From: a virus
DNA: 64,000 nt
Virus record (IMG/VR): IMGVR_UViG_3300034068_000286
Coordinates: 1-64,000 of that record
Direction: 5' to 3' (one strand)
The first letter of the stretch is position 1; every line of letters starts with the position of its first letter. Positions 1 through 64,000 of the stretch are shown here, in pieces. Made by a program: the position numbers and the translations under genes. The notes beneath the pieces were generated by a model. That model saw only the letters and a list, made by a program, of their open reading frames with translations. It made no database searches and was not told the origin of the DNA.

Positions 1-55
1 ATTCCTGTTCTACGTTAACGCTTCCCATACCTTCTTGTAATTGTTTGTTTTTCAT
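1..55 (-). CDS. 5' part of a gene running off the window (MKNKQLQEG...), possible internal head protein
   Basis: ATG at 55 with AGGA upstream; frame open to the window edge; LQE-G resembles a prohead-protease site. Confidence 0.45.
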   Translation of the reverse strand, partial: MKNKQLQEGMGSVNVEQE

Positions 56-70
56 AATATTTTCCTATTT

Positions 71-715
71 TTACCACTTACGGCACGACCAATAACGTGC
101 TTTTGTTCTTGGACCCGGTGTCTTGCAATTATGTCTGGCCCTAAAACTACGTCTACGAGCTGGGTTTGACTTCTTGATACGCATGTTAGGGTCACCAAAG
201 TTGACTTTCTTAACATTGCCAGTACCGGGATCTTTAACGTATACTTTAAACTTCTTAACATCACCACGCATGGGACGACCTAGTGGTACTTCGCGTCCTT
301 GGTATTGTGCTTCTTTGACCTGTTGTTGTCCATCTGCAGGAGCATCTGTGGGGAAGAACTTGTCAATTTGATCACGCATGGTACTGGTAGTTACATCACC
401 TGTTAGTGCGCTACTGTAACGTGGGTCTTGCGCTTCTCGACTGTTACGTGGAATGTAGCCACTAGATTCTTCTACACAGCTACCCTTTTCTCCACGCTTC
501 TTACCCGGGACTTTCTTGTAACCAGTCCAGCACTTGTCGTAGATTTTACTGTTGCCATGTGCTTCGTCTAATACAGTATAACCTGTGTCACTGAACTCGT
601 AGATGTAACCATCGTCTGTTTCACCTACAATTAAGCCTTCGACCACTGTGTCTGGGTCAGTTTCGAACTCTACAATGTCACCAACCCTGGGTTGGTCTAA
701 ATCACTAATCTTCAT
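71..715 (-). CDS. T4-like phage internal head / prohead-core type protein
   Basis: CWTGYK-VPGK and VNFGDPNM...FRARHNC...KARYWSCRKW modules typical of T4-like phage hypotheticals; LDE-A and VKE-A candidate processing sites; late promoter upstream. Confidence 0.6.
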   Translation of the reverse strand: MKISDLDQPRVGDIVEFETDPDTVVEGLIVGETDDGYIYEFSDTGYTVLDEAHGNSKIYDKCWTGYKKVPGKKRGEKGSCVEESSGYIPRNSREAQDPRYSSALTGDVTTSTMRDQIDKFFPTDAPADGQQQVKEAQYQGREVPLGRPMRGDVKKFKVYVKDPGTGNVKKVNFGDPNMRIKKSNPARRRSFRARHNCKTPGPRTKARYWSCRKW

Positions 716-746
716 TAAAAAAGCCTCCGCAGTATTTAGCAGAGGC
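716..746 (-). promoter_or_regulatory. Hairpin carrying late promoter TAAATA in the loop and SD GGAGG in the 3' arm, followed by a U-tract
   Basis: Minus strand GCCTCTGC-TAAATACT-GCGGAGGC-TTTTTT-AATG. Confidence 0.7.
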
Positions 747-753
747 CGATAGT

Positions 754-837
754 TTACTTTTTGTCTTCATCCTTAAAGCGTTCAGGGAAGTTTAATCTTT
801 CCCATTCTTCGTCGCTTACCGGCCACCAGTTAGTCAT
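754..837 (-). CDS. 27-aa micro-protein MTNWWPVSDEEWERLNFPERFKDEDKK
   Basis: Read by hand; ATGA overlap with the upstream ORF. Confidence 0.6.
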   Translation of the reverse strand: MTNWWPVSDEEWERLNFPERFKDEDKK

Positions 838-935
838 ATCCAACCACGAAACTCTTCGGCTCCAATGCCGGGATGTACTTCCCAACCATTTCTGGCCCAG
901 CGGAAAAACATAATAAGATCACCGATAAGTTTCAT
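834..935 (-). CDS. 33-aa micro-protein MKLIGDLIMFFRWARNGWEVHPGIGAEEFRGWI
   Basis: Read by hand; ATGA overlaps on both sides. Confidence 0.6.
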   Translation of the reverse strand: MKLIGDLIMFFRWARNGWEVHPGIGAEEFRGWI

Positions 936-1015
936 TTTACCTTGCCTGCTTTGTATACTCGATATTCTTGAATTATTTCGGCAATGTTTTTAAAAAATTG
1001 TTTAATTGCGTTCAT
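932..1015 (-). CDS. 27-aa amphipathic micro-protein MNAIKQFFKNIAEIIQEYRVYKAGKVK
   Basis: Read by hand; GGAG SD upstream; ATGA overlap downstream. Confidence 0.6.
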   Translation of the reverse strand: MNAIKQFFKNIAEIIQEYRVYKAGKVK

Positions 1016-1190
1016 GATTTTTACTCCAATAGTTACTGTTGCGTTCATAGCGTCCAGATAGTTCACGCTGGCGGCTTTCTAAATCAGCATGGTTCTGTGC
1101 TGAGTTTAAGTATTGTTCTTCCCACCAATTTAGCGTTTTTTGTTCACCAAATTGGGAGAAGAAGTTGATTATCTTCTCCCACATAAGCAA
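1002..1190 (-). CDS. DUF3563-like small protein
   Basis: EEQYLNSAQNHADLESRQREL resembles the E-x-YL-x-x-A...DLE-x-R-x-R-x-L pattern of the family. Confidence 0.6.
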   Translation of the reverse strand: MLMWEKIINFFSQFGEQKTLNWWEEQYLNSAQNHADLESRQRELSGRYERNSNYWSKNHERN

Positions 1191-1433
1191 TTACTCGCTT
1201 ACCTTGGATTTCTTTGCAGTGGCCTTTTGAGCAAATGCTTCAAAGCCAGGCAACGGTTTGATGTTGCTGTAGGCTTCTGTAAGTTGGTCACGCATTGTAG
1301 CGGCAACTTTACTGTTGGTGTCAACAACAACCTTGCTGAATTCTACAGCGGCAGTAGTTAGTTGTGTAGCAACTTCACGGGCAAATGCCTGGTTAGCTTC
1401 TACGGTCTTTTGAAAATTTTGAAAATCGAACAT
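1191..1433 (-). CDS. Phasin-like (PHA granule-associated) protein
   Basis: 80-aa amphipathic helical Ala/Gln/Thr-rich protein with a KA-rich tail; AGGAG SD; PhaR-box-like site upstream. Confidence 0.55.
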   Translation of the reverse strand: MFDFQNFQKTVEANQAFAREVATQLTTAAVEFSKVVVDTNSKVAATMRDQLTEAYSNIKPLPGFEAFAQKATAKKSKVSE

Positions 1434-1490
1434 GCTTATTCTCCTTGTATGTTAAGCGAGTACAGTAGCCTCATCATGAGCACTACCACT
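1434..1490 (-). promoter_or_regulatory. ROSE-like RNA thermometer candidate in the phasin leader
   Basis: GTAGTGCTC-ATGAT-GAGGCTAC hairpin, then CTCGCT...AAGGAG...ATG; same layout as the Hsp20 leader. Confidence 0.5.
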
Positions 1491-1532
1491 AGTGAAAACA
1501 CTATTAGTGTTTCTACTAGTATAACATTATAT

Positions 1533-1549
1533 ATGTTGCGATGCAACAT
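1533..1549. promoter_or_regulatory. PhaR-box-like perfect inverted repeat ATGTTGC-GAT-GCAACAT
   Basis: Contains TGC-R-N-Y-GCA; lies 100 bp upstream of the phasin-like gene. Confidence 0.55.
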
Positions 1550-1583
1550 CAATGTGTACCGTTTTAACGGGTTTTACAGGAGT

Positions 1584-2597
1584 TTAGTGACCATTCACTA
1601 ATTTTGCAAATTCACCACTGGCCAAGTTCTTGCCCTTGCTTTCACATTGGATATCAAAGTTATCGGCAAAGGTAGCGGCCCAAGAATTTACAGCGTGATT
1701 CCAGTAAAAGTCACTGTGTGCTCTAAGCTTTTGCTTTTTGTAGCCTAGCGATAAAAGGGAGGCCATGTCTGGGAGCTCGTCTCGGGCATGATCATTGAGT
1801 ACATCTTCGCGAGAAACACTATAATGCATAGCAGGACGGACACCGCGCCAACTGTCAATAACCCGTTTAACACGTACATCGTCAGGATGTATATATTCTC
1901 CCGAATTGATCCAGTGGTGATGGATGTCCAAAACGATTGGGCATAAGTCTGCAAGTTCGAGACAAGTTTCAAGATTGTGTGAGTTTTCTTCATTTTCAAT
2001 AGTTATGCAGTTACGAGCCTCTGGGCTTAGCCGATTATATGCCCGACGAATACCTTCGGGTCCTTGTTGTCCACTAATGTGTACATTGATCTTAAAGTCC
2101 TGGAATTTCTGTCCATAGCCCATCCAACGTGCTAGATCAGCGTGATACTCAAATTCCAAGATACTACGCTCTACAATGCCAGGATTTACTGAAGCTAGTA
2201 CGCAGAACTGTCCAGGATGGAAACTGAGTCTAACACCTAGTCTACGTGCGGCTTCGCCCACAGGAGCAAAGATCTTTGCACAATGATCTTGTACGTCCAG
2301 TTGCTTCCAAAACGGAATCCATTCTTCATGTGTGTAGCCCTGTAGCATTTCACTACCCAAGCGCACCATGCGTCTATGTTCAGGTAGTGCGGCCACACGT
2401 TCTACTAGCAATAGGGCCGCACGTGCATTGTGGTTCATAATATCCCACTGCCGTTGTTCAGCCTCGCTCTTGTGTTCACGCAACCAGCGCATGGTGGTAC
2501 TACGACCGTTTAAGTCTCGGTCCACAGCACTGACTTTCATACCAGCTACTTCACTTGGATCATTGATCCACTTGCAACAAAAACCTACTCGGCCCAT
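1584..2597 (-). CDS. uvsE: UV damage endonuclease UvsE/UVDE
   Basis: GFCC, RLSFHPGQFCVL, INVH, ITIENEE, LDIHHH and AHSD motifs; start moved to MGRVG with AGGAG SD. Confidence 0.92.
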   Translation of the reverse strand: MGRVGFCCKWINDPSEVAGMKVSAVDRDLNGRSTTMRWLREHKSEAEQRQWDIMNHNARAALLLVERVAALPEHRRMVRLGSEMLQGYTHEEWIPFWKQLDVQDHCAKIFAPVGEAARRLGVRLSFHPGQFCVLASVNPGIVERSILEFEYHADLARWMGYGQKFQDFKINVHISGQQGPEGIRRAYNRLSPEARNCITIENEENSHNLETCLELADLCPIVLDIHHHWINSGEYIHPDDVRVKRVIDSWRGVRPAMHYSVSREDVLNDHARDELPDMASLLSLGYKKQKLRAHSDFYWNHAVNSWAATFADNFDIQCESKGKNLASGEFAKLVNGH

Positions 2598-2619
2598 ACA
2601 TTCTCCTGATGTGTATGCT

Positions 2620-2648
2620 ATTATAAATGAAAACAGCGGTTGTGTCAA
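2620..2648 (-). promoter_or_regulatory. sigma70 promoter for uvsE
   Basis: TTGACA-17 bp-TATAAT. Confidence 0.8.
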
Positions 2649-2661
2649 CCGCTGTATATAG

Positions 2662-2878
2662 TGCCACGAAGCAAGGGAAACGAAAACAGTCAAATATCAG
2701 CAATCAAACATCTGGTATCAAACATACGCTTTTTGCTCAGATATATCATCAAATATCATTTTAATAGTTTTATATCTGAGCAAAGCTAGTTGAGTTAGTT
2801 TTTCAAGACTAATTCAGGATTTGTTTATCGCATGAAGCGATACTGTATTTTCGCTTTTACCTTGGACCAAGTGTGGCA
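2662..2878 (-). ncRNA. Putative multi-branched structured RNA downstream of the coiled-coil gene
   Basis: Terminal TGCCAC/GTGGCA pairing; long closing stem 2672-2690 with 2842-2864; three internal hairpins; four ATRTTTGA repeats. Confidence 0.55.
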
Positions 2879-2881
2879 GTC

Positions 2882-3460
2882 TTAGTCTAGCCCAAGTTCA
2901 GTTAGCACAAGTGCTACCTGTTCGGGTACTTCAATATCTGTGCGGACGTTGATACTGACCATTTCGTCCTTAATCTTGCGTCGACGTCGTCGAATTGCTT
3001 CCAGTTCTTTTTTGGCTTCTGCAATGGCCTCTGCTGGCACAACGTTGACGTCCAAGCTGTAGTCACGACCGTAAATGCTTACCCGTTCGTTGTTGCTATT
3101 GGCCTTGCGGCTTTCAATTTCTGCTGCCAAGGCATCCAAGTTGGGACGAACAGCAGATTCGCTGTAGGCTTTTAACCTAGACTCAGCACTGGCCAACATG
3201 GCTTCTTCAGCCAGGTAATCAGTGATGCCTACTTCGGCATTTTTCTTGGCTACCACACCACGTAGGAACTTGTTTGCGTTAAGCAAACGACCAGCCTGAG
3301 CATGATTTGCTTTTACCTTGGCCAGCTGTTCTTCTAACTGGGCATGTACATTTGTTTCAAACAAGCTGATTTTTGCTGTTGTTTCTTCTGTGCCCAAACG
3401 CTTGATTTCATCAGTGATTGTTTGCTGGACCACACTGGCCTTGCGTAAATTGATTTTCAT
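2882..3460 (-). CDS. Hypothetical coiled-coil protein
   Basis: 192-aa helical ORF with AGGA SD and its own sigma70 promoter. Confidence 0.75.
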   Translation of the reverse strand: MKINLRKASVVQQTITDEIKRLGTEETTAKISLFETNVHAQLEEQLAKVKANHAQAGRLLNANKFLRGVVAKKNAEVGITDYLAEEAMLASAESRLKAYSESAVRPNLDALAAEIESRKANSNNERVSIYGRDYSLDVNVVPAEAIAEAKKELEAIRRRRRKIKDEMVSINVRTDIEVPEQVALVLTELGLD

Positions 3461-3491
3461 GGAGTTCCTTAGAGTTTAATGTCTATGTGCT

Positions 3492-3520
3492 AGTATAGCA
3501 AAAGACACGGTCATTGTCAA
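3492..3520 (-). promoter_or_regulatory. sigma70 promoter
   Basis: TTGACA-17 bp-TATACT. Confidence 0.75.
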
Positions 3521-3536
3521 GACTTATTTGTCCAGA

Positions 3537-4352
3537 TTATGCAGGTGGAGGAATTAGTGCAAGCAAAGCGGCAATATCGTATTCATCTGCCAGTGCTATC
3601 CATCCGCCATCGGTATACACTTTAATTTTGCCAGGTGGTCCAGAGCTTATTGGATTCTTTTCAACTGTATTAAAGTACATGGTACCAACTTCACTTGTTG
3701 TTGGATCAGTTGCATAACACGGAAGTTTTGGTAAGCCTGTTACCACTTCTTTTGTTTCGTGTAGATGAACAAGAATATTACCATTCAATGGTACGGAGTC
3801 GCGGTCGTCAAAATTTCTAATTGGATCTATGTATAGACCTTTTTTTGCCGCTGTGATTTCAGAGTCACTTGTACTAATAACAATACTAGATCCCACTTGC
3901 CCATTGGCACCAGCTCGGTTTCCAATTGCGATAGAGTTCGCACCTTGTGCAGTTTGACCTGCCGTTTCACCAATGGCAATAGCACCAGCACCTTGTGCAG
4001 TTTGACCTGCATTTTCACCAATGGCAATGGCCAGCGTGGATTGCGTACTTTTCCCTGCACTGGTACCAACAGCAATGGCTTTTGCACCCTGTGATGTTCT
4101 ACCAGCTTGGTCACCAATGGCAATGGCAAATGTAGACTGTGCAGATTGCCCAGCTGATACTCCAATACAAATAGCATTAAGTGCTTGTGTTTCTTCTCCA
4201 GCACGGTCGCCAATGGCAATGGCCCATTGTGCCTGCGCTGAATAGCCAGCCTTGCGCCCTACAGATACTGTATTCTCAGTATTGCTTTCTTCTCCAGCGT
4301 ATCGTCCGATTGTTACGGAGTCTAGGTTATGTCTACGTCTTCTTCTGTACAT
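3537..4352 (-). CDS. YadA-head-like repeat protein (trimeric adhesin / fibre)
   Basis: About ten 14-aa repeats of AIAIG-x-x-AG-x-x-x-Q-x. Confidence 0.8.
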   Translation of the reverse strand: MYRRRRRHNLDSVTIGRYAGEESNTENTVSVGRKAGYSAQAQWAIAIGDRAGEETQALNAICIGVSAGQSAQSTFAIAIGDQAGRTSQGAKAIAVGTSAGKSTQSTLAIAIGENAGQTAQGAGAIAIGETAGQTAQGANSIAIGNRAGANGQVGSSIVISTSDSEITAAKKGLYIDPIRNFDDRDSVPLNGNILVHLHETKEVVTGLPKLPCYATDPTTSEVGTMYFNTVEKNPISSGPPGKIKVYTDGGWIALADEYDIAALLALIPPPA

Positions 4353-4360
4353 AATGATAT

Positions 4361-4819
4361 TTATTCCCCATCTGCTAAAACTTTTGGCTTTTTTGGTAAA
4401 GTAAATTTACCATAGCTTTTTAAGATTGGCATACCGGTTGGGTCGTTGGCTCTTATTTCCCCATCTAGCTCTATTGTATCACCTACACTGCGTGGAACAA
4501 CTTTGCAGAATAACCAGCGTTTGATCCTAGCAGGATGTACAAACTTATTATCCAGTTGCATTGTATATGCGGCACCACCCCCGGTTAGATCCCAGATGGC
4601 GGCACTCATGCAGTAGTCCATGTAGGTCATTAGTGCGCCACCATGCGTTACACCTTGGCTGTTACGGTGGTGTATATTGTTGATCCAGGCAAAGTTGCTC
4701 TCACTATGATCTGGTGTGAACTTGTACCACGTGGCCATGGTCCTACTTACAAAGTCATCCCACTTTTCACTGCGGCGAGTATAGCCTAGTAGCTCTAGTG
4801 CGGCAGGGGAATATTTCAT
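4361..4819 (-). CDS. PaaI-family hotdog thioesterase
   Basis: HRNSQGVTHGGALMTYMD motif. Confidence 0.85.
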   Translation of the reverse strand: MKYSPAALELLGYTRRSEKWDDFVSRTMATWYKFTPDHSESNFAWINNIHHRNSQGVTHGGALMTYMDYCMSAAIWDLTGGGAAYTMQLDNKFVHPARIKRWLFCKVVPRSVGDTIELDGEIRANDPTGMPILKSYGKFTLPKKPKVLADGE

Positions 4820-5199
4820 TAGCCTTTGAGTATGTTACGGAAATAACTAAGTGCGGCTTCATGCACCTGTTGTTCAGTTGCGTCATCAGGAACATCCAAT
4901 ATCAAATCCTCTGTACTGGCTTCCAGTTCCCATTCAAGTCCTGCGGGGATAACTTGATCAATTTCATAACTTAGAATATCACCAGCCGCAGAACCTAGTT
5001 CACTGTGCTCAATGTTGGTACTGAGTTGGAACACATAGCACCACATCTCGTCGTCATTCATGTGCTCCAGTACATCATCAGATACAACAATTTCACCAAT
5101 TTCATCGTCAATGATTTCTGTAAGGTCTGTAAACTCTTGATCTGTAAGTTCACGTTCAACGCAAATTCTTACAAAGAATTTTGGTTCTAATTCTTCCAT
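4819..5199 (-). CDS. Hypothetical acidic protein
   Basis: ORF with TAATG coupling to the next gene and TAAATA upstream. Confidence 0.65.
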   Translation of the reverse strand: MEELEPKFFVRICVERELTDQEFTDLTEIIDDEIGEIVVSDDVLEHMNDDEMWCYVFQLSTNIEHSELGSAAGDILSYEIDQVIPAGLEWELEASTEDLILDVPDDATEQQVHEAALSYFRNILKG

Positions 5200-5253
5200 G
5201 ATATATCCTTTTTCTAGTGTTATTTACAATCTACGATTGGATTCAATTGCTCG

Positions 5254-6123
5254 TTATTTAAAATCAAAACCCATTTGCTTCAAGCTTTGTGTCACATACT
5301 TTTTATCATATGCCACAGCCATTCTTTCTATCAGCCGATCAACATAGTCTTTCTTGTACAGAGCAGGAGAGCCATTAAAAGTTTTATGTACTGTATTGTA
5401 TGGGTCTAATCTGTCCATGTCATCAAACGTCTTGTAAGAACCATGATGTAGCACAATATCTGTAGGGAGTCTTGGTTTAGGACGTTTAACCGCCTGCACA
5501 AATGCATTTGGGTAACCTACAGCCATTCCAAAGATGGGAAAGGTGAGAGGAGGTAAATTAAAGTTCTCAATGAAATGTTCTGCAGGAATTTGTCTCACAG
5601 CACCGCAATACATTACACCAAGTCCTTGACTTTCTGCGGCCAGTGCAAATGTTTGTGCGGCAATGGTAGCATCAATAATGGCCTTTAGGTGAAACTCTGC
5701 TCTTGATGTTTGTAGCAGTAAATCAGCATCAATGTTTCTTTCTGTGGCATGTGCTTGTAAAATACTATCTACTCGATGCAGGTCTGCTAACCATATTAAG
5801 AAAACTGCACAATCATTTAATGCAATAACATTATAAGAATCAACACTACCCATTATATTTTGTGAGTATGGTGTATTGATTAATCGTGCCTTGCTTTCTT
5901 TGTCAGCGAGTGCAATGACACTCCAGGTCTGTAGCATGCCGCTTGTTGGCGCACTTTGAGCGGCTGCTACTAGTAGTTCAAGTTGACCAGGTGCTAAGGG
6001 TTGGTCTGTAAATCCCCTGATAGTACTTCTGCCTAGTACCTGTTGTATAAAATCATTGGGAGGATATTTGCTATCTTCTACTGAACCACCAAAACGTTTT
6101 TGATAAGCCGACTTCTCGCTCAT
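5254..6123 (-). CDS. NfsA/Frp-family nitroreductase (flavin reductase)
   Basis: RSTIRGF, AAQSAPTS...QTWSVI, DATIAAQ, AESQGLG...CG, GMAVGYP, KPRLP. Confidence 0.9.
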   Translation of the reverse strand: MSEKSAYQKRFGGSVEDSKYPPNDFIQQVLGRSTIRGFTDQPLAPGQLELLVAAAQSAPTSGMLQTWSVIALADKESKARLINTPYSQNIMGSVDSYNVIALNDCAVFLIWLADLHRVDSILQAHATERNIDADLLLQTSRAEFHLKAIIDATIAAQTFALAAESQGLGVMYCGAVRQIPAEHFIENFNLPPLTFPIFGMAVGYPNAFVQAVKRPKPRLPTDIVLHHGSYKTFDDMDRLDPYNTVHKTFNGSPALYKKDYVDRLIERMAVAYDKKYVTQSLKQMGFDFK

Positions 6124-6146
6124 AAAATACTAGCCTTTGCTATTGT

Positions 6147-7139
6147 TTAAAAGGCACCACCATCGAGTTCAGCTATATCAATTGCTGTAGTAATTTCAGT
6201 ACTAATCTCTGTTCTTGCTGTGACAATGGCCGCACTGATTGCATCTTCTACATAATCTAGTGTTGCAAAGCCCTGCCCTGCAACAACGTCAGTAATTTGA
6301 TTGTCAACATAACCCTTCGTTGCCGCATGGCTATCACTTGTAGGGTCAGCTGGTAGTGTAAGTGTACCAGTTGTATTGAGTGTAACTTCAAAGCTACCAT
6401 TGGCCAATCTGTTGGTGGGCTGTGCTGAAATTATATCAAGTACACGCTGTTCTGTAAAGTACAGGTTGGTACCCTCGGCCAAATCAGAAGTTGTTTTAGT
6501 AGCCAATGCCGCATCAAAGCGAGCCTGTGTCCAATACAAGTTATCACCTTCGGCTAATGCAGTTGTTGTCTTGGCAGCAAATGCCGAATCAAATCTGGCT
6601 TGTGTGTAGTATAAATTGCTACCTTCAGTTGTGTCCGATGTTGACTTAGAACCCAATGCCGCATCAAAGCGAGCCTGTGTCCAATATAAGTTACTGCCTT
6701 CAGCTACATCTGAAGTTGTTTTGGCGGCCAATGCTGAGTCAAATCTAGCTTGTGTATAATACAGGTTAGTGTCTTCGGCTACATCTGAAGTTGTCTTGCT
6801 AGTTAGTGCGGTATCGAAGTAAGAGTTAAAATCGTTTGATGCTAATTTAGTACCAATCAGTGCTGTAATAGTTGTGGCAAAGTTTTCGTCATTGTCTAAT
6901 GCCGCTGCCAATTCGTTCAATGTATCCAACAGCGCAGGAGCACCATCAACCACTGCATCAACATAGGCCTTGCTGGCCAAGTTGCCAATTGCCACAATTG
7001 ATTCAGTTAGATTCTGTCCAGTAATTTTTTGTGTGATGCGGTCATTTACTAATACAAATTCATCAAGGCTATCAAATTGAACTGTCTCATCTAGTTCTGA
7101 TATTTTGGCAAACATTTTGCCCTGGAAAAAATTACTCAT
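6147..7139 (-). CDS. Virion fibre/structural protein with 25-aa repeats
   Basis: Five KTTSDxAEGxNLY(Y/W)TQARFDxAL repeats; LDTLNELAAAL and HAATKGYVD tail-fibre motifs. Confidence 0.8.
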   Translation of the reverse strand: MSNFFQGKMFAKISELDETVQFDSLDEFVLVNDRITQKITGQNLTESIVAIGNLASKAYVDAVVDGAPALLDTLNELAAALDNDENFATTITALIGTKLASNDFNSYFDTALTSKTTSDVAEDTNLYYTQARFDSALAAKTTSDVAEGSNLYWTQARFDAALGSKSTSDTTEGSNLYYTQARFDSAFAAKTTTALAEGDNLYWTQARFDAALATKTTSDLAEGTNLYFTEQRVLDIISAQPTNRLANGSFEVTLNTTGTLTLPADPTSDSHAATKGYVDNQITDVVAGQGFATLDYVEDAISAAIVTARTEISTEITTAIDIAELDGGAF

Positions 7140-7151
7140 TGCGGCCTCTCA

Positions 7152-7550
7152 TTATACTGACACACGAGTCAGTATTACATATATTGTATAGTTTGATTGA
7201 TTTGCACCATCTGGTAAACACTCAATCTTTAATGTTGAACTTGCTGATGTTAGCACAACGTTTGCACTAAAGTCTTCTTGGAATACATCTTCAATTCTGG
7301 TTATTGTTGTGCCTGTAATTGTGCCACGCAAGTGCCTTGCTACAATACCTGTTGTACTAGAAGCAAGAACTTTAATGTCATAAAACTCAACACCACTTAG
7401 ATCAATGTCTGTGCCATCTCTAGTCACAGCAAATTGGTTTGCTCCTGACGTAGATGCAGTCAAAGTAAAATGACGAACTTCAGCGCCAGAACCTTCACCT
7501 AAAGTAAATTGGTTAGAAGTAGTTCCTGCTGTGTTATTATATGTTTTCAT
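7152..7550 (-). CDS. Putative structural protein
   Basis: Thr/Ser-rich beta-type ORF inside the fibre operon. Confidence 0.6.
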   Translation of the reverse strand: MKTYNNTAGTTSNQFTLGEGSGAEVRHFTLTASTSGANQFAVTRDGTDIDLSGVEFYDIKVLASSTTGIVARHLRGTITGTTITRIEDVFQEDFSANVVLTSASSTLKIECLPDGANQSNYTIYVILTRVSV

Positions 7551-9535
7551 TATATGTAAGATACCTCAACTCTGATGTTGCCTGTTGCTGTATTGCTTGG
7601 AATATTCACAACAACATCTTCTCTTACTGATGTAATTAGATCAGTATCTACTGTGTATGTACCTACCTTGCTAGAACCGTGTTGGCTAAACTGCCAAACA
7701 GTATTGGCACCAACTTCAATTGTAAAGTCTGGAGCATTGACCAAGTCTTGCAGTACAGTAACGCTAACATTTAAAATTCTACGATCTTCGCTTACTGTAC
7801 CAATTGTGGTTGTTGCGCCAGGCAATGCTACCACTTCTTTGATTGTTCTGGCATCTACCGCTACACTTCGTTCACCGCCAACCTTGGTCCATTGACTACC
7901 ACTGTAGACGAAAGTGGCCCATTCACCATTGCCATCATCAATGACATAGCACTGATCTCCAACTAATGCATTTAATGCATCACGAGCTAGCATATTTGCA
8001 ACAACAGTAATGCCACTTGATCTGATACCTTGCTCAATGTTTAGGCCCAGAGCATAGCGTCCATTCTGTCCACTCATCACTCCAGCCGTGTCTAAGAATT
8101 GACCAGAAAAATCTCTTATAGTTAATGGGCCACCATCCAAGCGCATTAAACGTAGCGCACTTGTTGTAGTGTTTGCGGCTGTGGCCAAAGGTAAACTTGA
8201 TAACGAGCTTGCACCAGCAAAGTTATTGCTGTTGGCATCTGCTGTGACATTCACAATAGTAATTGCACCACCAGCATTGTGTCTTAGTTTAATGTCCGTA
8301 CCATTGACCAGGCTAGCAACAACGTCTGGGATTTTGGCCGCATTAATATCTGCTACCATGTCGTTTTGATCAGCAACAACAGGATCACCATATGCCGCAC
8401 TACCACTGGTGGTTGTTGTAAAGTTAACAGTTACTCCGTTGATGCTTGCACTAAAGGGAGTATATCCAGCAATAATACCATACGCACTACCTTGTCCTGC
8501 AATGTCGCTAAACACTTCAGTGGCCGCACCAACTTTAACTGCGGTAACGTTATGATTAGGAGTCTCAGCATTGATTAATGCAACTGCTTCTTCTACGCCA
8601 TATGTACCATTACCGCTGCCTAATGTAATCTGTACTCTATTAATTTCAACCACATCACCATCTGTGCCAGTTGGATCTATACCTGTACCTGTAGTAGATG
8701 TTGTAACCGCATCTGCAATCTTCATGTAAATTGGTCTACGACTTGCATCACTGGCAGTTAAGTCGCCGCTGCCATCTAAACTAGGATACAAGTAATCACC
8801 AACATTACCAGGCAATCCTGGTACAAAGTCAATGATACCATTGGCAGGGCGTAAAATAAATTGATCAGGGCCTGGACCCGGATGTACCACTGTACCAATA
8901 AAGCGATCAATGTTATCAGGATCGCTGAGTGTAAATTCTTCGTCTTCAATACAAATAGAATCGCCTTGTTCAAAGCCATGTGCTGGCTTTTCCAACAAGT
9001 AATTTGTAAGTGGATTCATATACTGGAACCTACTCATTACGTTGGTAAAGAAGTCTGCGCCTGCTTCACCTGGCAATGGGTCTAGCATCGGGAAGCCTAG
9101 TTCATTGATTTGGAAAAAGATAACATCTCCATTGGAACTGAACAAGCCCAGACCCATTGGATCTCGGAATGTATTATAGCGTAGTCTATCTTCTACAATT
9201 GCTACAACTTCTGAATTTGTCTTAGATGAGATGCTTAATATTTGTAAAACTTTTCCATCTAAGGCGCCGCCAACAAAATCACCTACTTCAATATCTTGTG
9301 CATTAAATCTAAAAGGTGTACGTGTTAAGTTACTACCGTGTGTTCTTTCAGTAATACTGAATGAAACTTCCCACTTATAGTATTGCGGATTAGAACTTCC
9401 GCTCCAATAAGGATCGTCGGCACTATTGGGATACGGCCAAAGACTCACAGGAGTTACTGAAGTAACACTACCTGATAGAACTTTTGCCGGTTTGTTTAAA
9501 CCAATAAAGCTGGTTTTCCAAGCATTAATAGTCAT
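7550..9535 (-). CDS. Large putative virion structural protein (661 aa)
   Basis: Gly/Thr/Asp-rich beta-type ORF coupled to the fibre genes. Confidence 0.7.
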   Translation of the reverse strand: MTINAWKTSFIGLNKPAKVLSGSVTSVTPVSLWPYPNSADDPYWSGSSNPQYYKWEVSFSITERTHGSNLTRTPFRFNAQDIEVGDFVGGALDGKVLQILSISSKTNSEVVAIVEDRLRYNTFRDPMGLGLFSSNGDVIFFQINELGFPMLDPLPGEAGADFFTNVMSRFQYMNPLTNYLLEKPAHGFEQGDSICIEDEEFTLSDPDNIDRFIGTVVHPGPGPDQFILRPANGIIDFVPGLPGNVGDYLYPSLDGSGDLTASDASRRPIYMKIADAVTTSTTGTGIDPTGTDGDVVEINRVQITLGSGNGTYGVEEAVALINAETPNHNVTAVKVGAATEVFSDIAGQGSAYGIIAGYTPFSASINGVTVNFTTTTSGSAAYGDPVVADQNDMVADINAAKIPDVVASLVNGTDIKLRHNAGGAITIVNVTADANSNNFAGASSLSSLPLATAANTTTSALRLMRLDGGPLTIRDFSGQFLDTAGVMSGQNGRYALGLNIEQGIRSSGITVVANMLARDALNALVGDQCYVIDDGNGEWATFVYSGSQWTKVGGERSVAVDARTIKEVVALPGATTTIGTVSEDRRILNVSVTVLQDLVNAPDFTIEVGANTVWQFSQHGSSKVGTYTVDTDLITSVREDVVVNIPSNTATGNIRVEVSYI

Positions 9536-9544
9536 CTTATTCCT

Positions 9545-12500
9545 TTATTCACTACTCAACAAAAATACCACAACGCAATGAGTTGTTTGGCCAACACCTG
9601 CAGTAGCACCACTGATAGTTTTAGTTAAACCTAATGTTACAATATTGACAGCAGGATCAAATGCGCTAAATGCTGTAGGCGTACCACTTGAGCCGCCACC
9701 TGCCACGTTTCTACCACCAGTTACGTTAAAGCTAGGTGTCACGCCAGTTGTGACATATGAATTACCTGTTCTGTTATAACCATATACCTGTGTATTTAAT
9801 GGAACACCTGTGGCTCCTGTTAGTGTAAATGCCACAGTACATACTGTTGATGTTGCAGTAACAACAGTAGCACTGATTCCGCCATTTAGTACATTTACGC
9901 CAGTTAATGCACCGCTAGCATCATACTCAACTTGAACAGTTGCTCTGAATGTTGTAGATGTACCACTGCCTCCGCCACCACCGCTTGAGCCAATAGTTGT
10001 TGGAGCCCATGCACTACCGTTCCAAGCAAGTGCTTGTCCAGTGGTTGGAGTAGTGTTAGTAACGTCAGCAAGTGCATTTAAATTGCTTTGACCTAAACGT
10101 GTATCAAAACGTCCGCTGGTATAATATAAGTTTGAGCTACCTTCTGTAATATTATCTGTACTTGAGCTTAAACTAAATGTACCTGTTGAACTATTATAAC
10201 TTAAACCAGTTCCAGCAGCCATTGCATTACGAGCAAGTGTGTCACTGAAGTACTTGTTTGTTGTACCTTGATTTAAGTTGTCTGTTGTCTTGGCTGCTAA
10301 TCTTGTATCCCAACGAGTGGCTGTATAATACAAGTTTGTTGAACCTTCTGCTACGTCATCTGTGTTTAATACAACAACGCCTGTTTTAGCATTAACACTT
10401 GATACAGCACCACTGCCACCACTTACACTACTAGGAGTCCACGCACTACCAGTCCAAGTCAATACTTGTCCGTTAGTTGGGGCCGCTGTAACTGTGTCAA
10501 CGTCTAATAATGCATTGATACTGCTTGCACCAATACGAGTATCTGCACGAGCATCAGCTCTGGTGTTTGTGAAGTATAAGTTACTACCTTCTGTGATATA
10601 ACTTGTGTTAGCACGATATTTAATTTGACCTGTTGTATCATCATAACTGATCAAGCTAGTAATATTACTATCACTAATAGAACTCAATGACAGTCTGGCT
10701 CTAGCATCCGTATAGTATAATCTAGTACCTTCTGTGATGTCACTGGTTGTAACAGCATTCAATGCTGTTGTCATTGTAATGTTGCCGCTACCATCAAAAC
10801 TTGTTAAGCCAGTAACTTTACCACTTAAAGTTAATGTGCGAGCAGTTGTCCATTTGTTGGCTTTGTTGGCTAAATCAACTTCTAAATCATAGCCTGGTTG
10901 TGTTGTATTGCCTAGGCCATAGACTTGTACAGCACCTGCCTTGCCATTGACTGTATAACTTGTCCCAGTGGCACCTGTATCACCTGTATCACCTTTGACA
11001 CCCTGAATACCTTGTGGTCCTGTAGCGCCTGTGGCGCCTGTGCTACCTTGTGGACCAACTACATAGCCTGCATTAATTGTGCTTCCATCTGACAATGTGA
11101 CTTGTAAGTAACCACCAGCATCAACTACTACACCACTGTCAGCGACACTTCGTCCGGCTGGACCGGCTGCACCTTGTGGACCTTGTGGACCAACAGTACT
11201 ACCAGCATTGATAGTACTAGCGTCAGTTAATGTAACTTGTAAATTGCCGTCACCATCGACTACTACGCTGTAAATTCCAAGTCCAGTAGCACCAGTAGAA
11301 CCTTGCGGACCCTGGGCACCAGTTGTACCTGTATCACCTTTTGGTCCAATTACACTACCAGCATCGACTGTTGTAGAATCTGTTTTTGTAATGATTAAGT
11401 TGCCACTGCCATTTACTGCGGCGGTTGTGATACCTACACCATTTGATCCATTGGTACCATTTGAGCCAGCAGGTCCTGTGGCGCCAGCTTCACCTGTATC
11501 ACCCTTGATACCTTGTGCGCCAGTTGGGCCAACTACACTACCAGCATCAACTGTTGAGTTGTCTGATTTAACAATCAATAAACGACCAAAGCTGTTTACA
11601 CTTGCAGATGTTACTGATAGGCCTGCAGGTCCTTGCTCTCCGGTGTCGCCTTTGATACCCTGTGTACCTTGGGAGCCTGTGGCACCTTGAGGGCCAATTA
11701 CGCTACCTACATTAATTGTTGTATTATCTTGTTTGGTTAAAACTAATTCACCACTGCCATTAACTAGAGCAGATTTAATACCAGATACATTACCAGCATC
11801 AACAACGCTATTGTCTGTCAATGTTAATTGTAAGCGACCTAATAATGTTACTGTGGCGGCACTGATACTTAAACCTGCTGAGCCTGCGGCACCAGCTGGG
11901 CCAGCGTCACCTGTATCACCTTTGGCTCCACTATTAGCAACTGGTACAAAATTTGTACCATCAAAACCTAGGATTTGCCCTGCACTAATTGCACTTACGT
12001 TTACACCAGAAAGTGAATTTAGTGTTACTTGACTTGCAACTGCATTGGCAAATGTAGGATTGACTGATGAAGATACATTGGCTGTAAATTGGTCATCAAC
12101 ATATTTCTTAGTTGCGGCTTGTAGATCTGCTGTAGGAGCACCTGACAATGTCAATGCACCTGTCATTGTGCCACCTGACAAGTTTACCTTACTGGCTAGG
12201 CTGTTTGTAATTGTTGTAGCAAAACTAGCATCATTGCCTAATGCGGTAGCCAGTTCGTTCAAGGTATCTAATGCCGCACCTGCGCCATTTACTAAATTAC
12301 TTACTTGACCTTGAACATAAGTTTGTGTGGCATAGCCATTGTTGTTTAGATATGTACCAACATCAGTTAATGTGACTCCGCCACCTGTACCACCAACAGA
12401 ACTGATAACACCATTGCTGATAGTAATAGTTGAACCATCAACTTTAACTCCACCAAGTACACTTGTACTTGCTGTTGGCAATGTATAGCTTCCGCCGCCT

Positions 12501-13288
12501 CCACCAGAACCTACGTCACCTGGTTGCCATCTTAGATTAGTCTGACTCCACACAAGAGCTTGGCCGTCTGTAACACCTGTCACATAAGTGTCTGTTAAAT
12601 CTTCCAAGTTCAATGAGCTTAACTGTTGATTGACATAACTTTCTGTTGCATATCCAGCAAGACTAGGAATAGTTGGTTTATTAGTTAGATCTGTATATGA
12701 ACCACTGAATATAGTTGGCTTGTCAGTCAACTGTGAATACGAAGTAACCAGTGTTGGCTTGCCAGTTAGGTCAGCATAAGCACCACTGAATAGAGTTGGC
12801 TTGTTTGTTAAGTCAGCGTAACTACCGCTAAAACTGCTACCAATTATTGTTACGTTGGCAGTGCCATCGTCAACAGTAACACTTGCACCACTTACAAAGT
12901 TGATACTTGTAAAGTTGCCGCGATTTGAAGCATTTTCATATATTGAAACAGAATCTAGTCCACCGGTAATAGTGGCTACGTTGTTAACTACATCAACCCC
13001 TGGACCAACAAAGTTTAATACTGTTGCTGTGCCGCGAGCAGTGCCATCTTCTTTAATGCTGATGGAACCTGGCGTGCCACTTCCTGATCCACCGCCACCG
13101 GCTAGGCTGATCATTAGTTTACCAGTTGCGTCGTCGTAGCTTGTTTGCAGACCGATACTGATATCTGTGCCTACTTCAATTTGACTAGCTACAATATCTT
13201 GGACATCTTCCTCAGTCAAGCCGCCACCGCTGCCTGGCCCGTTAGTTCCACCTTGTAGTTGTCCTCCTGAGGATGCGTTAATCGCCAT
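9545..13288 (-). CDS. Collagen-like long tail/head fibre protein (1247 aa)
   Basis: Multiple G-X-Y tracts separated by beta modules; YADLTNKPT, LDTLNELATAL, AATKKYVD and TEGSNLYFT repeats. Confidence 0.88.
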   Translation of the reverse strand: MAINASSGGQLQGGTNGPGSGGGLTEEDVQDIVASQIEVGTDISIGLQTSYDDATGKLMISLAGGGGSGSGTPGSISIKEDGTARGTATVLNFVGPGVDVVNNVATITGGLDSVSIYENASNRGNFTSINFVSGASVTVDDGTANVTIIGSSFSGSYADLTNKPTLFSGAYADLTGKPTLVTSYSQLTDKPTIFSGSYTDLTNKPTIPSLAGYATESYVNQQLSSLNLEDLTDTYVTGVTDGQALVWSQTNLRWQPGDVGSGGGGGSYTLPTASTSVLGGVKVDGSTITISNGVISSVGGTGGGVTLTDVGTYLNNNGYATQTYVQGQVSNLVNGAGAALDTLNELATALGNDASFATTITNSLASKVNLSGGTMTGALTLSGAPTADLQAATKKYVDDQFTANVSSSVNPTFANAVASQVTLNSLSGVNVSAISAGQILGFDGTNFVPVANSGAKGDTGDAGPAGAAGSAGLSISAATVTLLGRLQLTLTDNSVVDAGNVSGIKSALVNGSGELVLTKQDNTTINVGSVIGPQGATGSQGTQGIKGDTGEQGPAGLSVTSASVNSFGRLLIVKSDNSTVDAGSVVGPTGAQGIKGDTGEAGATGPAGSNGTNGSNGVGITTAAVNGSGNLIITKTDSTTVDAGSVIGPKGDTGTTGAQGPQGSTGATGLGIYSVVVDGDGNLQVTLTDASTINAGSTVGPQGPQGAAGPAGRSVADSGVVVDAGGYLQVTLSDGSTINAGYVVGPQGSTGATGATGPQGIQGVKGDTGDTGATGTSYTVNGKAGAVQVYGLGNTTQPGYDLEVDLANKANKWTTARTLTLSGKVTGLTSFDGSGNITMTTALNAVTTSDITEGTRLYYTDARARLSLSSISDSNITSLISYDDTTGQIKYRANTSYITEGSNLYFTNTRADARADTRIGASSINALLDVDTVTAAPTNGQVLTWTGSAWTPSSVSGGSGAVSSVNAKTGVVVLNTDDVAEGSTNLYYTATRWDTRLAAKTTDNLNQGTTNKYFSDTLARNAMAAGTGLSYNSSTGTFSLSSSTDNITEGSSNLYYTSGRFDTRLGQSNLNALADVTNTTPTTGQALAWNGSAWAPTTIGSSGGGGGSGTSTTFRATVQVEYDASGALTGVNVLNGGISATVVTATSTVCTVAFTLTGATGVPLNTQVYGYNRTGNSYVTTGVTPSFNVTGGRNVAGGGSSGTPTAFSAFDPAVNIVTLGLTKTISGATAGVGQTTHCVVVFLLSSE

Positions 13289-13310
13289 TGTGTGTTTCTC
13301 CTGTTATTCT

Positions 13311-13679
13311 TTATAGGCTTAGTACAACTCTTTCGCATGTGCCTAACGCAGATGCTGGTTGTCCTAAATGACTTCTTTGGATTTTTGCTCTTAAAAAAAC
13401 AAAATTTCCAACAATATTAAATGCTTCAACTCTCGTCTCAGGTGTCTCAACTTGATAAAAATCTGTGTTTGCACCTATTCCAACGGGAAACCAGTCAGTC
13501 TCCCTTGGTTCATCACTTAATGTAGCTTCAATGTAAAGATTACCTTTGAAACCTTTAAGATAGAACGCTACTGTGTGCATTCCGTCCGCAAAACCATAGT
13601 AGCCGTCAGCACGAGTTGCTGGACCTGTTTGATTCAAATTTCCATCTGCAACCATCATATTAGAATTACGCATTGACAT
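13311..13679 (-). CDS. Hypothetical structural protein
   Basis: ORF directly upstream of the fibre gene; GNFVFLRA C-terminal motif. Confidence 0.65.
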   Translation of the reverse strand: MSMRNSNMMVADGNLNQTGPATRADGYYGFADGMHTVAFYLKGFKGNLYIEATLSDEPRETDWFPVGIGANTDFYQVETPETRVEAFNIVGNFVFLRAKIQRSHLGQPASALGTCERVVLSL

Positions 13680-13683
13680 GCTG

Positions 13684-13848
13684 TTATTCCTTGATTACTT
13701 CAACTATCACATCTTCGCCAACAAGCTGTTGGATAACTGCTTCTAGATTAGATACAGTTTCGTCACCTGCAAGGGTGCCTACACTTTGCGATTCTTTGTG
13801 TAATTTGCTGAGTTTGATTACGATTAGTTCTTCGTGTATTTTTGCCAT
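13684..13848 (-). CDS. 54-aa hypothetical protein MAKIHEELIVIKLSKL...
   Basis: Read by hand; GGAGG SD; first gene after the late promoter. Confidence 0.7.
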   Translation of the reverse strand: MAKIHEELIVIKLSKLHKESQSVGTLAGDETVSNLEAVIQQLVGEDVIVEVIKE

Positions 13849-13882
13849 TAAAAAGCCTCCACACTATTTAGCGTGAAGGCTT
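13849..13882 (-). promoter_or_regulatory. Hairpin with late promoter TAAATA in the loop and SD GGAGG in the stem
   Basis: AAGCCTTCAC-GCTAAATAGT-GTGGAGGCTT-TTT-AATG. Confidence 0.7.
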
Positions 13883-13902
13883 ATTGTTTATGTATTATAA
13901 AA

Positions 13903-14535
13903 TTAGGGTTTGCGTATTCGCTCGAAGCGTTCTATACAATCACCGCATGTTAAACGCAATAAAGCGGCATCTTCTGCGTTTTCTAGATATAAATGCAAAG
14001 GTTGTCCCCATCCGTATGCCCTGGGTAACGACTCGTTTTCAATGATATCTTTTAACAAACCTGCCGCATGCCACGCACCATCTAGTGATGCAACTGCCTG
14101 CTTAAAATTAGGGACATGTATTCTTCTAAAATCATCATTGTAACGAATTCTAGCTCTAATAGGATACTTGCCATACCATGGTCTATCCCTAATTACATCA
14201 TGCCCATGCTCAAGTAGTAAATCTTTTGCAGAATTGTTCTCTGGTTTCCAAACTTCTAAAATACGGCCGTCAACATTGTTGATTAGGTCATTTAGTTCTT
14301 CTTCATTTGAAAGAAATATACTTAGGTGTGTCTCTCTTCTAATTCCGGCATCGGGAAACCTAGATTTGCACCAACGCAATAATCTATTAAATTCATCATG
14401 TCGAAGTCTTCGATCTGCATCACTTACTCTACGCCAGCCATAGTGTCCATACAGTTCGGGTTTAATTTCAATGATGGCTTTATAAGGCCACTGTTTCCAA
14501 AATAAACGCTGTGTATTATGAATTTTCATTGGCAA
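13903..14535 (-). CDS. Hypothetical protein
   Basis: 210-aa ORF overlapping the end of clpA. Confidence 0.7.
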   Translation of the reverse strand: MPMKIHNTQRLFWKQWPYKAIIEIKPELYGHYGWRRVSDADRRLRHDEFNRLLRWCKSRFPDAGIRRETHLSIFLSNEEELNDLINNVDGRILEVWKPENNSAKDLLLEHGHDVIRDRPWYGKYPIRARIRYNDDFRRIHVPNFKQAVASLDGAWHAAGLLKDIIENESLPRAYGWGQPLHLYLENAEDAALLRLTCGDCIERFERIRKP

Positions 14536-16741
14536 TTAAAAGTTCTGTACCATTGCTGGTAACATGGTGTTTAGTAATGCCGTCTCGGATAATACGTTTA
14601 GCAATTGGTAATCTAATTTCTTCGTTGATCAAACGTTTCATTGGACGAGCACCCATTGTTTCACTGTAGCCGTGTTCTGCCAAGTAATCAAGTGCTTTAT
14701 CATCATAAGTTACGTACTGGCTTTGAGCATTAAGTTGTTCACGAATTTGATTCATAAACTTGTCGGCAATGCGTCGAGTAACATCTTTCTGTAAGCGATT
14801 AAATTTAACAGTGGCATCTAAACGATTGCGGAACTCTGGACTAAAGAACTTTTTAACTGCTTCATCGCTGGCATCATTGTTAAGTCCACCACCAAAGCCA
14901 ATCACGTTCTTTTCACTGTCAACTGCACCCAAGTTTGATGTCATAATAACAAAGGCATTACGAGCACTGGCTTGTTTGTTATCGCTACCTGTGACAATAC
15001 CATTGTCCATTATACCAAGCAGGACTTGGATAACATCTGGGTGTGCTTTTTCAATTTCGTCAAACAACAGTACACAGTTAGGCACACGCTCTAGTTCGTT
15101 AATCAACTTACCAGAACCAGCTTTGCCCTCGCCATAGCCAACATAGCCAGGTGGGCTACCAATCAGGCTAGCAATCTTGTGCGGCTCTTTGTATTCACTC
15201 ATATCAAAGCGAACCATTTCCATGCCCAAGCCCTCTGCAAGTTGGTTAGCAAGTTCTGTTTTACCAGTACCTGTTGGTCCAACAAACAAGAAGTTGGCCA
15301 TTGGACGATTTACTTCTTTGAGTCCTGACTTGGCAATATACACCATGTTCATTAGGCGTTCAATTGCTTCGTCTTGTCCAAACACGTTTGTACGCATACG
15401 GCTTTCAAGTTCAGTGACAGCAACGTTTTTCTGCTCACCTAGCTGTTCGATTGGCACACGAGTCAAGTCACTAATTTCTTGACGGATGTGATCCTTGGTA
15501 ACATCTGTACCTGCTGGTGAGTTTGTAACACGTAAACGTGCCATTGCCGCATCAAGGATGTCGATTGCTTTGTCAGGCAACTTCTTGTCCAACATATACT
15601 TCATTGACAAGTCAATTGCCAAGTCAATAGATTCTTCACCAACTGCTAAGTTATGGAACTTGGCATACACAGGCATTACTTGACGCAACATCAATTTGGT
15701 TTCTTCAACTGTGGGTTCATTGATGTCAATCTTGGTAAAGCGGCGTAGTAAGGCACGATCCTTCTCAAAGTGTTCACGGAACTCTTCGTAGGTTGTGCTA
15801 CCAATGCAACGTAGCTTGCCTTTTTCTAAACTTGGCTTCAACAAGTTGGCAACGTCCATGCTACCTTGACCGCCTGCACCTGCACCCATGATCATGTGAA
15901 TTTCATCAATGAACAAGATAGCATCATCACGTTCTTCTAGTGCTTCCAACACATGTTGCATACGTTCTTCAAAGTCACCGCGATAACGTGTACCAGCCAG
16001 CAACTTGCCCATGTCTAAACTATAAACAGTTTTCTTCTTTAGCACTTCAGGAACTTCGTTGCGAATAATAGCAACAGCTAGTCCTTCTACAATGGCAGTC
16101 TTACCCACACCAGGTTCACCAACCATGATAGCATTGTTTTTCTTTTTACGAGTAAGTGTTTGTGCAAGACGGAACACTTCCTTCTCACGCCCAATTAGTG
16201 GGTCAATCATTTGCTTTTCAGCACTCTTGTTCAAGTTTGTTGTGTACTTGCTTAGAATCTTTTCGCTGTCACGTTTCTTGGCAGTTTTGCTTTCTTTACT
16301 ACGGCCATCTTTTAAACGACCTATGTGAGCAATGATAGCATCCTTGGTAACACCATTTTTAACTAGGAAAAAGTTAGCATGGCTATTTTTTTCTGCGGCA
16401 ATACTGATCAGCAGATCTAGAGGCTCCATGTGTCCACGACCTGTAAAGATAGCCTGTGTGTAAGCACGATTAAAGCAACGCTCTAGGGTTGCAGTCTTGC
16501 GCGGCTTAGTGATACCTTCTACTCGAATATCTTCTTGCTCACGCAACCATTGATCAATTTCATCTTTGAGAAGTCCAACGTCAAGTTCTAGTTCAGTGAG
16601 AACATCTTTTACTTCTTCTTCGTCTAGCATCACACGTAGGATATGCTCCAGCGTGACATATTCATGTTCTCTGTTGAGTGCTTCTTGGAAAGCACGAGCA
16701 ATGACTTCGTTGATACGACCGTTGTTTTCTTCTTGACTCAT
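14516..16741 (-). CDS. clpA: ATP-dependent Clp protease ATP-binding subunit ClpA
   Basis: N-domain HEYVTLEH; Walker A motifs GEPGVGKT and GPTGTGKT; IGF loop; GARP sensor; start at MSQEENN. Confidence 0.93.
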   Translation of the reverse strand: MSQEENNGRINEVIARAFQEALNREHEYVTLEHILRVMLDEEEVKDVLTELELDVGLLKDEIDQWLREQEDIRVEGITKPRKTATLERCFNRAYTQAIFTGRGHMEPLDLLISIAAEKNSHANFFLVKNGVTKDAIIAHIGRLKDGRSKESKTAKKRDSEKILSKYTTNLNKSAEKQMIDPLIGREKEVFRLAQTLTRKKKNNAIMVGEPGVGKTAIVEGLAVAIIRNEVPEVLKKKTVYSLDMGKLLAGTRYRGDFEERMQHVLEALEERDDAILFIDEIHMIMGAGAGGQGSMDVANLLKPSLEKGKLRCIGSTTYEEFREHFEKDRALLRRFTKIDINEPTVEETKLMLRQVMPVYAKFHNLAVGEESIDLAIDLSMKYMLDKKLPDKAIDILDAAMARLRVTNSPAGTDVTKDHIRQEISDLTRVPIEQLGEQKNVAVTELESRMRTNVFGQDEAIERLMNMVYIAKSGLKEVNRPMANFLFVGPTGTGKTELANQLAEGLGMEMVRFDMSEYKEPHKIASLIGSPPGYVGYGEGKAGSGKLINELERVPNCVLLFDEIEKAHPDVIQVLLGIMDNGIVTGSDNKQASARNAFVIMTSNLGAVDSEKNVIGFGGGLNNDASDEAVKKFFSPEFRNRLDATVKFNRLQKDVTRRIADKFMNQIREQLNAQSQYVTYDDKALDYLAEHGYSETMGARPMKRLINEEIRLPIAKRIIRDGITKHHVTSNGTELLIANENS

Positions 16742-16772
16742 AATTACCTTTTCCGTTTGAATATTTATTGTA

Positions 16773-17567
16773 CTACTTTTCTGCTTGCAGGTCAACGATT
16801 GTTTTAAGCTGATCCTCTTCATCAAGGGCAGGTATTTTAACTCGAACATTGACATATCCGTTACCACGGGCACTTGATCCTCTTATGTTAAATCCTCTGT
16901 TTCGTAATCGAAGTTGTGTACCATGCTGAGTGCCAGCAGGGATAGTTATTTCAATTTCAGTTTCATCAATGTCAATGATCTTGGCAGTTGCTCCGCACAT
17001 GGCTTGCCACACACTGATTACAATATCTATATACAGGTCTTTACCGTTTAGAACCCAAGTTGAATCGTTGGAGATATCTAGTTTGACATATAGGTCACTA
17101 GGTGGCAAGTTGGATATCAATTGCCCACCTTCACCAGTGTATCTAATTTTAATATCTCTGTTGCATCCTGGTGGGAATGTAACTGATAATTTTTTAGATG
17201 TTTTGTCGGGCAAGGTGAATTCAACAGTCTTAGTAAATCCAGTGTGTGCTTCTTTTAGGGAGCAAGGAATACTGATGTTAACGTCAGGATTCTTAACGTC
17301 ATTGTCCCAACCTGTATTAAACGTCCAACTACGGGCACCTGCTTTGCGTCCCATGTTGAACATTTCATGCAGGTCATTAAATCCGCCGCCTTGTGTCTGG
17401 TTAGCCTTGCCGCTTGTAATGGCTTCGTATGCGGCTTGTATTTCTTGGAACTTGGCAGTATCACCGCCTTTGTCGGGGTGATGTATGCTTGCTAATTTAC
17501 GGTACGCCCGCTTGACATCATCTTCACTAGCACCACGTTCAATCCCAAGAGTCTTGTAATAATCCAT
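16773..17567 (-). CDS. DnaJ-class (CbpA-like) co-chaperone
   Basis: MDYYKTLG...HHPDKGG J-domain plus DnaJ C-terminal domain; no zinc finger. Confidence 0.9.
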   Translation of the reverse strand: MDYYKTLGIERGASEDDVKRAYRKLASIHHPDKGGDTAKFQEIQAAYEAITSGKANQTQGGGFNDLHEMFNMGRKAGARSWTFNTGWDNDVKNPDVNISIPCSLKEAHTGFTKTVEFTLPDKTSKKLSVTFPPGCNRDIKIRYTGEGGQLISNLPPSDLYVKLDISNDSTWVLNGKDLYIDIVISVWQAMCGATAKIIDIDETEIEITIPAGTQHGTQLRLRNRGFNIRGSSARGNGYVNVRVKIPALDEEDQLKTIVDLQAEK

Positions 17568-17585
17568 AATTACAGCATTACGCTG

Positions 17586-17870
17586 TTAGTTTATTTCGTC
17601 AAAGACTTTTTTCTGTTCTTTGTACCATTCCTGCCAGGCTTCTGTGACAGCGGCACAACCGTGATACTTAGAATAGTTTTTAGAAACTGTGTCCATTAGT
17701 TCACTTAGCTTTACTTCTGGTTTATTGATAGTGCTAAGTGCTTCACACTCTTTAAGAAGCAATTCTGGAACAACAGGGAATGTTCTCTTAACAGGAACTG
17801 TTGTGCTACAACCTGTTAATAAGATTCCTAATAAAGATAGGGTAATTACTTTGGTATGTAGTCTCGCCAT
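17586..17870 (-). CDS. o-spanin-like lipoprotein (Rz1-like)
   Basis: LLTG-C lipobox; Pro-rich FPVVPELLLKEC; overlaps the end of the i-spanin. Confidence 0.7.
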   Translation of the reverse strand: MARLHTKVITLSLLGILLTGCSTTVPVKRTFPVVPELLLKECEALSTINKPEVKLSELMDTVSKNYSKYHGCAAVTEAWQEWYKEQKKVFDEIN

Positions 17871-18379
17871 GATTTCTTCGCTTTAGGTGCTGCCAGAGCA
17901 TTGTGATCAGTAGTGCCAATAACGCTGGTTGGGGTTAAAATTATCTCATCTACGGCTTTGTTCATAGCACTGGCATCATGTGCTCGAATAGCCACTTGCG
18001 GAATTTTACATTCAGCATCATACTTGGCAACTTCACGATCAATGTAACGAACCACATCGTCGCCTTTTTCTTTAATAACTTGTGTTTTTGTAACAACCTT
18101 TGTAACAACCTTGGTGTTTACTTTTGCAGATTTTACTTCAGCTTGTGCAACTTTAGTTTCCAATTCAGCAACACGGGCCTTCCATTCAGCATCCTTTGCA
18201 ATGCCGCCTTCATACCACACACCCAGTATTGTTAATAGCACACCAGCTACCTGAATTGGCAATGAATATTTTGCTACTACCGGAACCATTCGTAATGCCC
18301 AGCCAGCCAAGAGGGCAAGCACACCTACAATTAATATTAGGTGAAATACAAAATCAGGTAACCAGTTTAGTATCCACAT
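17846..18379 (-). CDS. i-spanin-like membrane protein (Rz-like)
   Basis: N-terminal TM segments, then a coiled coil and a C-terminal Cys. Confidence 0.65.
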   Translation of the reverse strand: MWILNWLPDFVFHLILIVGVLALLAGWALRMVPVVAKYSLPIQVAGVLLTILGVWYEGGIAKDAEWKARVAELETKVAQAEVKSAKVNTKVVTKVVTKTQVIKEKGDDVVRYIDREVAKYDAECKIPQVAIRAHDASAMNKAVDEIILTPTSVIGTTDHNALAAPKAKKSWRDYIPK

Positions 18380-18598
18380 TTATCTATGCCTGTAAACAAT
18401 CCTGCCCTTGGAGATATCGTAAGGACTCATTTCAATGTCGACCTTATCACCAGGGATAATTGTAATGCGATTCACTCGCAATTTTCCTGCCAATAGCCCT
18501 AGCACCTCTTGTCCTGTTTCCAGTTTAACCATAAACTGTGCATTAGGCAATGCTTCGGTCACATGACCTTTTAATTTAAAACCTTCTTCTTTAGCCAC
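18380..18598 (-). CDS. infA: Translation initiation factor IF-1
   Basis: AKEE...GHVTEALPNAQF...GKLR.NRI.I.PGDKV.IEMSPYD.SKGRIVYR; GTG start. Confidence 0.95.
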   Translation of the reverse strand: MAKEEGFKLKGHVTEALPNAQFMVKLETGQEVLGLLAGKLRVNRITIIPGDKVDIEMSPYDISKGRIVYRHR

Positions 18599-18600
18599 TA

Positions 18601-19080
18601 TTAATATTTTGTTAAATGTTTCATTCTTAGATACCATGCACGGCTAGCTTCTGGCAAGCTGTACAACTTGGCATCTTGTACAATTTTAGCATTTAAATTG
18701 CCTAATGTCAAGTCATTTCTTTGGCCATCCATGCCTACAAACTTCCATTGTTGTGACTCTGTTGCATGTTCGGTATCTTCTACAATGTCAATGATCTTTT
18801 GGCATAGTCCAGGTAGGCGTTTTAATTCAATATAGACATGGTACTTGCCATCTACATCACTAGCATCACTGACTTCAACATCTTCAATTTTGGTTCCGGA
18901 CCACTCTAGATATGCACCAAGGTCCTTGGCTGAATCAGGCGAGCTGGCTTTAAAACAAACTACTACAGTTTCTGCTTCTGATCCAATTTTTGGCTTGTAA
19001 CGATCAATTTCAATTAGTTCGTCAATAGTGCCACGCAAATCGCCTTCACGAAGGCTTTCTTTAAGCTGGTACTTCTTCAC
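18601..19080 (-). CDS. Hypothetical phage protein
   Basis: 159-aa ORF. Confidence 0.7.
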   Translation of the reverse strand: MKKYQLKESLREGDLRGTIDELIEIDRYKPKIGSEAETVVVCFKASSPDSAKDLGAYLEWSGTKIEDVEVSDASDVDGKYHVYIELKRLPGLCQKIIDIVEDTEHATESQQWKFVGMDGQRNDLTLGNLNAKIVQDAKLYSLPEASRAWYLRMKHLTKY

Positions 19081-19627
19081 TTGGTTGCTCCGGTGTTGGT
19101 GCGGCAGGTGCTTGATCCTGTTCGTTATTATCTTGTAAACCTTGCTCGCCGTCTAACTCGTCTTCATATGCCGCATCTACGCTGTCATAATCAACATCAT
19201 CGGTATCTTTGACATCCTCGCTTACGTCTAGCAGGGTTTTTGGTATGCGAATATTGACCAACCAAACAGGCTTTTTAACTGTACGTGGAACTCTTGCGCC
19301 TTCTTTGTTTGTTACAATATCGTCAGGATTCTCTACCTTGGCAAATGTTTCTAGCACATCTTCGCCAAATTTGACTTTACATCCATTCTTGATAAGACGC
19401 ATGGCTGCATCAGGATTGGGCATCATTTTCTTGGGATACATTACTGTTAGTTCAACCCAGTGTCTTTCAACAAATGGGCCATCTACAATCTCACCCTTAA
19501 TCCAGTTTTCATAGGCATATACGTCCATACGATCTAGAATACGATCAATTTCAGCTAAGGTATCAATAACATTAGGACTATTGTGAATAGTGTCTAAGTT
19601 TTGATATATTGAATGTTGTTTTGGCAT
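19061..19627 (-). CDS. Hypothetical phage protein
   Basis: 188-aa ORF with acidic tail; TAAATA at 19635-19640. Confidence 0.7.
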   Translation of the reverse strand: MPKQHSIYQNLDTIHNSPNVIDTLAEIDRILDRMDVYAYENWIKGEIVDGPFVERHWVELTVMYPKKMMPNPDAAMRLIKNGCKVKFGEDVLETFAKVENPDDIVTNKEGARVPRTVKKPVWLVNIRIPKTLLDVSEDVKDTDDVDYDSVDAAYEDELDGEQGLQDNNEQDQAPAAPTPEQPSEEVPA

Positions 19628-19796
19628 AGTTAGATATTTAGCACTTTAGCACCTTATACCTAGCCAACTTGCCGGTATGAGTTAAATACTTTTGGTTCAG
19701 CGATGAATCAACCCTGACGTAGTTGGGTTGACATTTGAAGAAATCTAATATTTTTAACATAAATCAGCCCTTTGCGTCAGTTAGTAAAGGAGCAAG

Positions 19797-20552
19797 ATGA
19801 GAAAACAGCAAAAACGTGTCCAACAGGACCGTAAAGTAGCGTTCGACGGCAACGCTGTAATTGATTTAAATCACTTTAGAGACACAGACACACGCCCTTC
19901 CAAGTATAAACGAGTGGAAATCATGCCTCGTAATTTACGACAAGAAGACTATCTAGCACATCTCGAAAACCCTAAAAAAGACATGGTATTTGCACTAGGC
20001 CCAGCGGGCACAGGCAAAACTCTCATCGCCACGTTATGGGCAATCAAGCAACTCAAATCCAGAGAAATTGAAAGAATTGTGATTACCAGACCAGCAGTCA
20101 GTGTTGATGAACAACACGGCTTCTTACCAGGTACACTAGAGCAGAAAATGGCTCCTTGGACACGCCCAATTATGGATGTGTTTCGCGAATTCTGGGACCT
20201 AAAACAAATTGAGTCCATGCTTGAGAATGAAGTTATTGAAATAGCACCGCTTGCTTACATGCGTGGTCGCACATTCAAGAACTGTGTTATTATCGGCGAT
20301 GAGTTGCAAAACTCAACTGTTAGTCAAATGAAAATGTTGCTGACACGTATTGGTGAAGGATCTAAAATGGTCATCACCGGAGACTTAAACCAACATGATC
20401 GAGGATTTGAACTAAACGGACTAGCTGATTTTATCAAGCGTCTTGCTGAAGATCCAAGCTCTAGAATGGCTTTGGTGGAGTTTGAACGTCAACACGTTGA
20501 ACGACATCCTGCTGTTGCCGAAGTCTTGCGTATCTATGGTGATGAGGATTGA
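19797..20552 (+). CDS. phoH: PhoH-family ATPase
   Basis: GPAGTGKT, ITRPAV, GFLPG, PLAYMRGRT, ITGDLNQ and RHP motifs. Confidence 0.95.
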   Translation: MRKQQKRVQQDRKVAFDGNAVIDLNHFRDTDTRPSKYKRVEIMPRNLRQEDYLAHLENPKKDMVFALGPAGTGKTLIATLWAIKQLKSREIERIVITRPAVSVDEQHGFLPGTLEQKMAPWTRPIMDVFREFWDLKQIESMLENEVIEIAPLAYMRGRTFKNCVIIGDELQNSTVSQMKMLLTRIGEGSKMVITGDLNQHDRGFELNGLADFIKRLAEDPSSRMALVEFERQHVERHPAVAEVLRIYGDED

Positions 20553-21164
20553 TTAAGAATTTACAATATTGTAAATTTCTTGCCAATCATTAACTCTAGG
20601 GACTGCGCCACTATACGATAAGTTATGTGGCGCAGTCATTAATAGGGGCTTCAATCCGTACTTGAAACCCAAGTCAGCATTGCTGGGTTTATCTTCAATC
20701 CAGTAAAGTCCACTGTCTTTGTACTTCACTAACTCAACACCTTTGTCTCCGTGTAATGGAAGTATGTGCAAACTTTGGAAAACGTCTTTTCCAAATACAT
20801 TTTCTAAGTTGTTCAATCGTAAACCGTATGTGTCTGGATGCTCTCCTGCTGTGGTAATAACAACAAATCTCCAACCTTCACTTGCTAACTTTAGCACATG
20901 CTCAACAGCATCACGCCATGGTTCTAAATATTCAAAGTCACTGCTGTGATTAAAGTCACCAATAATGTCAGAACCTTGTTTATGCGGAATATCATAACGA
21001 GCATTTATACTGTACTTGTCATCATTGAGAGGATTAAACTTGTAGCCTTGCCGGCCAATCCAACGAGCAAAGCTGGCCTCCCAATCTAGTATAACGCCAT
21101 CGCAGTCTATCAACATAATTTTATGCGCCACGTGTAAGCCTTTCAAGCTCGACAAATGTAGCAC
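20553..21164 (-). CDS. HAD-superfamily 5'(3')-deoxyribonucleotidase-like protein
   Basis: DCDGVILDW and WIEDKPSN motifs. Confidence 0.8.
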   Translation of the reverse strand: MLHLSSLKGLHVAHKIMLIDCDGVILDWEASFARWIGRQGYKFNPLNDDKYSINARYDIPHKQGSDIIGDFNHSSDFEYLEPWRDAVEHVLKLASEGWRFVVITTAGEHPDTYGLRLNNLENVFGKDVFQSLHILPLHGDKGVELVKYKDSGLYWIEDKPSNADLGFKYGLKPLLMTAPHNLSYSGAVPRVNDWQEIYNIVNS

Positions 21165-22047
21165 TTAGATTAATCTCTGGATCTGCTACCAAGCCGTGAT
21201 TGACAAGTCCTTTACGAATTAACAATAATGCTTGGTCTTTTGTGTCCTCATCTGAACCCCATAAGTCAAGATTACGATACATGAAACGATACATGTCTGT
21301 GTATTCTTCTAAGCTGATCTGTTTAATGATCAAGTTGCGGGCTTCCCGTAGTCGGCCTTGCCGGAACAGATCTACCATGGCAATCTTATAGTCACTTACT
21401 GAATCCTCATTTTGCGGGGCTTCTAGGTGCCCACTGGTGCTACGCATCTGTACTGTATTGATGGCCTTACGCAAATCTGGATAGCAGGCCCTTACATATA
21501 ATTGTAGAGTTTCAGCATCAAGATCAACACCTTCTGTGACCAAAATCTCAGCTAGCCTACGTGTAAAGTCTGTTTCATCCAATGTCCTAAACGTAATTGT
21601 TTGTAATCGACTATGCAATGCAGGAAGAATCTTGTTGGGGTAGTTACAAGTTAAAATAAAGCGCACACCCTCATGATACTGCTCCATCATGCCACGTAAG
21701 ATGGCCTGTGCATTGGGAGTAATGTAATCTGCCTCATCCAACAACACAATCTTAAACGGACCATTTGCCATTGTGCTACAGAAATTTGTAATCTTAGTTC
21801 TTAGTACATCTACACCGTTATCCCTACTAGCGTTAATATGTAAACACTCAGCAGGATCAATACCTAGTTGGTTAACTAGAATTTTAGCAAGTGTAGTCTT
21901 ACCTGCGCCTGCGTTACCTGCTAGCAACAATTGAGGAATGTATCCTTCTTTGATCCAAGTTTCAACCATTTGTTTTTGATTGCGATCAATCCAGACATAG
22001 TCATCTGTTGTTTTTGGTCTATACTTTTCTACCCATAGTTCTTTCAT
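21121..22047 (-). CDS. Clamp loader AAA+ subunit (gp44/RFC-small-like)
   Basis: LWVEKYRP, GNAGAGKTT, DEAD, FILTCNY, SR, PDLRK. Confidence 0.93.
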   Translation of the reverse strand: MKELWVEKYRPKTTDDYVWIDRNQKQMVETWIKEGYIPQLLLAGNAGAGKTTLAKILVNQLGIDPAECLHINASRDNGVDVLRTKITNFCSTMANGPFKIVLLDEADYITPNAQAILRGMMEQYHEGVRFILTCNYPNKILPALHSRLQTITFRTLDETDFTRRLAEILVTEGVDLDAETLQLYVRACYPDLRKAINTVQMRSTSGHLEAPQNEDSVSDYKIAMVDLFRQGRLREARNLIIKQISLEEYTDMYRFMYRNLDLWGSDEDTKDQALLLIRKGLVNHGLVADPEINLSATFVELERLTRGA

Positions 22048-22059
22048 TTGCTTATCCTA

Positions 22060-22251
22060 TTACCAATTGGAAACATCAGTTATATCAATCTTAGTGTCTG
22101 CTGGTTCAAACAAATCAAATCTAACAGTTATAGTTGGACCAATGCCACTTAAACTTTCTGATTCAATTGTGAAGTTTTGTGTTTCTACAAACCTCTCAAC
22201 AATTTCTCTCAACTGATGAAGTTGTTTTCTAGTTAGTGTTATGCTATTCAT
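22060..22251 (-). CDS. Hypothetical protein
   Basis: Coupled small ORF ending DITDVSNW. Confidence 0.65.
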   Translation of the reverse strand: MNSITLTRKQLHQLREIVERFVETQNFTIESESLSGIGPTITVRFDLFEPADTKIDITDVSNW

Positions 22252-22472
22252 TATAGTTTTCCTTCTAGTTTTTCTAGGAACACATCTTCTTCGTGCTCAC
22301 GCAACCATTCGTCTTCATCAACAAATGTTGAACACCTATCAAGTTGCCGTTTAACGGCCCAGTAAATTTTGTAGAGTTCTTGTTTGGCTGGCCAGTTCTG
22401 CCAACCTGTCAAGTGCATATCAGTAGCTGTATTTCCCAGCTTCTGAATTCCCCAAATGATATCGTTTGTCAT
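22251..22472 (-). CDS. Hypothetical protein
   Basis: Coupled small ORF. Confidence 0.65.
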   Translation of the reverse strand: MTNDIIWGIQKLGNTATDMHLTGWQNWPAKQELYKIYWAVKRQLDRCSTFVDEDEWLREHEEDVFLEKLEGKL

Positions 22473-22636
22473 TTTACAAATAACTTTCTAATGTTATTAA
22501 ACAAATTAAGAAACCTAGCCTTGTACGGATCAGACATAATCTGTTCTGCTAGGCTAGGGTGGTGTGGGCAACGGCCCTGTCTGTAATCACACTGTGGTGA
22601 ATATGTCTTGCGGCATGTTGTGCAGTTAGTATTCAT
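22469..22636 (-). CDS. Small Cys-rich hypothetical protein
   Basis: CxxC...C...CPHH; start MNTNC downstream of a TTGACT-17-TACAAT promoter. Confidence 0.6.
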   Translation of the reverse strand: MNTNCTTCRKTYSPQCDYRQGRCPHHPSLAEQIMSDPYKARFLNLFNNIRKLFVK

Positions 22637-22673
22637 GTTACTATTGTAGCATACATGAATACTAAAGTCAATG

Positions 22674-23048
22674 TTATCTTGCGCCGAAATCTTCCGCTTT
22701 GGCACCATCTGGCTTGGTATTAATACCAACGCCTACAAAGTCGTCATCTGGTAATTCATCTGTAACAATCAGACATTCTTTATTGTCCAAGTGAACCAAC
22801 TTTATTTTTTCACCGTCGTGTTCACATTCAAACTGACGGCTCCAACGACCGTGTGCTACCAGTACATACTGTCCAGGCTGTACCCAATCGATACCTTCAC
22901 CAACTAAGCGTACCTTGGCCCAGCGAGGACGAATGCCACGGTCCTTGCCGTTTTCGCCTTGGATGATAATACCACTGGCAGTGACTCGTTGTTCGAGTCC
23001 CATAAGTTCTGCTAGTACACGTTCTTTTAAAGGTTTAATTATAGGCAT
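22674..23048 (-). CDS. groES: GroES-like co-chaperonin
   Basis: IKPLKERVL...TASGII...VRLVGEG...VQPGQYVL. Confidence 0.8.
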   Translation of the reverse strand: MPIIKPLKERVLAELMGLEQRVTASGIIIQGENGKDRGIRPRWAKVRLVGEGIDWVQPGQYVLVAHGRWSRQFECEHDGEKIKLVHLDNKECLIVTDELPDDDFVGVGINTKPDGAKAEDFGAR

Positions 23049-23455
23049 TAGATATCTTCTTTAGGAATAATTTCAAGGCTACCATCCGAGTATTCAACTT
23101 CTACGGCTGGTCCATTTTCGGTTTCAACGTCACGGGAAGCAACAATAGACAAGTCTTCGTTGAATGATTCCTGTGGAGTAACAACAGGTTCTTTGGCAGG
23201 TGCTGGTGCAGGTGGAGCAGAAATTTTATCATCTGCTTTTAAGCTAACATGTTTGGATTCGCCGTTTTTAAGATCGGCAGCCATTCTTGAAATAGTTTGA
23301 GTTGGAATTTTTACATTACCTTTGGCATCAATAATGTCGCCACGGGCGTTCATTGATACATTGCCCACTACTTTGGTGTCACCATTTTTCTCTGCGAATG
23401 CACTCATGTTGAACTCACGTCCACGATGGGTCTTGTATCTTGAATTGGCACTCAT
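23048..23455 (-). CDS. Hypothetical phage protein
   Basis: VGNVSMNARGD motif; Pro-rich linker. Confidence 0.65.
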   Translation of the reverse strand: MSANSRYKTHRGREFNMSAFAEKNGDTKVVGNVSMNARGDIIDAKGNVKIPTQTISRMAADLKNGESKHVSLKADDKISAPPAPAPAKEPVVTPQESFNEDLSIVASRDVETENGPAVEVEYSDGSLEIIPKEDI

Positions 23456-23928
23456 CTAATAAACTCCTTAATATCTAAATTATACTTAATCGAATCGACC
23501 TGGTGTAGTCCTGCCAAGAACAACAAATATGAGCTAACTGAGCTTCCTCGGCCGACTCCCCATAATATGTTGTTGTCTTGCATTACCTTGACTAGGTAAA
23601 TCATAAATCTCAGCATGGGTTCTAACCCATGCTCTTCGAATAGTGCCAGTTCTTCAACTACTCGAACGGCTTGCTCATTGGTGCTTATCTTATTAGCAAA
23701 GTAAATGTCTAAGTCTAACTCCAAGTATTCTGTTGGCAAGTTCCATTGCTTGATTGCTTCTTCTGCGGACTCTGGCAAATTGGCAATTTTAAAAACTGTG
23801 TCTTGACCAAGTTCCTTACAACCTTCATTGTATACATCTAATAATTCTGCAGGTGCAGTTAACATACCTGCTTTGCCCTGGTAAAGAAGTTCAACCAGGT
23901 CAGTCTCTGCTATGGTAGTCATTGGCAT
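23452..23928 (-). CDS. DNA polymerase III alpha (DnaE) fragment
   Basis: WGVGRGSSVSSYLLFL.GLHQVD.IKYNL matches the DnaE GRGS segment; only 158 aa. Confidence 0.8.
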   Translation of the reverse strand: MPMTTIAETDLVELLYQGKAGMLTAPAELLDVYNEGCKELGQDTVFKIANLPESAEEAIKQWNLPTEYLELDLDIYFANKISTNEQAVRVVEELALFEEHGLEPMLRFMIYLVKVMQDNNILWGVGRGSSVSSYLLFLAGLHQVDSIKYNLDIKEFIR

Positions 23929-23929
23929 A

Positions 23930-24154
23930 TTAGACGATGCTGTCTTTAAATGGGTCACTGTCTTTACTTGCTTCAAAACTTTGTTTGTATCCTATTTCCC
24001 ACATGGCATGCCTAATTGCATCCATGTGTCCTAGCATTTGATTCATAACTTCTTGGCTTGCACCACCACCATAGGCGGCATTGTAACGTTTGGTAATCAT
24101 TCGTTGTTGTTCCATTAGCTCATCAAATGTCATAGTATAATATCTAGAATACAT
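23930..24154 (-). CDS. Hypothetical protein
   Basis: Small ORF in the operon. Confidence 0.6.
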   Translation of the reverse strand: MYSRYYTMTFDELMEQQRMITKRYNAAYGGGASQEVMNQMLGHMDAIRHAMWEIGYKQSFEASKDSDPFKDSIV

Positions 24155-24170
24155 GATTTTCCCTTAAAAG

Positions 24171-24500
24171 TCAATTGGGGCTAAAACTACTGCCACATCC
24201 ACATGTTGTTTCGGCGTGTGGATTTTCAATAATAAATCTGCTGCCTGATATGTCCTCTTTGAAGTCAATTACTGCTCCGCTGAGATATTGCATACTTAAT
24301 GCGTCTATCAACAAGGTCTTTGCATCAACCAATGGAATTTCAAAATCATCTTCATTTTTAGCCTCATCAAGAGTGAAACCATATGACATACCTGAGCAAC
24401 CACCACCTTGTACAAATGTGCGTACATGCAGGTTGGGATTGCTTTCTTCTGCAAGTAACTCTAGCACTCTTGCTTTTGCGCTTTCTGTAATGGTTAACAT
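24171..24500 (-). CDS. erpA: A-type Fe-S carrier ErpA/IscA
   Basis: GGGCSG and TCGCGSSF motifs. Confidence 0.92.
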
Positions 24501-24503
24501 AAT

Positions 24504-24704
24504 TTAGGACCTTATAATAATTTCTATTAGTTCTTCTTTTTTCTTCCTGGAATTAATAGTAATCCCATGGGCATAAGCATAAGCTAGTACCTCTTTCTTA
24601 GTTAGCTGATTTAGTGATTCAGCGTCATGCCTTAGCTCAACAACCAGTGGCTTTTCCTGATCTTTTTTGATCTGTGTACCTAACCAAGACTTAATCTTTT
24701 CCAC
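24504..24704 (-). CDS. Small protein with a Rho-N/HeH-like C-terminal motif
   Basis: LNQLTKKEVLAYA...GI...KKKEELIE; GTG start inferred. Confidence 0.5.
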   Translation of the reverse strand: MEKIKSWLGTQIKKDQEKPLVVELRHDAESLNQLTKKEVLAYAYAHGITINSRKKKEELIEIIIRS

Positions 24705-24966
24705 TAACACCTTCTCCAAAAAATAACTTAGCAAATACAGCGTCTTCTTTGTTTTCAAACAACAACCAACTTTGGCTCTCGTCAAAACCCCAACCTGTCC
24801 ATTCTTTTGTTAAGCCCAATGCTTGCTCTAGCACCAGTTGCGGAATGCCCTGTATGCTCTCCATGCCAGTTTGATTTACTACTGACACAGCCCAAGCCTT
24901 TTCAGGCTTGTACCCTTCAAGGAAGCTATACGTTTGATAAAAATCTCTAACAGTAATAGATTTCAT
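24691..24966 (-). CDS. Hypothetical protein
   Basis: FENKEDAVFAKL end motif common in phage small proteins. Confidence 0.6.
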   Translation of the reverse strand: MKSITVRDFYQTYSFLEGYKPEKAWAVSVVNQTGMESIQGIPQLVLEQALGLTKEWTGWGFDESQSWLLFENKEDAVFAKLFFGEGVSGKD

Positions 24967-25469
24967 TAAGCAAACAAGTCTTCATTCCATTCACGATGAC
25001 CTTCTGTAAAGGCCATGTTGCTTTGTGTCTCACGTACTTCTACACGATAGCACCATAAGCGAGCCGCTTCACCTGGTCCCCACATCTCTGGAATGTAAAC
25101 TCCGTTAACATACTTATAAAGCATGTCACTAAGACCTTCACATCCTAACTTGGGTAGTACAACTACCTTGGCCATGTTCCGCTCTTGTAACAGTTTGTAT
25201 GTGGCCATCTCTGGATCATCTGCCGCTACAATAAGTGTATGATCAAACTGGTCTTCTAGGATTTTCTTTAGTTCTTTTAAGCCGCCATAGTCTGCCGCCC
25301 AATTGCGGACATCTAAGTCGTTGGTGCCAAAGTAGAACTTCATACTAAATGAATATCCATGAATTAAATTACAATGGCTATCGGCCCTCCACTGTCTGTA
25401 CGCACATGGAAAGGCGTCGTGATACTCTTTAGTACTTGTGTACTTGTATGTTACTGGTTGGAATGACAT
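24966..25469 (-). CDS. queD: 6-carboxytetrahydropterin synthase QueD / PTPS family
   Basis: HCNLIHGY, DYGGLK, FDHT and VEVRET motifs. Confidence 0.85.
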   Translation of the reverse strand: MSFQPVTYKYTSTKEYHDAFPCAYRQWRADSHCNLIHGYSFSMKFYFGTNDLDVRNWAADYGGLKELKKILEDQFDHTLIVAADDPEMATYKLLQERNMAKVVVLPKLGCEGLSDMLYKYVNGVYIPEMWGPGEAARLWCYRVEVRETQSNMAFTEGHREWNEDLFA

Positions 25470-25554
25470 GCTTTTCTCCTATGTTAATTATAGCATAGGC
25501 TTGCAGAATTTGTAAAGCGGGATGAATGCCGGAAAGGCCGCTGTTGATATTTAT
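25470..25554 (-). promoter_or_regulatory. Structured 5' leader (riboswitch-like candidate) of queD
   Basis: TAAATA, then an AGCGG/CCGCT stem enclosing GCC-TTTCC-GGC, then a CCTATG/CATAGG hairpin covering the SD. Confidence 0.5.
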
Positions 25555-25561
25555 TGTAATG

Positions 25562-26146
25562 TTAGCGTGTTTGTAGTTCGTTAATACCTAATGCTTTGAA
25601 AGAACGTTGAACACCAACCAACTGACTCCAGCAGTCCCATAGCGCATGATGCGCGGCGCCTTGTGGCCGTTGCAGTCCAGGAACCAGTGCGTACAGTGTG
25701 CGAGCGTCACGGGCTTGCCAGTACTGCCAGGCCACACCACGTTTTAGTTCTCGACTAAAGTGTTCCAAGATGTTTAAGTCAAAGCCTGTACCATTGGCCC
25801 AGATAGCATCAACGCCGCCACACCACCGATGAAAGTCTTTGAGCACGTTACGGATGTCATGGCGATCATGTTCGTTAAAAGCTTCACCGCGTACTTCTTC
25901 ACTTTGTTTGCCCCACCATGCTAGTGTATCGTCATCAATAACATGGTCAAGACCTTCAAAGCTTTCAAAGCTAACACGACGGTAAAATGTATCCATCTTC
26001 TCCATTGGGTTGTCAGTATCATCAGCCCAAGGATTAAAACGAATTGCGCCAATAGTTAGCATTAAACTGTTTGGCTTTGTTCCTAGCGTTTCCAAGTCAA
26101 CCATGATGTGATTACCTGGTCGATCAAAATTATATACTTTATTCAT
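25562..26146 (-). CDS. DEDD 3'-5' exonuclease (DexA/Rv2179c-like)
   Basis: MVDLETL, WANGTGFD, RDART and HHALWD motifs. Confidence 0.88.
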   Translation of the reverse strand: MNKVYNFDRPGNHIMVDLETLGTKPNSLMLTIGAIRFNPWADDTDNPMEKMDTFYRRVSFESFEGLDHVIDDDTLAWWGKQSEEVRGEAFNEHDRHDIRNVLKDFHRWCGGVDAIWANGTGFDLNILEHFSRELKRGVAWQYWQARDARTLYALVPGLQRPQGAAHHALWDCWSQLVGVQRSFKALGINELQTR

Positions 26147-26327
26147 TGTTATCGGTAACTTTCTGTTTGCTCAAAGTAAACGAACCGTTTTGATTATCTT
26201 TCCACAATATGATGTCACCAAAGTCCCATCCTACCTGTGCCAACATGTCAGGCGAAAAGGGAATGACCAGTTCTTTAGTTTCTGGATCTTCCTCAACTGT
26301 AACAGTCCAGCGTTTGTTTTCTGTCAT
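26139..26327 (-). CDS. AbrB/MazE-like small DNA-binding protein
   Basis: ELVIPFSPDML.QVGW..GD.ILW pattern. Confidence 0.6.
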   Translation of the reverse strand: MTENKRWTVTVEEDPETKELVIPFSPDMLAQVGWDFGDIILWKDNQNGSFTLSKQKVTDNNE

Positions 26328-26545
26328 TTTATTGTGTTTCCGTGATAGTCTTTAATTGAAAGCATGTCTGGCACCTTTGATGCTAATCGTGTTAATTCGT
26401 TTTGGCTTGGATGGTGGCGCATGATCCATCGAGCACGTTCTCGCACATCACCTGGTACTCGTGGAGTAACTTGTGGAATCAACAAGTCCTCAATTAGCTT
26501 TAGGCCTTCTACCATGGCGCGGTAGCGTTCATCTGGCATAGTCAT
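26324..26545 (-). CDS. Hypothetical protein (MTMPDERYRA...RHHP type)
   Basis: Conserved-looking small phage protein. Confidence 0.65.
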   Translation of the reverse strand: MTMPDERYRAMVEGLKLIEDLLIPQVTPRVPGDVRERARWIMRHHPSQNELTRLASKVPDMLSIKDYHGNTIK

Positions 26546-26715
26546 AGTTCACCTCTCATTTCCGGCACGTTGGGCCTATTGGTACAGTATTCGCATGTTG
26601 GATCATCACATTTATCTTCTAACCATTTATTACAAGATTTGCAATAGTAAGCGTCATACTCTTGCGAGTAAGATTTTTTATTCTCACAATCACAATAGTT
26701 TAGGTTCAAGTCCAC
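26542..26715 (-). CDS. 57-aa Cys-rich (zinc-finger-like) protein
   Basis: Read by hand: CDC...YDAYYCKSCNKWLEDKCDDPTCEYC; GTG start; fills the gap between neighbours. Confidence 0.6.
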   Translation of the reverse strand: MDLNLNYCDCENKKSYSQEYDAYYCKSCNKWLEDKCDDPTCEYCTNRPNVPEMRGEL

Positions 26716-27545
26716 AACGAGTCTCTTGCTTTAATCAGTCGTATCATCATTGCTTCATCTTCTTTTTCGTAGGCAGCTTCTATCTTTTGTAATTCTTTAT
26801 GAGCTAGCTTACTGGCTTTTTTAAGCTCAGGTGTTTTATCTGTACCCCAATTTAGTTTGCCACCATTTGCTAAACGACTAAGTTCGCAATAAGCAGTCCA
26901 ACCACTGGCATCATGTGGATCGGGGCGGTTGGGATATACAGTGGTCCACCATGTGTAAAGCTCTTTTATTTCTTTTGCACGGATAGCTTGCAATGTAGGC
27001 TTGCCGTAGTCGGGGTGCTCCGGACCACACCAGTCACTGTTGGTTAGTGACATAGCCCAGTCTAGATGATCTAATCCTGCTTGCGGACAACGCCAAGTTC
27101 TCCAACGCCACCAACCACTTGCATAGAATGGAGGATTGTACTTTACACGGTCTTTCTCGTCGCCCCAAGCAATGTGGCTCCATGCCGTTTCTATCTCGAC
27201 AAAGTCCACAAGCTCATTGAATAAACAAGGCAAAAAGCGATTACCCACATCCTGCCACTGACCAGGTTTGATGTCTTTGGCATGAGCAGTAAGAGCATGA
27301 GTGCGAGTAATCCAACGGTTGTTAATGTAGTATTTGATGTCATATAAAGTCCTTGCAGGCCAAGTAACGAAATCTTGGATATAGCCTAGCCCTTCTTCTG
27401 CTAGCCAGTAGCGAAAATTGTGTTTCATCTGTGCGGCAGTGTTCCATTCATCCCATTCCTCGCTGGTACCGGCACTGAGTTTTTTAGTGCCGCGAACCCA
27501 ATCTGCAAAAGGTGTGCATGACCAGTAACGTGTATGATGTGCCAT
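26706..27545 (-). CDS. Hypothetical Trp-rich phage protein
   Basis: 279-aa ORF. Confidence 0.75.
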   Translation of the reverse strand: MAHHTRYWSCTPFADWVRGTKKLSAGTSEEWDEWNTAAQMKHNFRYWLAEEGLGYIQDFVTWPARTLYDIKYYINNRWITRTHALTAHAKDIKPGQWQDVGNRFLPCLFNELVDFVEIETAWSHIAWGDEKDRVKYNPPFYASGWWRWRTWRCPQAGLDHLDWAMSLTNSDWCGPEHPDYGKPTLQAIRAKEIKELYTWWTTVYPNRPDPHDASGWTAYCELSRLANGGKLNWGTDKTPELKKASKLAHKELQKIEAAYEKEDEAMMIRLIKARDSLWT

Positions 27546-28049
27546 TTATTCTTCAACCTTGTTAATTGTAACACCTGCCTGCTTCAAAAAAGCAATGCCT
27601 GCTTCACTTCTATAATTATCCCGATAAAACACTTGTTTGATACCACTTTGGTATATCAGCTTGGCACATTCAATACAAGGTGCATGTGTAACAAATAGCA
27701 CAGCATTTTCTGCAGACTCTGGACTACGTGCTACCTTGGCAATAGCATTTGCTTCTGCGTGAAGTACTTCTGGTTTGGTCACAGTTTTTGCCCAACCTGC
27801 TGTATCCTTGTCTACTCCAAAAGTATAACCTTCTGCTATCATGCTGTCATGGTCTTTGGCATTAGACTCTGTAATAAACACAATATCTTCACAGTTGTTG
27901 TCCCAACCGCTGGGCATGCCGTTGTAACCAATACTGATAATCCTGTCCTCTTTTACAATAAGGGCACCAACTTGCAGGCGTCTGGCAGTACTGAGTCTAG
28001 CATAGGTGCCAGCCACTTCCATGTGTGCTTTGATGTATTTTGGTTTCAT
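27546..28049 (-). CDS. dCMP deaminase
   Basis: GYNG, HAEANAI and PCIECAK motifs. Confidence 0.93.
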   Translation of the reverse strand: MKPKYIKAHMEVAGTYARLSTARRLQVGALIVKEDRIISIGYNGMPSGWDNNCEDIVFITESNAKDHDSMIAEGYTFGVDKDTAGWAKTVTKPEVLHAEANAIAKVARSPESAENAVLFVTHAPCIECAKLIYQSGIKQVFYRDNYRSEAGIAFLKQAGVTINKVEE

Positions 28050-28083
28050 AGTATAAGTATAACATCAAAGTAGAAAGAAGTCA

Positions 28084-28677
28084 ATGAAAATAATTTTTAT
28101 TCACGGTGCCAATGCATCCAAAACATCTTGGAATTGGGTTGGTTCTCAGGTAGAAAATCATGACAGATTTGAGTGGGGCATGATGACTGATCCTGAAAAG
28201 AACCTTGAATCAATGGAAGCAAAGTTAACCGAACCTTGCTTTATTGTGGGACACAGCATGGGCGGTTTGTATGCTTGGCACTTGGCTAATCGTAATCCTG
28301 ACCTGGTGGTTGGTGGTATGAGCATTGGTACGCCGTTTGGTGGATCTATACAAGCAGGACTTTGGCAAATGTTCAACATCAATGTACCTTGGTTGCAAAT
28401 GTTAGCAAGACACGAACCATGGACTGCTCAAACAAGGTTACTTGATACACCTGTGGCCTGGACCAATGTAGTAACTACACATGGATTTGATTTGTTTGCT
28501 GTTGGTAAAAACGATGGTGTGGTCACTGTAGCAAGTCAAAGAGAATTGGGCGGTGAGCATAAAGAAATAACTCTAGACTATGGTCACAATGAAGTGCTAC
28601 AAAGTCTAGAGTTAGCGTCTACCATACTAGATGTTTCTAGTCGTTGTTTCTCCCGCCAAACAAATTTAGTAAGTTAA
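28084..28677 (+). CDS. Alpha/beta hydrolase
   Basis: FIHG, GHSMGG nucleophile elbow, TPFGG, NDGVV and H triad residues. Confidence 0.88.
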   Translation: MKIIFIHGANASKTSWNWVGSQVENHDRFEWGMMTDPEKNLESMEAKLTEPCFIVGHSMGGLYAWHLANRNPDLVVGGMSIGTPFGGSIQAGLWQMFNINVPWLQMLARHEPWTAQTRLLDTPVAWTNVVTTHGFDLFAVGKNDGVVTVASQRELGGEHKEITLDYGHNEVLQSLELASTILDVSSRCFSRQTNLVS

Positions 28678-29338
28678 GAAAGATATTGATAAAGTCCATG
28701 TAAAGTGTCAAGGCACCACGGATTTCTGCAATACCATCATTCTCTACACTAACTTCTTCTCGGATCTGTTGCGTATCATAAGCAGTCAAGCCAAGGAAGA
28801 TGATAATAGCCAATGCTGAGATTACCATTTGCATTACTGTACTGCCAATAAAGATATTAACAATGCTGGCAATAACAATAGCAATCAATCCCACAAACAT
28901 AAATTTACCTAAGCTATCTAAACTACGTTTGGTAAAGTATCCGTAGCCACTCATGACACCAAACAAGACTGCGGCAGCCATAAACGCACTTACAATACTA
29001 CCCATGGTAAAAATAGCAAAGATAGTAGCAAAGCTCAGGCCCATTAATGCCGCAAAGCCATGTAAGCATAATTGAGCTGTACTCTTAGTAGGGCTTGCAT
29101 TTAGTACAATGGTGACACCAAAGATTGCTACCAAGGGTGAAAAGATTACAATCCATTTCATCCAGCCTGTAAAAAAGAAGGCCAATAACTCTGGGCTAGA
29201 TCCTACAAAGTAACTGACAATCATTGATACAATGACAGCAAGACTCATGTGTCCATAAACACGACCCATGGCCGAATTGATTTCTTCTGCTGAACGGTAA
29301 GGCACATACTGGTTACCGGTATAAGTTGTTCCAAACAT
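28637..29338 (-). CDS. Bax inhibitor-1/YccA family membrane protein
   Basis: About seven TM segments; TAYDTQ and ALTLYMDFINIF motifs. Confidence 0.9.
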   Translation of the reverse strand: MFGTTYTGNQYVPYRSAEEINSAMGRVYGHMSLAVIVSMIVSYFVGSSPELLAFFFTGWMKWIVIFSPLVAIFGVTIVLNASPTKSTAQLCLHGFAALMGLSFATIFAIFTMGSIVSAFMAAAVLFGVMSGYGYFTKRSLDSLGKFMFVGLIAIVIASIVNIFIGSTVMQMVISALAIIIFLGLTAYDTQQIREEVSVENDGIAEIRGALTLYMDFINIFLNLLNLFGGRNND

Positions 29339-29350
29339 TGTTTTCTCCTT

Positions 29351-29683
29351 TTAAACAATAACTGATTTCTCTCTTGCATATTTAAACAAATTCGTGCCCT
29401 TCTCTCTGACCGAATCTGCTACCACTTGCGGTGAGTCTGTCCACATCTCACGCATGTTTTCATATGTATAATCTTCTTCTGTATCATATGCCCATACTTC
29501 TGGAAAGCGTTGGTGGTTGGCCTTAGCTCTCATGATCATCATGTTAACACGTTGACCAACATGGTCCTTGGGTTTCCGGCCCGACAGCACAGCCAGCATG
29601 TCATCACCTTTAAGGTCATCCCAAGGTATCAAGGTATCAACACCCAAGGTGTCAAAAAGTACAACCCATTGCTTAGCCATCAT
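29351..29683 (-). CDS. Hypothetical protein
   Basis: MIMRAKANHQRFPE motif; AGGAG SD. Confidence 0.65.
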   Translation of the reverse strand: MMAKQWVVLFDTLGVDTLIPWDDLKGDDMLAVLSGRKPKDHVGQRVNMMIMRAKANHQRFPEVWAYDTEEDYTYENMREMWTDSPQVVADSVREKGTNLFKYAREKSVIV

Positions 29684-29867
29684 TCTCTCCTGTTTCAAGA
29701 ACATGCATGGCATGTTTCATGTTATCAAAGTTTGATTCACATGCCCGCATCAAGGTTTGTCCTGAGTGTTCATCATAAACACTGACCATTGGAATACTAT
29801 CTGGTCCTTTGATTAAAAGTAACTGCCGAGAATCATAGCTGGCAATTTGAGCAACATTATAAAACAT
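29673..29867 (-). CDS. Hypothetical protein
   Basis: Overlap-coupled ORF. Confidence 0.55.
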   Translation of the reverse strand: MFYNVAQIASYDSRQLLLIKGPDSIPMVSVYDEHSGQTLMRACESNFDNMKHAMHVLETGENDG

Positions 29868-30156
29868 TAGGAGTCTCCTCTGCTTCTATAAGAATACCAC
29901 GTCGGTTGGGATAACGTATCCCAAAGTTTTTGTTTAGTTCTTCCATGGTTGTACCTTGGCATATGAATTCATCAGTTGTTGCATCATAAGCAAATATCTT
30001 ATCACCATGTTTTTCTACTCGCATGAAAAGTATTTTGTTGAGTATATTATGAACGTCTTTTTCTACTTCTCTTAAATTGCGCTCAACTTTGCGGAACCAC
30101 AGCCAAACACCAATGAGCACGGCCCAGCAAATAATAATCCAAAACCAGTCGTCCAT
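29857..30156 (-). CDS. Hypothetical membrane-anchored protein
   Basis: N-terminal TM segment; FICQG motif. Confidence 0.65.
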   Translation of the reverse strand: MDDWFWIIICWAVLIGVWLWFRKVERNLREVEKDVHNILNKILFMRVEKHGDKIFAYDATTDEFICQGTTMEELNKNFGIRYPNRRGILIEAEETPNVL

Positions 30157-30431
30157 TATACAGCCCGCACACTGATCACATTGTCAACACGGAAGCTACG
30201 CCATTGTTGTTTGTCTGTACAAAACACACTCATAACTTCTAGCTTGGGTTCTTTCTTTTTCTTACCTTCAACTATTTCCACATGCGGTAGCAATGCAGTT
30301 TGCAAAGTACAAGGCATAGTACGAACCTCACCATCCACCTTGGTAAAGGTAACTTCTACAATACCAGTGTTAAGTTGTTCACTGAGAACTAGTCTACGCT
30401 GTTCTAGTGTTTCTTTATCAAATTGAATCAT
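30156..30431 (-). CDS. SH3/WYL-like beta-barrel protein (DUF2693-like)
   Basis: VTFTKVDGEVRTMPCTL...QQWRSFR. Confidence 0.75.
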   Translation of the reverse strand: MIQFDKETLEQRRLVLSEQLNTGIVEVTFTKVDGEVRTMPCTLQTALLPHVEIVEGKKKKEPKLEVMSVFCTDKQQWRSFRVDNVISVRAV

Positions 30432-30444
30432 TCCGGTTACCTTA

Positions 30445-30912
30445 TCAATTAAATTTAAAATCAGTTGAGTCAAAAATATCTAAGGCTTTGTCTCTTCCAA
30501 ACTTTTCCATTACTCTAATGCTACACCAGGCTCCTGCAAGGTGTTCTGTCGGTGCGCCCAATGGACATATACCACTACTTGATGCGCTATATGACTTGCC
30601 AGCATTATCAACCTCAATGTCTAAATTTTCAATAATGTCATTAATCATGTTTTCTAAATCATTGAATTTAATTTTGAACAGTTCTCGTTGACCATAATTT
30701 CCTATAGCGCAATATTCCAGCTTCCTTTTAAGAGTATCTTCGAGAGTTTTGATATCTCTACCTCTGCCAAAATATACTTTGTCAAGCTCAAATCGTTTAG
30801 CTAAAAATCGTTGCCGCAATCTTACAGCTGAATATGGTGTTATGGAAATTCCTATTTTCCATACATCTGCCTGTCCAGATAACTCTTTATGAATATAAAA
30901 AAAGTTAGACAT
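30445..30912 (-). CDS. GIY-YIG/T5orf172-like protein
   Basis: FFYI...WKIGIS...R...RELF pattern. Confidence 0.5.
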   Translation of the reverse strand: MSNFFYIHKELSGQADVWKIGISITPYSAVRLRQRFLAKRFELDKVYFGRGRDIKTLEDTLKRKLEYCAIGNYGQRELFKIKFNDLENMINDIIENLDIEVDNAGKSYSASSSGICPLGAPTEHLAGAWCSIRVMEKFGRDKALDIFDSTDFKFN

Positions 30913-31231
30913 TTTGTTCCTTTACAATATTATATAATACATCAAATTCTTTTTTGGCTTCTGCTAGGTTTGGATACTTGGCGCAAAGTTCTTTGATGGC
31001 AAGTTCTTCGGCTTTCATGTTTTCAAACCAAATAATCATCTCTCGTAGCTTGGGTCCAACATTGATGTTGGCTGACCCCTGTGGCACAGACTGTGCGTTT
31101 CCATTTACATCAATAATTTTATATTGACGAGTGTTGGCGTCCCAATAAAATGCGCCACTTGTGTATGCCCCGTTGTTGAAAGACGATACTTCAAGGATGC
31201 TTGGATCTGAACTTATAATGTAATCAATCAT
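30905..31231 (-). CDS. Hypothetical protein
   Basis: Overlap-coupled ORF. Confidence 0.65.
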   Translation of the reverse strand: MIDYIISSDPSILEVSSFNNGAYTSGAFYWDANTRQYKIIDVNGNAQSVPQGSANINVGPKLREMIIWFENMKAEELAIKELCAKYPNLAEAKKEFDVLYNIVKEQNV

Positions 31232-31539
31232 CGTATTTGAGTTAGTTTAAAATGTCTTTCATCGATAAGGCTTTTAACAAACTCTAGTAGTTGCTCAGCT
31301 GTCCACCCATTGTCAAGCCATTCAGTTTCCCACTCGTCTATTTTCCAAAGCATCTCTTTATTTTGAATTTTGATAATGTTTTCTAGTCGCTCAACATGTG
31401 TACGTGCCCCTTTAAACAAATACGCAAATTGTGCTACATCTCCCCATGCGCCAGTGTAATCTTTTTCTCGTCGATTATAATCGCTTGTGATACCAAATCC
31501 AGTTCTAAACGGCCCAGGCAAAATGTAGAAGTAACTCAT
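31228..31539 (-). CDS. GIY-YIG-like small protein
   Basis: YFYI...GFGITSDYNRR...TEWL pattern. Confidence 0.45.
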   Translation of the reverse strand: MSYFYILPGPFRTGFGITSDYNRREKDYTGAWGDVAQFAYLFKGARTHVERLENIIKIQNKEMLWKIDEWETEWLDNGWTAEQLLEFVKSLIDERHFKLTQIR

Positions 31540-32675
31540 ACAGCTTCTACTTCTTCATATAATGCTTTAATTTCATCGTCAAGGAAGTCAATGATCTTTT
31601 CAAAACGATCTAATAAATGTTTTGGAATACGTTGAGTACCACCAAGACGCTGATATAACAGCATCAACACAGAGGCAATAGCTTCATCTTGCCAAGGAAA
31701 CTCTTCATATCCATAATAGTATTTGCCCCATTTTTTATGAGCACTGTGTACCGCCTTATGAAAGCCAGCAAGTCCCATAAAGTAGCCTTGCAATATGCCA
31801 GCAAGTTCACTTAGAAACTCTTCTGTGATTTTAATATTTGCCGCTTTAAATGCCTTAAAAAGATCTTCAATGATAAACCATAACGAGCCGTTAATTTCGT
31901 CGAAATGAAAATATGTGTCATGAAACTTACAGGCCATTTCTAAGATATCATCGTCAAGATTCAATGCCTGCATGTGAGTAAATGTACCCGGCTTGCCAAT
32001 GAGGCTATCATGTTCTTTATCCACTGGATAGCAATTATATTTTTCACATATAGATTGCTTACGTTCTGCCTCAATGTCATCTTCGTCTGTGCTATTATCA
32101 ATGCGAACACTCATTACCTTGGTACGATGGTCATACCAAGCACTTATTTTCTTTTTGCCTTTGCCGTTAATAAGGGCAAATGCCTTGCGGGCAAATGCCT
32201 TATTATTAGTTTCCATGTAGAGCACCGGCATCTCAACCTCTTGCCAATCTGTTTCACCAGTAAACACACCAGCATCAATTAGTGCCGCAACCAGCGTGGC
32301 AGTATGTTGGGCATCAACAGAATGGTATTCCTCTTTGCCAGGTACTTTAACACAATAAAATACCTGAAGGTACATTGGATTAAATGTACCAATGGAAGCA
32401 ATATTTGTACAATGCTTTGCATCTAATGCTCGCTGAATATCCTCGTCAATGAATAAGAACTTTAGTTTAACCATCTTGATCAATGGACGTAGATTGGGAT
32501 TAATCTGAATCCCTTGCTTTTGATACTCAGCAATTAACTTTTGCCAACCTTTATAGTTTTGTAATTCTTTAACACGGTCAATTAAGGCAACTATACGACT
32601 ACTCTTTTGCTTCAATGGGTTTAAATTTTTCATGACGTTGGGCTTACGCACAACATCTTCATAAACTGGAATCAT
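31536..32675 (-). CDS. ParB/DGQHR-superfamily-like protein
   Basis: IDEDIQRALD...VDAQHT...F.LIN resembles the QR...DGQH motif set. Confidence 0.5.
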   Translation of the reverse strand: MIPVYEDVVRKPNVMKNLNPLKQKSSRIVALIDRVKELQNYKGWQKLIAEYQKQGIQINPNLRPLIKMVKLKFLFIDEDIQRALDAKHCTNIASIGTFNPMYLQVFYCVKVPGKEEYHSVDAQHTATLVAALIDAGVFTGETDWQEVEMPVLYMETNNKAFARKAFALINGKGKKKISAWYDHRTKVMSVRIDNSTDEDDIEAERKQSICEKYNCYPVDKEHDSLIGKPGTFTHMQALNLDDDILEMACKFHDTYFHFDEINGSLWFIIEDLFKAFKAANIKITEEFLSELAGILQGYFMGLAGFHKAVHSAHKKWGKYYYGYEEFPWQDEAIASVLMLLYQRLGGTQRIPKHLLDRFEKIIDFLDDEIKALYEEVEAV

Positions 32676-32725
32676 ATATTTCTTTCTAAAGATTGTATTG
32701 TATACTATTTTAGGTTAACTGTCAA

Positions 32726-33163
32726 TCACCAACTTGCTCGGTAGTAAAAGTCCCATCCGGTCCATTCTTTAGACAAGATGTCCTCTAAGCGTTCTTTGGT
32801 CTGAACCAAGTCTTCCCAGTACCAGTCATCTACATCCTTGCTACCAAAGAAGAAACCCGATGCTGGTGGAAGTAGTAACAAGGCCTTTGAACGTTCAACT
32901 AGGACCTCATCAATAACTGCCAACAGGGCTTCCAAGTGTTTGCGTTCAACCCAGGACTCTTGGCACTCGTCTGCACCATCTTGTACGTTATCCACAAACC
33001 ACTTATGGATTGCATTTGACTTGCGCCAGTACATGAGTTCTGCTGTGATTTCTTTAACACGTGCAGATCCAAGTTCGGGGAATACCTCACCTACCTGGTC
33101 GGCCAGTTTATCTTCGGTTTGCCAAAGAAACCGTTTGGCATTCAAGTACATGTCCAAGCCCAT
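32726..33163 (-). CDS. Hypothetical phage protein (MGLDMYL...YWRKSNAIHKWF...YYRASW)
   Basis: Recognisable conserved phage motif pattern. Confidence 0.75.
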   Translation of the reverse strand: MGLDMYLNAKRFLWQTEDKLADQVGEVFPELGSARVKEITAELMYWRKSNAIHKWFVDNVQDGADECQESWVERKHLEALLAVIDEVLVERSKALLLLPPASGFFFGSKDVDDWYWEDLVQTKERLEDILSKEWTGWDFYYRASW

Positions 33164-33164
33164 T

Positions 33165-33992
33165 TCATGCACCTGCATAAGGACTGTAAACTTCTTCATC
33201 TGCGGTAACTTCAGCACGACCAAACCAAGAGTTCACTGCGGCTGTTAGTGCAGAAAAATCATAATGTACTGCCTTGGGGCGAATTACTTCACGGTTATCG
33301 TGTGCATTGTTTTTTTCGCGATTAGTAAGTGTTGACATTGTGTTTCCTTAAAGTGATTTAATATGATTGATAACTTGGTTTGCTTCTGCGTAACCAGAAT
33401 CTTCTAGCATTTGATCTTCATTAATCTCTGCTATCATTTTCCTGGCTATCATTTCTAGGTCTCTTGCTGTCAACTGACCATTCAGTTTGTAAGCTTGTAC
33501 CCAACGAATCTTATAACCTTTGAGTGGATCGTTTTCTTCCATTAGGCCGCCTCCGGTTGTTCCATCAGTTGCTCGTTGCGTTTTTGTGCAAGCCCTGCAA
33601 TACTTGCAATGGCTCGGAAAATTTCAGCTTCTTGTTTTAGTGTAAGCTCTTCAGATTTAAGACGAGCAACACCAAATTCAATACGCTCAATCAGTTCACT
33701 GTTTGAGATATTCATTTTGCAGTCTCACCTGATTCTGTAGCAAGAGCCTGAACAAAGCGAGCTAGAATACTTTGAGTGTCTTCCATTTGATCTAAAGGAT
33801 CACGGTCTAGAATTTCTGCAAACTTGACGATAAGATTGTCCACGTTTGAGTTCATGCATCTACTCCTTGACTTTCAATCCAACCCAATACAATTTCAATT
33901 GGGCACTCTAGTTCTGTTGCAATTTGTTTTGGGTTCAAGCCATCAATGTATAATTGCTCAATGTCCCATGCCAGGTCCTTCATTGCACTCAT
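33165..33992 (-). CDS. Cluster of five small early ORFs (33165-33338, 33348-33542, 33542-33715, 33712-33855, 33852-33992)
   Basis: Read by hand; ATGA/TAATG coupling and GGAG SDs. Confidence 0.6.
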
Positions 33993-34465
33993 GCTGTCAC
34001 CTCTTCTGCGGCAATTGCCTCGGTTAATACTGTTAATTTTTTAGCTAGCGAATGGCCAACTTCGTAAGTTGTTCCGCAATACCAAACACCATCTTTCATG
34101 ATGTAATAATACTCAGCGGCACAGTTGTCACATTGTTCCAGGAACTCTTCAAAAGTGTGTGCTACTTTAAAGTCTGTACCTGTCTCACCACGGTCACGTC
34201 CGTAAAAGGTACACATGTTGGCTGTAGTGGCTTTGAAGGCTTCAACTTCATCTTTGGGCAAGTCGTGATAGCTAAAGGCATGTGCTTCGCCAATCTCTGC
34301 TCGCAAGGTTGACAAGTCACCTAGTGCCACTAAGTTGTTGGCTTTAGCAGAGTCAAAATGTTCTTGCAAGATTTTACCATTGTGAGCCAAATAGCCGTCC
34401 CAATGACAGTAAACACTTTTGACTTTGTCACCGTGCATGACACCAATTCTTGAACGTGTACTCAT
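33989..34465 (-). CDS. Hypothetical early protein (MSTRSRIG...YCHWDGY family)
   Basis: Conserved phage motif; AGGAG SD; strong promoter upstream. Confidence 0.8.
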   Translation of the reverse strand: MSTRSRIGVMHGDKVKSVYCHWDGYLAHNGKILQEHFDSAKANNLVALGDLSTLRAEIGEAHAFSYHDLPKDEVEAFKATTANMCTFYGRDRGETGTDFKVAHTFEEFLEQCDNCAAEYYYIMKDGVWYCGTTYEVGHSLAKKLTVLTEAIAAEEVTA

Positions 34466-34497
34466 TTTAAACTCCTGTTTTGTTTGTGTATGTATGT

Positions 34498-34561
34498 ATT
34501 ATAACACTGAACCAATAACCCGTCAACCGAACGGGCTATTGAGTGTTGTTTTTAAGCAACA
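34498..34561 (-). promoter_or_regulatory. Early sigma70 promoter plus upstream 18-bp palindrome
   Basis: TTGACG-17-TATAAT; TGTTGTTTTTAAGCAACA at 34544-34561. Confidence 0.8.
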
Positions 34562-34575
34562 AACTGAGATTAGAA

Positions 34576-34803
34576 TCAGCCTTGGAATGCTGGCAAAATG
34601 CCTTTTGGCAATTCAGTAGCCAACCATGCATGAGCATCTTCCTTGGGCATTGGTTGGGGCAAGTTATAAAGAGTAACTCCAGTATTGCCAGTCTTCAAAA
34701 GGACTTTGCCGCGCAATTCTGCCTTGCCTGCTGAAACTCGAACGCGATGTTTGCCGCCACGAGTTGAGTGTCCAACTACTGTAAAAAGCTTTGATGTTTT
34801 CAT
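34576..34803 (-). CDS. Hypothetical early protein
   Basis: Own promoter; LPQPMPKEDA motif. Confidence 0.7.
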   Translation of the reverse strand: MKTSKLFTVVGHSTRGGKHRVRVSAGKAELRGKVLLKTGNTGVTLYNLPQPMPKEDAHAWLATELPKGILPAFQG

Positions 34804-34835
34804 AATAAATTCCTAGTTTGTTTGTGTATGTATGT

Positions 34836-34909
34836 ATTATACTGCTCTTTTGGGTTCTGGACAACCAATAACCCTGAAAACTGTATGGTTTTGTTGTTTT
34901 TAAGCAACA
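34836..34909 (-). promoter_or_regulatory. Early sigma70 promoter plus upstream 18-bp palindrome
   Basis: TTGTCC-17-TATAAT; TGTTGTTTTTAAGCAACA at 34892-34909. Confidence 0.75.
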
Positions 34910-35193
34910 ACTTCTAGCATGTTAGCAGGCACTCTCCACAAGCCGCTGGTGTAAGAACCAGGGTTGTTGTCGCGAACTGTGACATACTTGATGGCAATCT
35001 TTTCAACTGTACCAACAATGGTCACACCACGTTTGGTGCTACTGAACTTGACCTTGGAGCCCAGAGTCAGACTACGTTTGGTCTGGTCTGTCAATTGTGA
35101 CCGAGCAAATTTGATAGCATCAATGATGCTGGACAATTCGGTGTTGTTGAGATTGCCAGTGATAATGGCACGGTTGATTTCATGAACAGTCAT
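34900..35193 (-). CDS. Hypothetical early protein (SH3-like C-terminus)
   Basis: GTVEKIAIKYVTV...WRVPANML; AGGAG SD. Confidence 0.7.
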   Translation of the reverse strand: MTVHEINRAIITGNLNNTELSSIIDAIKFARSQLTDQTKRSLTLGSKVKFSSTKRGVTIVGTVEKIAIKYVTVRDNNPGSYTSGLWRVPANMLEVVA

Positions 35194-35208
35194 TTGAGTC
35201 TCCTTGAA

Positions 35209-35466
35209 TTAACAGTAAAAATCTTCACCGCGATCGTAAGCACCAATCGCTTCGTAAACAACTTCGCGAACAGCGGTGTCCATTGCTTCACCAAACTTTT
35301 CGTAATCACTATCAGCCAAGTCACGCAGGTTTTGTTGAACCAGGCTCCAAGGGCTTTTGCGATAAGTGTGATACTCGATAATGCCTGCAACAGCTTGATC
35401 GCCTGCTTCGCTGAACATACCAAAACTTTGAACTACTTGCATACCCAACTCCTTTTTGCTTAACAT
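35209..35466 (-). CDS. Hypothetical early protein
   Basis: FGMFSEAGD...EAMDTAVRE. Confidence 0.65.
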   Translation of the reverse strand: MLSKKELGMQVVQSFGMFSEAGDQAVAGIIEYHTYRKSPWSLVQQNLRDLADSDYEKFGEAMDTAVREVVYEAIGAYDRGEDFYC

Positions 35467-35472
35467 GTATTG

Positions 35473-35501
35473 ATTATAAGCGGTTTTTGAGTTTTGGTCA
35501 A
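35473..35501 (-). promoter_or_regulatory. Early sigma70 promoter
   Basis: TTGACC-17-TATAAT. Confidence 0.75.
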
Positions 35502-35511
35502 CCGTTTTCGT

Positions 35512-35540
35512 AAAAAACCCTACTTAAAGTAGGGCTTTTT
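35512..35540. terminator. Intrinsic terminator-like hairpin
   Basis: CCCTAC-TTAAA-GTAGGG flanked by A and T tracts. Confidence 0.6.
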
Positions 35541-35544
35541 GGGG

Positions 35545-35832
35545 CTATTTTGTGGCTTTTTTGCGACTTTGTAAGTCATTGATTTTTAACACTTTTTTGT
35601 ACCCAGTTTTTCGTGGTTTTTTCACGTTAAATTCCAAATCTGTGTAATATTTTAGCATTTTCTTGCTCATATTATGAACCACATCCATACTGTCGTCGTC
35701 AATGACCCATTGGTAAGGACACAATTTCCAAGTCTTGGTAACTGAAAATTTATAGTATAAACTACGATGCTCTGCGTCTGTGGCATCAAATATTCTTAAT
35801 GGTCGTTGCCCTAAAATAAAAGATTTTAACAT
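35545..35832 (-). CDS. Hypothetical protein
   Basis: 95-aa ORF. Confidence 0.6.
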   Translation of the reverse strand: MLKSFILGQRPLRIFDATDAEHRSLYYKFSVTKTWKLCPYQWVIDDDSMDVVHNMSKKMLKYYTDLEFNVKKPRKTGYKKVLKINDLQSRKKATK

Positions 35833-35836
35833 AGGC

Positions 35837-36037
35837 TTACCCTCCGTTGATGGCTTTTATCTTTTCACGTTTCTCATTGTCATCCCTGCACTCGGGACTA
35901 CAGAAAGTGAACTCTGTTGGTACTTCACATTCGATACAGAATCCTGTTCGGACCGGTACAAATGGTTTTGCGGTTGCACGTCGAAACTCTTCGGCTGCCT
36001 CCATTGCTTCTTGTGCGTCATCAATTATATCTGCCAT
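35837..36037 (-). CDS. DUF2116/TraR-like zinc-ribbon protein
   Basis: MADIIDDAQE...TGFCIEC...FCSPECRDD. Confidence 0.65.
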   Translation of the reverse strand: MADIIDDAQEAMEAAEEFRRATAKPFVPVRTGFCIECEVPTEFTFCSPECRDDNEKREKIKAINGG

Positions 36038-36055
36038 TATCTTAGTTTCCTTTTT

Positions 36056-36322
36056 TTAACTTCCATTACTTAGTACCCACATAAAAATGTCAGGTCCTTC
36101 AAGTATTACCATTTCATTTGCGTACTTCAAGCATTTGAATCTATATTTACGATCAATAACTATAATCTCTACCATCTTGGGAGTAAAACGTTGAATCTGT
36201 GCAACATGTAAGCTTCCATCACTCACTGCCACATACTGACCTTCTTTAAGAGTGCGACCAAGCAAGTCTAGATGACAGCCATTGGTTGGTACACTTTTAA
36301 TTGGTCGCCTGGTCTGCAACAT
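36056..36322 (-). CDS. Hypothetical protein
   Basis: DLLGRTLKEGQYVA...FTPKMV pattern. Confidence 0.6.
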   Translation of the reverse strand: MLQTRRPIKSVPTNGCHLDLLGRTLKEGQYVAVSDGSLHVAQIQRFTPKMVEIIVIDRKYRFKCLKYANEMVILEGPDIFMWVLSNGS

Positions 36323-36323
36323 T

Positions 36324-36587
36324 TTATTCCCACTGACCCAGTTTATGATCCCAATGTCTAGCATCATAAATTTGAAATTCAATTTCTAAACCCAACGCAC
36401 CTAATCTAAATTTGCCTCCGGCATGATCTCGCTTGACAGAAAAATCAAGTGCAATCAGAAAAATAGTATTTGTACGATATACATTCAACTCCCATGACTT
36501 AACTTTGGTAAGCCGTCCATGCTTAATAAAAAGTCCTGAAAACTTTCTACTAAAGGGATTGACGATTTCAAATATAAAATTTATCAT
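36324..36587 (-). CDS. Hypothetical protein
   Basis: RDHAG...YDARHWD. Confidence 0.65.
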   Translation of the reverse strand: MINFIFEIVNPFSRKFSGLFIKHGRLTKVKSWELNVYRTNTIFLIALDFSVKRDHAGGKFRLGALGLEIEFQIYDARHWDHKLGQWE

Positions 36588-36649
36588 GTAGTAAATGTAC
36601 CTGGTGTGCGTGTATTGTACACGAATACATTTACTATGTCAAGTCTTTT

Positions 36650-37378
36650 TTAATCTATTTTAATGATCCAGGCATCCGTCAGTTGATTGTTAAGGTAGTT
36701 GAATGGAATCCAAAGATGTCCACGTTCTCCCCAACTACTACCAAAACTATTACGGGCCAGGATCAGCCTCCGTTTCAAGTCGTATCCTACAAATAGGACA
36801 GCGTGAGCACCAAATGGTTCTTCGTTTGGTTCAGGTAATTTGAGTATTGGATCACTTGGACTTATTTCTTCAAATGCTTTGAACACTCGAATGCTAGCTA
36901 TAACTGGATTTCCTGCATTTAGCGCATCTGTTATATCATTGACACCAGTTAGTCGATAATAGTTTTCAACGGTGGAGTTTAATGCATCTACATAACATTC
37001 ATCAGTGGGGCGAACATTAAACTTTGAAATGTCATACGGCCATAATTCTTCTGTACAAATACCATACTGCTTTGCGGCTTTTAGGGCATCGCGTGGGTAA
37101 GCACCAATATCTTCATTGATGGTTCCATCTTGTAATCGTGTGTTATAATACAAAAACAATGGACTCAAATCTACGTATGACTCTGGATAGTCTCTTTTTA
37201 CAATTAACTCATATGCCCCGACTATGGCTTGACTTGCACAGCTTCCTAAATTGTATTGCTGTTCAACATCGCTGGCCATTGGTCGGAGGTCAACACTTTC
37301 GCGTATTGGCTTACGAGTAAGGTTATAATATAGGTCTCGCCAATCTGTTTTATCTATGGCAAGATTATATTTTAACAT
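36650..37378 (-). CDS. Papain-like cysteine protease (C1A)
   Basis: Q..LGSC catalytic Cys, AHAV His, RNSFGSSWG Asn. Confidence 0.9.
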   Translation of the reverse strand: MLKYNLAIDKTDWRDLYYNLTRKPIRESVDLRPMASDVEQQYNLGSCASQAIVGAYELIVKRDYPESYVDLSPLFLYYNTRLQDGTINEDIGAYPRDALKAAKQYGICTEELWPYDISKFNVRPTDECYVDALNSTVENYYRLTGVNDITDALNAGNPVIASIRVFKAFEEISPSDPILKLPEPNEEPFGAHAVLFVGYDLKRRLILARNSFGSSWGERGHLWIPFNYLNNQLTDAWIIKID

Positions 37379-38061
37379 TATTGAATAAATTTATTTGGAT
37401 ACTGTTGAATTACACTATTTGCAAACGAATTTGCAAAGGTTGATATTCTTTCAGCTGCCTGTGTATGAGCTGATGCACTTGTTGTATCGTCTTGATTTAT
37501 AATAGCTGTTACTTCGCCGACCAAAGATTCTCGTATCGCAACCCACATGCGCTTGCCTGAACCAGGGAACCAATTGTTATTATACTGATTTAGTAACAGA
37601 TCAAATCCATCAAAATTTGAATCTAAGTTTGTAATTTGATTTTTAACATCAATTTTAAATTTTAGATTACGACAAATGCCAACCATGCCAAGCCCAACGC
37701 CTCTAAAAACTTGAGTTAATCTTTCGTTGAATTCAATACCATAGTATGGTCGAAGCATTAGGCCAAGATCATTGACTTCATCAAAATACGCTGTTTCCTC
37801 TGTTAGCAATGCGTCCATGTCGCCATTTTCTGTTGCGGTTGCGAAGCTTGTTAATCTTTGATGCATTGTTGTAAAGTACGCATTTACATCTGCTCTAAAT
37901 TTGTCAGCAGTTGTTGCGCCAACCATTGGACGCATGTCGTCATATCCGTTATATCCGTTATTTCCGTTATTTCCGTTGTCCAGCATACGTTTAATTTCAG
38001 TGTCTGCTGGGAGATCGAAGTGCTCTTCTTCGGTAATTGTATGAGTAATTTTCTTGTACAT
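37378..38061 (-). CDS. Hypothetical helical protein in the LuxR cassette
   Basis: LRPYYG motif; NG(N/Y) micro-repeats; TAATG coupling to the protease. Confidence 0.7.
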   Translation of the reverse strand: MYKKITHTITEEEHFDLPADTEIKRMLDNGNNGNNGYNGYDDMRPMVGATTADKFRADVNAYFTTMHQRLTSFATATENGDMDALLTEETAYFDEVNDLGLMLRPYYGIEFNERLTQVFRGVGLGMVGICRNLKFKIDVKNQITNLDSNFDGFDLLLNQYNNNWFPGSGKRMWVAIRESLVGEVTAIINQDDTTSASAHTQAAERISTFANSFANSVIQQYPNKFIQ

Positions 38062-38072
38062 AATGTATTTCC

Positions 38073-38624
38073 TTATACTATAAACCAATGACCACCACGG
38101 CTAAGCAGGTGTACTGATTGCCAAGGTTCTGTCATTGTATAACTTAAAGCACCATCTATGGTGCTGTCATTATTTGTTTCTATCGTCACATGCTGGCCGG
38201 CTGCTAATTTAGACATTTCTATCTTTAGTGCTATTTGGTAACCATCGCCAGGATAAAGGGGAAGTGTAATAGTAATCGGTCTATCACAATTAATACCAAT
38301 ATAGCAATCATCGTTCGTGCATCCATAATCTTCCGATACTAAAATTGTACCGAAAGTTGATTCCTGCGTATCACTGGAATCTCCTTGCGGTCCTGCAGGG
38401 CCTGCTGGCCCTACTACATGTCCAGCATTTAATTCAGTACCGTCGTTGTAAACTAAAATTAAATCACCATCTCGTGTTAGTCCTGCACTGACAATAATTT
38501 TTGCAGATGCGCTTATAACACCATCTGGTGTAATATTAATACCAGCACCAATCTTTACAACACCTAAAGATGTTTTGGTGGCAATGTCATCCTGCGACAA
38601 AACTGTTTTGGTATTGTATGACAT
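38073..38624 (-). CDS. Mini-fibre protein with short collagen tract and beta C-domain
   Basis: SLGVVKIGAG, GPAGPAGPQG and ITLP...TIDG...W.I. Confidence 0.7.
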   Translation of the reverse strand: MSYNTKTVLSQDDIATKTSLGVVKIGAGINITPDGVISASAKIIVSAGLTRDGDLILVYNDGTELNAGHVVGPAGPAGPQGDSSDTQESTFGTILVSEDYGCTNDDCYIGINCDRPITITLPLYPGDGYQIALKIEMSKLAAGQHVTIETNNDSTIDGALSYTMTEPWQSVHLLSRGGHWFIV

Positions 38625-38653
38625 AGTTTTATATCGTGTTACTGTATGCTATA

Positions 38654-39058
38654 TTAGATTAAGATCCACTGTGCGCCATCAAAGATAAACGTCAATGAAC
38701 CAAATGGTACATCAATAGTAGCAGTTGCGGCGCCATCTACTGTGTCAGGGACTGTTGGTGTAATAGTAATAGGTGTTGCTGGTGCAGCCAATCCTAGTCC
38801 GTCTTTGATTGTGAATACTTTACCAGCAACACCTGCTGGCAATGTAACTGCTACAGCAACTGGTCCAGGAACTTGTACGCTGATTACTTCATCTGTGGTT
38901 GCACTGGCTACGACTGGAGTTGCAACTGCAATTCTAACTGCCACTGGATTAATACCATTAGTGCTAAGAGTAATTGTATTTGCACCTGTACCTGTTGTTG
39001 GTGTAACTGTGATACCTGCTCCGGCAAGTATCGATGTTGGATTATTTGTATATGACAT
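38654..39058 (-). CDS. Beta-rich fibre-domain paralog
   Basis: VTLP...IKDG.G...PITI...TVDG...GSLTFIFDGAQWI. Confidence 0.7.
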   Translation of the reverse strand: MSYTNNPTSILAGAGITVTPTTGTGANTITLSTNGINPVAVRIAVATPVVASATTDEVISVQVPGPVAVAVTLPAGVAGKVFTIKDGLGLAAPATPITITPTVPDTVDGAATATIDVPFGSLTFIFDGAQWILI

Positions 39059-39099
39059 TTTTAGTTTTCCTTTATATTAACTAATTTCGACTGGAATGG

Positions 39100-39459
39100 T
39101 TATCCTATAATCTTCCAGTTTGTACCGTCATACACTACCTGTATATGACCATATCCACCATTGATGATTGCAAATGGATTGCTGTCAATGGTCTTGGATC
39201 CTGCTGATGTAATAGTAACTGGGTTCGCCACTGAGTTACCTGAAATATCTTTGATGTAATATGAACGCTTTAGCACTGGCTTTTTTTTGCCGTTGTAGTC
39301 GTCGTCTTCATCGCCGCAACAATCTTCACCTGTGGCCAGGCCATTGGCTGGCAATATAACAGACGATGGTCCAACAACATTCATAAAAATTACTTCATCT
39401 GATGATAACACGGTGTAAGGTGTTGTTGTAACTATTTTTGTGTTTAAATTTGAAGACAT
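39100..39459 (-). CDS. Beta-rich fibre-domain paralog
   Basis: VILP...IKDISG...PVTI...TID...VVYDGTNWKI. Confidence 0.7.
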   Translation of the reverse strand: MSSNLNTKIVTTTPYTVLSSDEVIFMNVVGPSSVILPANGLATGEDCCGDEDDDYNGKKKPVLKRSYYIKDISGNSVANPVTITSAGSKTIDSNPFAIINGGYGHIQVVYDGTNWKIIG

Positions 39460-39468
39460 ATTATTTCC

Positions 39469-40020
39469 TTAACTGATTCTTGTTAGTGTAACTTTTACAC
39501 TGGCGCCGCTTGGACGCACTGGACCAACTCTTGCTGGCAATGCCAATAACTGCATGGTAGTGTCAGCACTACTCCAGCATAGTTCTACATTGCCCCCAGC
39601 AGGTATATCCAATGTATAATTGCCTGTAACGAAGATTGTATCCAATGCTCCTGTTAAAATTAAATCTTGTGCTGAGCCTGCAATGTCTGCTCCATTTAGA
39701 CGTAGCCATATGCTAATAGTGCTAGCGCCACCGGATGTTTTGTTTACATTCATTGTAAACACCGTGTTGTATGTTCCAGCGTTGACTACTGTAAGTTGAG
39801 TACCCCCGACTATACTAATTCCATTTGCGGGACCAGTTTCACTAAATGTTGCCAAGTTAACTGCACTGGCCACTGGGTTAGTTTGTGTTCCGTTTTCAAA
39901 AAATCCATAGTTAAGTAAGCCTGTTGATGCGTTAACGGTTCCATCAGTAACTGATAAACCAGTGCCGACTTTCATAATTCCAAAATCGGTGGTTGAAGTA
40001 AGTGGTGCTTTGTAGCCCAT
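39469..40020 (-). CDS. BclA-C/C1q-like beta-sandwich protein
   Basis: GISIVGGTQLTVVNAGTY...IWLRLNG.DI.GS...TLTRI. Confidence 0.6.
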   Translation of the reverse strand: MGYKAPLTSTTDFGIMKVGTGLSVTDGTVNASTGLLNYGFFENGTQTNPVASAVNLATFSETGPANGISIVGGTQLTVVNAGTYNTVFTMNVNKTSGGASTISIWLRLNGADIAGSAQDLILTGALDTIFVTGNYTLDIPAGGNVELCWSSADTTMQLLALPARVGPVRPSGASVKVTLTRIS

Positions 40021-40490
40021 TATACGATACTCCACGCACTTCCATTGAATACAAAAGTTAAGCTTCCGAAATTAGTATTAATTGTGGCCGTATTTCCATC
40101 GACTAATTCCCCGCCAGTGCCTTGAATAGTAATTGGATTAGTGACTGCATCACCATCGCAATCTTTGACTATGTAAACTGTGCCTAATATACCAGTAGGC
40201 AATGTAATTGTCACTGGCGCGGCTACATCAACGCAAAGGAAATAATCCTGTGCGGTGGCTGTGTATGTTGCTGTTGTTACTTGTGTGACTGTGACTGGAC
40301 TTGGGTTTCCTCCAGTAATAATATTTCCGCTCCCGATATTAATAATGTCATTATCATTGCCTGTATTACTTCCAGGAATGTACAATGGTATTGGTACAAA
40401 CGGAGGGAATGGTGGGTAAAAACCTGCTGGTGCAATACCTTGGGTTTGATTTTGATACGGATATTGATCCTGAAATTGATCTTGTGACAT
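40020..40490 (-). CDS. Beta-rich fibre-domain paralog with Pro-rich N-terminus
   Basis: ITLP.G..G.VYIVKD.DG...NPITI...VDG...GSLTFVFNG..WSI. Confidence 0.7.
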   Translation of the reverse strand: MSQDQFQDQYPYQNQTQGIAPAGFYPPFPPFVPIPLYIPGSNTGNDNDIINIGSGNIITGGNPSPVTVTQVTTATYTATAQDYFLCVDVAAPVTITLPTGILGTVYIVKDCDGDAVTNPITIQGTGGELVDGNTATINTNFGSLTFVFNGSAWSIV

Positions 40491-40500
40491 AGGTTCTCCA

Positions 40501-40535
40501 AAAAAAAGCACTCGCCCTTGTGAGGCAAGTGCTTT
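40501..40535 (-). terminator. Intrinsic terminator after the cassette lead gene
   Basis: AAAGCACTTGCC-TCACAAG-GGCGAGTGCTTT followed by further T residues. Confidence 0.75.
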
Positions 40536-40543
40536 AATAACAA

Positions 40544-41302
40544 TTATCGAATGTTAGTATTGTTGTTCAATGGATTGGCCGTTTGTGTGCCAGTTCCAAC
40601 ATTGATAGCTTGGTTAGTAGCCTGAATGCCTTGCGCTAGTGAGTAAATAGCGTGGTACAACTGGCCATACTGTTGCTGTTGCTGAGTTTGTTGTTGCATC
40701 TGATTGATGTTATTAGTTGTAGTAACTTCAACACCACGAGTACGCTCGGCATTATCAAAGCGATTCTGCAAAGCAATAACTGCGGCATTAGCATCAGATA
40801 GTTGACGATTCAACATTGCTTCGTATTGTGATGTAATCAATGCACGAGTTTTGTCACCGTCATCATAAACTGCACGTTGTGTTTCATTAGCTGTTGTCAT
40901 CAAGTTAGTATTGATGGTGTTCAACTGTTGTGCAAGTACCATTGCATTTGCATTAACTGCTTCTCTTGTGCCGTCAATACGAGCTGCCAAACTGCCTGTG
41001 ACATTGTTCAATTGTGATGTGATAGCCGCTGATTGGTTAGCTTGACTGCCTTCCATTGCCGCTGTGCCAACTGCCACTGCTTTGTCAACTGCTCCAACGC
41101 TGGCCATCAAGTCCATGTTAGCTTGAACTTGCTCAGGTGGACTGCGTAAAACTGCTCCGCCTGCACCATCGTTGCCTAATAGATTGCCGTTGTTACGTAG
41201 TAATGATCCTAAAATCAAACCACCAATCAGGCCACCGCCTACGCCCATGCCACCGCCGCCAAGGATGTCGCCACCGCCTGTTACTGTAGATAAATCTGCC
41301 AT
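40544..41302 (-). CDS. Gly-rich N-terminal hydrophobic segment plus long coiled-coil protein with Q/N-rich tail
   Basis: GGGLIGGLILGSLL, heptad-like Ala/Asn/Gln helix, DGDKTRALI, QQQTQQQQQ; AGGAG SD. Confidence 0.75.
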   Translation of the reverse strand: MADLSTVTGGGDILGGGGMGVGGGLIGGLILGSLLRNNGNLLGNDGAGGAVLRSPPEQVQANMDLMASVGAVDKAVAVGTAAMEGSQANQSAAITSQLNNVTGSLAARIDGTREAVNANAMVLAQQLNTINTNLMTTANETQRAVYDDGDKTRALITSQYEAMLNRQLSDANAAVIALQNRFDNAERTRGVEVTTTNNINQMQQQTQQQQQYGQLYHAIYSLAQGIQATNQAINVGTGTQTANPLNNNTNIR

Positions 41303-41398
41303 TTTTTAATTTCTCCTATTTAAATATGAGACTTAGAAGTTCTCATATCTACTTAGGGGGAAATCTTAATAGTAATGGTAGCTTTTAGTATTACGGTA

Positions 41399-41413
41399 TA
41401 CTCCAGTACTAGA
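41399..41413. promoter_or_regulatory. Candidate LuxR operator TACTCCAGTACTAGA
   Basis: TACTCCAGTAC and AGTACTAGA recur at 42182-42204. Confidence 0.45.
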
Positions 41414-41418
41414 AAAAG

Positions 41419-42123
41419 TTATGCTCGCAATCCAAATTCTGAACCAGACAATGCCAATTGTGTTCTGTTGCGTACCTTGTATGCTTTTAGGATTGCGCTG
41501 ATATGGACCTTGACTGTACTTTCACTTATGTTTAATATTTGTGCTATCTTTTTATTACTCAATCCGCGTTTACACACTAGGTCAAAAATTTCGGTTTGTC
41601 TATTTGTCAATGCAATTTCATCTTTGGCATTTTTTGTTTTTATTACAGCGCCTGGTAACTGATCTAAAATATGTTTAGGCCAATATGATATTTGATTAAC
41701 CAGCATTGTCAGGCCCTGAGTCATTTCACTTATTCCAAATGATTCAGCCGATGGCACTATTCCTACCAATGACGTTCGTTTTAAATCCCTTATCACCGCA
41801 TATGGTGTTTCCTTATCTATACTAACGCCAATGGGAATCGTTCTTCCTGGTGTGGTAAATTTGATAAGTGTTTCAAGCATTGACACAAATTCAAAAATAG
41901 TAGTACCCTCTTGCACAAGCATACCAATATGAAATATAATTTGAGATGGCTCTGAACTTAACACATCACTGAGATCCTTCCAGTGACCACAAAACTTGGT
42001 TTTAAATACAGCATCTTCTCTTGTTAGTAGTGCCAGAGTTGTTGCTGGTATTTGTGTTTCCCAGTCTTTACGAAAATAAACACTTACTGGTTTATGATTT
42101 AAATTTGGTATTACGTTTGACAT
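41419..42123 (-). CDS. LuxR/NarL-family transcription regulator with atypical receiver-like N-domain
   Basis: LTNRQTEI...GLSNKKIAQILNISESTVKVHISAIL...NRTQL HTH. Confidence 0.9.
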   Translation of the reverse strand: MSNVIPNLNHKPVSVYFRKDWETQIPATTLALLTREDAVFKTKFCGHWKDLSDVLSSEPSQIIFHIGMLVQEGTTIFEFVSMLETLIKFTTPGRTIPIGVSIDKETPYAVIRDLKRTSLVGIVPSAESFGISEMTQGLTMLVNQISYWPKHILDQLPGAVIKTKNAKDEIALTNRQTEIFDLVCKRGLSNKKIAQILNISESTVKVHISAILKAYKVRNRTQLALSGSEFGLRA

Positions 42124-42218
42124 TGTTATGCTTTCTTGTACCAATACTTAAAAGCATATAAGCATAATAGTGGTAAGCAATAGTACTAGATAGTACTCCA
42201 GTACGATATGATCAGCCA

Positions 42219-42242
42219 TAAAAAACGCACCCTAGGTGCGTT
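42219..42242 (-). terminator. Intrinsic terminator
   Basis: AACGCACC-TAG-GGTGCGTT-TTTT. Confidence 0.7.
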
Positions 42243-42262
42243 GTAATTTAAGAAAGACTAGA

Positions 42263-42487
42263 TCAACCCCAGTCTTTTTTATCGCCGTTGGCTTCGTTAT
42301 CACGATAGCCTGCGGTGTAAGCCGCAAGCTCTGCCGGCGTCATTTGATCCATGTCAACACGACGGCTTCTATGAGTGTCACCTGCAAAGTAATGAGGCCA
42401 GTAATCACGACCATAATATGAATCGGCTGTACCGCGATCGTAAGGGCCACCATGACGTTGATCGTAAGTTGTAGTTTCTTTAATCAT
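42263..42487 (-). CDS. Hypothetical early protein (RHGGPYDRG.ADSYY type)
   Basis: Conserved-looking motif; AGGAG SD. Confidence 0.7.
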   Translation of the reverse strand: MIKETTTYDQRHGGPYDRGTADSYYGRDYWPHYFAGDTHRSRRVDMDQMTPAELAAYTAGYRDNEANGDKKDWG

Positions 42488-42497
42488 TTGTTTCTCC

Positions 42498-42701
42498 TTA
42501 AACAGTTGACACTTGTGGATGGAATTCAATACGGAAACCTAACCTAGTAGGATAGAGTTCGTATTGTAGTTCTCGGACTTCACGCTTCATTTCAGCTGAG
42601 TCACGATGTTGCCAAACAGAGGTACTAAAAAGTCTTTCGCCAGTTTTAGTACGCCTGTCTGTTTTGTAGATGTACATGGTATGAATCTGTTTCATAATCA
42701 T
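42498..42701 (-). CDS. Hypothetical early protein
   Basis: IYKTDRRTKTGERL motif. Confidence 0.65.
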   Translation of the reverse strand: MIMKQIHTMYIYKTDRRTKTGERLFSTSVWQHRDSAEMKREVRELQYELYPTRLGFRIEFHPQVSTV

Positions 42702-42705
42702 CTCC

Positions 42706-43032
42706 TTATAGTGTATTTAGAGTGGGCTTCAATAATGCAGTCAGTTCACGCTCACGAGCATGAGCCGCTGTCTTGCCACGCACCACTTCCAACAAGTAAG
42801 GAGTGAAACCTTCACGTCCATATGTACGAAGTGCTTCGCACAGGTTCCAGTTCTTGCTTTCTGTATTGGCACGGCTCAAATGACGGTTAAAACGTCCACG
42901 CACAGAGCTCAATGCAGAGCCATCAACTACAGTGATACCAATGTAGCTGTCACCTGTAACTTCGCAAAACAATTCGTAAATTGCGTGGTTACGGTCTGTA
43001 CGTCTTTTGCGGGATACTGTTTTGCTGTTCAT
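42706..43032 (-). CDS. GIY-YIG nuclease-domain protein
   Basis: AIYE...DSYIGIT...R...H...ERE...PTLN. Confidence 0.75.
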   Translation of the reverse strand: MNSKTVSRKRRTDRNHAIYELFCEVTGDSYIGITVVDGSALSSVRGRFNRHLSRANTESKNWNLCEALRTYGREGFTPYLLEVVRGKTAAHARERELTALLKPTLNTL

Positions 43033-43038
43033 GTGTTT

Positions 43039-43126
43039 ATTATAACGCACTTTGAGCCAGACGTCAACCGTTTTCTGGGCTTTTGAGCCAGATTTCTGAG
43101 CCTATTTTTGTTGTATTTTAGCAACA
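43039..43126 (-). promoter_or_regulatory. Early sigma70 promoter plus upstream 18-bp palindrome
   Basis: TTGACG-17-TATAAT; TGTTGTATTTTAGCAACA at 43109-43126. Confidence 0.75.
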
Positions 43127-43153
43127 AACTAGATTATCGATAATATTATATGG

Positions 43154-43223
43154 AATTATTATCAATTATTATCAATTATTATCAATTATTATCAATTATT
43201 ATCAATTATTATCAATTATTATC
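43154..43223. repeat. Tandem repeat (AATTATTATC) x7
   Basis: Seven perfect 10-bp units; the last overlaps the amidinotransferase stop codon. Confidence 0.95.
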
Positions 43224-44280
43224 GATTATCGGGGAAATAATCTTCCATTGTACCTTCTCTGTGTAAATCAGTAGTGATACAATGTAATCCACCATCCCAG
43301 AAATAACGATGTCTAAAATTGCAAATATGTGGAGTAATATTATATCTACCGAATGCATCAAATACTGTTTTATTATATCCATTAACGATTACATTATGTT
43401 TGTCAATAACCAGCATATTAACATCAAACACACTTTCTTCAACATAACCTACCCAATGACTCATCCACTTCTCAACGTAGCTGGTAAAGTCATCATTTAG
43501 TTCTTGTCCAGGAACCCACCACTTGCCTTCATTTTTGTATTTCATTTGAAGGAACGGATCTACTTTATTCATCTCACCAGTTAGTGCAACTACCTCCCAG
43601 CCAGGAAATGTTTTCCCATATTGTAAAGGTTCTTGATTAGATATTATCAATCCTGGTACCACAGGACAAAATGTACCATCAGTGTGTCCCTGAGTATCTA
43701 TATTGTGAACACGATAATCGGGCAATTTGTCTTGTAATTCGTTTGATACTCTTGCCAGATCTTCAGCGGTGTTGTTGAATTCGAATCTACCCGGCGTCCC
43801 AACTATTAAGTCTCGACCAATACGACTAATCATTGCGGCATTTAAAAAATGCCATGTATCCAACTTAGGTTCACTTGAACCATAATCTGGCCCTCGTTCT
43901 GTAGTATTGCCCTGAGCTTGTACTAAATCTACTATGGGTTCATTGGTTGCAGGTACGCCTCGCCAGTAAAACTTATCGCCTAACATGGCACAGTAATCTC
44001 TAGGTTGCATTTCACTTGGTCGCGGAATAAATGTATTGGTTTCAATACCTCGTTGTGATTCTGCAATCCGTTCGGTCATGTCAGGTCTAACTGTTTGCAC
44101 ACCAAAACTATGTAATAGATTAATTAGTTTTTGATAGTCTTCTTCAGTTTCTTCTGCTATTTGATAAAATACCTTGCGAACCTTTTCGTTCTTGATATAA
44201 TCATAAAGTTCTGGGGGATACGATTTTCCCACTGCACAGACTTTGAGTCTGTCCCAATGTTGATAAACTGAATATGTCAT
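43219..44280 (-). CDS. Amidinotransferase (glycine/inosamine-phosphate amidinotransferase family)
   Basis: WDRLKVCAVG, QPRD, GHTDG, FDVNML and GGLHC pentein catalytic motifs. Confidence 0.85.
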   Translation of the reverse strand: MTYSVYQHWDRLKVCAVGKSYPPELYDYIKNEKVRKVFYQIAEETEEDYQKLINLLHSFGVQTVRPDMTERIAESQRGIETNTFIPRPSEMQPRDYCAMLGDKFYWRGVPATNEPIVDLVQAQGNTTERGPDYGSSEPKLDTWHFLNAAMISRIGRDLIVGTPGRFEFNNTAEDLARVSNELQDKLPDYRVHNIDTQGHTDGTFCPVVPGLIISNQEPLQYGKTFPGWEVVALTGEMNKVDPFLQMKYKNEGKWWVPGQELNDDFTSYVEKWMSHWVGYVEESVFDVNMLVIDKHNVIVNGYNKTVFDAFGRYNITPHICNFRHRYFWDGGLHCITTDLHREGTMEDYFPDNR

Positions 44281-44609
44281 AGTGCGTCTGGCCAATCTCT
44301 AAAAAGTGCATGTTGTATATTGCCGCTTACAAACTGATTGAAACTCTTGTGCTTGACTTCCAATTCACCTTCTAGCGGTGCTACTCGTTGGAATGCAGTA
44401 TCCATTTGAGCCATGCCTGTAAACTCCATCATGACGTGCCATTCGGGCATGTCTGCGATGCTACGAAATCCCATCTTACATCTAGTAATACGATATGATT
44501 CCATTTTCTTTTCTGCAACAAGATGATCTAAAAAAGACTTCATGTTGTTGACCCATTCAAGGTCTGGTATGTTTTCTGTTTTGTCACACCATATGTGGTA
44601 AATGTCCAT
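44277..44609 (-). CDS. DUF6614-like small alpha+beta barrel protein
   Basis: YHIW...YRITRCKMGF...EWHVMMEF..MAQMD.AF; family recalled, not searched. Confidence 0.5.
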   Translation of the reverse strand: MDIYHIWCDKTENIPDLEWVNNMKSFLDHLVAEKKMESYRITRCKMGFRSIADMPEWHVMMEFTGMAQMDTAFQRVAPLEGELEVKHKSFNQFVSGNIQHALFRDWPDAL

Positions 44610-45033
44610 TAAAAGGTCCTAATAGTTCAAAGCCCTGCATACTCAGCATGTAGGGTTCTACTGATTCAAAATACATAAATTCATAGCCTCGATCTCTGTA
44701 CAAGGCACATTCATTTTCTAAACTCCGTAAACCTATTCTTAACTTGGGATTACTATAGTCCCAGGCATGATGATCTATAACAATACTTTTGCTGTCCCAA
44801 ATACGATACATGCTCCAGGCTATCAATTTGTTTTGATCGTAATAACCAAGCACTTCAGTCCCTGGTATTGTGAATCGGCCAGGTACTAGTGGCATGACAC
44901 TTTTAAAGTTTTTATATAAACAATATGTTTCATATACCTGGTTTATTTCATCAATTGGTACAGGATTTAGCAAGTGTGCATCTAGTATAATATTGTATGT
45001 GGTTTTTGTTAAATCTAAGCGTCCAAATTTCAT
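44584..45033 (-). CDS. Aminoacyl-tRNA-protein transferase (ATE/Bpt C-domain)-like GNAT protein
   Basis: GYY...KLIAWS...WDY.NPKLRIG..SL..EC.LYR..GY.FMY...Y...GFE resembles ATE_C. Confidence 0.55.
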   Translation of the reverse strand: MKFGRLDLTKTTYNIILDAHLLNPVPIDEINQVYETYCLYKNFKSVMPLVPGRFTIPGTEVLGYYDQNKLIAWSMYRIWDSKSIVIDHHAWDYSNPKLRIGLRSLENECALYRDRGYEFMYFESVEPYMLSMQGFELLGPFNGHLPHMV

Positions 45034-45037
45034 GCGT

Positions 45038-45529
45038 CTATTTATATCGCCATGAAACTACTGAATCTAAATCTTCTTTAGTCCAAGAATTATAGTAACC
45101 TTTTTCACGTAGTTGGTCACTTGCGTTGTTTAGCTTATCTAGCTTCTGAATAATCAGCAACCCACAATGGCCAAAGTTCATACACACACCATTGATGTAT
45201 TCAGGTGTCCATGGATGATCTTCTAATATAACATAGTTTGCTGGAATTAACGTCTTGTTCATTCCTTCAACATATTCTTGAAGTTCAACTGGATTAATGT
45301 TATTGTGGTCAAAGCATACCACTACCACCTCTTTAGAAGCTAACAAGTCAACTGATTCATGTACCGCTTGTGTTAACTCTGCAATATCAGCAAATTTAAT
45401 ACTGATATTGTTGTTGACTCTGGCTTGTCTAGCATACGGACAAGGAGCCCAGTCACCTAACTTAGGATTTGGCGATTCAATAAACTCGGTCATCCATTTT
45501 GTTAGTTTTGCTATAATATCATTATGCAT
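45038..45529 (-). CDS. DUF1415-like protein
   Basis: W...F.E......PCPYA and DHP motifs. Confidence 0.5.
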   Translation of the reverse strand: MHNDIIAKLTKWMTEFIESPNPKLGDWAPCPYARQARVNNNISIKFADIAELTQAVHESVDLLASKEVVVVCFDHNNINPVELQEYVEGMNKTLIPANYVILEDHPWTPEYINGVCMNFGHCGLLIIQKLDKLNNASDQLREKGYYNSWTKEDLDSVVSWRYK

Positions 45530-47015
45530 TGTTTAAATGTTTACCTGTGATCAAATTATAATTATAACTGGCTCGTGCCATTGAGTTTTCTACAGACTTC
45601 TCATTGAGATTGGTCTGATTAAATGGCATATTTTCTACAATATATTCTGGTATGTCATGAAACCAAGCACTTGCAACTTCCCAGCCGCCAATTTTTATAT
45701 GATGTCTAGCAGACTCAATGCATTTGTTAGAAATTTCTTGTGCCTTATTTGCAGTCATTCCAGAGGTATGCACCCAATCCAATGACCGTGTGTTGTATGC
45801 TAATTCTTTAGTGGTATACCCATAAGATTTTGGGTCCTTTTCAAACAAGCTGTATGGAACTTCACCCTTTGCTGTTCGGTGCATTCCAAGTGCATTGAAA
45901 TTCCAACTTCTGAATAGACGATTCTTGTTTTCAATTAAGTAATCACTCCATTTATAAATTTCTTCTTCAGTGTCACCTGGTAGTCCAGCAATCAAACTGG
46001 CATGCATTTTAACACCATTCTCATTGAGAGTTTGTGCAATTTCAAGCACCCGGTCAACTGCGATGCCTTTTCCGACTATCTGTCTAGATTCTTTTCGCAT
46101 AGATTCAAGGCCAATAAATCCACCCTTAATACCCAAGTCAAGTAACATAGAAAGCATGTTGGGTTTGGTAATAATTAGTTCAGGCCTAATATAACCCACA
46201 AATTCAAAATTTGATAATTTAGCAATTTCAATTGCTCGTTTAACTATATCTAGTTTTTCGTAGCTGTCGTTAAATGTGTCATCAGATATCATGTATCGGT
46301 AGGTACCAAACAATTCATAATTTCTTTTAAGTTCGCGACCAATGCTTTCTGCTGTTCGTATATAATCGTATGACTTTTTACCCAGGAATGGATGTGTGCA
46401 AAATGCACATTTAAAAATACATCCCCTGCTTATTTCAATAGGTAAAGGTTGATGAGATAAGAATCCATCTTCTTCCTTAAAGACTGTTTCAATTTCGTCT
46501 ACATTTATTACTGGATAATCTCTGTCAGCTGATACTATTTTAATTTCGCCTGAATTGGGACCTGGAATACCGTGTGCATCTGTTATATAAATCAAATCTG
46601 ACGTTTTTCCGTAGAGATAATCAACAAGCTTGACAAATGCAATATCACTAAACCCACTAACAAACCAGTCGCAATAGTTATATAACAATGCCGGTGGGGT
46701 AGTACTAGTGCCTCCAACCACAATTGTTATATCTGGAAAGAGTCTCCTAAATCTTCTAAAAAAAGAAAGATCCTGTGCCCACTTATTGGTTGGGAAATGA
46801 TACCAGGCAGCACTGATACCTAATATTTTTGTTTCCGTTGTAACAAGTGTTGACAGCAGTTCAATCATTTGATCCTGATTAAGTGCCCATGCGTAGTCAA
46901 TGATTTTTAGCGAATATCCTGCATTTTCAAATGCTGTTCTTAATCTAAAAGAGCCAATTGCTCTACCTACTCGATCAAACGTGATACCACCAATCAGTAT
47001 TACGTTATAACCCAT
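45522..47015 (-). CDS. B12-binding radical SAM enzyme
   Basis: N-terminal cobalamin-type domain (ILGIS, IVVGG); EISRGCIFKCAFC; DDTFN; GLES; IAGLPGDT. Confidence 0.88.
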   Translation of the reverse strand: MGYNVILIGGITFDRVGRAIGSFRLRTAFENAGYSLKIIDYAWALNQDQMIELLSTLVTTETKILGISAAWYHFPTNKWAQDLSFFRRFRRLFPDITIVVGGTSTTPPALLYNYCDWFVSGFSDIAFVKLVDYLYGKTSDLIYITDAHGIPGPNSGEIKIVSADRDYPVINVDEIETVFKEEDGFLSHQPLPIEISRGCIFKCAFCTHPFLGKKSYDYIRTAESIGRELKRNYELFGTYRYMISDDTFNDSYEKLDIVKRAIEIAKLSNFEFVGYIRPELIITKPNMLSMLLDLGIKGGFIGLESMRKESRQIVGKGIAVDRVLEIAQTLNENGVKMHASLIAGLPGDTEEEIYKWSDYLIENKNRLFRSWNFNALGMHRTAKGEVPYSLFEKDPKSYGYTTKELAYNTRSLDWVHTSGMTANKAQEISNKCIESARHHIKIGGWEVASAWFHDIPEYIVENMPFNQTNLNEKSVENSMARASYNYNLITGKHLNNA

Positions 47016-47305
47016 TATCGTCCATAGCCGCGTCGATATGCTTCTGCTTCTCGCTTGCGTTGTTCTTCGTAGTGGCGCTGACGTGTACCACGTTCACATG
47101 CGGCTCTTTCGCTGTGCAGTTGATATTGAGTGCAGGTGCTGTTTACAATAATCACTTGCTCGTGTGTTACCACTCTGTGCTGTGGCTGTGCCATTGCATT
47201 GCCAATGATAAGTCCAGTGGTGCCTGCAAGTACTGCTGTACCTGTTCTACTTGCACAACCTGTTAGAGCCAAGGTCGCTACGATTGCAATTAAAAGTTTT
47301 TTCAT
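47015..47305 (-). CDS. Small lipoprotein with glycine-zipper-like segment
   Basis: LALTG-C lipobox; AGTTGLIIG; TAAATA at 47323-47328. Confidence 0.75.
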   Translation of the reverse strand: MKKLLIAIVATLALTGCASRTGTAVLAGTTGLIIGNAMAQPQHRVVTHEQVIIVNSTCTQYQLHSERAACERGTRQRHYEEQRKREAEAYRRGYGR

Positions 47306-47325
47306 TATAAACTCCTTTGAAATAT

Positions 47326-47718
47326 TTATCGACGCATTGTTGAAATTGCTATGGCTTCTTCATCGCTGAAAATAGGAACAGCATTTGACTTGTGCATAGT
47401 GCCAATACCTTTAACCTTGGTACCTGTGTACTGCGGTGATGCTCGGTATGTTCCGGCACCAGTTTCGCCTGTGTTACGAGATGGGATATGTGCAGACGTT
47501 CTACCTGCTGGTGCGCCAAGATTATACACCAACGGCTCAGCACTCATTGCTCGCCGGCGTTTACGTTCTTCTTGCTCTACGCCCTGACGCTTTAGTAAGT
47601 CATTCCAAGATTCTTCCAATTCTTCTGCCTTTCGTTTAGCTTCAGATGAGGCAAATTTCTTTTTGCCTCGCATCTTGCCTGTTGTACTAAGCCACGGACC
47701 TTCCATATGCATCGACAT
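47326..47718 (-). CDS. Conserved T4-like phage hypothetical protein
   Basis: YTGTKVKGIGTMHKSNAVP...MRR motif; TTGACA-17-TATAAT upstream. Confidence 0.75.
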   Translation of the reverse strand: MSMHMEGPWLSTTGKMRGKKKFASSEAKRKAEELEESWNDLLKRQGVEQEERKRRRAMSAEPLVYNLGAPAGRTSAHIPSRNTGETGAGTYRASPQYTGTKVKGIGTMHKSNAVPIFSDEEAIAISTMRR

Positions 47719-47818
47719 ATTAGCCTTTCAAAGTTGCTTGCTCATTGTGTTATTATAGCGTATAATTAAGTACTTGTCAAATTTCTTGATAAGTATAGTT
47801 TTATCCTGAACCACTTTT

Positions 47819-48376
47819 ATGATCCACGATTCACAATATCCAGCTTTACTACTAAATGCTGACTTTCAACCGGTCCACATGCATCCTTTGAGTACTATCT
47901 CTTGGCAGGATGCAATTAAGTCTGTCTTTACGGACCGTGTAAATGTTGTAGCTGAATACGATATAGAGGTCCATAGTGCTACACGAAGCTGGAGACTACC
48001 CAGTGTAGTGGCCCTAAAAGACTATGTCAAGCGAGACCAAACTCCTACATTCAGTCGTTACAATGTTTATCTTAGAGACCAGTTCACTTGTCAATATTGT
48101 GGTGGCGAATTTGAAGCCAAGCACTTGACATTTGATCACGTTATCCCAAGAGCACATGGTGGTATCAGTTCGTGGCAAAATGTTGTTGCGGCATGTAGCC
48201 CTTGTAATCATCGCAAAGGGGCGAAGTTACCGCAGGAGGCTAAAATGTTTCCGTTAACAAAACCCGTGCCACCTAGTGCATGGGATTTGTATGCACGTGG
48301 TAAACGCAGGCCTCAAAGCAATCTCCATGAAACGTGGAGAGATTATTTGTACTGGGATATTGAGTTAGATGCTTAG
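47819..48376 (+). CDS. HNH endonuclease
   Basis: RDQFTCQYCG...TFDHVIPRAHGG...WQNVVAACSPCNHRK. Confidence 0.92.
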   Translation: MIHDSQYPALLLNADFQPVHMHPLSTISWQDAIKSVFTDRVNVVAEYDIEVHSATRSWRLPSVVALKDYVKRDQTPTFSRYNVYLRDQFTCQYCGGEFEAKHLTFDHVIPRAHGGISSWQNVVAACSPCNHRKGAKLPQEAKMFPLTKPVPPSAWDLYARGKRRPQSNLHETWRDYLYWDIELDA

Positions 48377-48969
48377 TACTCGCCAGGAGCATCAACAAGG
48401 CCAATTGGGTTAATTCCTAGTTGCCTTGATTCTTGCCATTTGCTTTCGGGCATGATGTCCAAGATCAAGTGAGTTCTAAACTCTGTGCCTCTGTTGGTTG
48501 CACTATGAGTCACACGATTGTTTAGCTCATACAGATAGCCCATTTCCATGTGATACTCTTCAGTTTTCCAAAGTTGTACACACTGGTCGTTGGTATAAAT
48601 TGGCACATGCAAACGCACACAATTGTCATGGAACCACTGCGGATCTTTATGCCAACCTAGTGTTACTCCTGGAAGTAGCGTAGCAACTTCACCACGAATC
48701 CATTTGTATCCTGCAAATCTAGGCAAGGTCAAGATCCAGTCTAACAGTGGCTTACTTGCTCTTAGTATCTCTGTTTGTTCTGGTGTGTAGTTTTTATTGG
48801 GCTTGCTGATAGGGAACGGATATTCTACTAACTTACCATCAGATAGGACTTTTTCAAACCGGTCATATGTTCCATTGCCCCAGTTTGCTTTTTTGCAGGC
48901 TTCAATGATTGGGTCTACTAGGCCAGCATCAATAGTTTCTACCACACGATAATTTAATTCAAATAGCAT
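48373..48969 (-). CDS. AspH-like 2OG-Fe(II) oxygenase
   Basis: WHKD...RLHVPI...ELNN...HSATN...RTHLILD. Confidence 0.82.
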   Translation of the reverse strand: MLFELNYRVVETIDAGLVDPIIEACKKANWGNGTYDRFEKVLSDGKLVEYPFPISKPNKNYTPEQTEILRASKPLLDWILTLPRFAGYKWIRGEVATLLPGVTLGWHKDPQWFHDNCVRLHVPIYTNDQCVQLWKTEEYHMEMGYLYELNNRVTHSATNRGTEFRTHLILDIMPESKWQESRQLGINPIGLVDAPGEY

Positions 48970-48970
48970 A

Positions 48971-49678
48971 TTACCAATCCAGTATAGTTGGGATAGTTCT
49001 TTTATTGCGAGGGAGATATTCTCTCACTGGCCAAGTCTTAGCATACGGCTGAACTGCACTTTTTAAAATGTCAATCAACATGATTATTCTAGGCTCTGTT
49101 CCTGTATGCTTTGTGCCATGGAATACATTACAATCATCAAAACCAAACAACTCACCATCTACCCATTCGTGCCGTTCGTTTTCAATGTCAAATACACAAC
49201 CTGTTGCTTGCTTTAGCACCAAGTGAAAACGAATATATTCATTTACCAATCCCCAGTGGTGATTCAGTTTACTTCCTGGCAATGAAATATTAAAAGTGAC
49301 TGCGCCAAGTACTTCAATATTTTTATACATCCACTGTTGTATAAATGGCATATGGTGTATCCTTGCATCATTGAATGATATTTTGGCACCACCTGGTTGC
49401 TTCCAATTCTTCCAGTCCATTGACTTTGCTTCATGATGGTCAACAAAATCTTCTCTAAGCATTATTGGCATGGCTTTAAAGTCACCAACGTATAATTCTT
49501 CGCCTGTTAGGTCAGTGATATAATTTGCCTTGATGCCTTTTACTTCTGTTATTTTTTGCTTTACCCAATAAGTCTCTCTTACACATTGTTTGACAAACTC
49601 GTCACGAATTGTGGTCCAATTGTTGGTCAATGGATCTAGTAATTTACAAGGATTAAAATATATGTAGTTACTTTCCAT
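48971..49678 (-). CDS. AspH/LpxO-like 2OG-Fe(II) oxygenase
   Basis: PGSKLNHHWG...RFHL.L...FDD...HGT.H...PRIIMLID. Confidence 0.8.
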   Translation of the reverse strand: MESNYIYFNPCKLLDPLTNNWTTIRDEFVKQCVRETYWVKQKITEVKGIKANYITDLTGEELYVGDFKAMPIMLREDFVDHHEAKSMDWKNWKQPGGAKISFNDARIHHMPFIQQWMYKNIEVLGAVTFNISLPGSKLNHHWGLVNEYIRFHLVLKQATGCVFDIENERHEWVDGELFGFDDCNVFHGTKHTGTEPRIIMLIDILKSAVQPYAKTWPVREYLPRNKRTIPTILDW

Positions 49679-50528
49679 ACAGGGTTTCTTTTAAGCTTTC
49701 ATCATGTTCAATGTTACAACGCCACATTAGTCGTTCGTCTTCGGCTTTCAAATCCAAGAATGTACGACTATGTACAAATGGCCAGTTGTCATACAGCACC
49801 ATGTCATTGGGGCTCCAAGTATGCGTGTACACACACTCTGGTACAGCCGTCATTGCTTCCATAAGTTCTTCTACAATGCCAGTGCCCATGCTTTTACCGT
49901 TCATCTTGGTGTCAATGATCCAAGAGTCTGTTGTCCCGTGAAAGTTACATCTAGGGCTCCAACGTCCGGTAATTGGTTGCTGTTTCATTGAAGGCCACTC
50001 AATAATATCTTTGCCTAAGTGATGCCAATTTTGTTGAATAATAGTACGCTTCTCCCATCGTGCCCTAAGTTTAGGATGCACTTCAGGATAAGCTTTTTCC
50101 ATATCTAACCAAACAGTTAAACCTGCTCTAGGATTAGGAACAGTTTTCATATAGATGATACGATGCGGAAATTGAATGCCGCCGTCAACACGATTGGCAA
50201 TATCAGCATGCCATGGCATTTCTTTATCACCAAGTCGTACGCTAATTTTGTTACTAATTGCTGTAATGAATTTTGGTTCTGTTGGGTTATCCGGATCGCT
50301 GACTACCTCCCATTTTTCCGTACTGTCGTGATAGTTTTTATTTGTCCAAGGTTGACCCCATAGCGCACAGAATTTCCAATAGGTTAACTTGTCCCATTCA
50401 GGGGCATGAAGTACTATCATCTTTCGATCGTAAAGTAGCTTACGTAGTTCACGTGTATCTTGATCAAAAATATCACTCATATCTGTAACTTCGGTGCCCC
50501 AATCAGAGAAAATGTTTTTTGTTTGCAT
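49668..50528 (-). CDS. TauD/TfdA-family dioxygenase
   Basis: WHAD...HTWSPNDMVLYDN...HSR...R.MWR; TAAATA at 50534-50539. Confidence 0.85.
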   Translation of the reverse strand: MQTKNIFSDWGTEVTDMSDIFDQDTRELRKLLYDRKMIVLHAPEWDKLTYWKFCALWGQPWTNKNYHDSTEKWEVVSDPDNPTEPKFITAISNKISVRLGDKEMPWHADIANRVDGGIQFPHRIIYMKTVPNPRAGLTVWLDMEKAYPEVHPKLRARWEKRTIIQQNWHHLGKDIIEWPSMKQQPITGRWSPRCNFHGTTDSWIIDTKMNGKSMGTGIVEELMEAMTAVPECVYTHTWSPNDMVLYDNWPFVHSRTFLDLKAEDERLMWRCNIEHDESLKETLYGK

Positions 50529-50559
50529 AATTGTATTTACGACAGTTTATTTGTTCAGT

Positions 50560-51144
50560 TTATCTTATCAACCACTCTGCTACAGATTGTCCACCTAGTT
50601 CGCCTGACAATAGTTTTAATCTTTTCCATAATGGATTGCATACTGATCCTTCTCTAACGACTGCTCTACCTAATATTACTACTATTCCCCACTCTTGTCT
50701 TTCCCATCTTGGTTCATACACAGGTAAGGTACCGTGTAATTGTTTATACTCCTCAGACAAAACTTCTCTACGCAAAGGATACCCATTTATCTCTGTCAAT
50801 CTAACAGCATAGTCAGGTACAGTTATACTGTCTGGAATCCTATCAGCCTCATACCAATGTCGGTATCCTTTATCAATCCACTCAATCATAACTTGGTCTT
50901 CCCATTGCAAACGCCCGGCAACATCGCGTATGTGTTTTCCATGCCATTCTTGTGGGCTAGCATTACTCACTGCGGCCACGCTGGTGTTGTCTCCACCAAC
51001 GACTCCAATGGGTACATCATTGGTCTTTGCTACTCTAATTTTATCGCCATTATAAAGTGCCACAGTCAATCCTGTACGATCTTCTTTGTTAGGATTACCA
51101 TCTTCCCATTCAAACATTTCAGCATAGCCGCTTGCTATTTTCAT
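50560..51144 (-). CDS. Stand-alone Peptidase_G2-like (tailspike chaperone) domain
   Basis: YAEMFEWEDGNP..EDR.G..V...PIGVV...Y.PR..R.EW..V..LG. Confidence 0.7.
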   Translation of the reverse strand: MKIASGYAEMFEWEDGNPNKEDRTGLTVALYNGDKIRVAKTNDVPIGVVGGDNTSVAAVSNASPQEWHGKHIRDVAGRLQWEDQVMIEWIDKGYRHWYEADRIPDSITVPDYAVRLTEINGYPLRREVLSEEYKQLHGTLPVYEPRWERQEWGIVVILGRAVVREGSVCNPLWKRLKLLSGELGGQSVAEWLIR

Positions 51145-51698
51145 TTGGATTCCAATTTGATTTTTAATTCTTTTAGTACTTCTCGGTAAAGTTCTTCACC
51201 TGCTGACACTTGTTCTTTCCAAGTAGTACCTGCGCCTGTATCTGCAGGGTCGCTGATGTATTTCCATATTTCAATGTCAAGTCCAAGTTTATTTGCTACC
51301 TTGGCCACACTATAAGCTTCCATGTCAACCACATCACACTCTACTCTAAGCTTCTTGGGCTCTGTAATAAACATATCACCTGACGCACAAGTCTTGCCTA
51401 CACCGGGCATGATAATCATGCTCTCAGGATCGTTAAAATGTATGCCCGGCTTCATGCCAAGTGCCATCAAGTTAACATCATGTTGCCATACTGTATTAAT
51501 GCGGTGTACTCCGTGGCCCAATCTAATGCCACCTGCTGTACCCATGTTGATAATACGCCTGGGATGATACATGTGACACAGTCGCATTGTATTGATTGCT
51601 GAGTTTACCTTGCCTACACCAATACAATGCACATTAGAGTATTCTTTAAAAAGGTTTGGTGCTTCATCTTCTAAAGCAAATACAATTAGATCATTCAT
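51141..51698 (-). CDS. 5'-methylthioadenosine/SAH nucleosidase-like (PNP_UDP family)
   Basis: GVGKVNSA, NMGTAGG, SGD.F, VDMEAY, KYISD. Confidence 0.85.
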   Translation of the reverse strand: MNDLIVFALEDEAPNLFKEYSNVHCIGVGKVNSAINTMRLCHMYHPRRIINMGTAGGIRLGHGVHRINTVWQHDVNLMALGMKPGIHFNDPESMIIMPGVGKTCASGDMFITEPKKLRVECDVVDMEAYSVAKVANKLGLDIEIWKYISDPADTGAGTTWKEQVSAGEELYREVLKELKIKLESK

Positions 51699-52242
51699 CT
51701 AGTAGTCCATGTACCGTAACACCCTGCTCGGTTAAAAGAGTTTCGCCACCCAAGAAGGATAGGTTAATTAATACAGCAACTGTCATTGATGAATATGCGA
51801 TGCCTAAGTTGTTGTGTAACAACTTGCAAATTGCTTCTGCCGTACCACCTGTTGCTAGTACATCATCAACAATGAGTACCGGCCTATCACCTACTTCTAT
51901 GTTTTGTTGTATTTCTAATGTGTCTGTACCATATTCCAACTTGTAACTTTGACTCCATACATCTCCTGGTAGCTTCCCGGGTTTACGTACAACATTCATT
52001 GGCAAGTGTGATTTGATTGATAGTGCCGAACCAAATATGAAACCACGAGCATCGGGTGCAAATATTTCTTTGGCAACTGATTGTCTTGCTACCAAAGAAA
52101 ACCAGTCTATAGCATGTGCAAATGCAATTGGTTGCTTGGCCAGTTCTACCGTATTCTTGTATGAGACGCCTGTCTTGGGCCAATCTTTATAAACCGGTAT
52201 TGCATTCTTTACGCTAGATATAATATGAGATGGAATATACAT
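51691..52242 (-). CDS. apt: Adenine phosphoribosyltransferase
   Basis: DWPKTGV, DARGFIFG, RKPGKLP, YKLEYG, IVDDVLATGGT. Confidence 0.92.
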   Translation of the reverse strand: MYIPSHIISSVKNAIPVYKDWPKTGVSYKNTVELAKQPIAFAHAIDWFSLVARQSVAKEIFAPDARGFIFGSALSIKSHLPMNVVRKPGKLPGDVWSQSYKLEYGTDTLEIQQNIEVGDRPVLIVDDVLATGGTAEAICKLLHNNLGIAYSSMTVAVLINLSFLGGETLLTEQGVTVHGLLDE

Positions 52243-52298
52243 GTATGTAATTATACATTTGTCACCTGCTGTGTTTAGTCAAAAGCCCGACGGGCATT

Positions 52299-52997
52299 TT
52301 AAATTGCAATCTTGACTCTGGTCAATCGAGTTTCTTGGGCTCCATCCCTATCTTGTCCGTGTGCTTTAACAACGGCAACAATGGGAAACTGTTCAGGAGT
52401 ATCGGGCCACATGTCAATTGTTTTGCTACTGGTCCAAAAGTATAGGTTAGTGCCGTCTGTAGCACGAACTACACTACCAGCAAACACTTTGCCTGCAAAT
52501 TTATTGATTACAGTAACATCGAGTCGAACATGCTGGCCTACAGCACCTTGGTGAATACTGGTTGCAATAACTTTATTTAGAGTTTCTTGCCGTTGTTCTT
52601 TTACAACTTCTTTATGATAGCGGGCACCAAGGCAGGCCATATATGCCAGGCCCATGTTAGCGTCAATGTCTTCTTGTGTAATAAAATTCATGATCTTTTG
52701 ATCAAAGTCATTTGCTTTACCACCTAGCATACTAAATGCAAGCCCTTGAAAATGCTCTGCCATTTTAGCACCAAGTTCTCTGTCGGCTGTAGTAACATTA
52801 GGAAAGCTCAGTGCAACCTGCGTCTTAATAAGTTCGCGATTGGGGTGCAGTTTAACATTGCCAGTATCTTGATCCATCTCTGGAAACTTGATATACTTTC
52901 CTTCGTTGATGCGGTCAGCAAAGGCCACCAAGGCCCACGCATCTGCAATAGGTAATTTCTGTTCTTTGAGAAAACGCTTTTTTTGTACTTGATCCAT
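52299..52997 (-). CDS. Hypothetical protein with OB-fold-like C-terminus
   Basis: Ends ETRLTRVK; start MDQVQ with GAGG SD. Confidence 0.7.
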   Translation of the reverse strand: MDQVQKKRFLKEQKLPIADAWALVAFADRINEGKYIKFPEMDQDTGNVKLHPNRELIKTQVALSFPNVTTADRELGAKMAEHFQGLAFSMLGGKANDFDQKIMNFITQEDIDANMGLAYMACLGARYHKEVVKEQRQETLNKVIATSIHQGAVGQHVRLDVTVINKFAGKVFAGSVVRATDGTNLYFWTSSKTIDMWPDTPEQFPIVAVVKAHGQDRDGAQETRLTRVKIAI

Positions 52998-53004
52998 GGT
53001 GTCC

Positions 53005-53199
53005 TCAAAAGGCAAAAGTTCTAATCCAATCAAAACGAGTGCTAGCAGGCACCCACTTGAATTGTTCTTTCTTACGTTCGGGCTTTTCAAAGTCCATGCA
53101 AACCATTACCCAACCACGTTCTGTGGAGAACGGAACTGTGTCAGCAACACGAATGACTTCGACTAACCTATCTTTCATTCTTGCTATAGTAATGGTCAC
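53005..53199 (-). CDS. Hypothetical protein
   Basis: KWVPASTRF; GGAGG SD. Confidence 0.65.
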   Translation of the reverse strand: MTITIARMKDRLVEVIRVADTVPFSTERGWVMVCMDFEKPERKKEQFKWVPASTRFDWIRTFAF

Positions 53200-53208
53200 G
53201 ATGACCTC

Positions 53209-53592
53209 CTATATTAACTTTTCATATTCCAAACTGACACTCTCCGAGTAGTAGCCGTTTGACTCACCTAACCAGCGAACATCAACCCAACCTTTGAAGG
53301 TTGCAAATTTGTAGAAAGTCCATGTAGACGATTCATACGACTCGTGGTCAGCAGGAATCTCACCAGACACTTCGTCTGCTATCAAAATTGGTGTGTTTGC
53401 CAGATCCTCTATGTCACCGACAATGTCATAGATTTCAACGGACTCACAACAATCTTGCTCGTGTAAAAACACAAACCGCTCAGTGGCGTTTTCAAAAATC
53501 ATTTCACGACCAGTGCTGGTCACTGAAGTGAATACTTTGCCTATCATGTTGGCTAGGCCTTCTTTGGTTCCAATTACGTTATCATATGACAT
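53209..53592 (-). CDS. Hypothetical phage protein (HEQDCCESV...GESNGYYSESV family)
   Basis: Conserved motif pattern. Confidence 0.75.
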   Translation of the reverse strand: MSYDNVIGTKEGLANMIGKVFTSVTSTGREMIFENATERFVFLHEQDCCESVEIYDIVGDIEDLANTPILIADEVSGEIPADHESYESSTWTFYKFATFKGWVDVRWLGESNGYYSESVSLEYEKLI

Positions 53593-53635
53593 TTTAAGAT
53601 CCTTACTAAAATAGATTGGCTGGGCTAGGCCCATT

Positions 53636-53795
53636 TAATGTTTCGTGCTTGCCTTTTTGCTTTCGCGTAGCTTGCGTTTTGAAACAACCTTAATTAACCG
53701 TTGCCCCATCTAAGTGCCCCAGTGCTCTGGGGCTTTACCGCTGTTCCTCAAGCGGACTTAAATGCTCTTTACTTCAACAACCTTATTTCTTACTA
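53636..53795 (-). ncRNA. Promoter-proximal structured RNA candidate (three-way junction)
   Basis: CATTTAAGT/ACTTAGATG stem enclosing CCGCT/AGCGG and GCCCCAG/CTGGGGC hairpins; TAAGGTTGTT repeats flank it. Confidence 0.45.
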
Positions 53796-53802
53796 TGTGT
53801 TT

Positions 53803-53867
53803 ATTATACTGGATCTGGACTAATTGGGCAACCGTTTTTTGGGAAAAGTTGTTGTATTTTTACAACA
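53803..53867 (-). promoter_or_regulatory. Early sigma70 promoter plus upstream 18-bp palindrome
   Basis: TTGCCC-17-TATAAT; TGTTGTATTTTTACAACA at 53850-53867. Confidence 0.75.
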
Positions 53868-53874
53868 ACTTTGC

Positions 53875-54159
53875 TTACTTTTTAGGCAAATCTTTTGCCA
53901 TCTCGAACCACCGTGTAGCTTGTTTATAGTTAAAATTTGGGTGTCTGTACATGTAATCTCGTTTGCGCTCTGCCGCCTCTAATGCATCTAGCATACGCAT
54001 TTTATCGTTAAATGGTAATGCCATTAACACTTTATTCATATCTGTAATGTCTAGCATATACTCTACCCATTTTTCCGTAGCTTTTATATTATAAAAACTC
54101 CCATATGCTTTACGATTATTGGCACTTGTATATTTGCTTATAAAGTTTTTAGCTTGCAT
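53875..54159 (-). CDS. Hypothetical early protein
   Basis: AERK..YM.RHPNF motif; AGGAG SD. Confidence 0.7.
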   Translation of the reverse strand: MQAKNFISKYTSANNRKAYGSFYNIKATEKWVEYMLDITDMNKVLMALPFNDKMRMLDALEAAERKRDYMYRHPNFNYKQATRWFEMAKDLPKK

Positions 54160-54179
54160 ACTTTCTCCTTTAATTAAAC

Positions 54180-54240
54180 AGTATAACACAAACTGGCTCA
54201 CCTGTCAAGGTACGCTGTTGCATTTTTACAACACTAAATA
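54180..54240. promoter_or_regulatory. Divergent region: minus-strand sigma70 promoter, palindrome, plus-strand late promoter
   Basis: TTGACA-17-TATACT on the minus strand; TGTTGCATTTTTACAACA at 54216-54233; TAAATA at 54235-54240 on the plus strand. Confidence 0.7.
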
Positions 54241-54247
54241 TTTCACT

Positions 54248-54916
54248 ATGAACCCTAGCATACTTGATCCGCTTACAGAAGAACAGCGGCTGGCATTGAT
54301 TTCTTGCTTTGAAAATAACAGCCAAATAAAAATTCTACCACAACGCAAGTTTGCGCTTGACTTAGAACCTGCACTAGAAATTGTCAAGCCCATCATCGAC
54401 GGCGTACTTGGCGAAGGCACATGGGAAGTTACTGGTGGCAACTTTTTTGAAACTGAAACAGGATATCGTGTTCATGCTGATACAGGCAAAGAAGGCCCTG
54501 AACGTGTGTTACAGACTTTTGTTTTTCCACTGCGGCAGGAACTACGTGACGACATTCCTGTAAGATTAGAGCGAAATAGATTTTTGGTTTTAAACCAAAC
54601 CTGGTCTGGTGATGCGGCATTCTTCCTACGTGGTGAAACTGTAGAGCCCAACGAATATAATCAGGTCATAACAGATTATCAAGATGTTGAAAACTTAGAT
54701 GATATAGAAACACTAGACGGCATACTACTAGATCATTGTCCTCACTTGAACATTAAAAACTTTGCTGGCCTTACCGTGGATAAGCACTGGCAGTGGATTC
54801 CTGGCATCCCAATGACTTTCCCTCGCAATCGTTTACATGTTAGCAGTGCGTTTCCACGTAATGGAATTAAACGCAAATTAGGTTTAAGTATTTTTACTTC
54901 ACGCCTGGGTCAGTAA
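54248..54916 (+). CDS. 2OG-Fe(II) oxygenase-like protein
   Basis: YRVHADTG...FPRNRLHVS...K HxD...H pattern. Confidence 0.6.
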   Translation: MNPSILDPLTEEQRLALISCFENNSQIKILPQRKFALDLEPALEIVKPIIDGVLGEGTWEVTGGNFFETETGYRVHADTGKEGPERVLQTFVFPLRQELRDDIPVRLERNRFLVLNQTWSGDAAFFLRGETVEPNEYNQVITDYQDVENLDDIETLDGILLDHCPHLNIKNFAGLTVDKHWQWIPGIPMTFPRNRLHVSSAFPRNGIKRKLGLSIFTSRLGQ

Positions 54917-55541
54917 ATTCTAACTGGCTCAGTGCCCACTCTCGTTCCTTGCAGTTGTAACATTCTCCGCATCGACCTACTGTAAGTGCGGTACACGAAT
55001 GAGTAAGTTCAATTAGCGGCCATACATCAAATATGTCGTACAGACTTAGTGTATGACGTTTATCAACCAAAGCAAAGGGACACGTAGTACCAGGCAACTC
55101 TACACTGGCAGGTCGACTGGGATATTCACCGGGCAATTCAATTAGTGCTCGATCAGGGTGTGCTTGACTACCATAAAAAATATGTTCAATTCCATATTTT
55201 GTTCTTGCTTCATGCTCACCAGTGCGACCTTGTTGACTGTGGTGTACTGTTGGGTCTCCGACTTTGATGGGATCGGATAATTGTTCAATGGTAAGATTAA
55301 GTTGATTTCTAACCCACTCTACAATAGGTTTAACATAATCCCATGCGCCGTCAGGACGGGCAACAGTGAACGGAATAATTTCTTGTGTACTCTTATCCAT
55401 CCTACGCTCTAAGCAGACTAGATACAGTAGCACCGCAGAATCTGCACCGCCGCTTAACATTACTCCAATTCGTTGCTTGCCTTCAGGTAGCTTGATGTCT
55501 ACCTGTTTGATAAAATCATTTTTGCCTACTGTAATTCTCAT
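54894..55541 (-). CDS. QueC-like PP-loop ATPase with zinc site
   Basis: SGGADS and THSC......CGECYNCKER motifs. Confidence 0.75.
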   Translation of the reverse strand: MRITVGKNDFIKQVDIKLPEGKQRIGVMLSGGADSAVLLYLVCLERRMDKSTQEIIPFTVARPDGAWDYVKPIVEWVRNQLNLTIEQLSDPIKVGDPTVHHSQQGRTGEHEARTKYGIEHIFYGSQAHPDRALIELPGEYPSRPASVELPGTTCPFALVDKRHTLSLYDIFDVWPLIELTHSCTALTVGRCGECYNCKEREWALSQLEFTDPGVK

Positions 55542-55542
55542 C

Positions 55543-56301
55543 TTAGTGCCTATGTTGTAAATGTTTTAGTACCTTGTCAACGTTTGCTGGTGTAAACGGT
55601 ACATTAAGAATTAGATGCCAGCTATCATTGACCCAAGATATAGTGCGATGTGTCATGCGAGTGTTTACATAGTAAACCCTACCTAGTTCAATGTTTGCTT
55701 TACGTTCATCCATCCACCAGTCATAATCCAGTGGCCCACAATTCTTTAAAAATGCCACCAATCTAAAACAAGGACGCGGTAGGCCAGGATGGTCTCGATG
55801 CGGGACAAAGTATCCACCGATGCCTGAATTAATTAAAAATGTTCTTCCAAGGGGATTCCATTCATCTAAAAATCCTTTAAGGCTTGTTAGCCCTGGACTT
55901 GCTCTATCGCAATCGTTGTATAGTTGTGTGGGGTTACAGAATTCTTCTTCGTTTGGTGTACGACCAAGTTTGTTTGTTGCTTCTGGTATACTGGGTGCTT
56001 GGCGATGATCCCATCCGTCAATTGTTGTCAAGGTCATTGACCTGCGATTGTTTGGCCGGTCAGTTCGGGGCAAATAATCTACCCAATCACTGCTGTATTT
56101 TTCGTTAATGACACTTTCAATGCCAAATGTATCCAGCTTCCAATCCAATGGTTCAAAGTTTCCAATTTGACTTAATGCCAGTTCAGATGCCACAGCGCCT
56201 GGCATTTGTTGCAGTCTATCAAAATTAAGTCCTTGGCGACTTCCGCTAACACCTGCGCCTTGCACAGCGTTGGGATTGTTTTGATTGAATATGTTTGTCA
56301 T
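55543..56301 (-). CDS. AspH-like 2OG-Fe(II) oxygenase
   Basis: GGYFVPHRD...YYVNT...HRT...HLILN. Confidence 0.7.
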   Translation of the reverse strand: MTNIFNQNNPNAVQGAGVSGSRQGLNFDRLQQMPGAVASELALSQIGNFEPLDWKLDTFGIESVINEKYSSDWVDYLPRTDRPNNRRSMTLTTIDGWDHRQAPSIPEATNKLGRTPNEEEFCNPTQLYNDCDRASPGLTSLKGFLDEWNPLGRTFLINSGIGGYFVPHRDHPGLPRPCFRLVAFLKNCGPLDYDWWMDERKANIELGRVYYVNTRMTHRTISWVNDSWHLILNVPFTPANVDKVLKHLQHRH

Positions 56302-56350
56302 GCAAATAGTTATCTACTGTATGATAACCCTGCATCGTCTAATTCCGTTG

Positions 56351-56800
56351 TTATGGAATTTTTTTAGTTTGTACCTTGTCTAGTCTATAGTGTTTCATTC
56401 TATAGCATCTACTGAGTGTGATGTTATAGTTTGCCAACTGGTTTCGCCATAAAAAGAATTGAGGACCATGTGTCATATTATCGTTGGTCAACCATTCCCA
56501 TTGATGTACCATTTCATGCGCCATGGTGTTGATGAATAATCGTTTGCTCAAGAAGCTTTTGTTGATTTTCATTTTACATTTGGTTTGATCACCAAGTACA
56601 CCCTGACACTCGCCCCAGAATGCTTTGGTATAAACTAGTCTAAAACTAGGCATTTTGAGTTCGTTGTTAAAAACATTGCGATTAATGTTTCTAAATGCTT
56701 CCCTACAATCAGCAATCGTAGGTCTAAACTTAGCATCATGCTCATCAAAGCTTTGAACCATCTTAAATAATTTGGTTCTAGTAATATCCTTCTTGCCCAT
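56351..56800 (-). CDS. SprT-like zinc metalloprotease
   Basis: FNNEL...HEMVHQ...HGPQF. Confidence 0.85.
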   Translation of the reverse strand: MGKKDITRTKLFKMVQSFDEHDAKFRPTIADCREAFRNINRNVFNNELKMPSFRLVYTKAFWGECQGVLGDQTKCKMKINKSFLSKRLFINTMAHEMVHQWEWLTNDNMTHGPQFFLWRNQLANYNITLSRCYRMKHYRLDKVQTKKIP

Positions 56801-56897
56801 TGGATAAAAGCCCCATGTTGTTACTCTTAGCGAGTAGTATATTTATTGATGACCTACTTTAGTTTAAACACCAGTTGCTTGCGTAATAACTACTTAC

Positions 56898-57824
56898 TTA
56901 ACTGCTTATTAACTTGATGCCTTCAATGATGTCCCCATCTACTAACATGTCTAGCGGATGCTTTACTCCGGCAAATTTGTTAGTATTCCAAACTTTGAAG
57001 TTTTCGTTATAATGCCACCAGGGGCTAATGCCTAACATCAAGTGTATACGTGGGGGTGCGGTACGAGTTCGAGCATACGCACGATGCAGAGTATTTGTGT
57101 CCCATGAATATGCATGTCCTGCTTCTAAATGTAAAGGGTTGTAACCTTCTTGTTCCAGGACATAGTCAGGGTGAGTAACTAGCGGAATGTTAATTCGCAA
57201 ATTTGTTGTCATTGGTTCGTCTTTATGCCATGTAACTCCTGCATATTTGTCATCTCCAACTGGTCCTTCTTGTTCTGCATATATGATACGAATAGCTGTT
57301 CTAACCATGGTACATTTAAAAGAATCTAAGAATGTACCCAATGATTTAAAGCGACTAGCCGGTGTTCTTGTAGCAAACCCAAATGTATCATAGTGGGTAT
57401 TTCTTTTAACACTTGGCATATTTTCATTGGAATACGTAGAGTAAGGATTTGATACTCCTATCGTGCCAGGATTGTGATTTCCTTGTACCTGTTGATGTAC
57501 GTCACCGCTGTTACCATCAATATGATCAGGATTGTATGTTAGACCCATACCACCATAACTCATATCCATGTGTCCTTCTCCTAATAATCTATAATTCCAT
57601 TGACCAAATGTCAGTAATGCTTCGTGTGTATCATCAACTAGTTGTTGAAAATTTACCGACTCGGGCAATTGAAATTTTAAAAGAGGCGCATATTCTCTTG
57701 AAGGTGGTGCATATAACTCTGACTTGTTAATTTTAAATGGTGTTAATGAGTCAAAATAATTTGCTCTAGTTTCTGTCAATGGTGCTTTATCTGTTTCTCT
57801 AACAATAATCATTTTGTAATCCAA
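56898..57824 (-). CDS. AspH-like 2OG-Fe(II) oxygenase
   Basis: WHKDE...RINIPL...HLEAG..YSWDT..LHR...RIHLMLG. Confidence 0.78.
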   Translation of the reverse strand: MDYKMIIVRETDKAPLTETRANYFDSLTPFKINKSELYAPPSREYAPLLKFQLPESVNFQQLVDDTHEALLTFGQWNYRLLGEGHMDMSYGGMGLTYNPDHIDGNSGDVHQQVQGNHNPGTIGVSNPYSTYSNENMPSVKRNTHYDTFGFATRTPASRFKSLGTFLDSFKCTMVRTAIRIIYAEQEGPVGDDKYAGVTWHKDEPMTTNLRINIPLVTHPDYVLEQEGYNPLHLEAGHAYSWDTNTLHRAYARTRTAPPRIHLMLGISPWWHYNENFKVWNTNKFAGVKHPLDMLVDGDIIEGIKLISS

Positions 57825-58795
57825 TCTTTGTATTTTTCATAACTTGGCTCTAATGCTTTGAGCCATTCTGTAATCTTTGGTCTACCCTTAACTGCCATAA
57901 TAATCTTTGGCTTGGCTAGATCGGCGCCGTGCATGAATGCGCCGTTGTTGAATACAAATGTATTTGTGTCTGGTGGTAATTCTACATAAGTTCTATTTTT
58001 CATAGGAACTCGTTCTGCACTAACACCATATGCCGCACCTGTTCTTACTGTGATAGGTTTAGGGTCATAATCTGCTGTGCGTTCTGGCCAGCGACTTATC
58101 CAGAATGTAGGGCCATCGTTGGTGTCCCAAATCATAATACGCAGGCTATCAGGCCACGGATAAATGACTGCGTCTGGATCTATGTGTGGAGTCACCTCAT
58201 TAATGTTTGACCAAAGTACAACCTTTTCAATACTGTGGAAAGGCAAGCAGTCAAAAATCTGTTGGAACATTTTAGGAAAGTGTCCTGTCCAATCATCCAC
58301 CACTGTGTTTTTATAGTTAAATTTAGTATGGTCTACTTCCGGGTGCAGGAAGCAACATAAGCCTTTCCAGAACTGTGTCTCTGCTTGACCACGAGTGATG
58401 TCAGCTTGCTTTTCATTCCATAGCTTCCAAAACAAATCCCAGTCATCTGGTTCAATTTTAGGTATATCAAGTGGCACCCATTTGATAGGAGTCCATTTTT
58501 CGTCAACCAAGGCAATCTCAGGCCATGCCGCAGGACTAATGCGACTTAAAAAGTCAACGTTGGTATCGGGCATGTGTACTACCCTGGCACCCAATCTAAT
58601 CCATTCATGCCATGGACTACGACCGTTCATTAAATGCATTGCTGAATGTATATCAAGCACAACCCATTCTCCTGGATGTTGATCAGCTGGCAATGATTCT
58701 CCTGCTGGCAGTGTTAAGGTTCGGCCTGTTAGTCGATTAGTGCGCCAATTTACATGGGCTACTATTGTTACTTTCGGTGGTGTAATGGGGTTCAT
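57809..58795 (-). CDS. 2OG-Fe(II) oxygenase-like protein
   Basis: VTPHID...FVFNN..FMHGA...K. Confidence 0.6.
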   Translation of the reverse strand: MNPITPPKVTIVAHVNWRTNRLTGRTLTLPAGESLPADQHPGEWVVLDIHSAMHLMNGRSPWHEWIRLGARVVHMPDTNVDFLSRISPAAWPEIALVDEKWTPIKWVPLDIPKIEPDDWDLFWKLWNEKQADITRGQAETQFWKGLCCFLHPEVDHTKFNYKNTVVDDWTGHFPKMFQQIFDCLPFHSIEKVVLWSNINEVTPHIDPDAVIYPWPDSLRIMIWDTNDGPTFWISRWPERTADYDPKPITVRTGAAYGVSAERVPMKNRTYVELPPDTNTFVFNNGAFMHGADLAKPKIIMAVKGRPKITEWLKALEPSYEKYKDWITK

Positions 58796-58825
58796 AATAG
58801 TAATTATGATTGCAAACCCGCTATG

Positions 58826-59431
58826 TTACTTCAATAGTACTGTTGCAACATCGTTCCAGTTGTTAAATCTGCGAACTGAAATATCGGAAAAATTGTAATT
58901 CCAAGGCTGTGACAAAATATAAGTTGCATGTCCTGCTTCTGCACTTGCCTTTGCCGCCGATTCAGTTGCTGTAACACAAAATGCCGGCTCGTGTTCTTTA
59001 AACATTGGGTACATGTTTGCATGCCTATTCACAACATATAATTCATGAAACACATTAGGAAATAGTAACTCTAAGTTTGCTCTACGTAGTGTGGCGCGAT
59101 GCATGTCTTTTGATGATCTGCTGTAGCCCACAATGTACCAACCTGCTTTAACAAATTCTGTTAGTATTTTTTCTGCCCCAAGACAAGGATACATTGCACC
59201 CCATTGCCATGAATGCTCACAGAAATCGCTCATCCATAAATCGGCCAATTCATCTGGAACACTCAACCAATTACCCAAGTGTTCTCTACTGGTTAATGTA
59301 TTACCAGCAACATTTTTTAATCTGTCGTGTTGTGCTAACCATTTTACAAAAGCAGTTATTGTATCTATGCAAGTATCATCTATATCAATGATCAGCTTGT
59401 TTTTATAATCATCAACCAGCAAGCTCAACAC
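58826..59431 (-). CDS. HAD-superfamily nucleotidase-like protein
   Basis: DIDDT motif I; PWN...RFNNW C-terminus; motif IV degenerate. Confidence 0.65.
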   Translation of the reverse strand: MLSLLVDDYKNKLIIDIDDTCIDTITAFVKWLAQHDRLKNVAGNTLTSREHLGNWLSVPDELADLWMSDFCEHSWQWGAMYPCLGAEKILTEFVKAGWYIVGYSRSSKDMHRATLRRANLELLFPNVFHELYVVNRHANMYPMFKEHEPAFCVTATESAAKASAEAGHATYILSQPWNYNFSDISVRRFNNWNDVATVLLK

Positions 59432-59723
59432 TTACTCCAAGCGGGTGACCATTGGTACGAGCAATTTGAGTTGACTCCATGGCTTTTTGTTCAGCTACTT
59501 CGTATGTGTAAATTCCAGCGGTACCTTTACCATTTTGATGTACCTGCATCATGATTTGTAAAGCGGCTTCTTGCTGATGGTGAAAAATTACTTTAAGTAA
59601 CTCAATGACAAATTCCATTGGCGTGGAATTATCATTTAAAATGACGACACGGAATTTTTCTGGTTCTTTTACGCCAGTTGTATTATCTGTTTTCTTAACT
59701 GTTTGAATTGCTGTTTCTGACAT
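59412..59723 (-). CDS. clpS: ClpS N-degron adaptor
   Basis: VVILNDNSTPMEFV...MMQVHQNGKG..GIYTYEVAEQK...HPL. Confidence 0.93.
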   Translation of the reverse strand: MSETAIQTVKKTDNTTGVKEPEKFRVVILNDNSTPMEFVIELLKVIFHHQQEAALQIMMQVHQNGKGTAGIYTYEVAEQKAMESTQIARTNGHPLGVSVELAG

Positions 59724-59761
59724 ATTGTTATACCCGTGTTCTTGTCTAATATTTATCTAAA

Positions 59762-59785
59762 GGGTGGGATTTTTAATTCCCACCC
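59762..59785. terminator. Terminator-like hairpin after hsp20
   Basis: GGGTGGGA-TTTTTAAT-TCCCACCC. Confidence 0.6.
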
Positions 59786-59799
59786 ATGTGAAAAGTTAA

Positions 59800-60216
59800 T
59801 TATTCCTTGATTAGAGGAATCTTCTTAGCCTTGTATTCTTCAGCTACAAGTTGTTCGAAGTCAATTATCAACATGCCATCTTTAAGGCTTGCAGTTCGTA
59901 CTTCTACATGGTCTGCAAGCACAAACTCCCTACGGAAGTTGCGTTTTGCTATACCACGATATATGTAGTTTGCTGTTGATTCATCATTGGACTTTTCACC
60001 TTTTACAACCAAGGTGTTATCCTGGTGTGTAATATCAATTTCAGATTCGTTAAAACCAGCGACAGCCATCGTAATACGATGCTTGTTATCTTCTAGTTTT
60101 TCTACGTTGAATGGCGGGTATCCATTTGCTGTTGCACCACTGATTAAGCGGTCCAACTCTTTGAACATGCTATCGAATCCGATACCAAATTGTGAATAAG
60201 GTAATTGCTTTGACAT
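59800..60216 (-). CDS. Small heat-shock protein Hsp20 (IbpA-like)
   Basis: YPPFNV, AVAGF, YRGIAKRNFRREF.L, DGML.I. Confidence 0.93.
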   Translation of the reverse strand: MSKQLPYSQFGIGFDSMFKELDRLISGATANGYPPFNVEKLEDNKHRITMAVAGFNESEIDITHQDNTLVVKGEKSNDESTANYIYRGIAKRNFRREFVLADHVEVRTASLKDGMLIIDFEQLVAEEYKAKKIPLIKE

Positions 60217-60310
60217 AATTTAATCTCCTTTGTAAAGCGAGTTTATTTGACAACCCCTTCATGGGCATTATCAAGTGAATCACTAGCCCTCATGGCACTA
60301 GTATATCACT
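60217..60310 (-). promoter_or_regulatory. ROSE-like RNA thermometer upstream of hsp20
   Basis: Two TGCC...GGG hairpins, then CTCGCT...AAAGGAG...ATG. Confidence 0.65.
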
Positions 60311-60342
60311 ATTATATTTATTTCTTAGCGAGAAGTCAAGTA

Positions 60343-60615
60343 TCAATACATCCGGCGTTTGATACCATCACGCGGTACACGCTTGCCGTTTAGTTCGTCT
60401 GTTTCTACTTGTTTTAAATGACGACGTCTTGCTTTATTAGCGGCAACTCTGCGCTCTGTGGTTGGCTTAACGTATTCTCCACGCTCGCGAACTTCGTCCA
60501 TTTTACCACTATCTTGTATCTTGTTTTTAAATTTTCTAAGTGCTTTTTCAACTTGGTCATCTTTGACTAATACACTTGTGCCACGTATTTTAGGGCGTTG
60601 ATTATCTCTACTCAT
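60343..60615 (-). CDS. rpsU: Ribosomal protein bS21
   Basis: V.V....VEKALRKFK......G...EVRER..YVKPT..R. Confidence 0.88.
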   Translation of the reverse strand: MSRDNQRPKIRGTSVLVKDDQVEKALRKFKNKIQDSGKMDEVRERGEYVKPTTERRVAANKARRRHLKQVETDELNGKRVPRDGIKRRMY

Positions 60616-61844
60616 TATGCTACTATTTCTAAGTTTTTATAAATTTTGACTGTGCTATGGTCTTCCACAGACTGTTCAGTGATTATAACTTTACTTAATC
60701 CTTCTTGTACCAACTCGGGCAAATTGAACTGTACATCCAGTAACACTTGCTCAATTATGCTTCTTAATCCACGGGCGCCTGTTTTTTTGGCAATGCTTAA
60801 ATTGGCAATAGCTACACGTGCTTCTGGCATAAATTCAAGTTCAACCCGATCTAGTTCAAAGATTGCTTTATATTCTTTTTCAATGCTGTCTTCTGGATCA
60901 GTCATAATATGTACCAAGTCATTGGCAGTCAATGTATCTAATGCGGCAACAACTGGAATACGTCCCATAAACTCAGGAATCATACCAAACTTGACAAAGT
61001 CTTCTGGTTCCACTTCAGCTAGCCATACATCTGTTTTAACATCAGCGCAATCTACTTCTGCTCCAAACCCAATTTTGGCTCCACCACTTATACGTTTTTT
61101 AACCTGTTCGTCTAGGCCTACAAATGCACCACCTAGAATAAACAAAATGTTTTTTGTGTTTACTACGTTTGTTTCACTACCAGGGTGCTTGCGACCACCA
61201 TTTTGTGGAACACGACATTCTGTCCCTTCAATTAGTTTAAGCAAGGCCTGTTGCACACCTTCTCCACTTACATCTCGAGTAATACTAGAGCTTTCGCTTT
61301 TACGACCTTTTTTATCAATTTCGTCAATGTAAATAATACCAGTCTCAGCTTTTTTAATGTCGCCTCCAGCGGCTTGGACTAGACGGTGTATAACACTTTC
61401 AACATCGTCACCTACGTAACCTGATTCTGTCAGTGTTGTGGCATCGGCAATAGCAAAAGGCACATTGATCTTTTCAGCTAGTTTTTTTGCTAAAAGCGTT
61501 TTACCTGAACCAGTGGGGCCGATTAACAATACATTTGATTTTTTAATAAGGTCCGTGCTGCCTTGACTCAGTCGTTTGTAGTGATTACGCACAGCTACAC
61601 TCAAACTTCGTTTGGCAAGGTCTTGTCCAATGACAAATTTATCTAGGTATGCTTTAATTTCACTTGGCGTTGTTGAATTAATAAATTCACCAGGTTTATC
61701 TTTTACATCAGACGCAATGGCATCTACACAAAGATTAATACACTCATCACAAATGTATGCGTTTTCGCCAGCAATTAATGCTTTGACTTCGTCTCTGCCT
61801 TTACTGCAAAAACTACATGTTAATTTTTGAACTTTATCTACCAA
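60615..61844 (-). CDS. clpX: ATP-dependent Clp protease ATP-binding subunit ClpX
   Basis: CSFC...CDEC zinc domain; GPTGSGKT; [14 protein letters not shown]; RKHP; IGF; GARGLR. Confidence 0.96.
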
Positions 61845-62256
61845 GGGTCAACTCCAAGATAGCAAGCAAGTGATCAAAGTCTTCAAAGTGAGGAATGTCA
61901 ACTGCATTTAACAATGCTACCAATTCGTCGTTGCCAGTTTTAACATGGAACACAACTGGTTGGTCAATTTTAGACATTGCCAGGGCCATACGGATTTCAT
62001 GTTCAGTACAACTTGCTGTATCTACAAACACCATACTGCAATTGTCAACTACATGCCAATACCAAACCCAAGCCTTGGGGTCTTTGGCTGCGGTTTCATT
62101 GGCATAAAATGTTAACTGATTTTGTATTCCCTTTTCTAATATATCAATAATAGTATCTTGCCATACCTTGTCATTGCTAACCAAACAAAATGCAAGACCG
62201 CCACTTGGCATATAAAGAGTAGGCGGACTTACAACATAAACACTTGAATCACTCAA
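61834..62256 (-). CDS. Hypothetical protein
   Basis: VVSPP motif; overlaps the clpX start. Confidence 0.65.
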   Translation of the reverse strand: MSDSSVYVVSPPTLYMPSGGLAFCLVSNDKVWQDTIIDILEKGIQNQLTFYANETAAKDPKAWVWYWHVVDNCSMVFVDTASCTEHEIRMALAMSKIDQPVVFHVKTGNDELVALLNAVDIPHFEDFDHLLAILELTLGR

Positions 62257-62269
62257 AATAAACCTTTAG

Positions 62270-63463
62270 TTAATTAACATCATCGCGGCCAGGATAGGTA
62301 ACATTGAACCAACCTCTACTGCGCTTTCGTTTAGCAATATCTTCTTTGCTTGCTGTATATATTTTATCTTCTTTTAAAGGTTGTTGTTGCTCGGATTGAA
62401 CAGGGGCGTCCCATGCTTCACCGGGTGTTCCCGGAGGTGCTGTAATCAAATCACTAGCGTATTGCTCACCAATTACTTCTTCCTTGGCATCAGCTTTGGC
62501 ATCAGCAAGTTCTTCTACTTCTGTTTCTGTGGCTGGATATACTGGGTCTAAGTTGCTGGTAATGCTTTCGCTGTGTGTTTCTGGTTCTTCGTACACAGGT
62601 GTAGGTGCTGTGTCAATTGGTGGTTCTGTAGCAGTTGGTTGAGATAGTATTGGTTTGCTATCTTCTTCTTCTTCTTCTTCTTCTTGTTGGCGGAACCATT
62701 GGAAGCTATATTGACTTGCCAACAATAATATAACTGCTAGTGGATCAAAAACTGACACAATAATAATAATTACCCATGTTACAGCTTTCTCTAATAAGTT
62801 AGCATCGGGATTATCACCATAGATAAATGCCGCAATGTATTTGACAGGCCCTACTTCAGCTTCTACTTTACGTACTTCTGCACGAATTGGTGCGGCTTCG
62901 TCGTTGAGTTTAGCAATAAGCTTTTGGTTAGCTTCAATGTCCTTGGCCAATGCAGAACGATCACGTTGCTGACTCTTGCGTATATTAACTGCTTTGTCTG
63001 CACCCTTTTCATCTGCGCTTCGACCCATGACTTGGTCAACTGCCTCATCCATCTGTTTGAGTTGCTTGCGGTTAGCTTCAATATTTTCTCGTGCGGTTTT
63101 GATCTTTTCATCATAGATTGCAATCCTACTTTGTACATCACCTGACACTAAACTTTGGTCGCTGTGTGCCTTAGATAAGAATCCAAAGATACCCATTGAG
63201 GTAATGATCATTAAAATAGCTACGGCCAGCGACATGTATGCTTTAATAAAGAATGGGGCTCGACTCCAGTTTAGCTTTAGCCAAATTGTGGCAATCAGTT
63301 TGCTAACTTCAAGTGCTACACCCATAACAATAATAGGAATAACCGCGGCAGCAAAGATGCTTACTAGGCCTGCCACTGAATAGTATACAGCCACAGCCGA
63401 TATACTTAGGCCGCTTAGTAGTGCCAAATAGGCAACTAACTTGTCTGTGCGTGTGATTTTCAT
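62270..63463 (-). CDS. Multi-TM membrane protein with coiled coil and acidic tail
   Basis: YYSVAGL, TSMGIFGFLSKAH, VGPVKYIA, FDPLAV; start MKITRT. Confidence 0.75.
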   Translation of the reverse strand: MKITRTDKLVAYLALLSGLSISAVAVYYSVAGLVSIFAAAVIPIIVMGVALEVSKLIATIWLKLNWSRAPFFIKAYMSLAVAILMIITSMGIFGFLSKAHSDQSLVSGDVQSRIAIYDEKIKTARENIEANRKQLKQMDEAVDQVMGRSADEKGADKAVNIRKSQQRDRSALAKDIEANQKLIAKLNDEAAPIRAEVRKVEAEVGPVKYIAAFIYGDNPDANLLEKAVTWVIIIIVSVFDPLAVILLLASQYSFQWFRQQEEEEEEEDSKPILSQPTATEPPIDTAPTPVYEEPETHSESITSNLDPVYPATETEVEELADAKADAKEEVIGEQYASDLITAPPGTPGEAWDAPVQSEQQQPLKEDKIYTASKEDIAKRKRSRGWFNVTYPGRDDVN

Positions 63464-63464
63464 T

Positions 63465-64000
63465 TTAAATGTGTGTCCTTGCTGGGAAGCAGTGTGGTAA
63501 ATCGTCAAATAAAGGTGCTTCAATTCTTTTTCCATCGACATCATAGTCGTATGTTTGATTCTTGCTTTGTGGGTTTGGTACTTTGCCGTACGGATCATAG
63601 AGTTCGCACATACGGTCATAGTAATTTTTTGGCATTACATCAATGATCAAATGTGTTCTCCAAGTTTCCCCATAGTTTACTGCGGTGTGAATAATTTTGT
63701 TGTTTAATTCCCAGACTTCTCCAGGTTCAATGTGGTCTCGCATTCCACCATTATTTAAATCATAACTGTAATGATACAACCAGCATTCAGCATTAGTACT
63801 AATTGCAATATTGTATCGGCGAGCATAGCGTTGATTAAATCTAGTATCAGTATGAAATACTGTATCACCTTCGCGTGGCCGCATTCTTGCAATATCTGCT
63901 TGTACAACAACCGGGTCAGCAATGCCAGTTAAACTGGCCAGGTATTCGCATTTTGACTTTAGTATATTATCCCACATGTCCTGTATACCCGGTGGGTAGC
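63465..64000 (-). CDS. AspH-like 2OG-Fe(II) oxygenase (5'-truncated by window)
   Basis: FHTD...WELNN..IHTAVN....RTHLIID; frame open to the window edge. Confidence 0.8.
   Translation of the reverse strand, partial: YPPGIQDMWDNILKSKCEYLASLTGIADPVVVQADIARMRPREGDTVFHTDTRFNQRYARRYNIAISTNAECWLYHYSYDLNNGGMRDHIEPGEVWELNNKIIHTAVNYGETWRTHLIIDVMPKNYYDRMCELYDPYGKVPNPQSKNQTYDYDVDGKRIEAPLFDDLPHCFPARTHI

Follow-up and report, generated by a model that had tools for sequence, protein, structure and literature searches.

What is encoded in the 284-nt gap that separates a 192-aa ORF from a UvdE-type endonuclease gene in the window studied here, a stretch of 64,000 nt from an uncultured virus? All local genes lie on the minus strand; the 192-aa ORF occupies 2882-3460, and the real start of the UvdE-type gene is the ATG at 2597. 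The original prediction had placed in this gap a closed, multi-branch RNA with internal repeats, which might bind several protein molecules and perhaps form a ribonucleoprotein with the product of the adjacent gene. Overall, this interpretation is partly supported. The window is best explained as carrying one unit of an uncultured freshwater jumbo phage, made up of a promoter, the gene of the 192-aa protein, an RNA of ~225 nt and a terminator. The record itself is an 86.5-kb fragment that CheckV rates as 26% complete, and its relatives are found on contigs of 285-332 kb, for which reasons we assign it to a jumbo phage from lake water.

The minus-strand gap behind the ORF folds more stably than shuffled versions of itself (RNAfold, z = -6.0), and in silico folding is strong on both strands of the region. 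Read on the minus strand, every predicted closing pair, all three hairpins and the copies of the repeated motif (near 2691, 2705, 2719 and 2749) were located where they had been expected. A conserved stretch of ~225 nt directly behind the stop codon was found in 28 of 28 IMG/VR loci encoding a protein 56-92% identical to that of the window, and the gene that lies 3' of the RNA varies among these loci. We refer to loci with the order gene then RNA as class A (covariance model R1) and to those in which the RNA usually precedes the gene as class C (model R2). A metagenome scan yielded 29 further full-length copies of the RNA. In an alignment of 20 distinct homologues, 94.2% of 989 cells were paired and 32 of the 50 pairs showed compensatory change on both sides; none of 500 shuffles attained this level of pairing and covariation on any of five measures, and sliding the helix partners as a control lowered pairing to 32-43%. 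RNAalifold predicted 42 pairs from 19 distinct copies, compensatory changes being present in 25, and realignment with R1, together with the addition of the P4 hairpin and the stop-codon helix, brought the number to 50. Furthermore, dozens of cells hold G-U pairs (for example in columns 4/24, 38-41/223-226 and 117/175) that would be C-A on the other strand, and the RNA is thus made from the gene strand. Positions 2662-2887 (minus strand, ~225 nt, class A form; 232 bits with R1) therefore encode a real, conserved structured RNA. This central part of the original prediction is borne out by the covariation, which is strong, by the shuffled and slid controls, and by the homologues, which keep the structure downstream of the gene.

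The fold begins inside the ORF, since its first strand is made of the last codon and the stop codon. This 5' strand of helix P0 (GACUAAG, that is, GAC, UAA and one further G; 2881-2887, minus strand, as are all features below) pairs at seven of seven positions with CUUGGUC at 2865-2871. Complete pairing of P0 is seen in 42 of 43 distinct elements, with four pair types among them: a UGA stop goes together with CUCAGUC in the partner strand, and GAUUGAG with CUCAAUC, a compensating change. The RNA had been predicted to start right after the stop codon, which is not so. The loop of P0 contains GCCAC (2873-2877), predicted to pair with GUGGC at the 3' end of the fold (2663-2667); this pairing has compensatory variants of its own, GGCCGC/GCGGCC and UGAC/GUCA. 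Together with P0 it is predicted to form a pseudoknot that clamps both ends of the RNA. The multi-branch shape proposed earlier thus stands as regards its closing pairs and three hairpins, but the simple closed multiloop gives way to a pseudoknot with P0.

Inside this clamp, P2 joins CAAGG (2860-2864) to CCUUG (2672-2676), with 100% of cells paired and four of five pairs compensatory, and P3 joins AAGCGAAAAU (2847-2856) to GUUUUCGUUU (2678-2687), with five of ten pairs compensatory and many G-U cells. The three hairpins follow. P4 (UAUCGC-UUCAU-GCGAUA, 2826-2842) shows compensatory change in six of six pairs. P5 (2796-2811) has a covarying stem under a conserved loop, CUUGAAAA(A)C, which reads CUUGAAAAAC in the window. 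P6 (2728-2786), a long hairpin with 12 of 16 pairs compensatory, carries UGAUAUUUGAUG on the 3' side of its loop. Since the fold begins inside the ORF, a terminating ribosome must open both P0 and the pseudoknot. An extension of the ORF by read-through of the stop codon was considered and rejected, as relatives differ immediately behind this codon by insertions or deletions of 1-2 nt that destroy any frame.

Between P6 and the 3' closing strands lies an unpaired tract (2691-2725) of five 7-nt units of the form (A/C)URUUUG, defined by its conservation in 20 relatives. In the window the units read AUGUUUG, AUACCAG, AUGUUUG, AUUGCUG and AUAUUUG. Across the 20 relatives, UG stands at positions 6-7 of units 1 to 5 in 20, 4, 19, 18 and 20 cases, respectively; unit 2 usually ends in AG, and its position 7 is G in 15 of 20. 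The loop of P6 supplies an additional UUG-AUGUUUG. Taken by itself the window has only a modest 7-nt periodicity (four of five units end in UG, p ~0.02 against shuffles), and the strength of the register lies in its conservation across relatives: most of 45 RNAs compared across the family have four to six in-phase units at the same relative position, and 12 RNAs reach p <= 0.01. In single sequences the signal is modest, with p values of 0.02-0.07 in many, and in-phase units number no more than two or three in L024, L077, L091, L101, L074 and L090. The original prediction described four ATRTTTGA repeats, three of them spaced by 14 nt; the four copies are present, but the true register is 7 nt, in five units. 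The four bases between the triplets vary freely across relatives, which fits recognition of spaced triplets by a protein rather than pairing to a fixed target. A mini-ORF running over the repeats (AUG-UUU-GAU...UGA) was rejected, its AUG reading AUA in several relatives.

The gene and the RNA appear to share one promoter. A sigma70-type promoter (TTGACA-17 nt-TATACT with an upstream TG) was recognised at 3492-3520 by its consensus match alone, which covers 11 of 12 positions, and a promoter of the type TTGAC-N17-TATAAT lies 35-40 nt before the ATG in 17 of the 17 class A relatives checked; the predicted promoter of the unit is therefore well kept. Between the stop codon and the RNA, class A loci leave no room for another. 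Beyond the fold, at 2633-2655, stands an intrinsic-terminator-like hairpin with a T run (TTTCATTTAT; ten pairs, six of them G-C). It is separate from the RNA, which agrees with the earlier remark that the RNA has more structure than a terminator needs. This hairpin overlaps a perfect consensus promoter of the UvdE-type gene, and it is present in L020 and absent from most relatives. The fold and the start of the following ORF are 5-12 nt apart in many relatives, so that the RNA could stay within a polycistronic mRNA.

Four metatranscriptome runs from lakes contain RNA-library contigs (141-226 nt, derived from close relatives) that match positions 2662-2893. The 3' end of the fold, 2662/2663, is also where two of these contigs stop, each from a different run, and further ones have their ends at 2889-2893, a short way upstream of P0. 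These ends give a weak hint of a discrete RNA of ~230 nt. As to whether the region is transcribed at all, the contigs on the element speak in favour of the original prediction, but this evidence of expression is weak, because the contigs stem from close relatives and DNA may be carried over into RNA libraries. Such contigs leave most of the coding part of the gene uncovered; absence of contig cover proves nothing.

The RNA is tied to the gene of the 192-aa protein. In all class A loci it abuts the stop codon of this gene on the same strand. A pattern scan of IMG/VR found it only directly behind the protein gene (29 true matches and four AT-rich false ones), and among the full-length metagenome copies 28 of 29 have the tail of the protein upstream. 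The four false IMG/VR matches and several metagenome matches were set aside as AT-rich coding sequence or simple 7-nt tandem arrays. One low-coverage marine contig (L149) holds an RNA that lacks its 5' 45 nt and has no protein gene beside it; it was treated as a likely chimera and does not count as a sign that the RNA can occur independently.

The same tie was found at much greater distance. Model R2 located exactly one RNA, on the gene strand and within ~600 nt of the protein gene, in 51 of 55 distant loci whose protein shares 28-34% identity; the remaining four (L102, L103, L111 and L116) have heptad tracts downstream. The class C RNA lies upstream of the gene in most loci and downstream of it in L096, L097 and L115. 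It is ~265 nt long, has its own TATAAT promoter and is predicted to form 40 pairs, 28 of them compensatory. An rpoZ homologue often stands between the RNA and the protein gene, and in several loci (L076, L063 and L096) so does a separate promoter. The distant loci in IMG/VR lie on jumbo-phage contigs, inside dense tRNA arrays, and in L096 and L116 the RNA GOLLD (RF02032) is found within 1.5 kb of the partner gene. By comparison, rpoZ is missing from class A and Caulobacter-phage loci and no tRNA array lies near the class A RNA; a scan of the window for tRNA and tmRNA genes found none.

In both forms, long-range closing helices surround three hairpins, and each locus has a single copy on the gene strand; the loops of P4 and P5 read UUCAUG and CUUGAAA, the loop of P6 has UUUG on its 3' side, and UUG recurs every 7 nt in a tract ahead of the 3' closing strands. 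In L114 the class C RNA even has a hairpin that equals P4 of the window letter for letter. They differ in that only class A has the RNA after the gene and a stop-codon hairpin in a pseudoknot with the 3' end, whereas only class C has its own promoter and a 5' GUUUUG with a hairpin. Cross-searches gave weak matches in the right places: R2 scored 17.3 bits (E = 0.003) on 2735-2841 of the window, on the correct strand and over model positions 67-176 only, and R1 scored weakly on L111, L106 and L104 (E = 0.016-0.39). In addition, distant homologues of the protein occur in cultured Caulobacter phages as CcrColossus gp272 and CcrPW gp279. Behind both genes there is an unannotated gap of 284-292 nt; that of CcrColossus, in the region JX100810 201299-201582, holds six UUG heptads (z = -5.2), and that of CcrPW is almost identical to it. 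On shared motifs and predicted structure, class A and class C are one family, and we conclude that the RNA of the window is the order-swapped variant (class A) of a widespread, uncatalogued pair of RNA and protein gene. The predicted tie between the RNA and the adjacent gene has thus been extended: the gene downstream varies, and the tie is kept across a wide family and in both gene orders.

The partner protein (192 aa; N-terminus MKINLRKA) has an Arg-rich segment, RRRRRKIK, and its AF2 model is all helical (pLDDT 76). It has 151 close homologues, and an exhaustive search found 439 clusters (50% identity) of proteins of ~190 aa. Certain Arg, Lys and Asn residues are conserved, as is the C-terminus, and the Arg-rich segment forms a helix. 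Sequence searches of Pfam, PHROGs, NCBIfam and PDB gave no informative family, and neither a recognisable RNA-binding domain nor a toxin family was matched in Pfam, PHROG or NCBIfam. An ESM Atlas search returned unnamed viral clusters only, and no match to cultured phages was obtained with blastn of the region or tblastn of the class A protein; CcrColossus and CcrPW were reached from more distant members of the family only. With both structural methods the top match was the uncharacterised, DIP1984-like structure 3kdq (Foldseek probability 0.95, E = 0.024; VIA Z = 10.6 over 135 residues), a match without sequence similarity and within the chance range for helical bundles, in which Z values below ~13 are common.

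The RNA matches no Rfam family, in line with the original prediction, which could not assign it to a known one. Rfam 15 gave no match at gathering threshold across the whole window and nothing credible at E <= 10, where the best score was 24 bits against an 84-bit threshold, to a eukaryotic miRNA model; the counterpart in CcrColossus had no Rfam match at E <= 1. A literature search on the CcrColossus ncRNA, DIP1984, jumbo phage rpoZ and structured RNAs of huge phages found no description. One study lists ~10,000 short viral RNA candidates (PMC10690425), and fragments of the RNA could be among them. In sum, the RNA has no match in Rfam, the protein falls into no family that carries a name, and a publication on the pair was not found.

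What would such a pair do? Our preferred reading, which draws on sequence comparison and which we hold to be about evenly balanced between right and wrong, is that of a stable RNA bound by several copies of the neighbouring helical protein. For processing, protein binding, stoichiometry, feedback and cellular target we infer the following course. The RNA would be released from its mRNA or would outlive it. Several copies of the co-expressed protein would then sit on the evenly spaced UUG triplets, one unit per site, and the folded, pseudoknotted core would serve as a module for nucleation, stabilisation or protection, so that a defined RNA-protein particle might result. In class A the ribosome must melt the stop-codon hairpin and the pseudoknot in order to finish the protein, and folding or occupancy of the RNA could through this melting feed back on the synthesis of its partner. 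The usual home of the pair among tRNA, GOLLD and rpoZ genes suggests that the target is probably host RNA or translation, or the take-over of RNA polymerase. The helical protein is proposed as the partner because no other neighbour stays constant when the loci diverge deeply and adopt two or more gene orders, and its Arg-rich helix and conserved Arg, Lys and Asn residues speak for the same reading; the conserved neighbourhood also fits co-regulation without physical contact.

Co-regulation of this kind is the core of a rival explanation, in which the RNA would serve another factor as decoy or scaffold (a ring-shaped or multi-domain RNA-binding protein of the host such as Hfq, Rho, S1 or RNase E, RNA polymerase, or another phage protein), the helical protein being only co-regulated within that pathway. 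Ring oligomers such as TRAP and HutP read short motifs that recur at even spacing in single-stranded RNA. The usual place of the pair in an island with rpoZ, tRNAs and GOLLD agrees with such a role, as does a helical protein without a known RNA-binding domain. We nevertheless consider this explanation unlikely, given that the helical protein is the one gene kept beside the RNA, at 28-98% identity and through flips of gene order, and that the class A and Caulobacter-phage loci do without rpoZ. To our knowledge, moreover, a UUG motif with few C and neither ARN nor GGA is unlike the preferences of Rho, the distal face of Hfq and CsrA, and this mismatch also counts against the decoy.

Rather less likely again is an element that acts only in cis on its own operon, as an mRNA stabiliser, a processing signal or a site of autorepression, with no function in trans; the protein would then bind the stop-codon pseudoknot in class A and the leader in class C. 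Such an element would account for a class A fold that is continuous with the stop codon, without an intervening promoter, and for a class C RNA that precedes rpoZ and the protein gene, and it would have a parallel in the T4 gene 32 leader. But the same RNA is found before the gene in some loci and behind it in others. A leader-type switch is unable to function in both places, and this speaks against a purely cis-acting leader; in L076, L063 and L096 a separate promoter parts the RNA from the gene. An RNA of ~225-290 nt with 50 conserved pairs is also more than stabilisers or operators need, and RNA-library contigs match the RNA itself, although weakly. GOLLD and ROOL form cage-like homo-oligomers, and the RNA might likewise assemble with itself and without a dedicated protein, its loops and U/G tract making RNA-RNA contacts. 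The pair does share the tRNA-rich neighbourhoods of GOLLD, and the conserved loop CUUGAAAAC could pair with a GUUUUC or GUUUUG elsewhere in the RNA; yet GOLLD and ROOL are far larger, the RNA showed no similarity to Rfam families, and self-assembly leaves the strict link to a protein gene unexplained, so that we think it improbable. Finally, a feature that is no RNA at all (a DNA-level element of replication or packaging, protein-binding iterons, a small ORF or chance palindromes) could draw on the strong folding of both strands and on the likeness of TTTGAC-like words to -35 boxes. This is scarcely credible: the G-U pairs and compensatory changes are strand-specific, the helical repeat of DNA does not correspond to a spacing of 7 nt, a conserved ORF is ruled out by the covariation together with indels of 1-2 nt, and RNA-library contigs lie on the element.

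Returning to the particle of RNA and helical protein, we tentatively extend it to a more specific reading, to which we give somewhat less than even weight: a new class of phage ribonucleoprotein, in which copies of the helical protein would be arrayed on a 7-nt UUG ruler beside a pseudoknotted core, made early in infection by giant phages. Its hosts would range from Caulobacter to those of the lake phages, and its target would be host RNA polymerase, tRNA or the machinery of translation; in class A, the stop-codon pseudoknot would link production of the protein to the folding of the partner RNA. In giant phages, tRNAs and orphan RNAs lie together in islands, for the most part without a known role. 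The orphan RNA described here comes with a linked protein partner, a simple candidate binding code (UUG every 7 nt) and cultured phages, CcrColossus and CcrPW, that grow on Caulobacter, and it is therefore tractable. If the particle forms, it would represent a new mode of RNA-protein recognition and probably a new device of phage take-over. The window contributes the order gene then RNA, the stop-codon pseudoknot, the union of both forms in one family and the first hints of expression. Class A, moreover, is a naturally occurring example of a conserved pseudoknot that encloses a stop codon, relevant to translation termination and to the coupling of protein synthesis to RNA folding.

Several known systems resemble the pair in part. 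Type III toxin-antitoxin loci, in which ToxI-like repeats of ~34-45 nt lie upstream of an endoribonuclease toxin gene, were rejected as a model, the unit here being 7 nt and lying within a larger fold downstream of the gene; nothing resembles a toxin-antitoxin pair, and the suggestion that the protein might be toxic found no support. Like GOLLD and ROOL, the RNA belongs to the phage-borne orphan structured RNAs of tRNA-rich regions, but those RNAs are 400-800 nt long as against ~225 nt here, and there is no match in sequence or structure; we know of no dedicated neighbouring protein for either of them. The CsrB/RsmZ sponges are likewise multivalent non-coding RNAs with many copies of a short motif, protein binding being only putative in our case. 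Their motif is GGA in hairpin loops, irregularly spaced, without a pseudoknotted core and not beside the gene of the binder, whereas the motif repeated here is UUUG in unpaired RNA.

In the T4 gene 32 leader, a pseudoknot is followed by repeated unstructured U/A motifs that are cooperatively bound by the gene's own product. A pseudoknot, repeated unstructured motifs and an adjacent gene are thus common to both systems. The T4 element differs in lying at the 5' end, in being much smaller and in serving gp32, an OB-fold ssDNA-binding protein; unlike it, the RNA here is kept even when rpoZ and a promoter separate it from the gene. In the Bacillus leaders read by HutP and TRAP, which are ring oligomers, UAG recurs every 7 nt and G/UAG every 5-6 nt, respectively. 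These RNAs are 5' leaders that switch a terminator and have no large folded core, whereas the class A element lies 3' of its gene; no terminator/antiterminator alternative was seen in class A, and the hairpin at 2633-2655 is separate and missing in most relatives. HutP and TRAP are also beta-rich ring proteins, unrelated to the all-helical partner found here. Short triplets at a fixed short spacing, in unpaired RNA and with free spacers, are nevertheless what their leaders share with the heptad tract, and theirs is the nearest known logic.

The fold of the class A RNA, the structured RNA directly 3' of the helical-protein gene, may include a further pairing. The conserved GAAAAC loop of its hairpin P5 (window 2800-2806) is the complement of GUUUUC in the 3' strand of the closing helix P3 (2681-2686), and it is also complementary to the 5' GUUUUG that is invariant in class C RNAs, the related form found in distant relatives. 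Judging from these complementarities, the loop may engage GUUUUC or GUUUUG in a tertiary or alternative pairing. Beyond the 3' end of the RNA, a terminator-like hairpin, ACAGCGGTTGACACAACCGCTGT, followed by a T run (window 2620-2655, minus strand) overlaps a sigma70 promoter (TTGACA, 17 nt, TATAAT) that matches the consensus at 12 of 12 positions. The candidate target of this promoter would be the UvdE endonuclease gene (1584-2597). The hairpin, T run and promoter overlap in the same arrangement in the homologous locus L020.

In many class A relatives (L001, L005-L008, L011-L019 and L021, among others), a small hydrophobic ORF begins 5-12 nt past GUGGCAC, very close to where the RNA fold ends, and its product reads MKKxWRxWAKALGEKAG...RHW or MNSLEKIWARATGHLMG...; no Shine-Dalgarno sequence is visible before it. 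Unlike these relatives, the window has no such ORF after the RNA fold.

A low-coverage marine contig (L149:1117-1346, minus strand) carries a class A RNA that lacks the first ~45 nt and has no helical-protein gene upstream; this contig was probably produced by chimeric assembly or by recombination. Some unrelated metagenome contigs contain long stretches in which a 7-nt unit (TTTGATA or TTTGATG) is simply repeated in tandem (L176:6332-6461, L134:1465-1613, L179:1705-1905 and L130:666-800); the unit is identical to the class A heptads but the RNA fold is absent.

In distant relatives, the helical-protein gene has other neighbours. A second conserved RNA-like element of ~230 nt, GACCCCGG ... GUCUAGGGC ... 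GCUAGACAC (L063:3571-3800), which differs from the heptad-motif RNA, lies directly 3' of the gene and ahead of tRNA-Met genes, with counterparts at the equivalent place in L067, L069, L079, L084, L085, L096, L108, L110 and L114; the element had no match in Rfam at the gathering threshold. In L108, the helical-protein gene is separated from the class C RNA by a gene for a 75-aa homologue of RNA polymerase omega (RpoZ; 2777-3004; PF01192, E = 1.8e-9), likewise in L064, L067, L069, L079, L084, L085, L093, L107, L110 and L114; the 86.5-kb record to which the window belongs yielded no RpoZ homologue. In the window, the genes nearby code for tail-fibre or tail-spike-like proteins rich in repeats (3537-4352, with a weak match to PHROG 4636, and 6147-7139, both minus strand); therefore, the protein-RNA unit here adjoins structural genes, not a tRNA island. 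In two distant relatives, dense tRNA arrays around the helical-protein gene contain the known GOLLD RNA (RF02032; L096:1117-1581, 198 bits; L116:2370-2829, 182 bits).

Follow-up and report, generated by a model that had tools for sequence, protein, structure and literature searches.

What does a nine-gene block in the genome of a lake-water giant phage (jumbo-phage lineage) make, and do its genes belong together? A preliminary description had placed nine open reading frames in one LuxR-controlled cassette. In the window (by which we mean the whole 64,000-nucleotide stretch analysed), all nine were found where they had been placed, each on the minus strand. The features of the region, listed in the direction of transcription, are as follows.

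42224..42242, minus strand: intrinsic-terminator-like hairpin with an 8-bp stem (5 GC pairs), then TTTTAT
42194..42204, minus strand: GTACTGGAGTA word, candidate operator upstream of the LuxR gene, with half-sites GTACT/AGTAC
41419..42144, minus strand: LuxR/NarL/CsgD-type regulator with a C-terminal GerE HTH (an alternative start may be ATG 42123)
41399..41409, minus strand: second exact GTACTGGAGTA word, within the 116-nt leader of the lead gene
40544..41302, minus strand: lead protein, 252 aa, with a GxxxGxxxG hydrophobic helix, a long helix, poly-Q and a conserved disordered tail
40505..40535, minus strand: internal intrinsic terminator with a 13-bp stem and a T-run, immediately 3' of the lead gene
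40020..40490, minus strand: b1, with a Pro/Gln-rich N-terminus and an XD1-like beta domain (corrected start, probably ATG 40490)
39469..40020, minus strand: probable head protein, C1q/TNF-like, whose N-terminal motif is of fibre type (corrected start, probably ATG 40020)
39100..39459, minus strand: b2, XD1-like paralog with an acidic Cys-rich insert
38654..39058, minus strand: b3, XD1-like paralog
38073..38624, minus strand: b4 (ORF 38073), with a fibre-shaft repeat, GPAGPAGPQG collagen triplets, then an XD1-like domain
37378..38088, minus strand: 236-aa protein with an Asn/Gly-rich tract; its gene overlaps both neighbouring genes
36650..37378, minus strand: papain-family C1A (xylellain-like) cysteine peptidase with its catalytic motifs present
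36614..36642, minus strand: sigma-70-like promoter, TTGACA-17-TACAAT

The outer and internal terminators proved to be real, as did the paralogy claimed for the small proteins. The outer hairpin ends the upstream unit and bounds the cassette, and the promoter at the other end marks both the start of the next downstream unit and the distal border. Terminator-like sites in the region number 11, against 5.4 expected. Judged from these signals, the operon is well insulated transcriptionally and carries an internal terminator behind its first gene, as had been proposed. Of 67 distinct related loci, 46 have an equivalent of this internal hairpin, in which the stem varies and the CACAAG-type loop is conserved.

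The identity of the LuxR regulator was confirmed by its GerE HTH (PF00196; residues 179-231, 55.1 bits against a cutoff of 23.5, E 5.7e-15), and its NCBIfam matches are NarL/CsgD-like. Alignments to ErdR and CsgD extend N-terminally only to residue 109 or 139, with scores far under the equivalog cutoffs, and a Pfam search shows no REC or autoinducer-binding domain in the N-terminal part. The GTACTGGAGTA 11-mer has just two exact copies in the 64 kb, one 5' of the LuxR gene and one 5' of the lead gene (0.74 matches are expected with one mismatch allowed), and GTAC-rich words occupy the corresponding two positions in a related locus, L077. The confinement of the word to these two upstream regions fits LuxR control in the window lineage, and we infer that the module may be regulated in this way there. 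The peptidase, for its part, matches PF00112 (48.2 bits against a cutoff of 20.7) and aligns with PDB entry 3OIS (E 1.3e-33) with QxxxGSC, GxHAV and NSxG..G conserved, so that its assignment as a C1A cysteine protease holds. Inspection of its sequence revealed no signal peptide or hydrophobic N-terminus and no I29-type propeptide; the catalytic Cys is residue 47. The 236-aa protein had no matches in Pfam or PHROG searches, and the sole homologue found is in L077.

Comparison of related loci indicates which of these genes travel together. In 77 of 80 related viral contigs the lead gene is followed by one to five small beta-domain genes, and this pair is flanked by genes of at least four mutually unrelated contexts (SbcCD-RNR-PhoH; UvdE/tRNA; IscU/IscA; and LuxR...C1A). 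Of 81 loci, only three (the window, L025 and L077) have the LuxR and C1A genes alongside the lead gene, and the gene for the 236-aa protein is linked to it in only two (the window and L077). Synteny thus upholds the pairing of lead and beta genes and does not bear out the earlier proposal that the nine genes form a single conserved unit, the LuxR, C1A and 236-aa genes being local. The conserved core is a two-part module, smaller than nine genes, to which the regulator and the protease are local additions. With LuxR and C1A in 3 of 81 loci, maturation by a protease of the module's own and switching in response to a signal would be lineage-specific at best.

We therefore regard as improbable the reading in which all nine genes specify one conditional filament, coat or particle, with the C1A peptidase maturing the major subunit and the LuxR protein acting as the switch. 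In its favour, the order LuxR, lead, beta, C1A recurs in three diverged loci (the window, L077 and L025; identity 33-43% for LuxR and 38-43% for C1A), overlapping stops and starts join the genes for b4, the 236-aa protein and the peptidase, and GTAC words lie upstream of both the LuxR and lead genes. However, the lead termini are the same in the 78 of 81 loci in which LuxR and C1A are absent beside the lead gene, and no cleavage site or prodomain is evident. Moreover, C1A homologues are encoded by FLC9 and by an uncultured phage of 595 kb, with no lead match there in the phage collection.

The lead protein itself was described as having a Gly-rich hydrophobic N-terminus, a long helix and a Q/N-rich tail, and both its sequence and an AlphaFold model agree with this. 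The hydrophobic GxxxGxxxG helix spans residues ~20-36. AlphaFold predicts one unbroken 169-residue helix (residues 57-225, pLDDT >90), which would be ~25 nm long and has a periodicity of 3.67 residues (11/3, hendecad); there is also a poly-Q stretch and a conserved disordered Asn/Thr-rich tail. The protein is rich in Ala, Asn, Gln, Thr and Gly (Asn, Gln and Arg together make up 25%), is poor in Lys and Glu, and has no Cys. Hydrophobic residues of the long helix form one stripe of ~100 degrees, the pattern of bundles with 3-4 strands. High abundance of the protein is suggested by its strong SD sequence, by conserved hairpins on the 5' side and by the terminator on the 3' side.

The lead protein belongs to a large family: searches returned 2145 close homologues, and grouping at 50% identity gives 251 clusters. 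The family has no match in Pfam, PHROG, NCBIfam or the PDB, in line with the earlier statement that no equivalent had been described, and no member was detected in the bacteria and archaea searched (185,579 species, one genome each). It is an uncharacterised, very widespread phage protein. Its carriers are phages of unrelated morphotypes, most of them contractile-tailed, with hosts that are all Gram-negative where known or inferred. Both long and short in-frame isoforms occur, and the long isoforms have an N-terminal beta-sandwich without a signal peptide. Distant homologues, including those of the cultured phages At2, PhiPLPE (gp38) and KLER1-1 (gp74), occupy varied genome positions without adjacent beta genes, so the lead protein works alone. 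The KLER1-1 homologue lies in the replication region, and gp38 of PhiPLPE is located among tail and virion genes. (Note that the PhiPLPE record labels gp34 and gp35 as MS-confirmed; their neighbour gp38 does not carry that label.)

Four partners of the lead gene in the window share a ~90-aa C-terminal beta domain, with pairwise identities of 23-40%, and a beta-family profile search of the 86.5-kb record gave exactly four matches (E 1e-24 to 1e-38), confirming four paralogous beta-domain proteins. Of these, b1 matches phrog_20556 (baseplate) and phrog_972 (LTF proximal subunit), and the profile of the beta domain matches T4 gp34-N (9x3r, E 3.2e-7). A structure model made for b3 (pLDDT 87.8) was matched by Foldseek to 9f4b (7e-5), 7rfv (2.5e-4), 1qex (5.4e-4) and 5iv5 (9.8e-3); structural matches comprise the KP1 baseplate, CBA120 TSP4-N, T4 gp9 and gp10, and the Pa223 capsid spike, and those in BFVD are tailspikes, collagen-repeat fibres and Gp9/Gp10. 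As modelled, the beta domain adopts the XD1 fold known from T4 gp9, gp10 and gp34-N and from CBA120 TSP4-N. Domains of the XD1 type are trimeric docking modules of baseplates and fibres (PMC8825819). Residues 15-86 of b4 align by BLASTP to five repeats of the phage's 1247-aa fibre (E 2e-6 to 2e-5), as expected from the claim that this protein reuses collagen-fibre modules. Together with the profile and structure matches, these shaft repeats bear out the view of the small proteins as fibre/baseplate-type modules.

The gene for the 188-aa C1q-like protein was found in 20 of 80 related loci. Its C1q/BclA-like designation draws on an Atlas feature score of 0.94 to the C1q cluster, but the protein has no Pfam C1q match and its PDB matches are weak (TNFSF9, E 0.33-0.9; exosporium protein 7r1m, E 0.66), so the designation stands as a clue only. 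A hydropathy and lipobox heuristic indicated no signal peptide in 80 of 81 beta proteins and in all 19 C1q-like proteins, much as had been noted for the window, and none of these 81 and 19 proteins has a lipobox.

We tentatively favour an explanation in which an abundant membrane-active shaft is served by several alternative virion adaptors. The lead gene would give rise to an excess of a straight hendecad coiled-coil shaft, ~25 nm long, with the conserved glycine zipper (membrane-active or self-associating) at one end and the Asn/Thr-rich tail at the other. Read-through of the terminator behind this gene would yield smaller amounts of trimeric adaptors, each an anchor plus an XD1 domain, and of the C1q/TNF-like head. 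The adaptors, which in their build resemble the N-terminal portion that anchors tailspikes and tail fibres to the baseplate, may connect the shared shaft with sockets on the virion's baseplate, fibre or capsid. The product would be a modular side fibre of an accessory kind, touching the host envelope with its hydrophobic tip. That one shaft serves four or five adaptors would explain why the lead protein is made in excess. In favour of this explanation we count the linkage of lead and beta genes across unrelated flanks, the XD1-type matches, the shaft repeats of b4, the lack of signal peptides in the beta proteins, the long helix and composition of the lead protein, its expression signals, the position of gp38 in PhiPLPE and the N-terminal beta-sandwich of the long isoforms. 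In the window lineage the module is linked to a papain-like peptidase and would have come under a NarL/CsgD-type LuxR regulator. Note that the conservation of the glycine zipper exceeds what a simple anchor needs and counts against this adaptor-and-shaft explanation, as do the missing MS label of gp38 and the distant lead genes that stand without beta partners. The moron-like variable positions and unrelated morphotypes, too, would be expected of an autonomous protein directed at the host rather than of a part docked on the virion.

Nearly as likely, if itself doubtful, is that the lead protein forms no part of the virion but acts autonomously in the infected cell, where it would be strongly expressed and cross the inner membrane once. 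The glycine-zipper TM segment would oligomerise, the 25-nm helix would span the Gram-negative periplasm, and the mini-fibre genes would merely be co-transcribed late genes; roles could include superinfection exclusion, envelope bracing or lysis timing (holin, antiholin or spanin-like). The GxxxGxxxG segment is almost invariant in 99 diverse members of the family and scores as TM in about half of the distant ones, the gene has a terminator and a leader of its own and occupies moron-like positions, and the long and short isoforms and Gram-negative hosts also agree with a protein of this kind. That the protein is conserved in phages without relation to one another suggests a target at the level of the host. 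In At2 the gene adjoins those for a lysozyme and an Rz spanin, in L103 it is near an endolysin gene, and in L095, L089 and L103 it lies directly 5' of TerS/TerL, the classic lysis-cassette position. Yet its linkage in 77 of 80 contigs to XD1 proteins without export signals, while the flanks are shuffled, is at odds with such a role, and members of 250-400 aa at 60-95% identity are unlike holins or exclusion proteins. Few charges flank the hydrophobic segment, giving no clear topology; searches of prophages and bacterial genomes did not turn up the family; and At2 and PhiPLPE have separate spanins, the lysis genes of PhiPLPE being ~17 kb distant. As an i-spanin the lead protein was rejected, since no lipobox partner exists among the 81 beta and 19 C1q-like proteins and spanins are encoded separately in those two phages; as a holin it was rejected on its length and on the position of endolysin genes, which adjoin it just in At2 and L103 and not in the window or most loci.

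Quite unlikely, in our estimation, is a packaged pilot or channel protein, ejected so that its zipper helices insert and its N/Q/R-rich hendecad helices bundle into a trans-envelope conduit like that of phiX174 H. The architecture is analogous to the H-tube in periodicity and in Asn, Gln and Arg content, the gene stands between portal-sized genes and a scaffold gene in L091, and it comes after a giant tail protein gene in At2 and L109. Nevertheless, the single ~100-degree hydrophobic stripe leaves no distinct lumen-facing N/Q/R face, a profile search of the PDB detected no similarity to H or any ejection protein, most carriers are contractile-tailed, the expression signals suggest high abundance, and the link to XD1 proteins goes unexplained.

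A broader proposal, to which we give rather low credence, is that the lead family constitutes an unrecognised pan-phage class of membrane-active coiled coils, each carrying a glycine-zipper 'fusion-peptide-like' segment on a 25-nm hendecad stalk, that bridge or breach the envelope, whether virion-borne via exchangeable XD1 adaptors or planted in the host envelope. If true, this would add a new component of phage entry, exclusion or exit in lytic phages of Gram-negative aquatic bacteria.

How does the module compare with known systems? The H protein of phiX174 has a Gly-rich N-terminus. Its tube consists of hendecad and heptad helices lined with Asn, Gln and Arg and is of envelope-spanning length (PMC7354561). 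The lead protein likewise combines a hydrophobic Gly-rich segment with a long Asn/Gln/Arg-rich hendecad helix, also of a length to span the envelope; it differs in that its carriers are tailed dsDNA phages and its hydrophobic pattern fits a solid bundle, and a PDB search with a profile of 99 members returned neither H nor any ejection protein at E<=1. With the Rz i-spanin and class III holins of the T4 type it shares one hydrophobic segment at the N-terminus and, behind it, a helical domain of extracytoplasmic type, but it is two to three times longer, lacks a partner lipoprotein and is far more conserved than usual lysis proteins. The 242-aa peptidase aligns over its full length with xylellain-type C1A enzymes (3OIS) and keeps the catalytic Cys, His and Asn motifs, yet is phage-borne and has neither signal peptide nor prodomain.

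Coiled-coil fibres and needles of phages include T4 fibritin, the P22 gp26 needle (with a TNF-like knob in the Sf6 type) and the phi29 head fibre. The lead protein would resemble these in its long, trimeric-type alpha-helical shaft of ~25 nm and in a possible TNF/C1q-like knob; it departs from them in its hendecad rather than heptad repeat, its conserved glycine zipper, the encoding of knob and adaptors by separate genes, and its variable position, and neither by sequence nor by a lead-family profile run against the PDB was similarity to them found. The beta genes of the window differ from the TSP4-N type in being short (119-183 aa), tandemly duplicated and outside the tail cluster, after an unrelated coiled-coil gene, and in their products the domain is terminal, with no XD2/XD3 and no catalytic or receptor-binding body. 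In common with CBA120 TSP4-N and T4 gp9, gp10 and gp34-N, the modelled beta domain has the same beta-sandwich (Foldseek E 7e-5 to 5e-4, probability 1.0), preceded, as in those proteins, by a short fibre-like segment.

All nine ORFs of the cassette (36650-42204) are present as the preliminary description had them, and so are the two terminators that it had placed ahead of the block and within it. The landmarks are as follows.

42242-42224, minus strand: terminator bounding the cassette upstream, ahead of the regulator gene
42194-42204, minus strand: copy of the palindromic word GTACTGGAGTA upstream of the regulator gene
41419-42144, minus strand: gene for the LuxR regulator
41399-41409, minus strand: copy of GTACTGGAGTA upstream of the lead gene
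40544-41302, minus strand: lead gene (gene 1; product of 252 aa), with a strong Shine-Dalgarno (SD) sequence
40535-40505, minus strand: internal terminator, a hairpin with a 13-bp stem directly 3' of the lead gene
36650-37378, minus strand: gene for the C1A peptidase, the last of the cassette

Immediately past the peptidase gene a sigma-70-like promoter marks the distal boundary of the cassette; such promoters are also found at several neighbouring units, and no T4-type late promoter was seen in the promoter-motif search. (Note that upstream of a 114-aa gene at 42706-43050, promoter-like matches of the form TTGATA-16-GATAAT recur at 10-bp steps at 43158-43225 on the minus strand, a spacing that suggests a tandem repeat with a unit of about 10 bp.) The regulator contains a GerE/LuxR helix-turn-helix (E 5.7e-15), as had been proposed, and its best full-length neighbours are proteins of the NarL, ErdR and CsgD type. 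The proposed papain-family peptidase can be aligned over its whole length to 3OIS, a bacterial C1A protease (E 1.3e-33), has conserved Cys, His and Asn motifs and is without a propeptide. Regulator and peptidase are ordinary members of their families; the 236-aa protein of the cassette has no match in any library searched. The 11-mer GTACTGGAGTA, which consists of inverted GTACT/AGTAC half-sites, occurs exactly twice in the 64 kb, and L077, a related viral locus, has GTAC-rich words or repeats at the matching places. As candidate operators, the two copies of GTACTGGAGTA are one piece of sequence evidence for control of the lead gene by the LuxR protein. (The word TATTTAAATA, ahead of the lead gene, does not recur within the window.)

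Across related loci from IMG/VR, one to five beta-domain genes stand directly 3' of the lead gene in 77 of 80 cases, and a C1q-like gene follows it in 20 of the 80. Among the same loci, LuxR and C1A genes are found only in L077 and L025, and the gene for the 236-aa protein only in L077. Of the nine-gene unit that had been proposed, the lead-beta pair is thus what is conserved, and the full block is a lineage-specific elaboration. Within the lineage that has it, the genes keep their order at 33-43% identity, an argument that the local association is real. The full model of the preliminary description, in which maturation by the protease and the LuxR switch are integral, can hold only for these three loci (the window, L077 and L025), and we regard it as improbable. 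Most of the other loci have no flank in common with the window, and the lead-beta pair is found in at least four genomic contexts.

Genomic contexts of the lead-beta pair
Context 1: SbcCD, 5'-3' exonuclease, class II RNR, PhoH and Dps
Context 2: UvdE with many small genes, tRNAs and tmRNA
Context 3: IscU and IscA
Context 4: the LuxR...C1A type

Since these contexts are unlike one another, the pair travels as a unit. The flanking Dps/ferritin-like and PhoH genes have Pfam or PHROG matches; the IscU-like and IscA/HesB-like Fe-S assembly proteins were recognised from their sequences only. (Flanks of the module elsewhere that hold Fe-S, Dps/ferritin-like and PhoH genes include L005:6965-7351, L007:7413-7715, L081:8666-9121 and L072:2506-3222.) Two further small proteins accompany the module. 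In about 40 loci a helical, acidic protein (65-85 aa; clusters 4 and 54; for example L018:7556-7813 and L027:1809-2012), for which there is no family match, is encoded either just ahead of the lead gene or behind the last beta gene, and it could be another part of the module or a chaperone; in eight loci the beta-domain genes have between them a gene for a 92-aa protein whose C-terminus forms a transmembrane helix (for example L007:9097-9375).

The window itself makes up the first 64 kb of an IMG/VR viral contig of 86.5 kb, and because CheckV rates this contig as 26% complete the window represents part of a jumbo phage. Nearly all of its genes are on the minus strand, and they include collagen-like tail-fibre genes and genes for a Lon-like protease and a UvdE-like endonuclease. 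(The Lon-like ATP-dependent protease, at 14516-16873, matches phrog_4871 with E 5e-243; a second AAA+ protein, at 60615-61844, has as its best match phrog_4339, whose function is not known, with E 9e-101, and weak matches to protease families.) DNA near-identical to the window is contained in 22 lake or freshwater DNA runs (2020-2025); when the cassette was compared with 50,697 phage records by megablast, no match was found.

Homologues of the lead protein number 2145 at E<=1e-3 in a set of 5.8 billion proteins, and none of the best 120 of these, which are 69-96% identical, is named or has a Pfam domain. Clustering of the family at 50% gave 251 representative clusters of 250-575 aa, and close homologues also occur on contigs of 349-356 kb. 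Searches of Pfam, PHROGs, NCBIfam and the PDB returned noise only (CCDC154, SctB, LEDGF and linker artefacts), and a search of the ESM Atlas returned unnamed viral clusters only. Among the phage protein families encountered in this analysis that are wholly uncharacterised, the lead family ranks with the larger ones. Its conservation is very strong in myoviruses of the T4-like, jumbo and dwarf kinds and in other phages that infect freshwater Proteobacteria, and a scan with a 13-member pattern, run on a single genome for each of 185,579 bacterial and archaeal species, found no relative. Together with the cultured carriers described below, this makes the family look restricted to lytic phages whose hosts are Gram-negative and mostly aquatic. 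(In T4-like contigs, a two-piece, permuted tmRNA of betaproteobacterial type and long tRNA arrays lie a few kb from the lead module, at L002:11492-11847, L012:10421-10813 and L010:14997-15376; these features suggest freshwater Betaproteobacteria as hosts.)

An AlphaFold2 model of the lead protein, computed from a 99-sequence alignment, has a short helix over the hydrophobic GGGLIGGLILGSLL segment, with glycines in the register G24-x3-G28-x3-G32; in the 13-member alignment A4, G28 is invariant and G24 and G32 are near-invariant. There follow a flexible Gly-rich linker, one unbroken helix over residues 57-225 (pLDDT >90 over most of it) and a C-terminal tail that is disordered yet conserved. Hydrophobic periodicity peaks at 3.67 residues, not 3.5, which indicates hendecads; the hydrophobic residues lie in a single stripe, as in straight three- to four-stranded bundles. 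(A lumen-facing N/Q/R stripe was sought position by position, and none was seen.) The combination of invariant glycine zipper, 169-residue hendecad helix, poly-Q stretch and conserved tail is unusual. By an attractive analogy, the protein might be an ejected conduit like protein H of phiX174; it is without homology to H, and a conduit would not account for the putative adaptors encoded beside it, so that we consider this a long shot. Ala, Gly, Asn, Gln, Thr and Ser make up 60% of the lead protein, which has two Lys, seven Glu and no Cys or Trp; such a composition typifies fibrous proteins that are extracytoplasmic or part of the virion, not cytoplasmic coiled coils. In many members of the family the reading frame is extended at the N-terminus, in some by an amphipathic helix (about 50 aa) and in others by a beta-sandwich (about 95 aa), and because an internal Met that has an SD sequence of its own comes after either extension, two isoforms per gene are possible. 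Long isoforms include the family members P0142, P0229, P0123 and others and L075:2751-3818; their N-terminal 'MW...' beta domain (residues 1-95 in the P-numbered members) is found in the lead family only, and its PDB matches, to designed Ig domains and cupredoxins, are weak.

The position of the lead gene varies. About 30 loci from a scan led by distant members have lead homologues of 290-410 aa with no adjoining beta gene; a single-protein scan with a member of the type found in Acinetobacter phage At2 gave one locus only. In three loci (L103, L089 and L095) the homologue lies just upstream of TerS/TerL-portal-protease-capsid genes, with an endolysin-like gene two genes away in L103, and in L091 it sits between two unannotated genes of about 485 aa and a scaffold gene. 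In At2 it lies between tail genes and those for lysozyme and an Rz spanin. The homologue in Iodobacter phage PhiPLPE, gp38, carries the annotation 'putative tail-fiber protein' and has tail and virion genes around it, with the spanins about 17 kb away; its neighbours gp34 and gp35 are marked as confirmed by mass spectrometry and gp38 is not so marked. In Pararheinheimera phage KLER1-1 the homologue, gp74, is the first gene of a replication-gene operon. That the lead gene is autonomous and variable in position, that it is conserved in phages whose virions are unrelated and that the zipper is invariant all argue for a universal target such as the host envelope. The lead protein could accordingly be a membrane-anchored, periplasm-spanning protein of the infected cell that acts in exclusion, envelope bracing or lysis timing; taken singly this is rather unlikely, and it is almost as likely as the reading of the protein as a virion shaft.

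By contrast, the XD1-like partners of the lead protein argue for a virion fibre system, as do its composition and the fibre repeats held in common. The four paralogs do have a C-terminal beta domain of about 90 aa in common, at 23-40% identity, and a family profile matches exactly these four in the contig (E 1e-24 to 1e-38). One of them (b4, ORF 38073) had been said to reuse modules of the virion collagen fibre, and it does have a repeated shaft module and collagen triplets in common with the 1247-aa fibre. A profile of 81 beta members matches the N-terminal region of the proximal subunit of the T4 long tail fibre (E 3.2e-7) and, more weakly, CBA120 TSP4-N. With an AlphaFold model of the paralog b3 (pLDDT 87.8), Foldseek retrieved the Klebsiella phage KP1 baseplate, TSP4-N, T4 gp9/gp10 and the Pa223 capsid spike, all at probability 1.0, and, in BFVD, tailspikes, fibres with collagen repeats, Gp9/Gp10 proteins and numerous small viral proteins that stand alone. 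The fold is a known, XD1-like one, of which the beta proteins are new, small representatives. The 188-aa protein is probably a TNF/C1q-like head, on evidence below significance. By a simple heuristic, neither it nor the beta proteins have a lipobox or a signal peptide; the lack of signal peptides agrees with the preliminary description.

The signals around the lead gene also bear on its role. Directly after the gene, 46 of 67 distinct loci have a GC-rich hairpin with a T-run, with stems that vary and loops that are for the most part CACAAG-like. The 5' leaders form lineage-specific hairpins with compensatory changes: 9 of the 12 pairs of a 12-bp stem covary in leader lineage A7 (L010:7742-7859 and 14 others), and 8 of 11 pairs, in two stems, in lineage A8 (L002:7730-7847 and nine others). 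These hairpins, which belong to no Rfam family and are followed by an A-rich tract and an SD sequence, may be mRNA-stabilising or regulatory elements. Hairpins on both sides of the gene support the earlier idea that gene 1 is expressed in excess over the genes downstream, and they suggest an abundant protein acting on something common to all these hosts. (By eye, the number of beta genes was not related in any simple way to the strength of the hairpin.) Contigs of relatives' lead and beta genes, one of 4106 nt, are present in two lake metatranscriptome libraries; such contigs cannot show transcript level, ends or gene ranking, and they may reflect DNA carry-over.

We lean tentatively towards a reading that accommodates most of these observations, in which the lead protein would be a common, abundant, membrane-active shaft and the beta and C1q-like proteins would be lineage-specific adaptors and heads linking it to sockets on the virion. 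If several adaptors share one shaft, the attenuating terminator would be explained. Neither the lead family nor its pairing with XD1 mini-proteins was found described in the libraries and literature searched, and the chance that a new functional class is represented by the lead protein is a real one. As a virion shaft with exchangeable adaptors it would be a new way of building modular fibres; as an envelope-spanning protein it would be a new player in exclusion, entry or lysis. Because three cultured phages (At2, PhiPLPE and KLER1-1) carry the protein, the question is directly testable. We class the finding with modular phage fibre and adaptor systems. In TSP4-N, XD1 belongs to the trimeric modules, anchors and spacers, by which branched fibres are organised (PMC8825819), and by profile and model the beta proteins of the window look like 'anchor + XD1' pieces without the distal body.

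Follow-up and report, generated by a model that had tools for sequence, protein, structure and literature searches.

Among the closest described systems is the argolaphos pathway of Streptomyces monomycini, in which AglC requires tRNA and ArgRS to form the arginyl amide AMPn-Arg and AglA, a YqcI/YcgG haem enzyme with Cys44 as thiolate ligand, N-hydroxylates the guanidine of AMPn-Arg (PMC12866846; PMC8976061). Another is hsvABC of Pseudomonas syringae and Erwinia amylovora, where HsvA amidinates spermidine and amino acids are then ligated to give phevamine A (PMC6187163). In phages CP220 and CPt10, clusters have been described in which a putative glycine amidinotransferase accompanies several radical SAM enzymes (PMC2853527). 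Here we describe six genes within a 64-kb stretch of DNA (the window) from an uncultured lake giant phage. We find that they are two units, adjacent by chance and co-transcribed in the present phage. One is a lineage-specific pair, a lipoprotein and a class-B-type radical SAM enzyme. The other is a mobile cassette of four genes, encoding p163, p149, a DUF6614 protein and an amidinotransferase, which is carried by many uncultured phages of aquatic origin, T4-like and giant.

By analogy, the logic of the cassette resembles that of argolaphos (AglC with AglA) and of phevamine (HsvA). Like the cassette, the argolaphos pathway joins a GNAT-type aminoacyl-tRNA-dependent amidoligase to a small Cys-ligated haem enzyme, which in the phage is a candidate, and AglC and AglA both act on an arginine-derived compound, as we presume for the cassette. 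However, the phage set has no phosphonate genes and no dedicated reductase nearby, and it has the amidinotransferase and DUF6614 protein in addition; p149 consists of ATE_C only and its membership of AglC's GNAT subfamily is putative. HsvA uses L-arginine on an amine and matches the profile of the phage clade, and amino acids are joined by amide bonds after amidination, as we propose for the cassette. There, however, ligation is carried out by two ATP-grasp enzymes and not by a tRNA-dependent GNAT enzyme, neither an oxygenase nor a DUF6614 protein is present, and the genes make up an operon for bacterial virulence and not a cassette carried by phages.

Two units in one locus

All six minus-strand open reading frames were found where the initial annotation had placed them: the lipoprotein (47015-47305, 96 aa), the radical SAM enzyme rSAM497 (45522-47015, 497 aa), p163 (45038-45529, 163 aa), p149 (44584-45033, 149 aa), the DUF6614 protein (44277-44609, 110 aa) and the amidinotransferase (43219-44295, 358 aa from a TTG). 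An alternative ATG at 44280, which forms an ATGA with the DUF6614 stop codon, would give an amidinotransferase of 353 aa. The close packing that it had noted, overlaps or 4 bp at every junction, was also confirmed, with overlaps of 1 nt (lipoprotein/rSAM497; an ATGA, i.e. translational coupling), 8 nt (rSAM497/p163), 26 nt (p149/DUF6614) and 19 nt (DUF6614/amidinotransferase) and a 4-nt gap between p163 and p149. Genes for GIY-YIG and HNH proteins lie on the flanks.

The lipoprotein has a signal peptide and an LTGC lipobox (LPAM_1, 23.9 bits; cut-off 20). Its neighbour carries the CX3CX2C motif and matches Radical_SAM (PF04055) at 2e-19 and PDB 9ccb at 1.9e-5; its best NCBIfam neighbours, PhpK, BzaD, HpnJ and the ladderane enzyme, are all B12-radical SAM proteins and all below cut-off. 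Its sequence places it with the cobalamin-binding (class B) radical SAM enzymes. Most of the initial domain assignments were sound; the B12-binding domain of this enzyme (PF02310), at 21.7 bits, stayed under the cut-off of 32.1.

In relatives the two units are found apart. The lipoprotein and radical SAM genes are directly followed by a GIY-YIG gene in L001-L005 (radical SAM 92% and 77% identical), the close lineage in which alone the lipoprotein stands directly upstream of this enzyme, and the radical SAM gene occurs without the cassette in L001-L008. Straight after its stop codon, L001-L003 retain about 42 nt of the amidinotransferase 3' end (38/42 identical in L001), a deletion scar. The cassette, in unchanged order, lies behind a dCMP deaminase gene in L052-L056; it lies behind nrdAB in L076 and is also present in L070 and L072. 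No rSAM497 homologue was found near it in L052-L056, L072 and L076, nor anywhere in G126, a 352-kb cassette-bearing record rated 100% complete, and the amidinotransferase was absent from five records with rSAM497 homologues. The idea of a single six-gene cluster is therefore not upheld: unlinked genes in relatives, which its authors had named as counter-evidence, are what we see for the B12-type radical SAM enzyme and the lipoprotein.

The gene content of the cassette, its homologies and conserved catalytic residues, its linkage and its independent mobility are directly observed. Linkage of its four genes extends over relatives of 27-90% identity; where identity is 36-90%, the same order and overlapping start and stop codons recur in at least four different genomic contexts. 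L075, L077 and L079 have the amidinotransferase together with p163, at identities of 27-37%. Among 30 amidinotransferase loci, a DUF6614 gene adjoins in 17, p163 co-occurs in 11 and p149 in 10, counts which are not independent because many loci come from related phages.

The proteins of the cassette

A Pfam search of the amidinotransferase gave no match, and its profile (alignment A1) matched SxtG (1.9e-20), AGAT (5e-19), HsvA (1e-17) and StrB1 (8e-12), all solved amidinotransferases, and nothing else. Asp100, His204, Asp206 and Cys339 are invariant in this alignment, and the Asp/His/Cys catalytic residues align with those of AGAT. These homologies predict an amidinotransferase of the L-arginine type, in a clade largely confined to phages. 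The closest "genome" matches of the protein are short contigs of MAGs; in bona fide bacterial genomes identity is 28% at most. When cultured phages were searched by tblastn, the only matches were Synechococcus phage S-SCSM2R, whose protein is 31% identical to that of the window, and marine single-cell virus records.

Direct Pfam searches with p149 were likewise without a match. It has 96 relatives among 1.84 billion representative proteins; six longer ones exceed the ATE_C (PF04377) cut-off, and its profile (A3) matches the ATE1 structures 7wg1, 7tif and 8e3s at 1e-6 to 2e-6. The conserved core pattern FxWDY..P.L.LG...E....K..GY.Y.YLG....YK is common to p149 and ATE_C. We take p149, on this homology, to be a true ATE_C homologue of the arginyl/leucyl-tRNA-protein transferases. 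ATE1 and bacterial Bpt have ATE_N as well as ATE_C, whereas ATE_N is wholly missing from p149, and the phage protein has about 145 aa against about 235 in Bpt and 500 in ATE1. Its gene context, unlike theirs, indicates small-molecule chemistry and not N-degron tagging. It is predicted to be a GNAT-type aminoacyl-tRNA-dependent amidoligase, with tRNA dependence an assumption, since ATE_N is absent.

The label "DUF1415-like" for p163 is a fair one, as its ESM-atlas neighbours are DUF6875/DUF1415 clusters and it matches DUF6875 weakly (22 bits; cut-off 24.5). Cys30-Pro31 and His105-Pro106 are invariant (alignment A2). Its AlphaFold2 model (pLDDT 94) is an alpha/beta sandwich whose best structural match is AglA (9ub3_A; Z 7.8, rmsd 3.9, 146 residues aligned), a Z value that falls in the tool's reported range for models without a true relative; the second-best match reached only 4.3, which leaves AglA as the sole standout. 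AglA is a thiolate-haem guanidine N-hydroxylase, built as a sandwich on a four-stranded sheet. By hhalign, the PCPYA motif of p163 paired with an FPC invariant in the family, at a probability of just 3.4%, and a search for PF08892 in p163 gave no match. The link to YqcI/YcgG is thus weak, and on its modelled structure p163 is a candidate minimal thiolate-haem oxygenase with predicted haem binding. AglA is longer by about 80 residues, and its substrate-gating loop would be missing from p163. In cultured cyanophages, p163 homologues adjoin 2OG dioxygenases and occur without an amidinotransferase, so this family has other contexts.

The DUF6614 protein matches PF20319 at 8.5e-24. Among 981 protein clusters the top 120 all have at least 76% identity, and its conservation, judged from these sequences, is unusually high. 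Its model (pLDDT 78) suggests a dimeric alpha+beta-barrel (ferredoxin-like) fold, and Foldseek matches at 2e-4 to 1e-3 include YgiN, 4-methylmuconolactone methylisomerase and olivetolic acid cyclase. Conservation this high is also compatible with a role as partner or target protein in place of an enzymatic one.

What the cassette may make

We hypothesize, at slightly better than even confidence, that the cassette serves to make or tailor a small guanidino compound derived from arginine; its enzyme families, as read from their sequences, favour a small molecule as target. The guanidino and aminoacyl tailoring proposed in the initial annotation fits p163, the ATE_C-like protein, the DUF6614 protein and the amidinotransferase, while the radical SAM enzyme and lipoprotein stand apart from it. 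The substrates, the order of the steps, haem binding and the product are those that we infer. The amidinotransferase would shift an amidino group from L-arginine to an amine acceptor, with release of ornithine, and p149 would then join an amine in amide linkage to the amino acid of an aminoacyl-tRNA, by analogy arginyl-tRNA. If p163 is a haem-thiolate enzyme, it might N-hydroxylate or otherwise oxidise the guanidine with electrons from host carriers. The DUF6614 barrel protein could perform a cofactor-free tailoring step or bind the product.

Could a single pathway after all employ all six genes, those for the B12-type radical SAM enzyme and the lipoprotein among them? They are tightly coupled in the present genome, and the scar in L001 implies that rSAM497 and the cassette were already adjacent in the ancestor shared with L001. 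At longer range, amidinotransferases lie in multi-radical-SAM clusters of L070 and L078-L080, and L078 has, at a distance of about 5 kb, a B12-radical SAM enzyme with 26% identity to rSAM497; these clusters are similar in make-up, by description and not by sequence, to those of Campylobacter phages CP220 and CPt10, with five radical SAM enzymes and a putative amidinotransferase (PMC2853527). We nevertheless find a single pathway very improbable, given that the radical SAM and lipoprotein genes remain after loss of the cassette, that the cassette occurs with no rSAM497 homologue nearby and, in a complete 352-kb genome, with none at all, that five records with such homologues have no amidinotransferase, and that the lipoprotein accompanies the enzyme in the closest lineage only. 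It is also improbable that the genes have no joint function and are unrelated accessories that have collected in a hypervariable island between homing-endonuclease genes. The GIY-YIG and HNH genes, the gain as well as loss of the cassette and the occurrence of every gene family in other combinations would suit such an island, but not the order and overlapping codons kept in several contexts, and arginine or guanidine chemistry is a plausible common ground for three of the four families.

The target itself might be different. Perhaps the ATE_C-like enzyme puts a tRNA-borne amino acid on N-termini or side chains of proteins, either to mark them as N-degrons for ClpS/ClpA of the phage itself or to modify virion proteins, with protein-bound Lys, Orn or Arg as later substrates of the amidinotransferase and oxygenase. 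The homology of p149 to protein-modifying ATE1 and Bpt, the detection of the S-SCSM2R amidinotransferase in purified virions (PMC12801897) and the conservation of DUF6614, which could mark a protein substrate or adaptor, all point this way. We consider it unlikely, however, as p149 is without ATE_N, all solved amidinotransferase relatives have small amines as substrates, the solved structures matching the DUF6614 model are largely small-molecule enzymes, the known pair of this kind, AglC and AglA, acts on a small molecule, and the cassette moves as a unit independent of any Clp gene seen. An action on nucleotides, DNA or DNA-associated polyamines, for example protection from restriction by amidinating an aminated base or a 7-deazapurine intermediate, seems to us quite improbable. 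It would agree with the marine lineage L057-L066, where tandem amidinotransferases and DUF6614 lie amid genes for GMP reductase, a phosphoribosyltransferase, a Vut_1-family (PF02592) transporter and a QueE-like radical SAM enzyme, with weak QueD-like and QueC-like genes in the window and with a 44-aa anti-Druantia protein labelled "DUF6614" in a preprint. Yet that neighbourhood comes from one lineage, the QueD-, QueC- and QueE-like matches are all far under family cut-offs, no TGT/DpdA homologue was found in the 86.5-kb record (26% complete), and the 44-aa protein, Druad1, is too short for a 110-aa domain, and homologues of it were not found by its authors.

Transcription signals and the downstream edge

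The TAAATA box reported ahead of the lipoprotein gene is present (GATAAATA, 47323-47328, minus strand), matches the T4 late consensus at 7/8 positions and overlaps the stop codon of an upstream 130-aa gene. The lipoprotein ATG lies 17 nt further on, and an AAGGAG ribosome-binding site is read at 47312-47317. TAAATA occurs 5-45 nt upstream of 10 of the 81 minus-strand ORFs, with about one expected. A role of the box as late promoter is suggested by analogy with T4 only. The claim of a "late" operon held in so far as TAAATA is present and enriched, but a perfect sigma-70-type promoter (TTGACA-17-TATAAT, 12/12 matches; 47752-47780, minus strand) also lies 450 nt upstream of the six genes, ahead of the co-oriented 130-aa gene (47326-47718). 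Since no terminator was predicted between this promoter and the lipoprotein gene, read-through into the six genes is possible; their late expression is uncertain.

An exact TATAAATA at 45039-45046 (minus strand), the sole copy in the window against 4.8 expected, overlaps the p163 stop codon, with the p149 ATG 5 nt on; it could serve as an internal promoter of the late type, or be a mere by-product of the ...Tyr-Lys-stop codons. A 10-bp tandem repeat (43154-43229, no strand assigned; 7.6 copies, 98% matches) begins inside the stop region of the amidinotransferase gene. It marks the downstream edge of the cassette, and this edge differs among strains, as metagenome contigs end at the repeat or go on with different sequence.

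The two units of the six-gene region

The record from which the window is taken is 86.5 kb long and 26% complete as estimated by CheckV, which makes its source a giant phage with a genome of about 300 kb or larger. DNA nearly identical to the window is present in lake-water metagenomes of many studies, and the sequencing runs listed for it include no RNA run. The ORF listing confirmed that six co-oriented genes lie on the minus strand: those for a lipoprotein (47015-47305), the radical SAM protein rSAM497 (45522-47015), p163 (45038-45529), p149 (44584-45033), a DUF6614 protein (44277-44609) and an amidinotransferase (43219-44295), the last four of which we call the cassette. In order, consecutive genes overlap by 1 nt and 8 nt at the first two junctions, are 4 nt apart at the third, and overlap by 26 nt and 19 nt at the last two.

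Do these genes form one biosynthetic unit, as the initial annotation held? We compared 19 proteins of the window with 70 viral loci by tblastn. The closest relatives, loci L001-L005, carry a radical SAM protein with 92% (L001-L003) or 77% (L004-L005) identity to rSAM497, and they retain the 2OG oxygenases, the HNH endonuclease, the 130-aa gene, the lipoprotein and the GIY-YIG gene found around it in the window. None of the four cassette genes was detected in these five loci. In L001 (9495-9545), and also in L002 and L003, about 42 nt of the 3' end of the amidinotransferase gene stand directly after the rSAM stop codon, and the L001 remnant is identical at 38 of 42 positions to the end of the window's gene. 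This remnant indicates that the cassette was deleted there, and that rSAM and cassette were already adjacent in the shared ancestor; as read from the sequences, the scar in L001-L003 marks where about 2.3 kb, the whole cassette, was cleanly deleted from a sister lineage. The cassette also occurs independently. In L052-L056 the four genes have the same order and overlapping junctions and stand behind a dCMP deaminase gene and ahead of a penicillin-binding-protein-like gene, with no rSAM497 homologue at these loci. In L076 (2500-9472) it has been inserted with nrdA/nrdB on one side and a glutaredoxin-like gene on the other, and L070 and L072 hold variants of it. Over whole genomes, the 352-kb record behind L055, which is 100% complete, lacks any rSAM497 homologue, and no amidinotransferase was found in five records which have rSAM497 homologues and are up to 74% complete. 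Outside the closest lineage the rSAM occurs without the lipoprotein. Loss, independent occurrence and absence at the genome level together divide the six genes into two units, so that the idea of a single six-gene unit had to be abandoned, and the adjacent B12-type rSAM and lipoprotein should stay out of models of the cassette pathway. The L076 cassette contains an additional 227-aa gene, without a family match, between p149 and DUF6614.

The separable pair was characterized as follows. The lipoprotein assignment held, with LPAM_1 above its cut-off and a lipobox LTGC. The radical SAM core of rSAM497 scores 70.7 bits against PF04055 (cut-off 29.5, 2e-19) and its translation has the CX3CX2C motif; the N-terminal part reaches a sub-threshold 21.7 bits against the B12-binding model PF02310 (cut-off 32.1), and the closest NCBIfam families are B12-rSAMs, every one scoring far under its cut-off. 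On the minus strand of the window lie three 2OG-Fe(II) oxygenase genes in a row (48373-50528), two of them Asp/Asn-hydroxylase-like and one TauD/PtlD-like, and L001-L005 conserve them along with the rSAM. The six genes are flanked by a GIY-YIG gene on one side (42706-43050, minus strand) and an HNH endonuclease gene on the other (47819-48376, plus strand), both of which L001-L005 conserve at 80-100% identity. Homing endonucleases of the free-standing kind could promote exchange of the DNA lying between them. Contigs from four lake metagenomes that cover 42500-48000 contain the cassette bridged to the rSAM, and none of them skips it.

The region was also described as a late operon. The sequence GATAAATA at 47323-47330, which we compared with the T4-type late promoter consensus TATAAATA, includes a TAAATA box that shares bases with the stop codon of the gene upstream and lies 17 nt ahead of the lipoprotein ATG. 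TAAATA occurs 5-45 nt upstream of 10 of the 81 minus-strand ORFs, where about one is expected, and because of this roughly 10-fold enrichment it is probably a real signal. However, the 64-kb window has a single copy of the full consensus, at the p163/p149 junction, and a perfect sigma-70-type promoter, TTGACA-17-TATAAT (47752-47780, minus strand), also feeds the region. It stands before the 130-aa gene (phrog_27048), the next gene upstream of the one for the lipoprotein, and no terminator is predicted between this promoter and the lipoprotein gene. The box is present, and late expression of the six genes as an operon is plausible, not established. No terminator was predicted after the amidinotransferase gene either; directly after its stop there is a 10-bp tandem repeat (43154-43229, 7.6 copies, 98% identity) with the unit AATTATTATC on the plus strand. 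Lake-metagenome contigs end at this repeat or run on into at least three different downstream sequences, which suggests that it may be a recombination hot spot. The separateness of the rSAM and lipoprotein, the deletion scar of the sister lineage and the promoter analysis are points particular to the window.

The cassette proteins

No description of the four-gene cassette was found in the literature searched. It is common in uncultured aquatic phages, where clustering at 90% identity gives between 226 and 981 protein clusters for each of its components. Against cultured phages, the DNA of the region gave no match by megablast and one short marine match by blastn, and rSAM497, DUF6614 and p149 gave none by tblastn; neither DUF6614 nor the ATE_C-like protein was found in any of the 50,697 cultured phage records searched. 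PADLOC reported a generic rSAM match on the DNA and nothing more, and the window has no tRNA genes according to a tRNA scan.

The amidinotransferase is similar to solved amidinotransferases over most of its length, and this similarity is significant: phmmer against solved structures matched amidinotransferases alone, and a profile of nine phage homologues matched SxtG (1.9e-20), AGAT (5e-19), HsvA (1e-17) and StrB1 (8e-12) and no other family. Asp100 (PRD), His204 and Asp206 (H.D) and Cys339 (HC) are invariant across the nine phage proteins; in HMMER alignments they fall on the PRD, H.D and HC motifs that are catalytic in AGAT. The Pfam amidinotransferase family did not match the window's protein at E values up to 0.1; this clade has diverged beyond the reach of the model, a weakness of the latter and not counter-evidence on the fold. 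By homology and catalytic residues the protein is a member of the L-arginine amidinotransferases (AGAT/StrB1/SxtG/HsvA), with a predicted transfer from arginine to an amine. In a scan of 185,579 species genomes its close relatives were located solely on short, viral-looking MAG contigs, and identity in bona fide bacterial genomes was 28% or less; judged from these sequences, the clade is largely phage-restricted.

The ATE/Bpt-like assignment of p149 was upheld. The protein has no direct Pfam match, but an exhaustive phmmer search of 1.84 billion representative proteins gave 96 relatives, six of which are longer (183-262 aa) and exceed the gathering threshold of PF04377 (ATE_C), some of the longer ones additionally matching the FemAB-like GNAT model PF13480. 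A profile of 35 sequences matched the yeast and human ATE1 structures at 1e-6. The homology concerns only the C-terminal half, however: the 149-aa protein begins at the ATE_C-equivalent region and lacks ATE_N, and an N-terminal extension is confined to relatives of 225-262 aa. We therefore regard p149 as an ATE_C homologue with aminoacyl-tRNA as its putative donor.

The DUF6614 protein scores 84.2 bits against PF20319 (cut-off 25, 8.5e-24) and 83.5 bits in the genome search. Its conservation is unusually high, with 981 clusters of which the top 120 all have at least 76% identity; its identity is 82-91% at loci where that of the amidinotransferase is 57-66%. The structural model (pLDDT 78) shows the ferredoxin-like fold of the dimeric alpha+beta-barrel superfamily, with the order beta-alpha-beta-beta-alpha-beta, and its 28 Foldseek matches at E of 1e-3 or lower include YgiN, 4-methylmuconolactone methylisomerase and olivetolic acid cyclase. 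A lead from Druad1, an anti-Druantia 'DUF6614', was set aside; Druad1 is 44 aa long and, according to its authors, has no homologues.

Could p163 be a haem enzyme? It matches DUF6875 weakly and its protein-language-model neighbours are DUF6875/DUF1415 clusters. Cys30-Pro31 and His105-Pro106 are invariant in the family alignment, and the AlphaFold2 model (pLDDT 94) has a four-stranded sheet with helices on its flanks. A full VIA-align scan placed AglA of the argolaphos pathway (9ub3_A) at the top, with 146 of 163 residues aligned, an rmsd of 3.9 and a Z of 7.8, a value of 7-8 being usual also for models without a true relative; the runner-up had a Z of 4.3. AglA, the prototype of the YqcI/YcgG enzymes, is a four-stranded-sheet 'sandwich' in which Cys44 is the haem ligand; its reaction is the N-hydroxylation of the guanidine in an arginyl amide (PMC12866846). 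Foldseek of the p163 model against the PDB and the family profile against PDB sequences gave nothing significant, PF08892 (YqcI/YcgG) matched neither p163 nor 21 relatives, and Pfam transitivity tied DUF6875 weakly to DUF1415 but not to PF08892. In an hhalign comparison with 15 actinomycete YqcI/YcgG proteins, not significant at a probability of 3.4%, the sole segment sets the PCPYA of p163, with the invariant Cys30, against the invariant FPC cysteine of the other family. A strand followed by His-Pro is common to both. That p163 is a remote relative of the YqcI/YcgG thiolate-haem enzymes is a reasonable, if unproven, idea, which we consider about as probable as its opposite.

Members of the p163 family with 26-32% identity are encoded as 'hypothetical proteins' by the cultured marine phages Sf-CH11, S-PM2, Syn1, S-RIM44, S-RIM32 and HMO-2011. 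In Synechococcus phage Sf-CH11 (L176, 3532-4429) the gene overlaps one for a prolyl-4-hydroxylase-type 2OG dioxygenase and is followed closely downstream by baseplate wedge genes; that locus has no amidinotransferase.

A possible arginine-derived product

Three of the four cassette proteins appear to point to arginine or guanidine chemistry, and two characterized pathways provide precedents. For argolaphos, AglC requires tRNA and ArgRS to form the arginyl amide AMPn-Arg, whose guanidine is then N-hydroxylated by AglA with ferredoxin-type partners (PMC12866846, PMC8976061), a precedent for arginyl-amide formation and guanidine N-hydroxylation. In phevamine synthesis the amidinotransferase HsvA forms amidinospermidine and amino acids are ligated afterwards (PMC6187163), a precedent for amidinotransferase action before amino-acid ligation. 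On the basis of this leaning and these precedents we propose amidination, aminoacylation and oxidation: the amidinotransferase would amidinate an amine, p149 would aminoacylate an amine from aminoacyl-tRNA, p163 would oxidize a guanidine, and DUF6614 may be a binding protein or a tailoring protein that needs no cofactor. We inferred the sequence of these steps, and likewise the acceptor and the product.

What does the cassette act on? We suggest, tentatively and at rather less than an even chance, that aquatic giant phages make a hitherto undescribed arginine-derived small molecule during infection. The enzymes would then be a minimal ATE-type ligase that depends on tRNA, an amidinotransferase specific to phages and a thiolate-haem oxygenase in miniature form, and the product could be an aminoacylated amidino-amine bearing an N-hydroxyguanidine, used perhaps for host takeover, anti-defence or competition. 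Alternatively, the cassette may act on proteins, or on nucleotides, rather than on small molecules; a TGT/DpdA homologue had no match in the 86.5-kb record at its 26% completeness. Small-molecule biosynthesis encoded by phages is seldom documented, and a small-molecule product, if real, would represent a new class of virus-encoded secondary metabolite together with a new minimal haem-enzyme family. Since the cassette spans only four genes (2.3 kb) and expression of the whole set is feasible, direct tests could address its product, a first function for DUF6614 and for DUF1415/DUF6875, and the activity of an ATE domain without ATE_N.

Wider neighbourhoods and radical SAM clusters

In a clustering of the ORFs that lie up to 6 kb from the amidinotransferase at 30 loci, DUF6614 was near it at 17, p163 at 11 and p149 at 10; an N-terminal-twitch radical SAM (NF033640) was present at 11 of the 30. 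Among the twitch-rSAM loci are L070 and L078-L080, in which the amidinotransferase is embedded in multi-rSAM clusters, and L078 additionally has a B12-rSAM with 26% identity to rSAM497. The window's own record contains, about 20 kb away (68.7-79.8 kb; L175, 4769-15826), four N-twitch rSAMs, another rSAM, a B12-rSAM and a NodU-like carbamoyltransferase. Clusters of five rSAMs and an amidinotransferase have been reported in Campylobacter phages (PMC2853527). In phages, amidinotransferases and radical SAM chemistry may be loosely tied in function, without an obligatory part for rSAM497.

Besides the four paralogues in the window's own record, large tandem arrays of NF033640 were seen at 56-76 kb of the complete 352-kb phage behind L055 (16 matches, 12 over the family cut-off) and at 40-63 kb of the 139-kb record behind L061 (10 matches, eight over the cut-off). 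A marine lineage (L059, 3900-10355; the same in L057, L058, L060, L061, L063 and L064) has two tandem amidinotransferase paralogues and a DUF6614 protein with a C-terminal extension. On one side of this cluster are a GMP reductase, a phosphoribosyltransferase, a Vut_1-family (PF02592) transporter and a cupin, and on the other is a QueE-like radical SAM.
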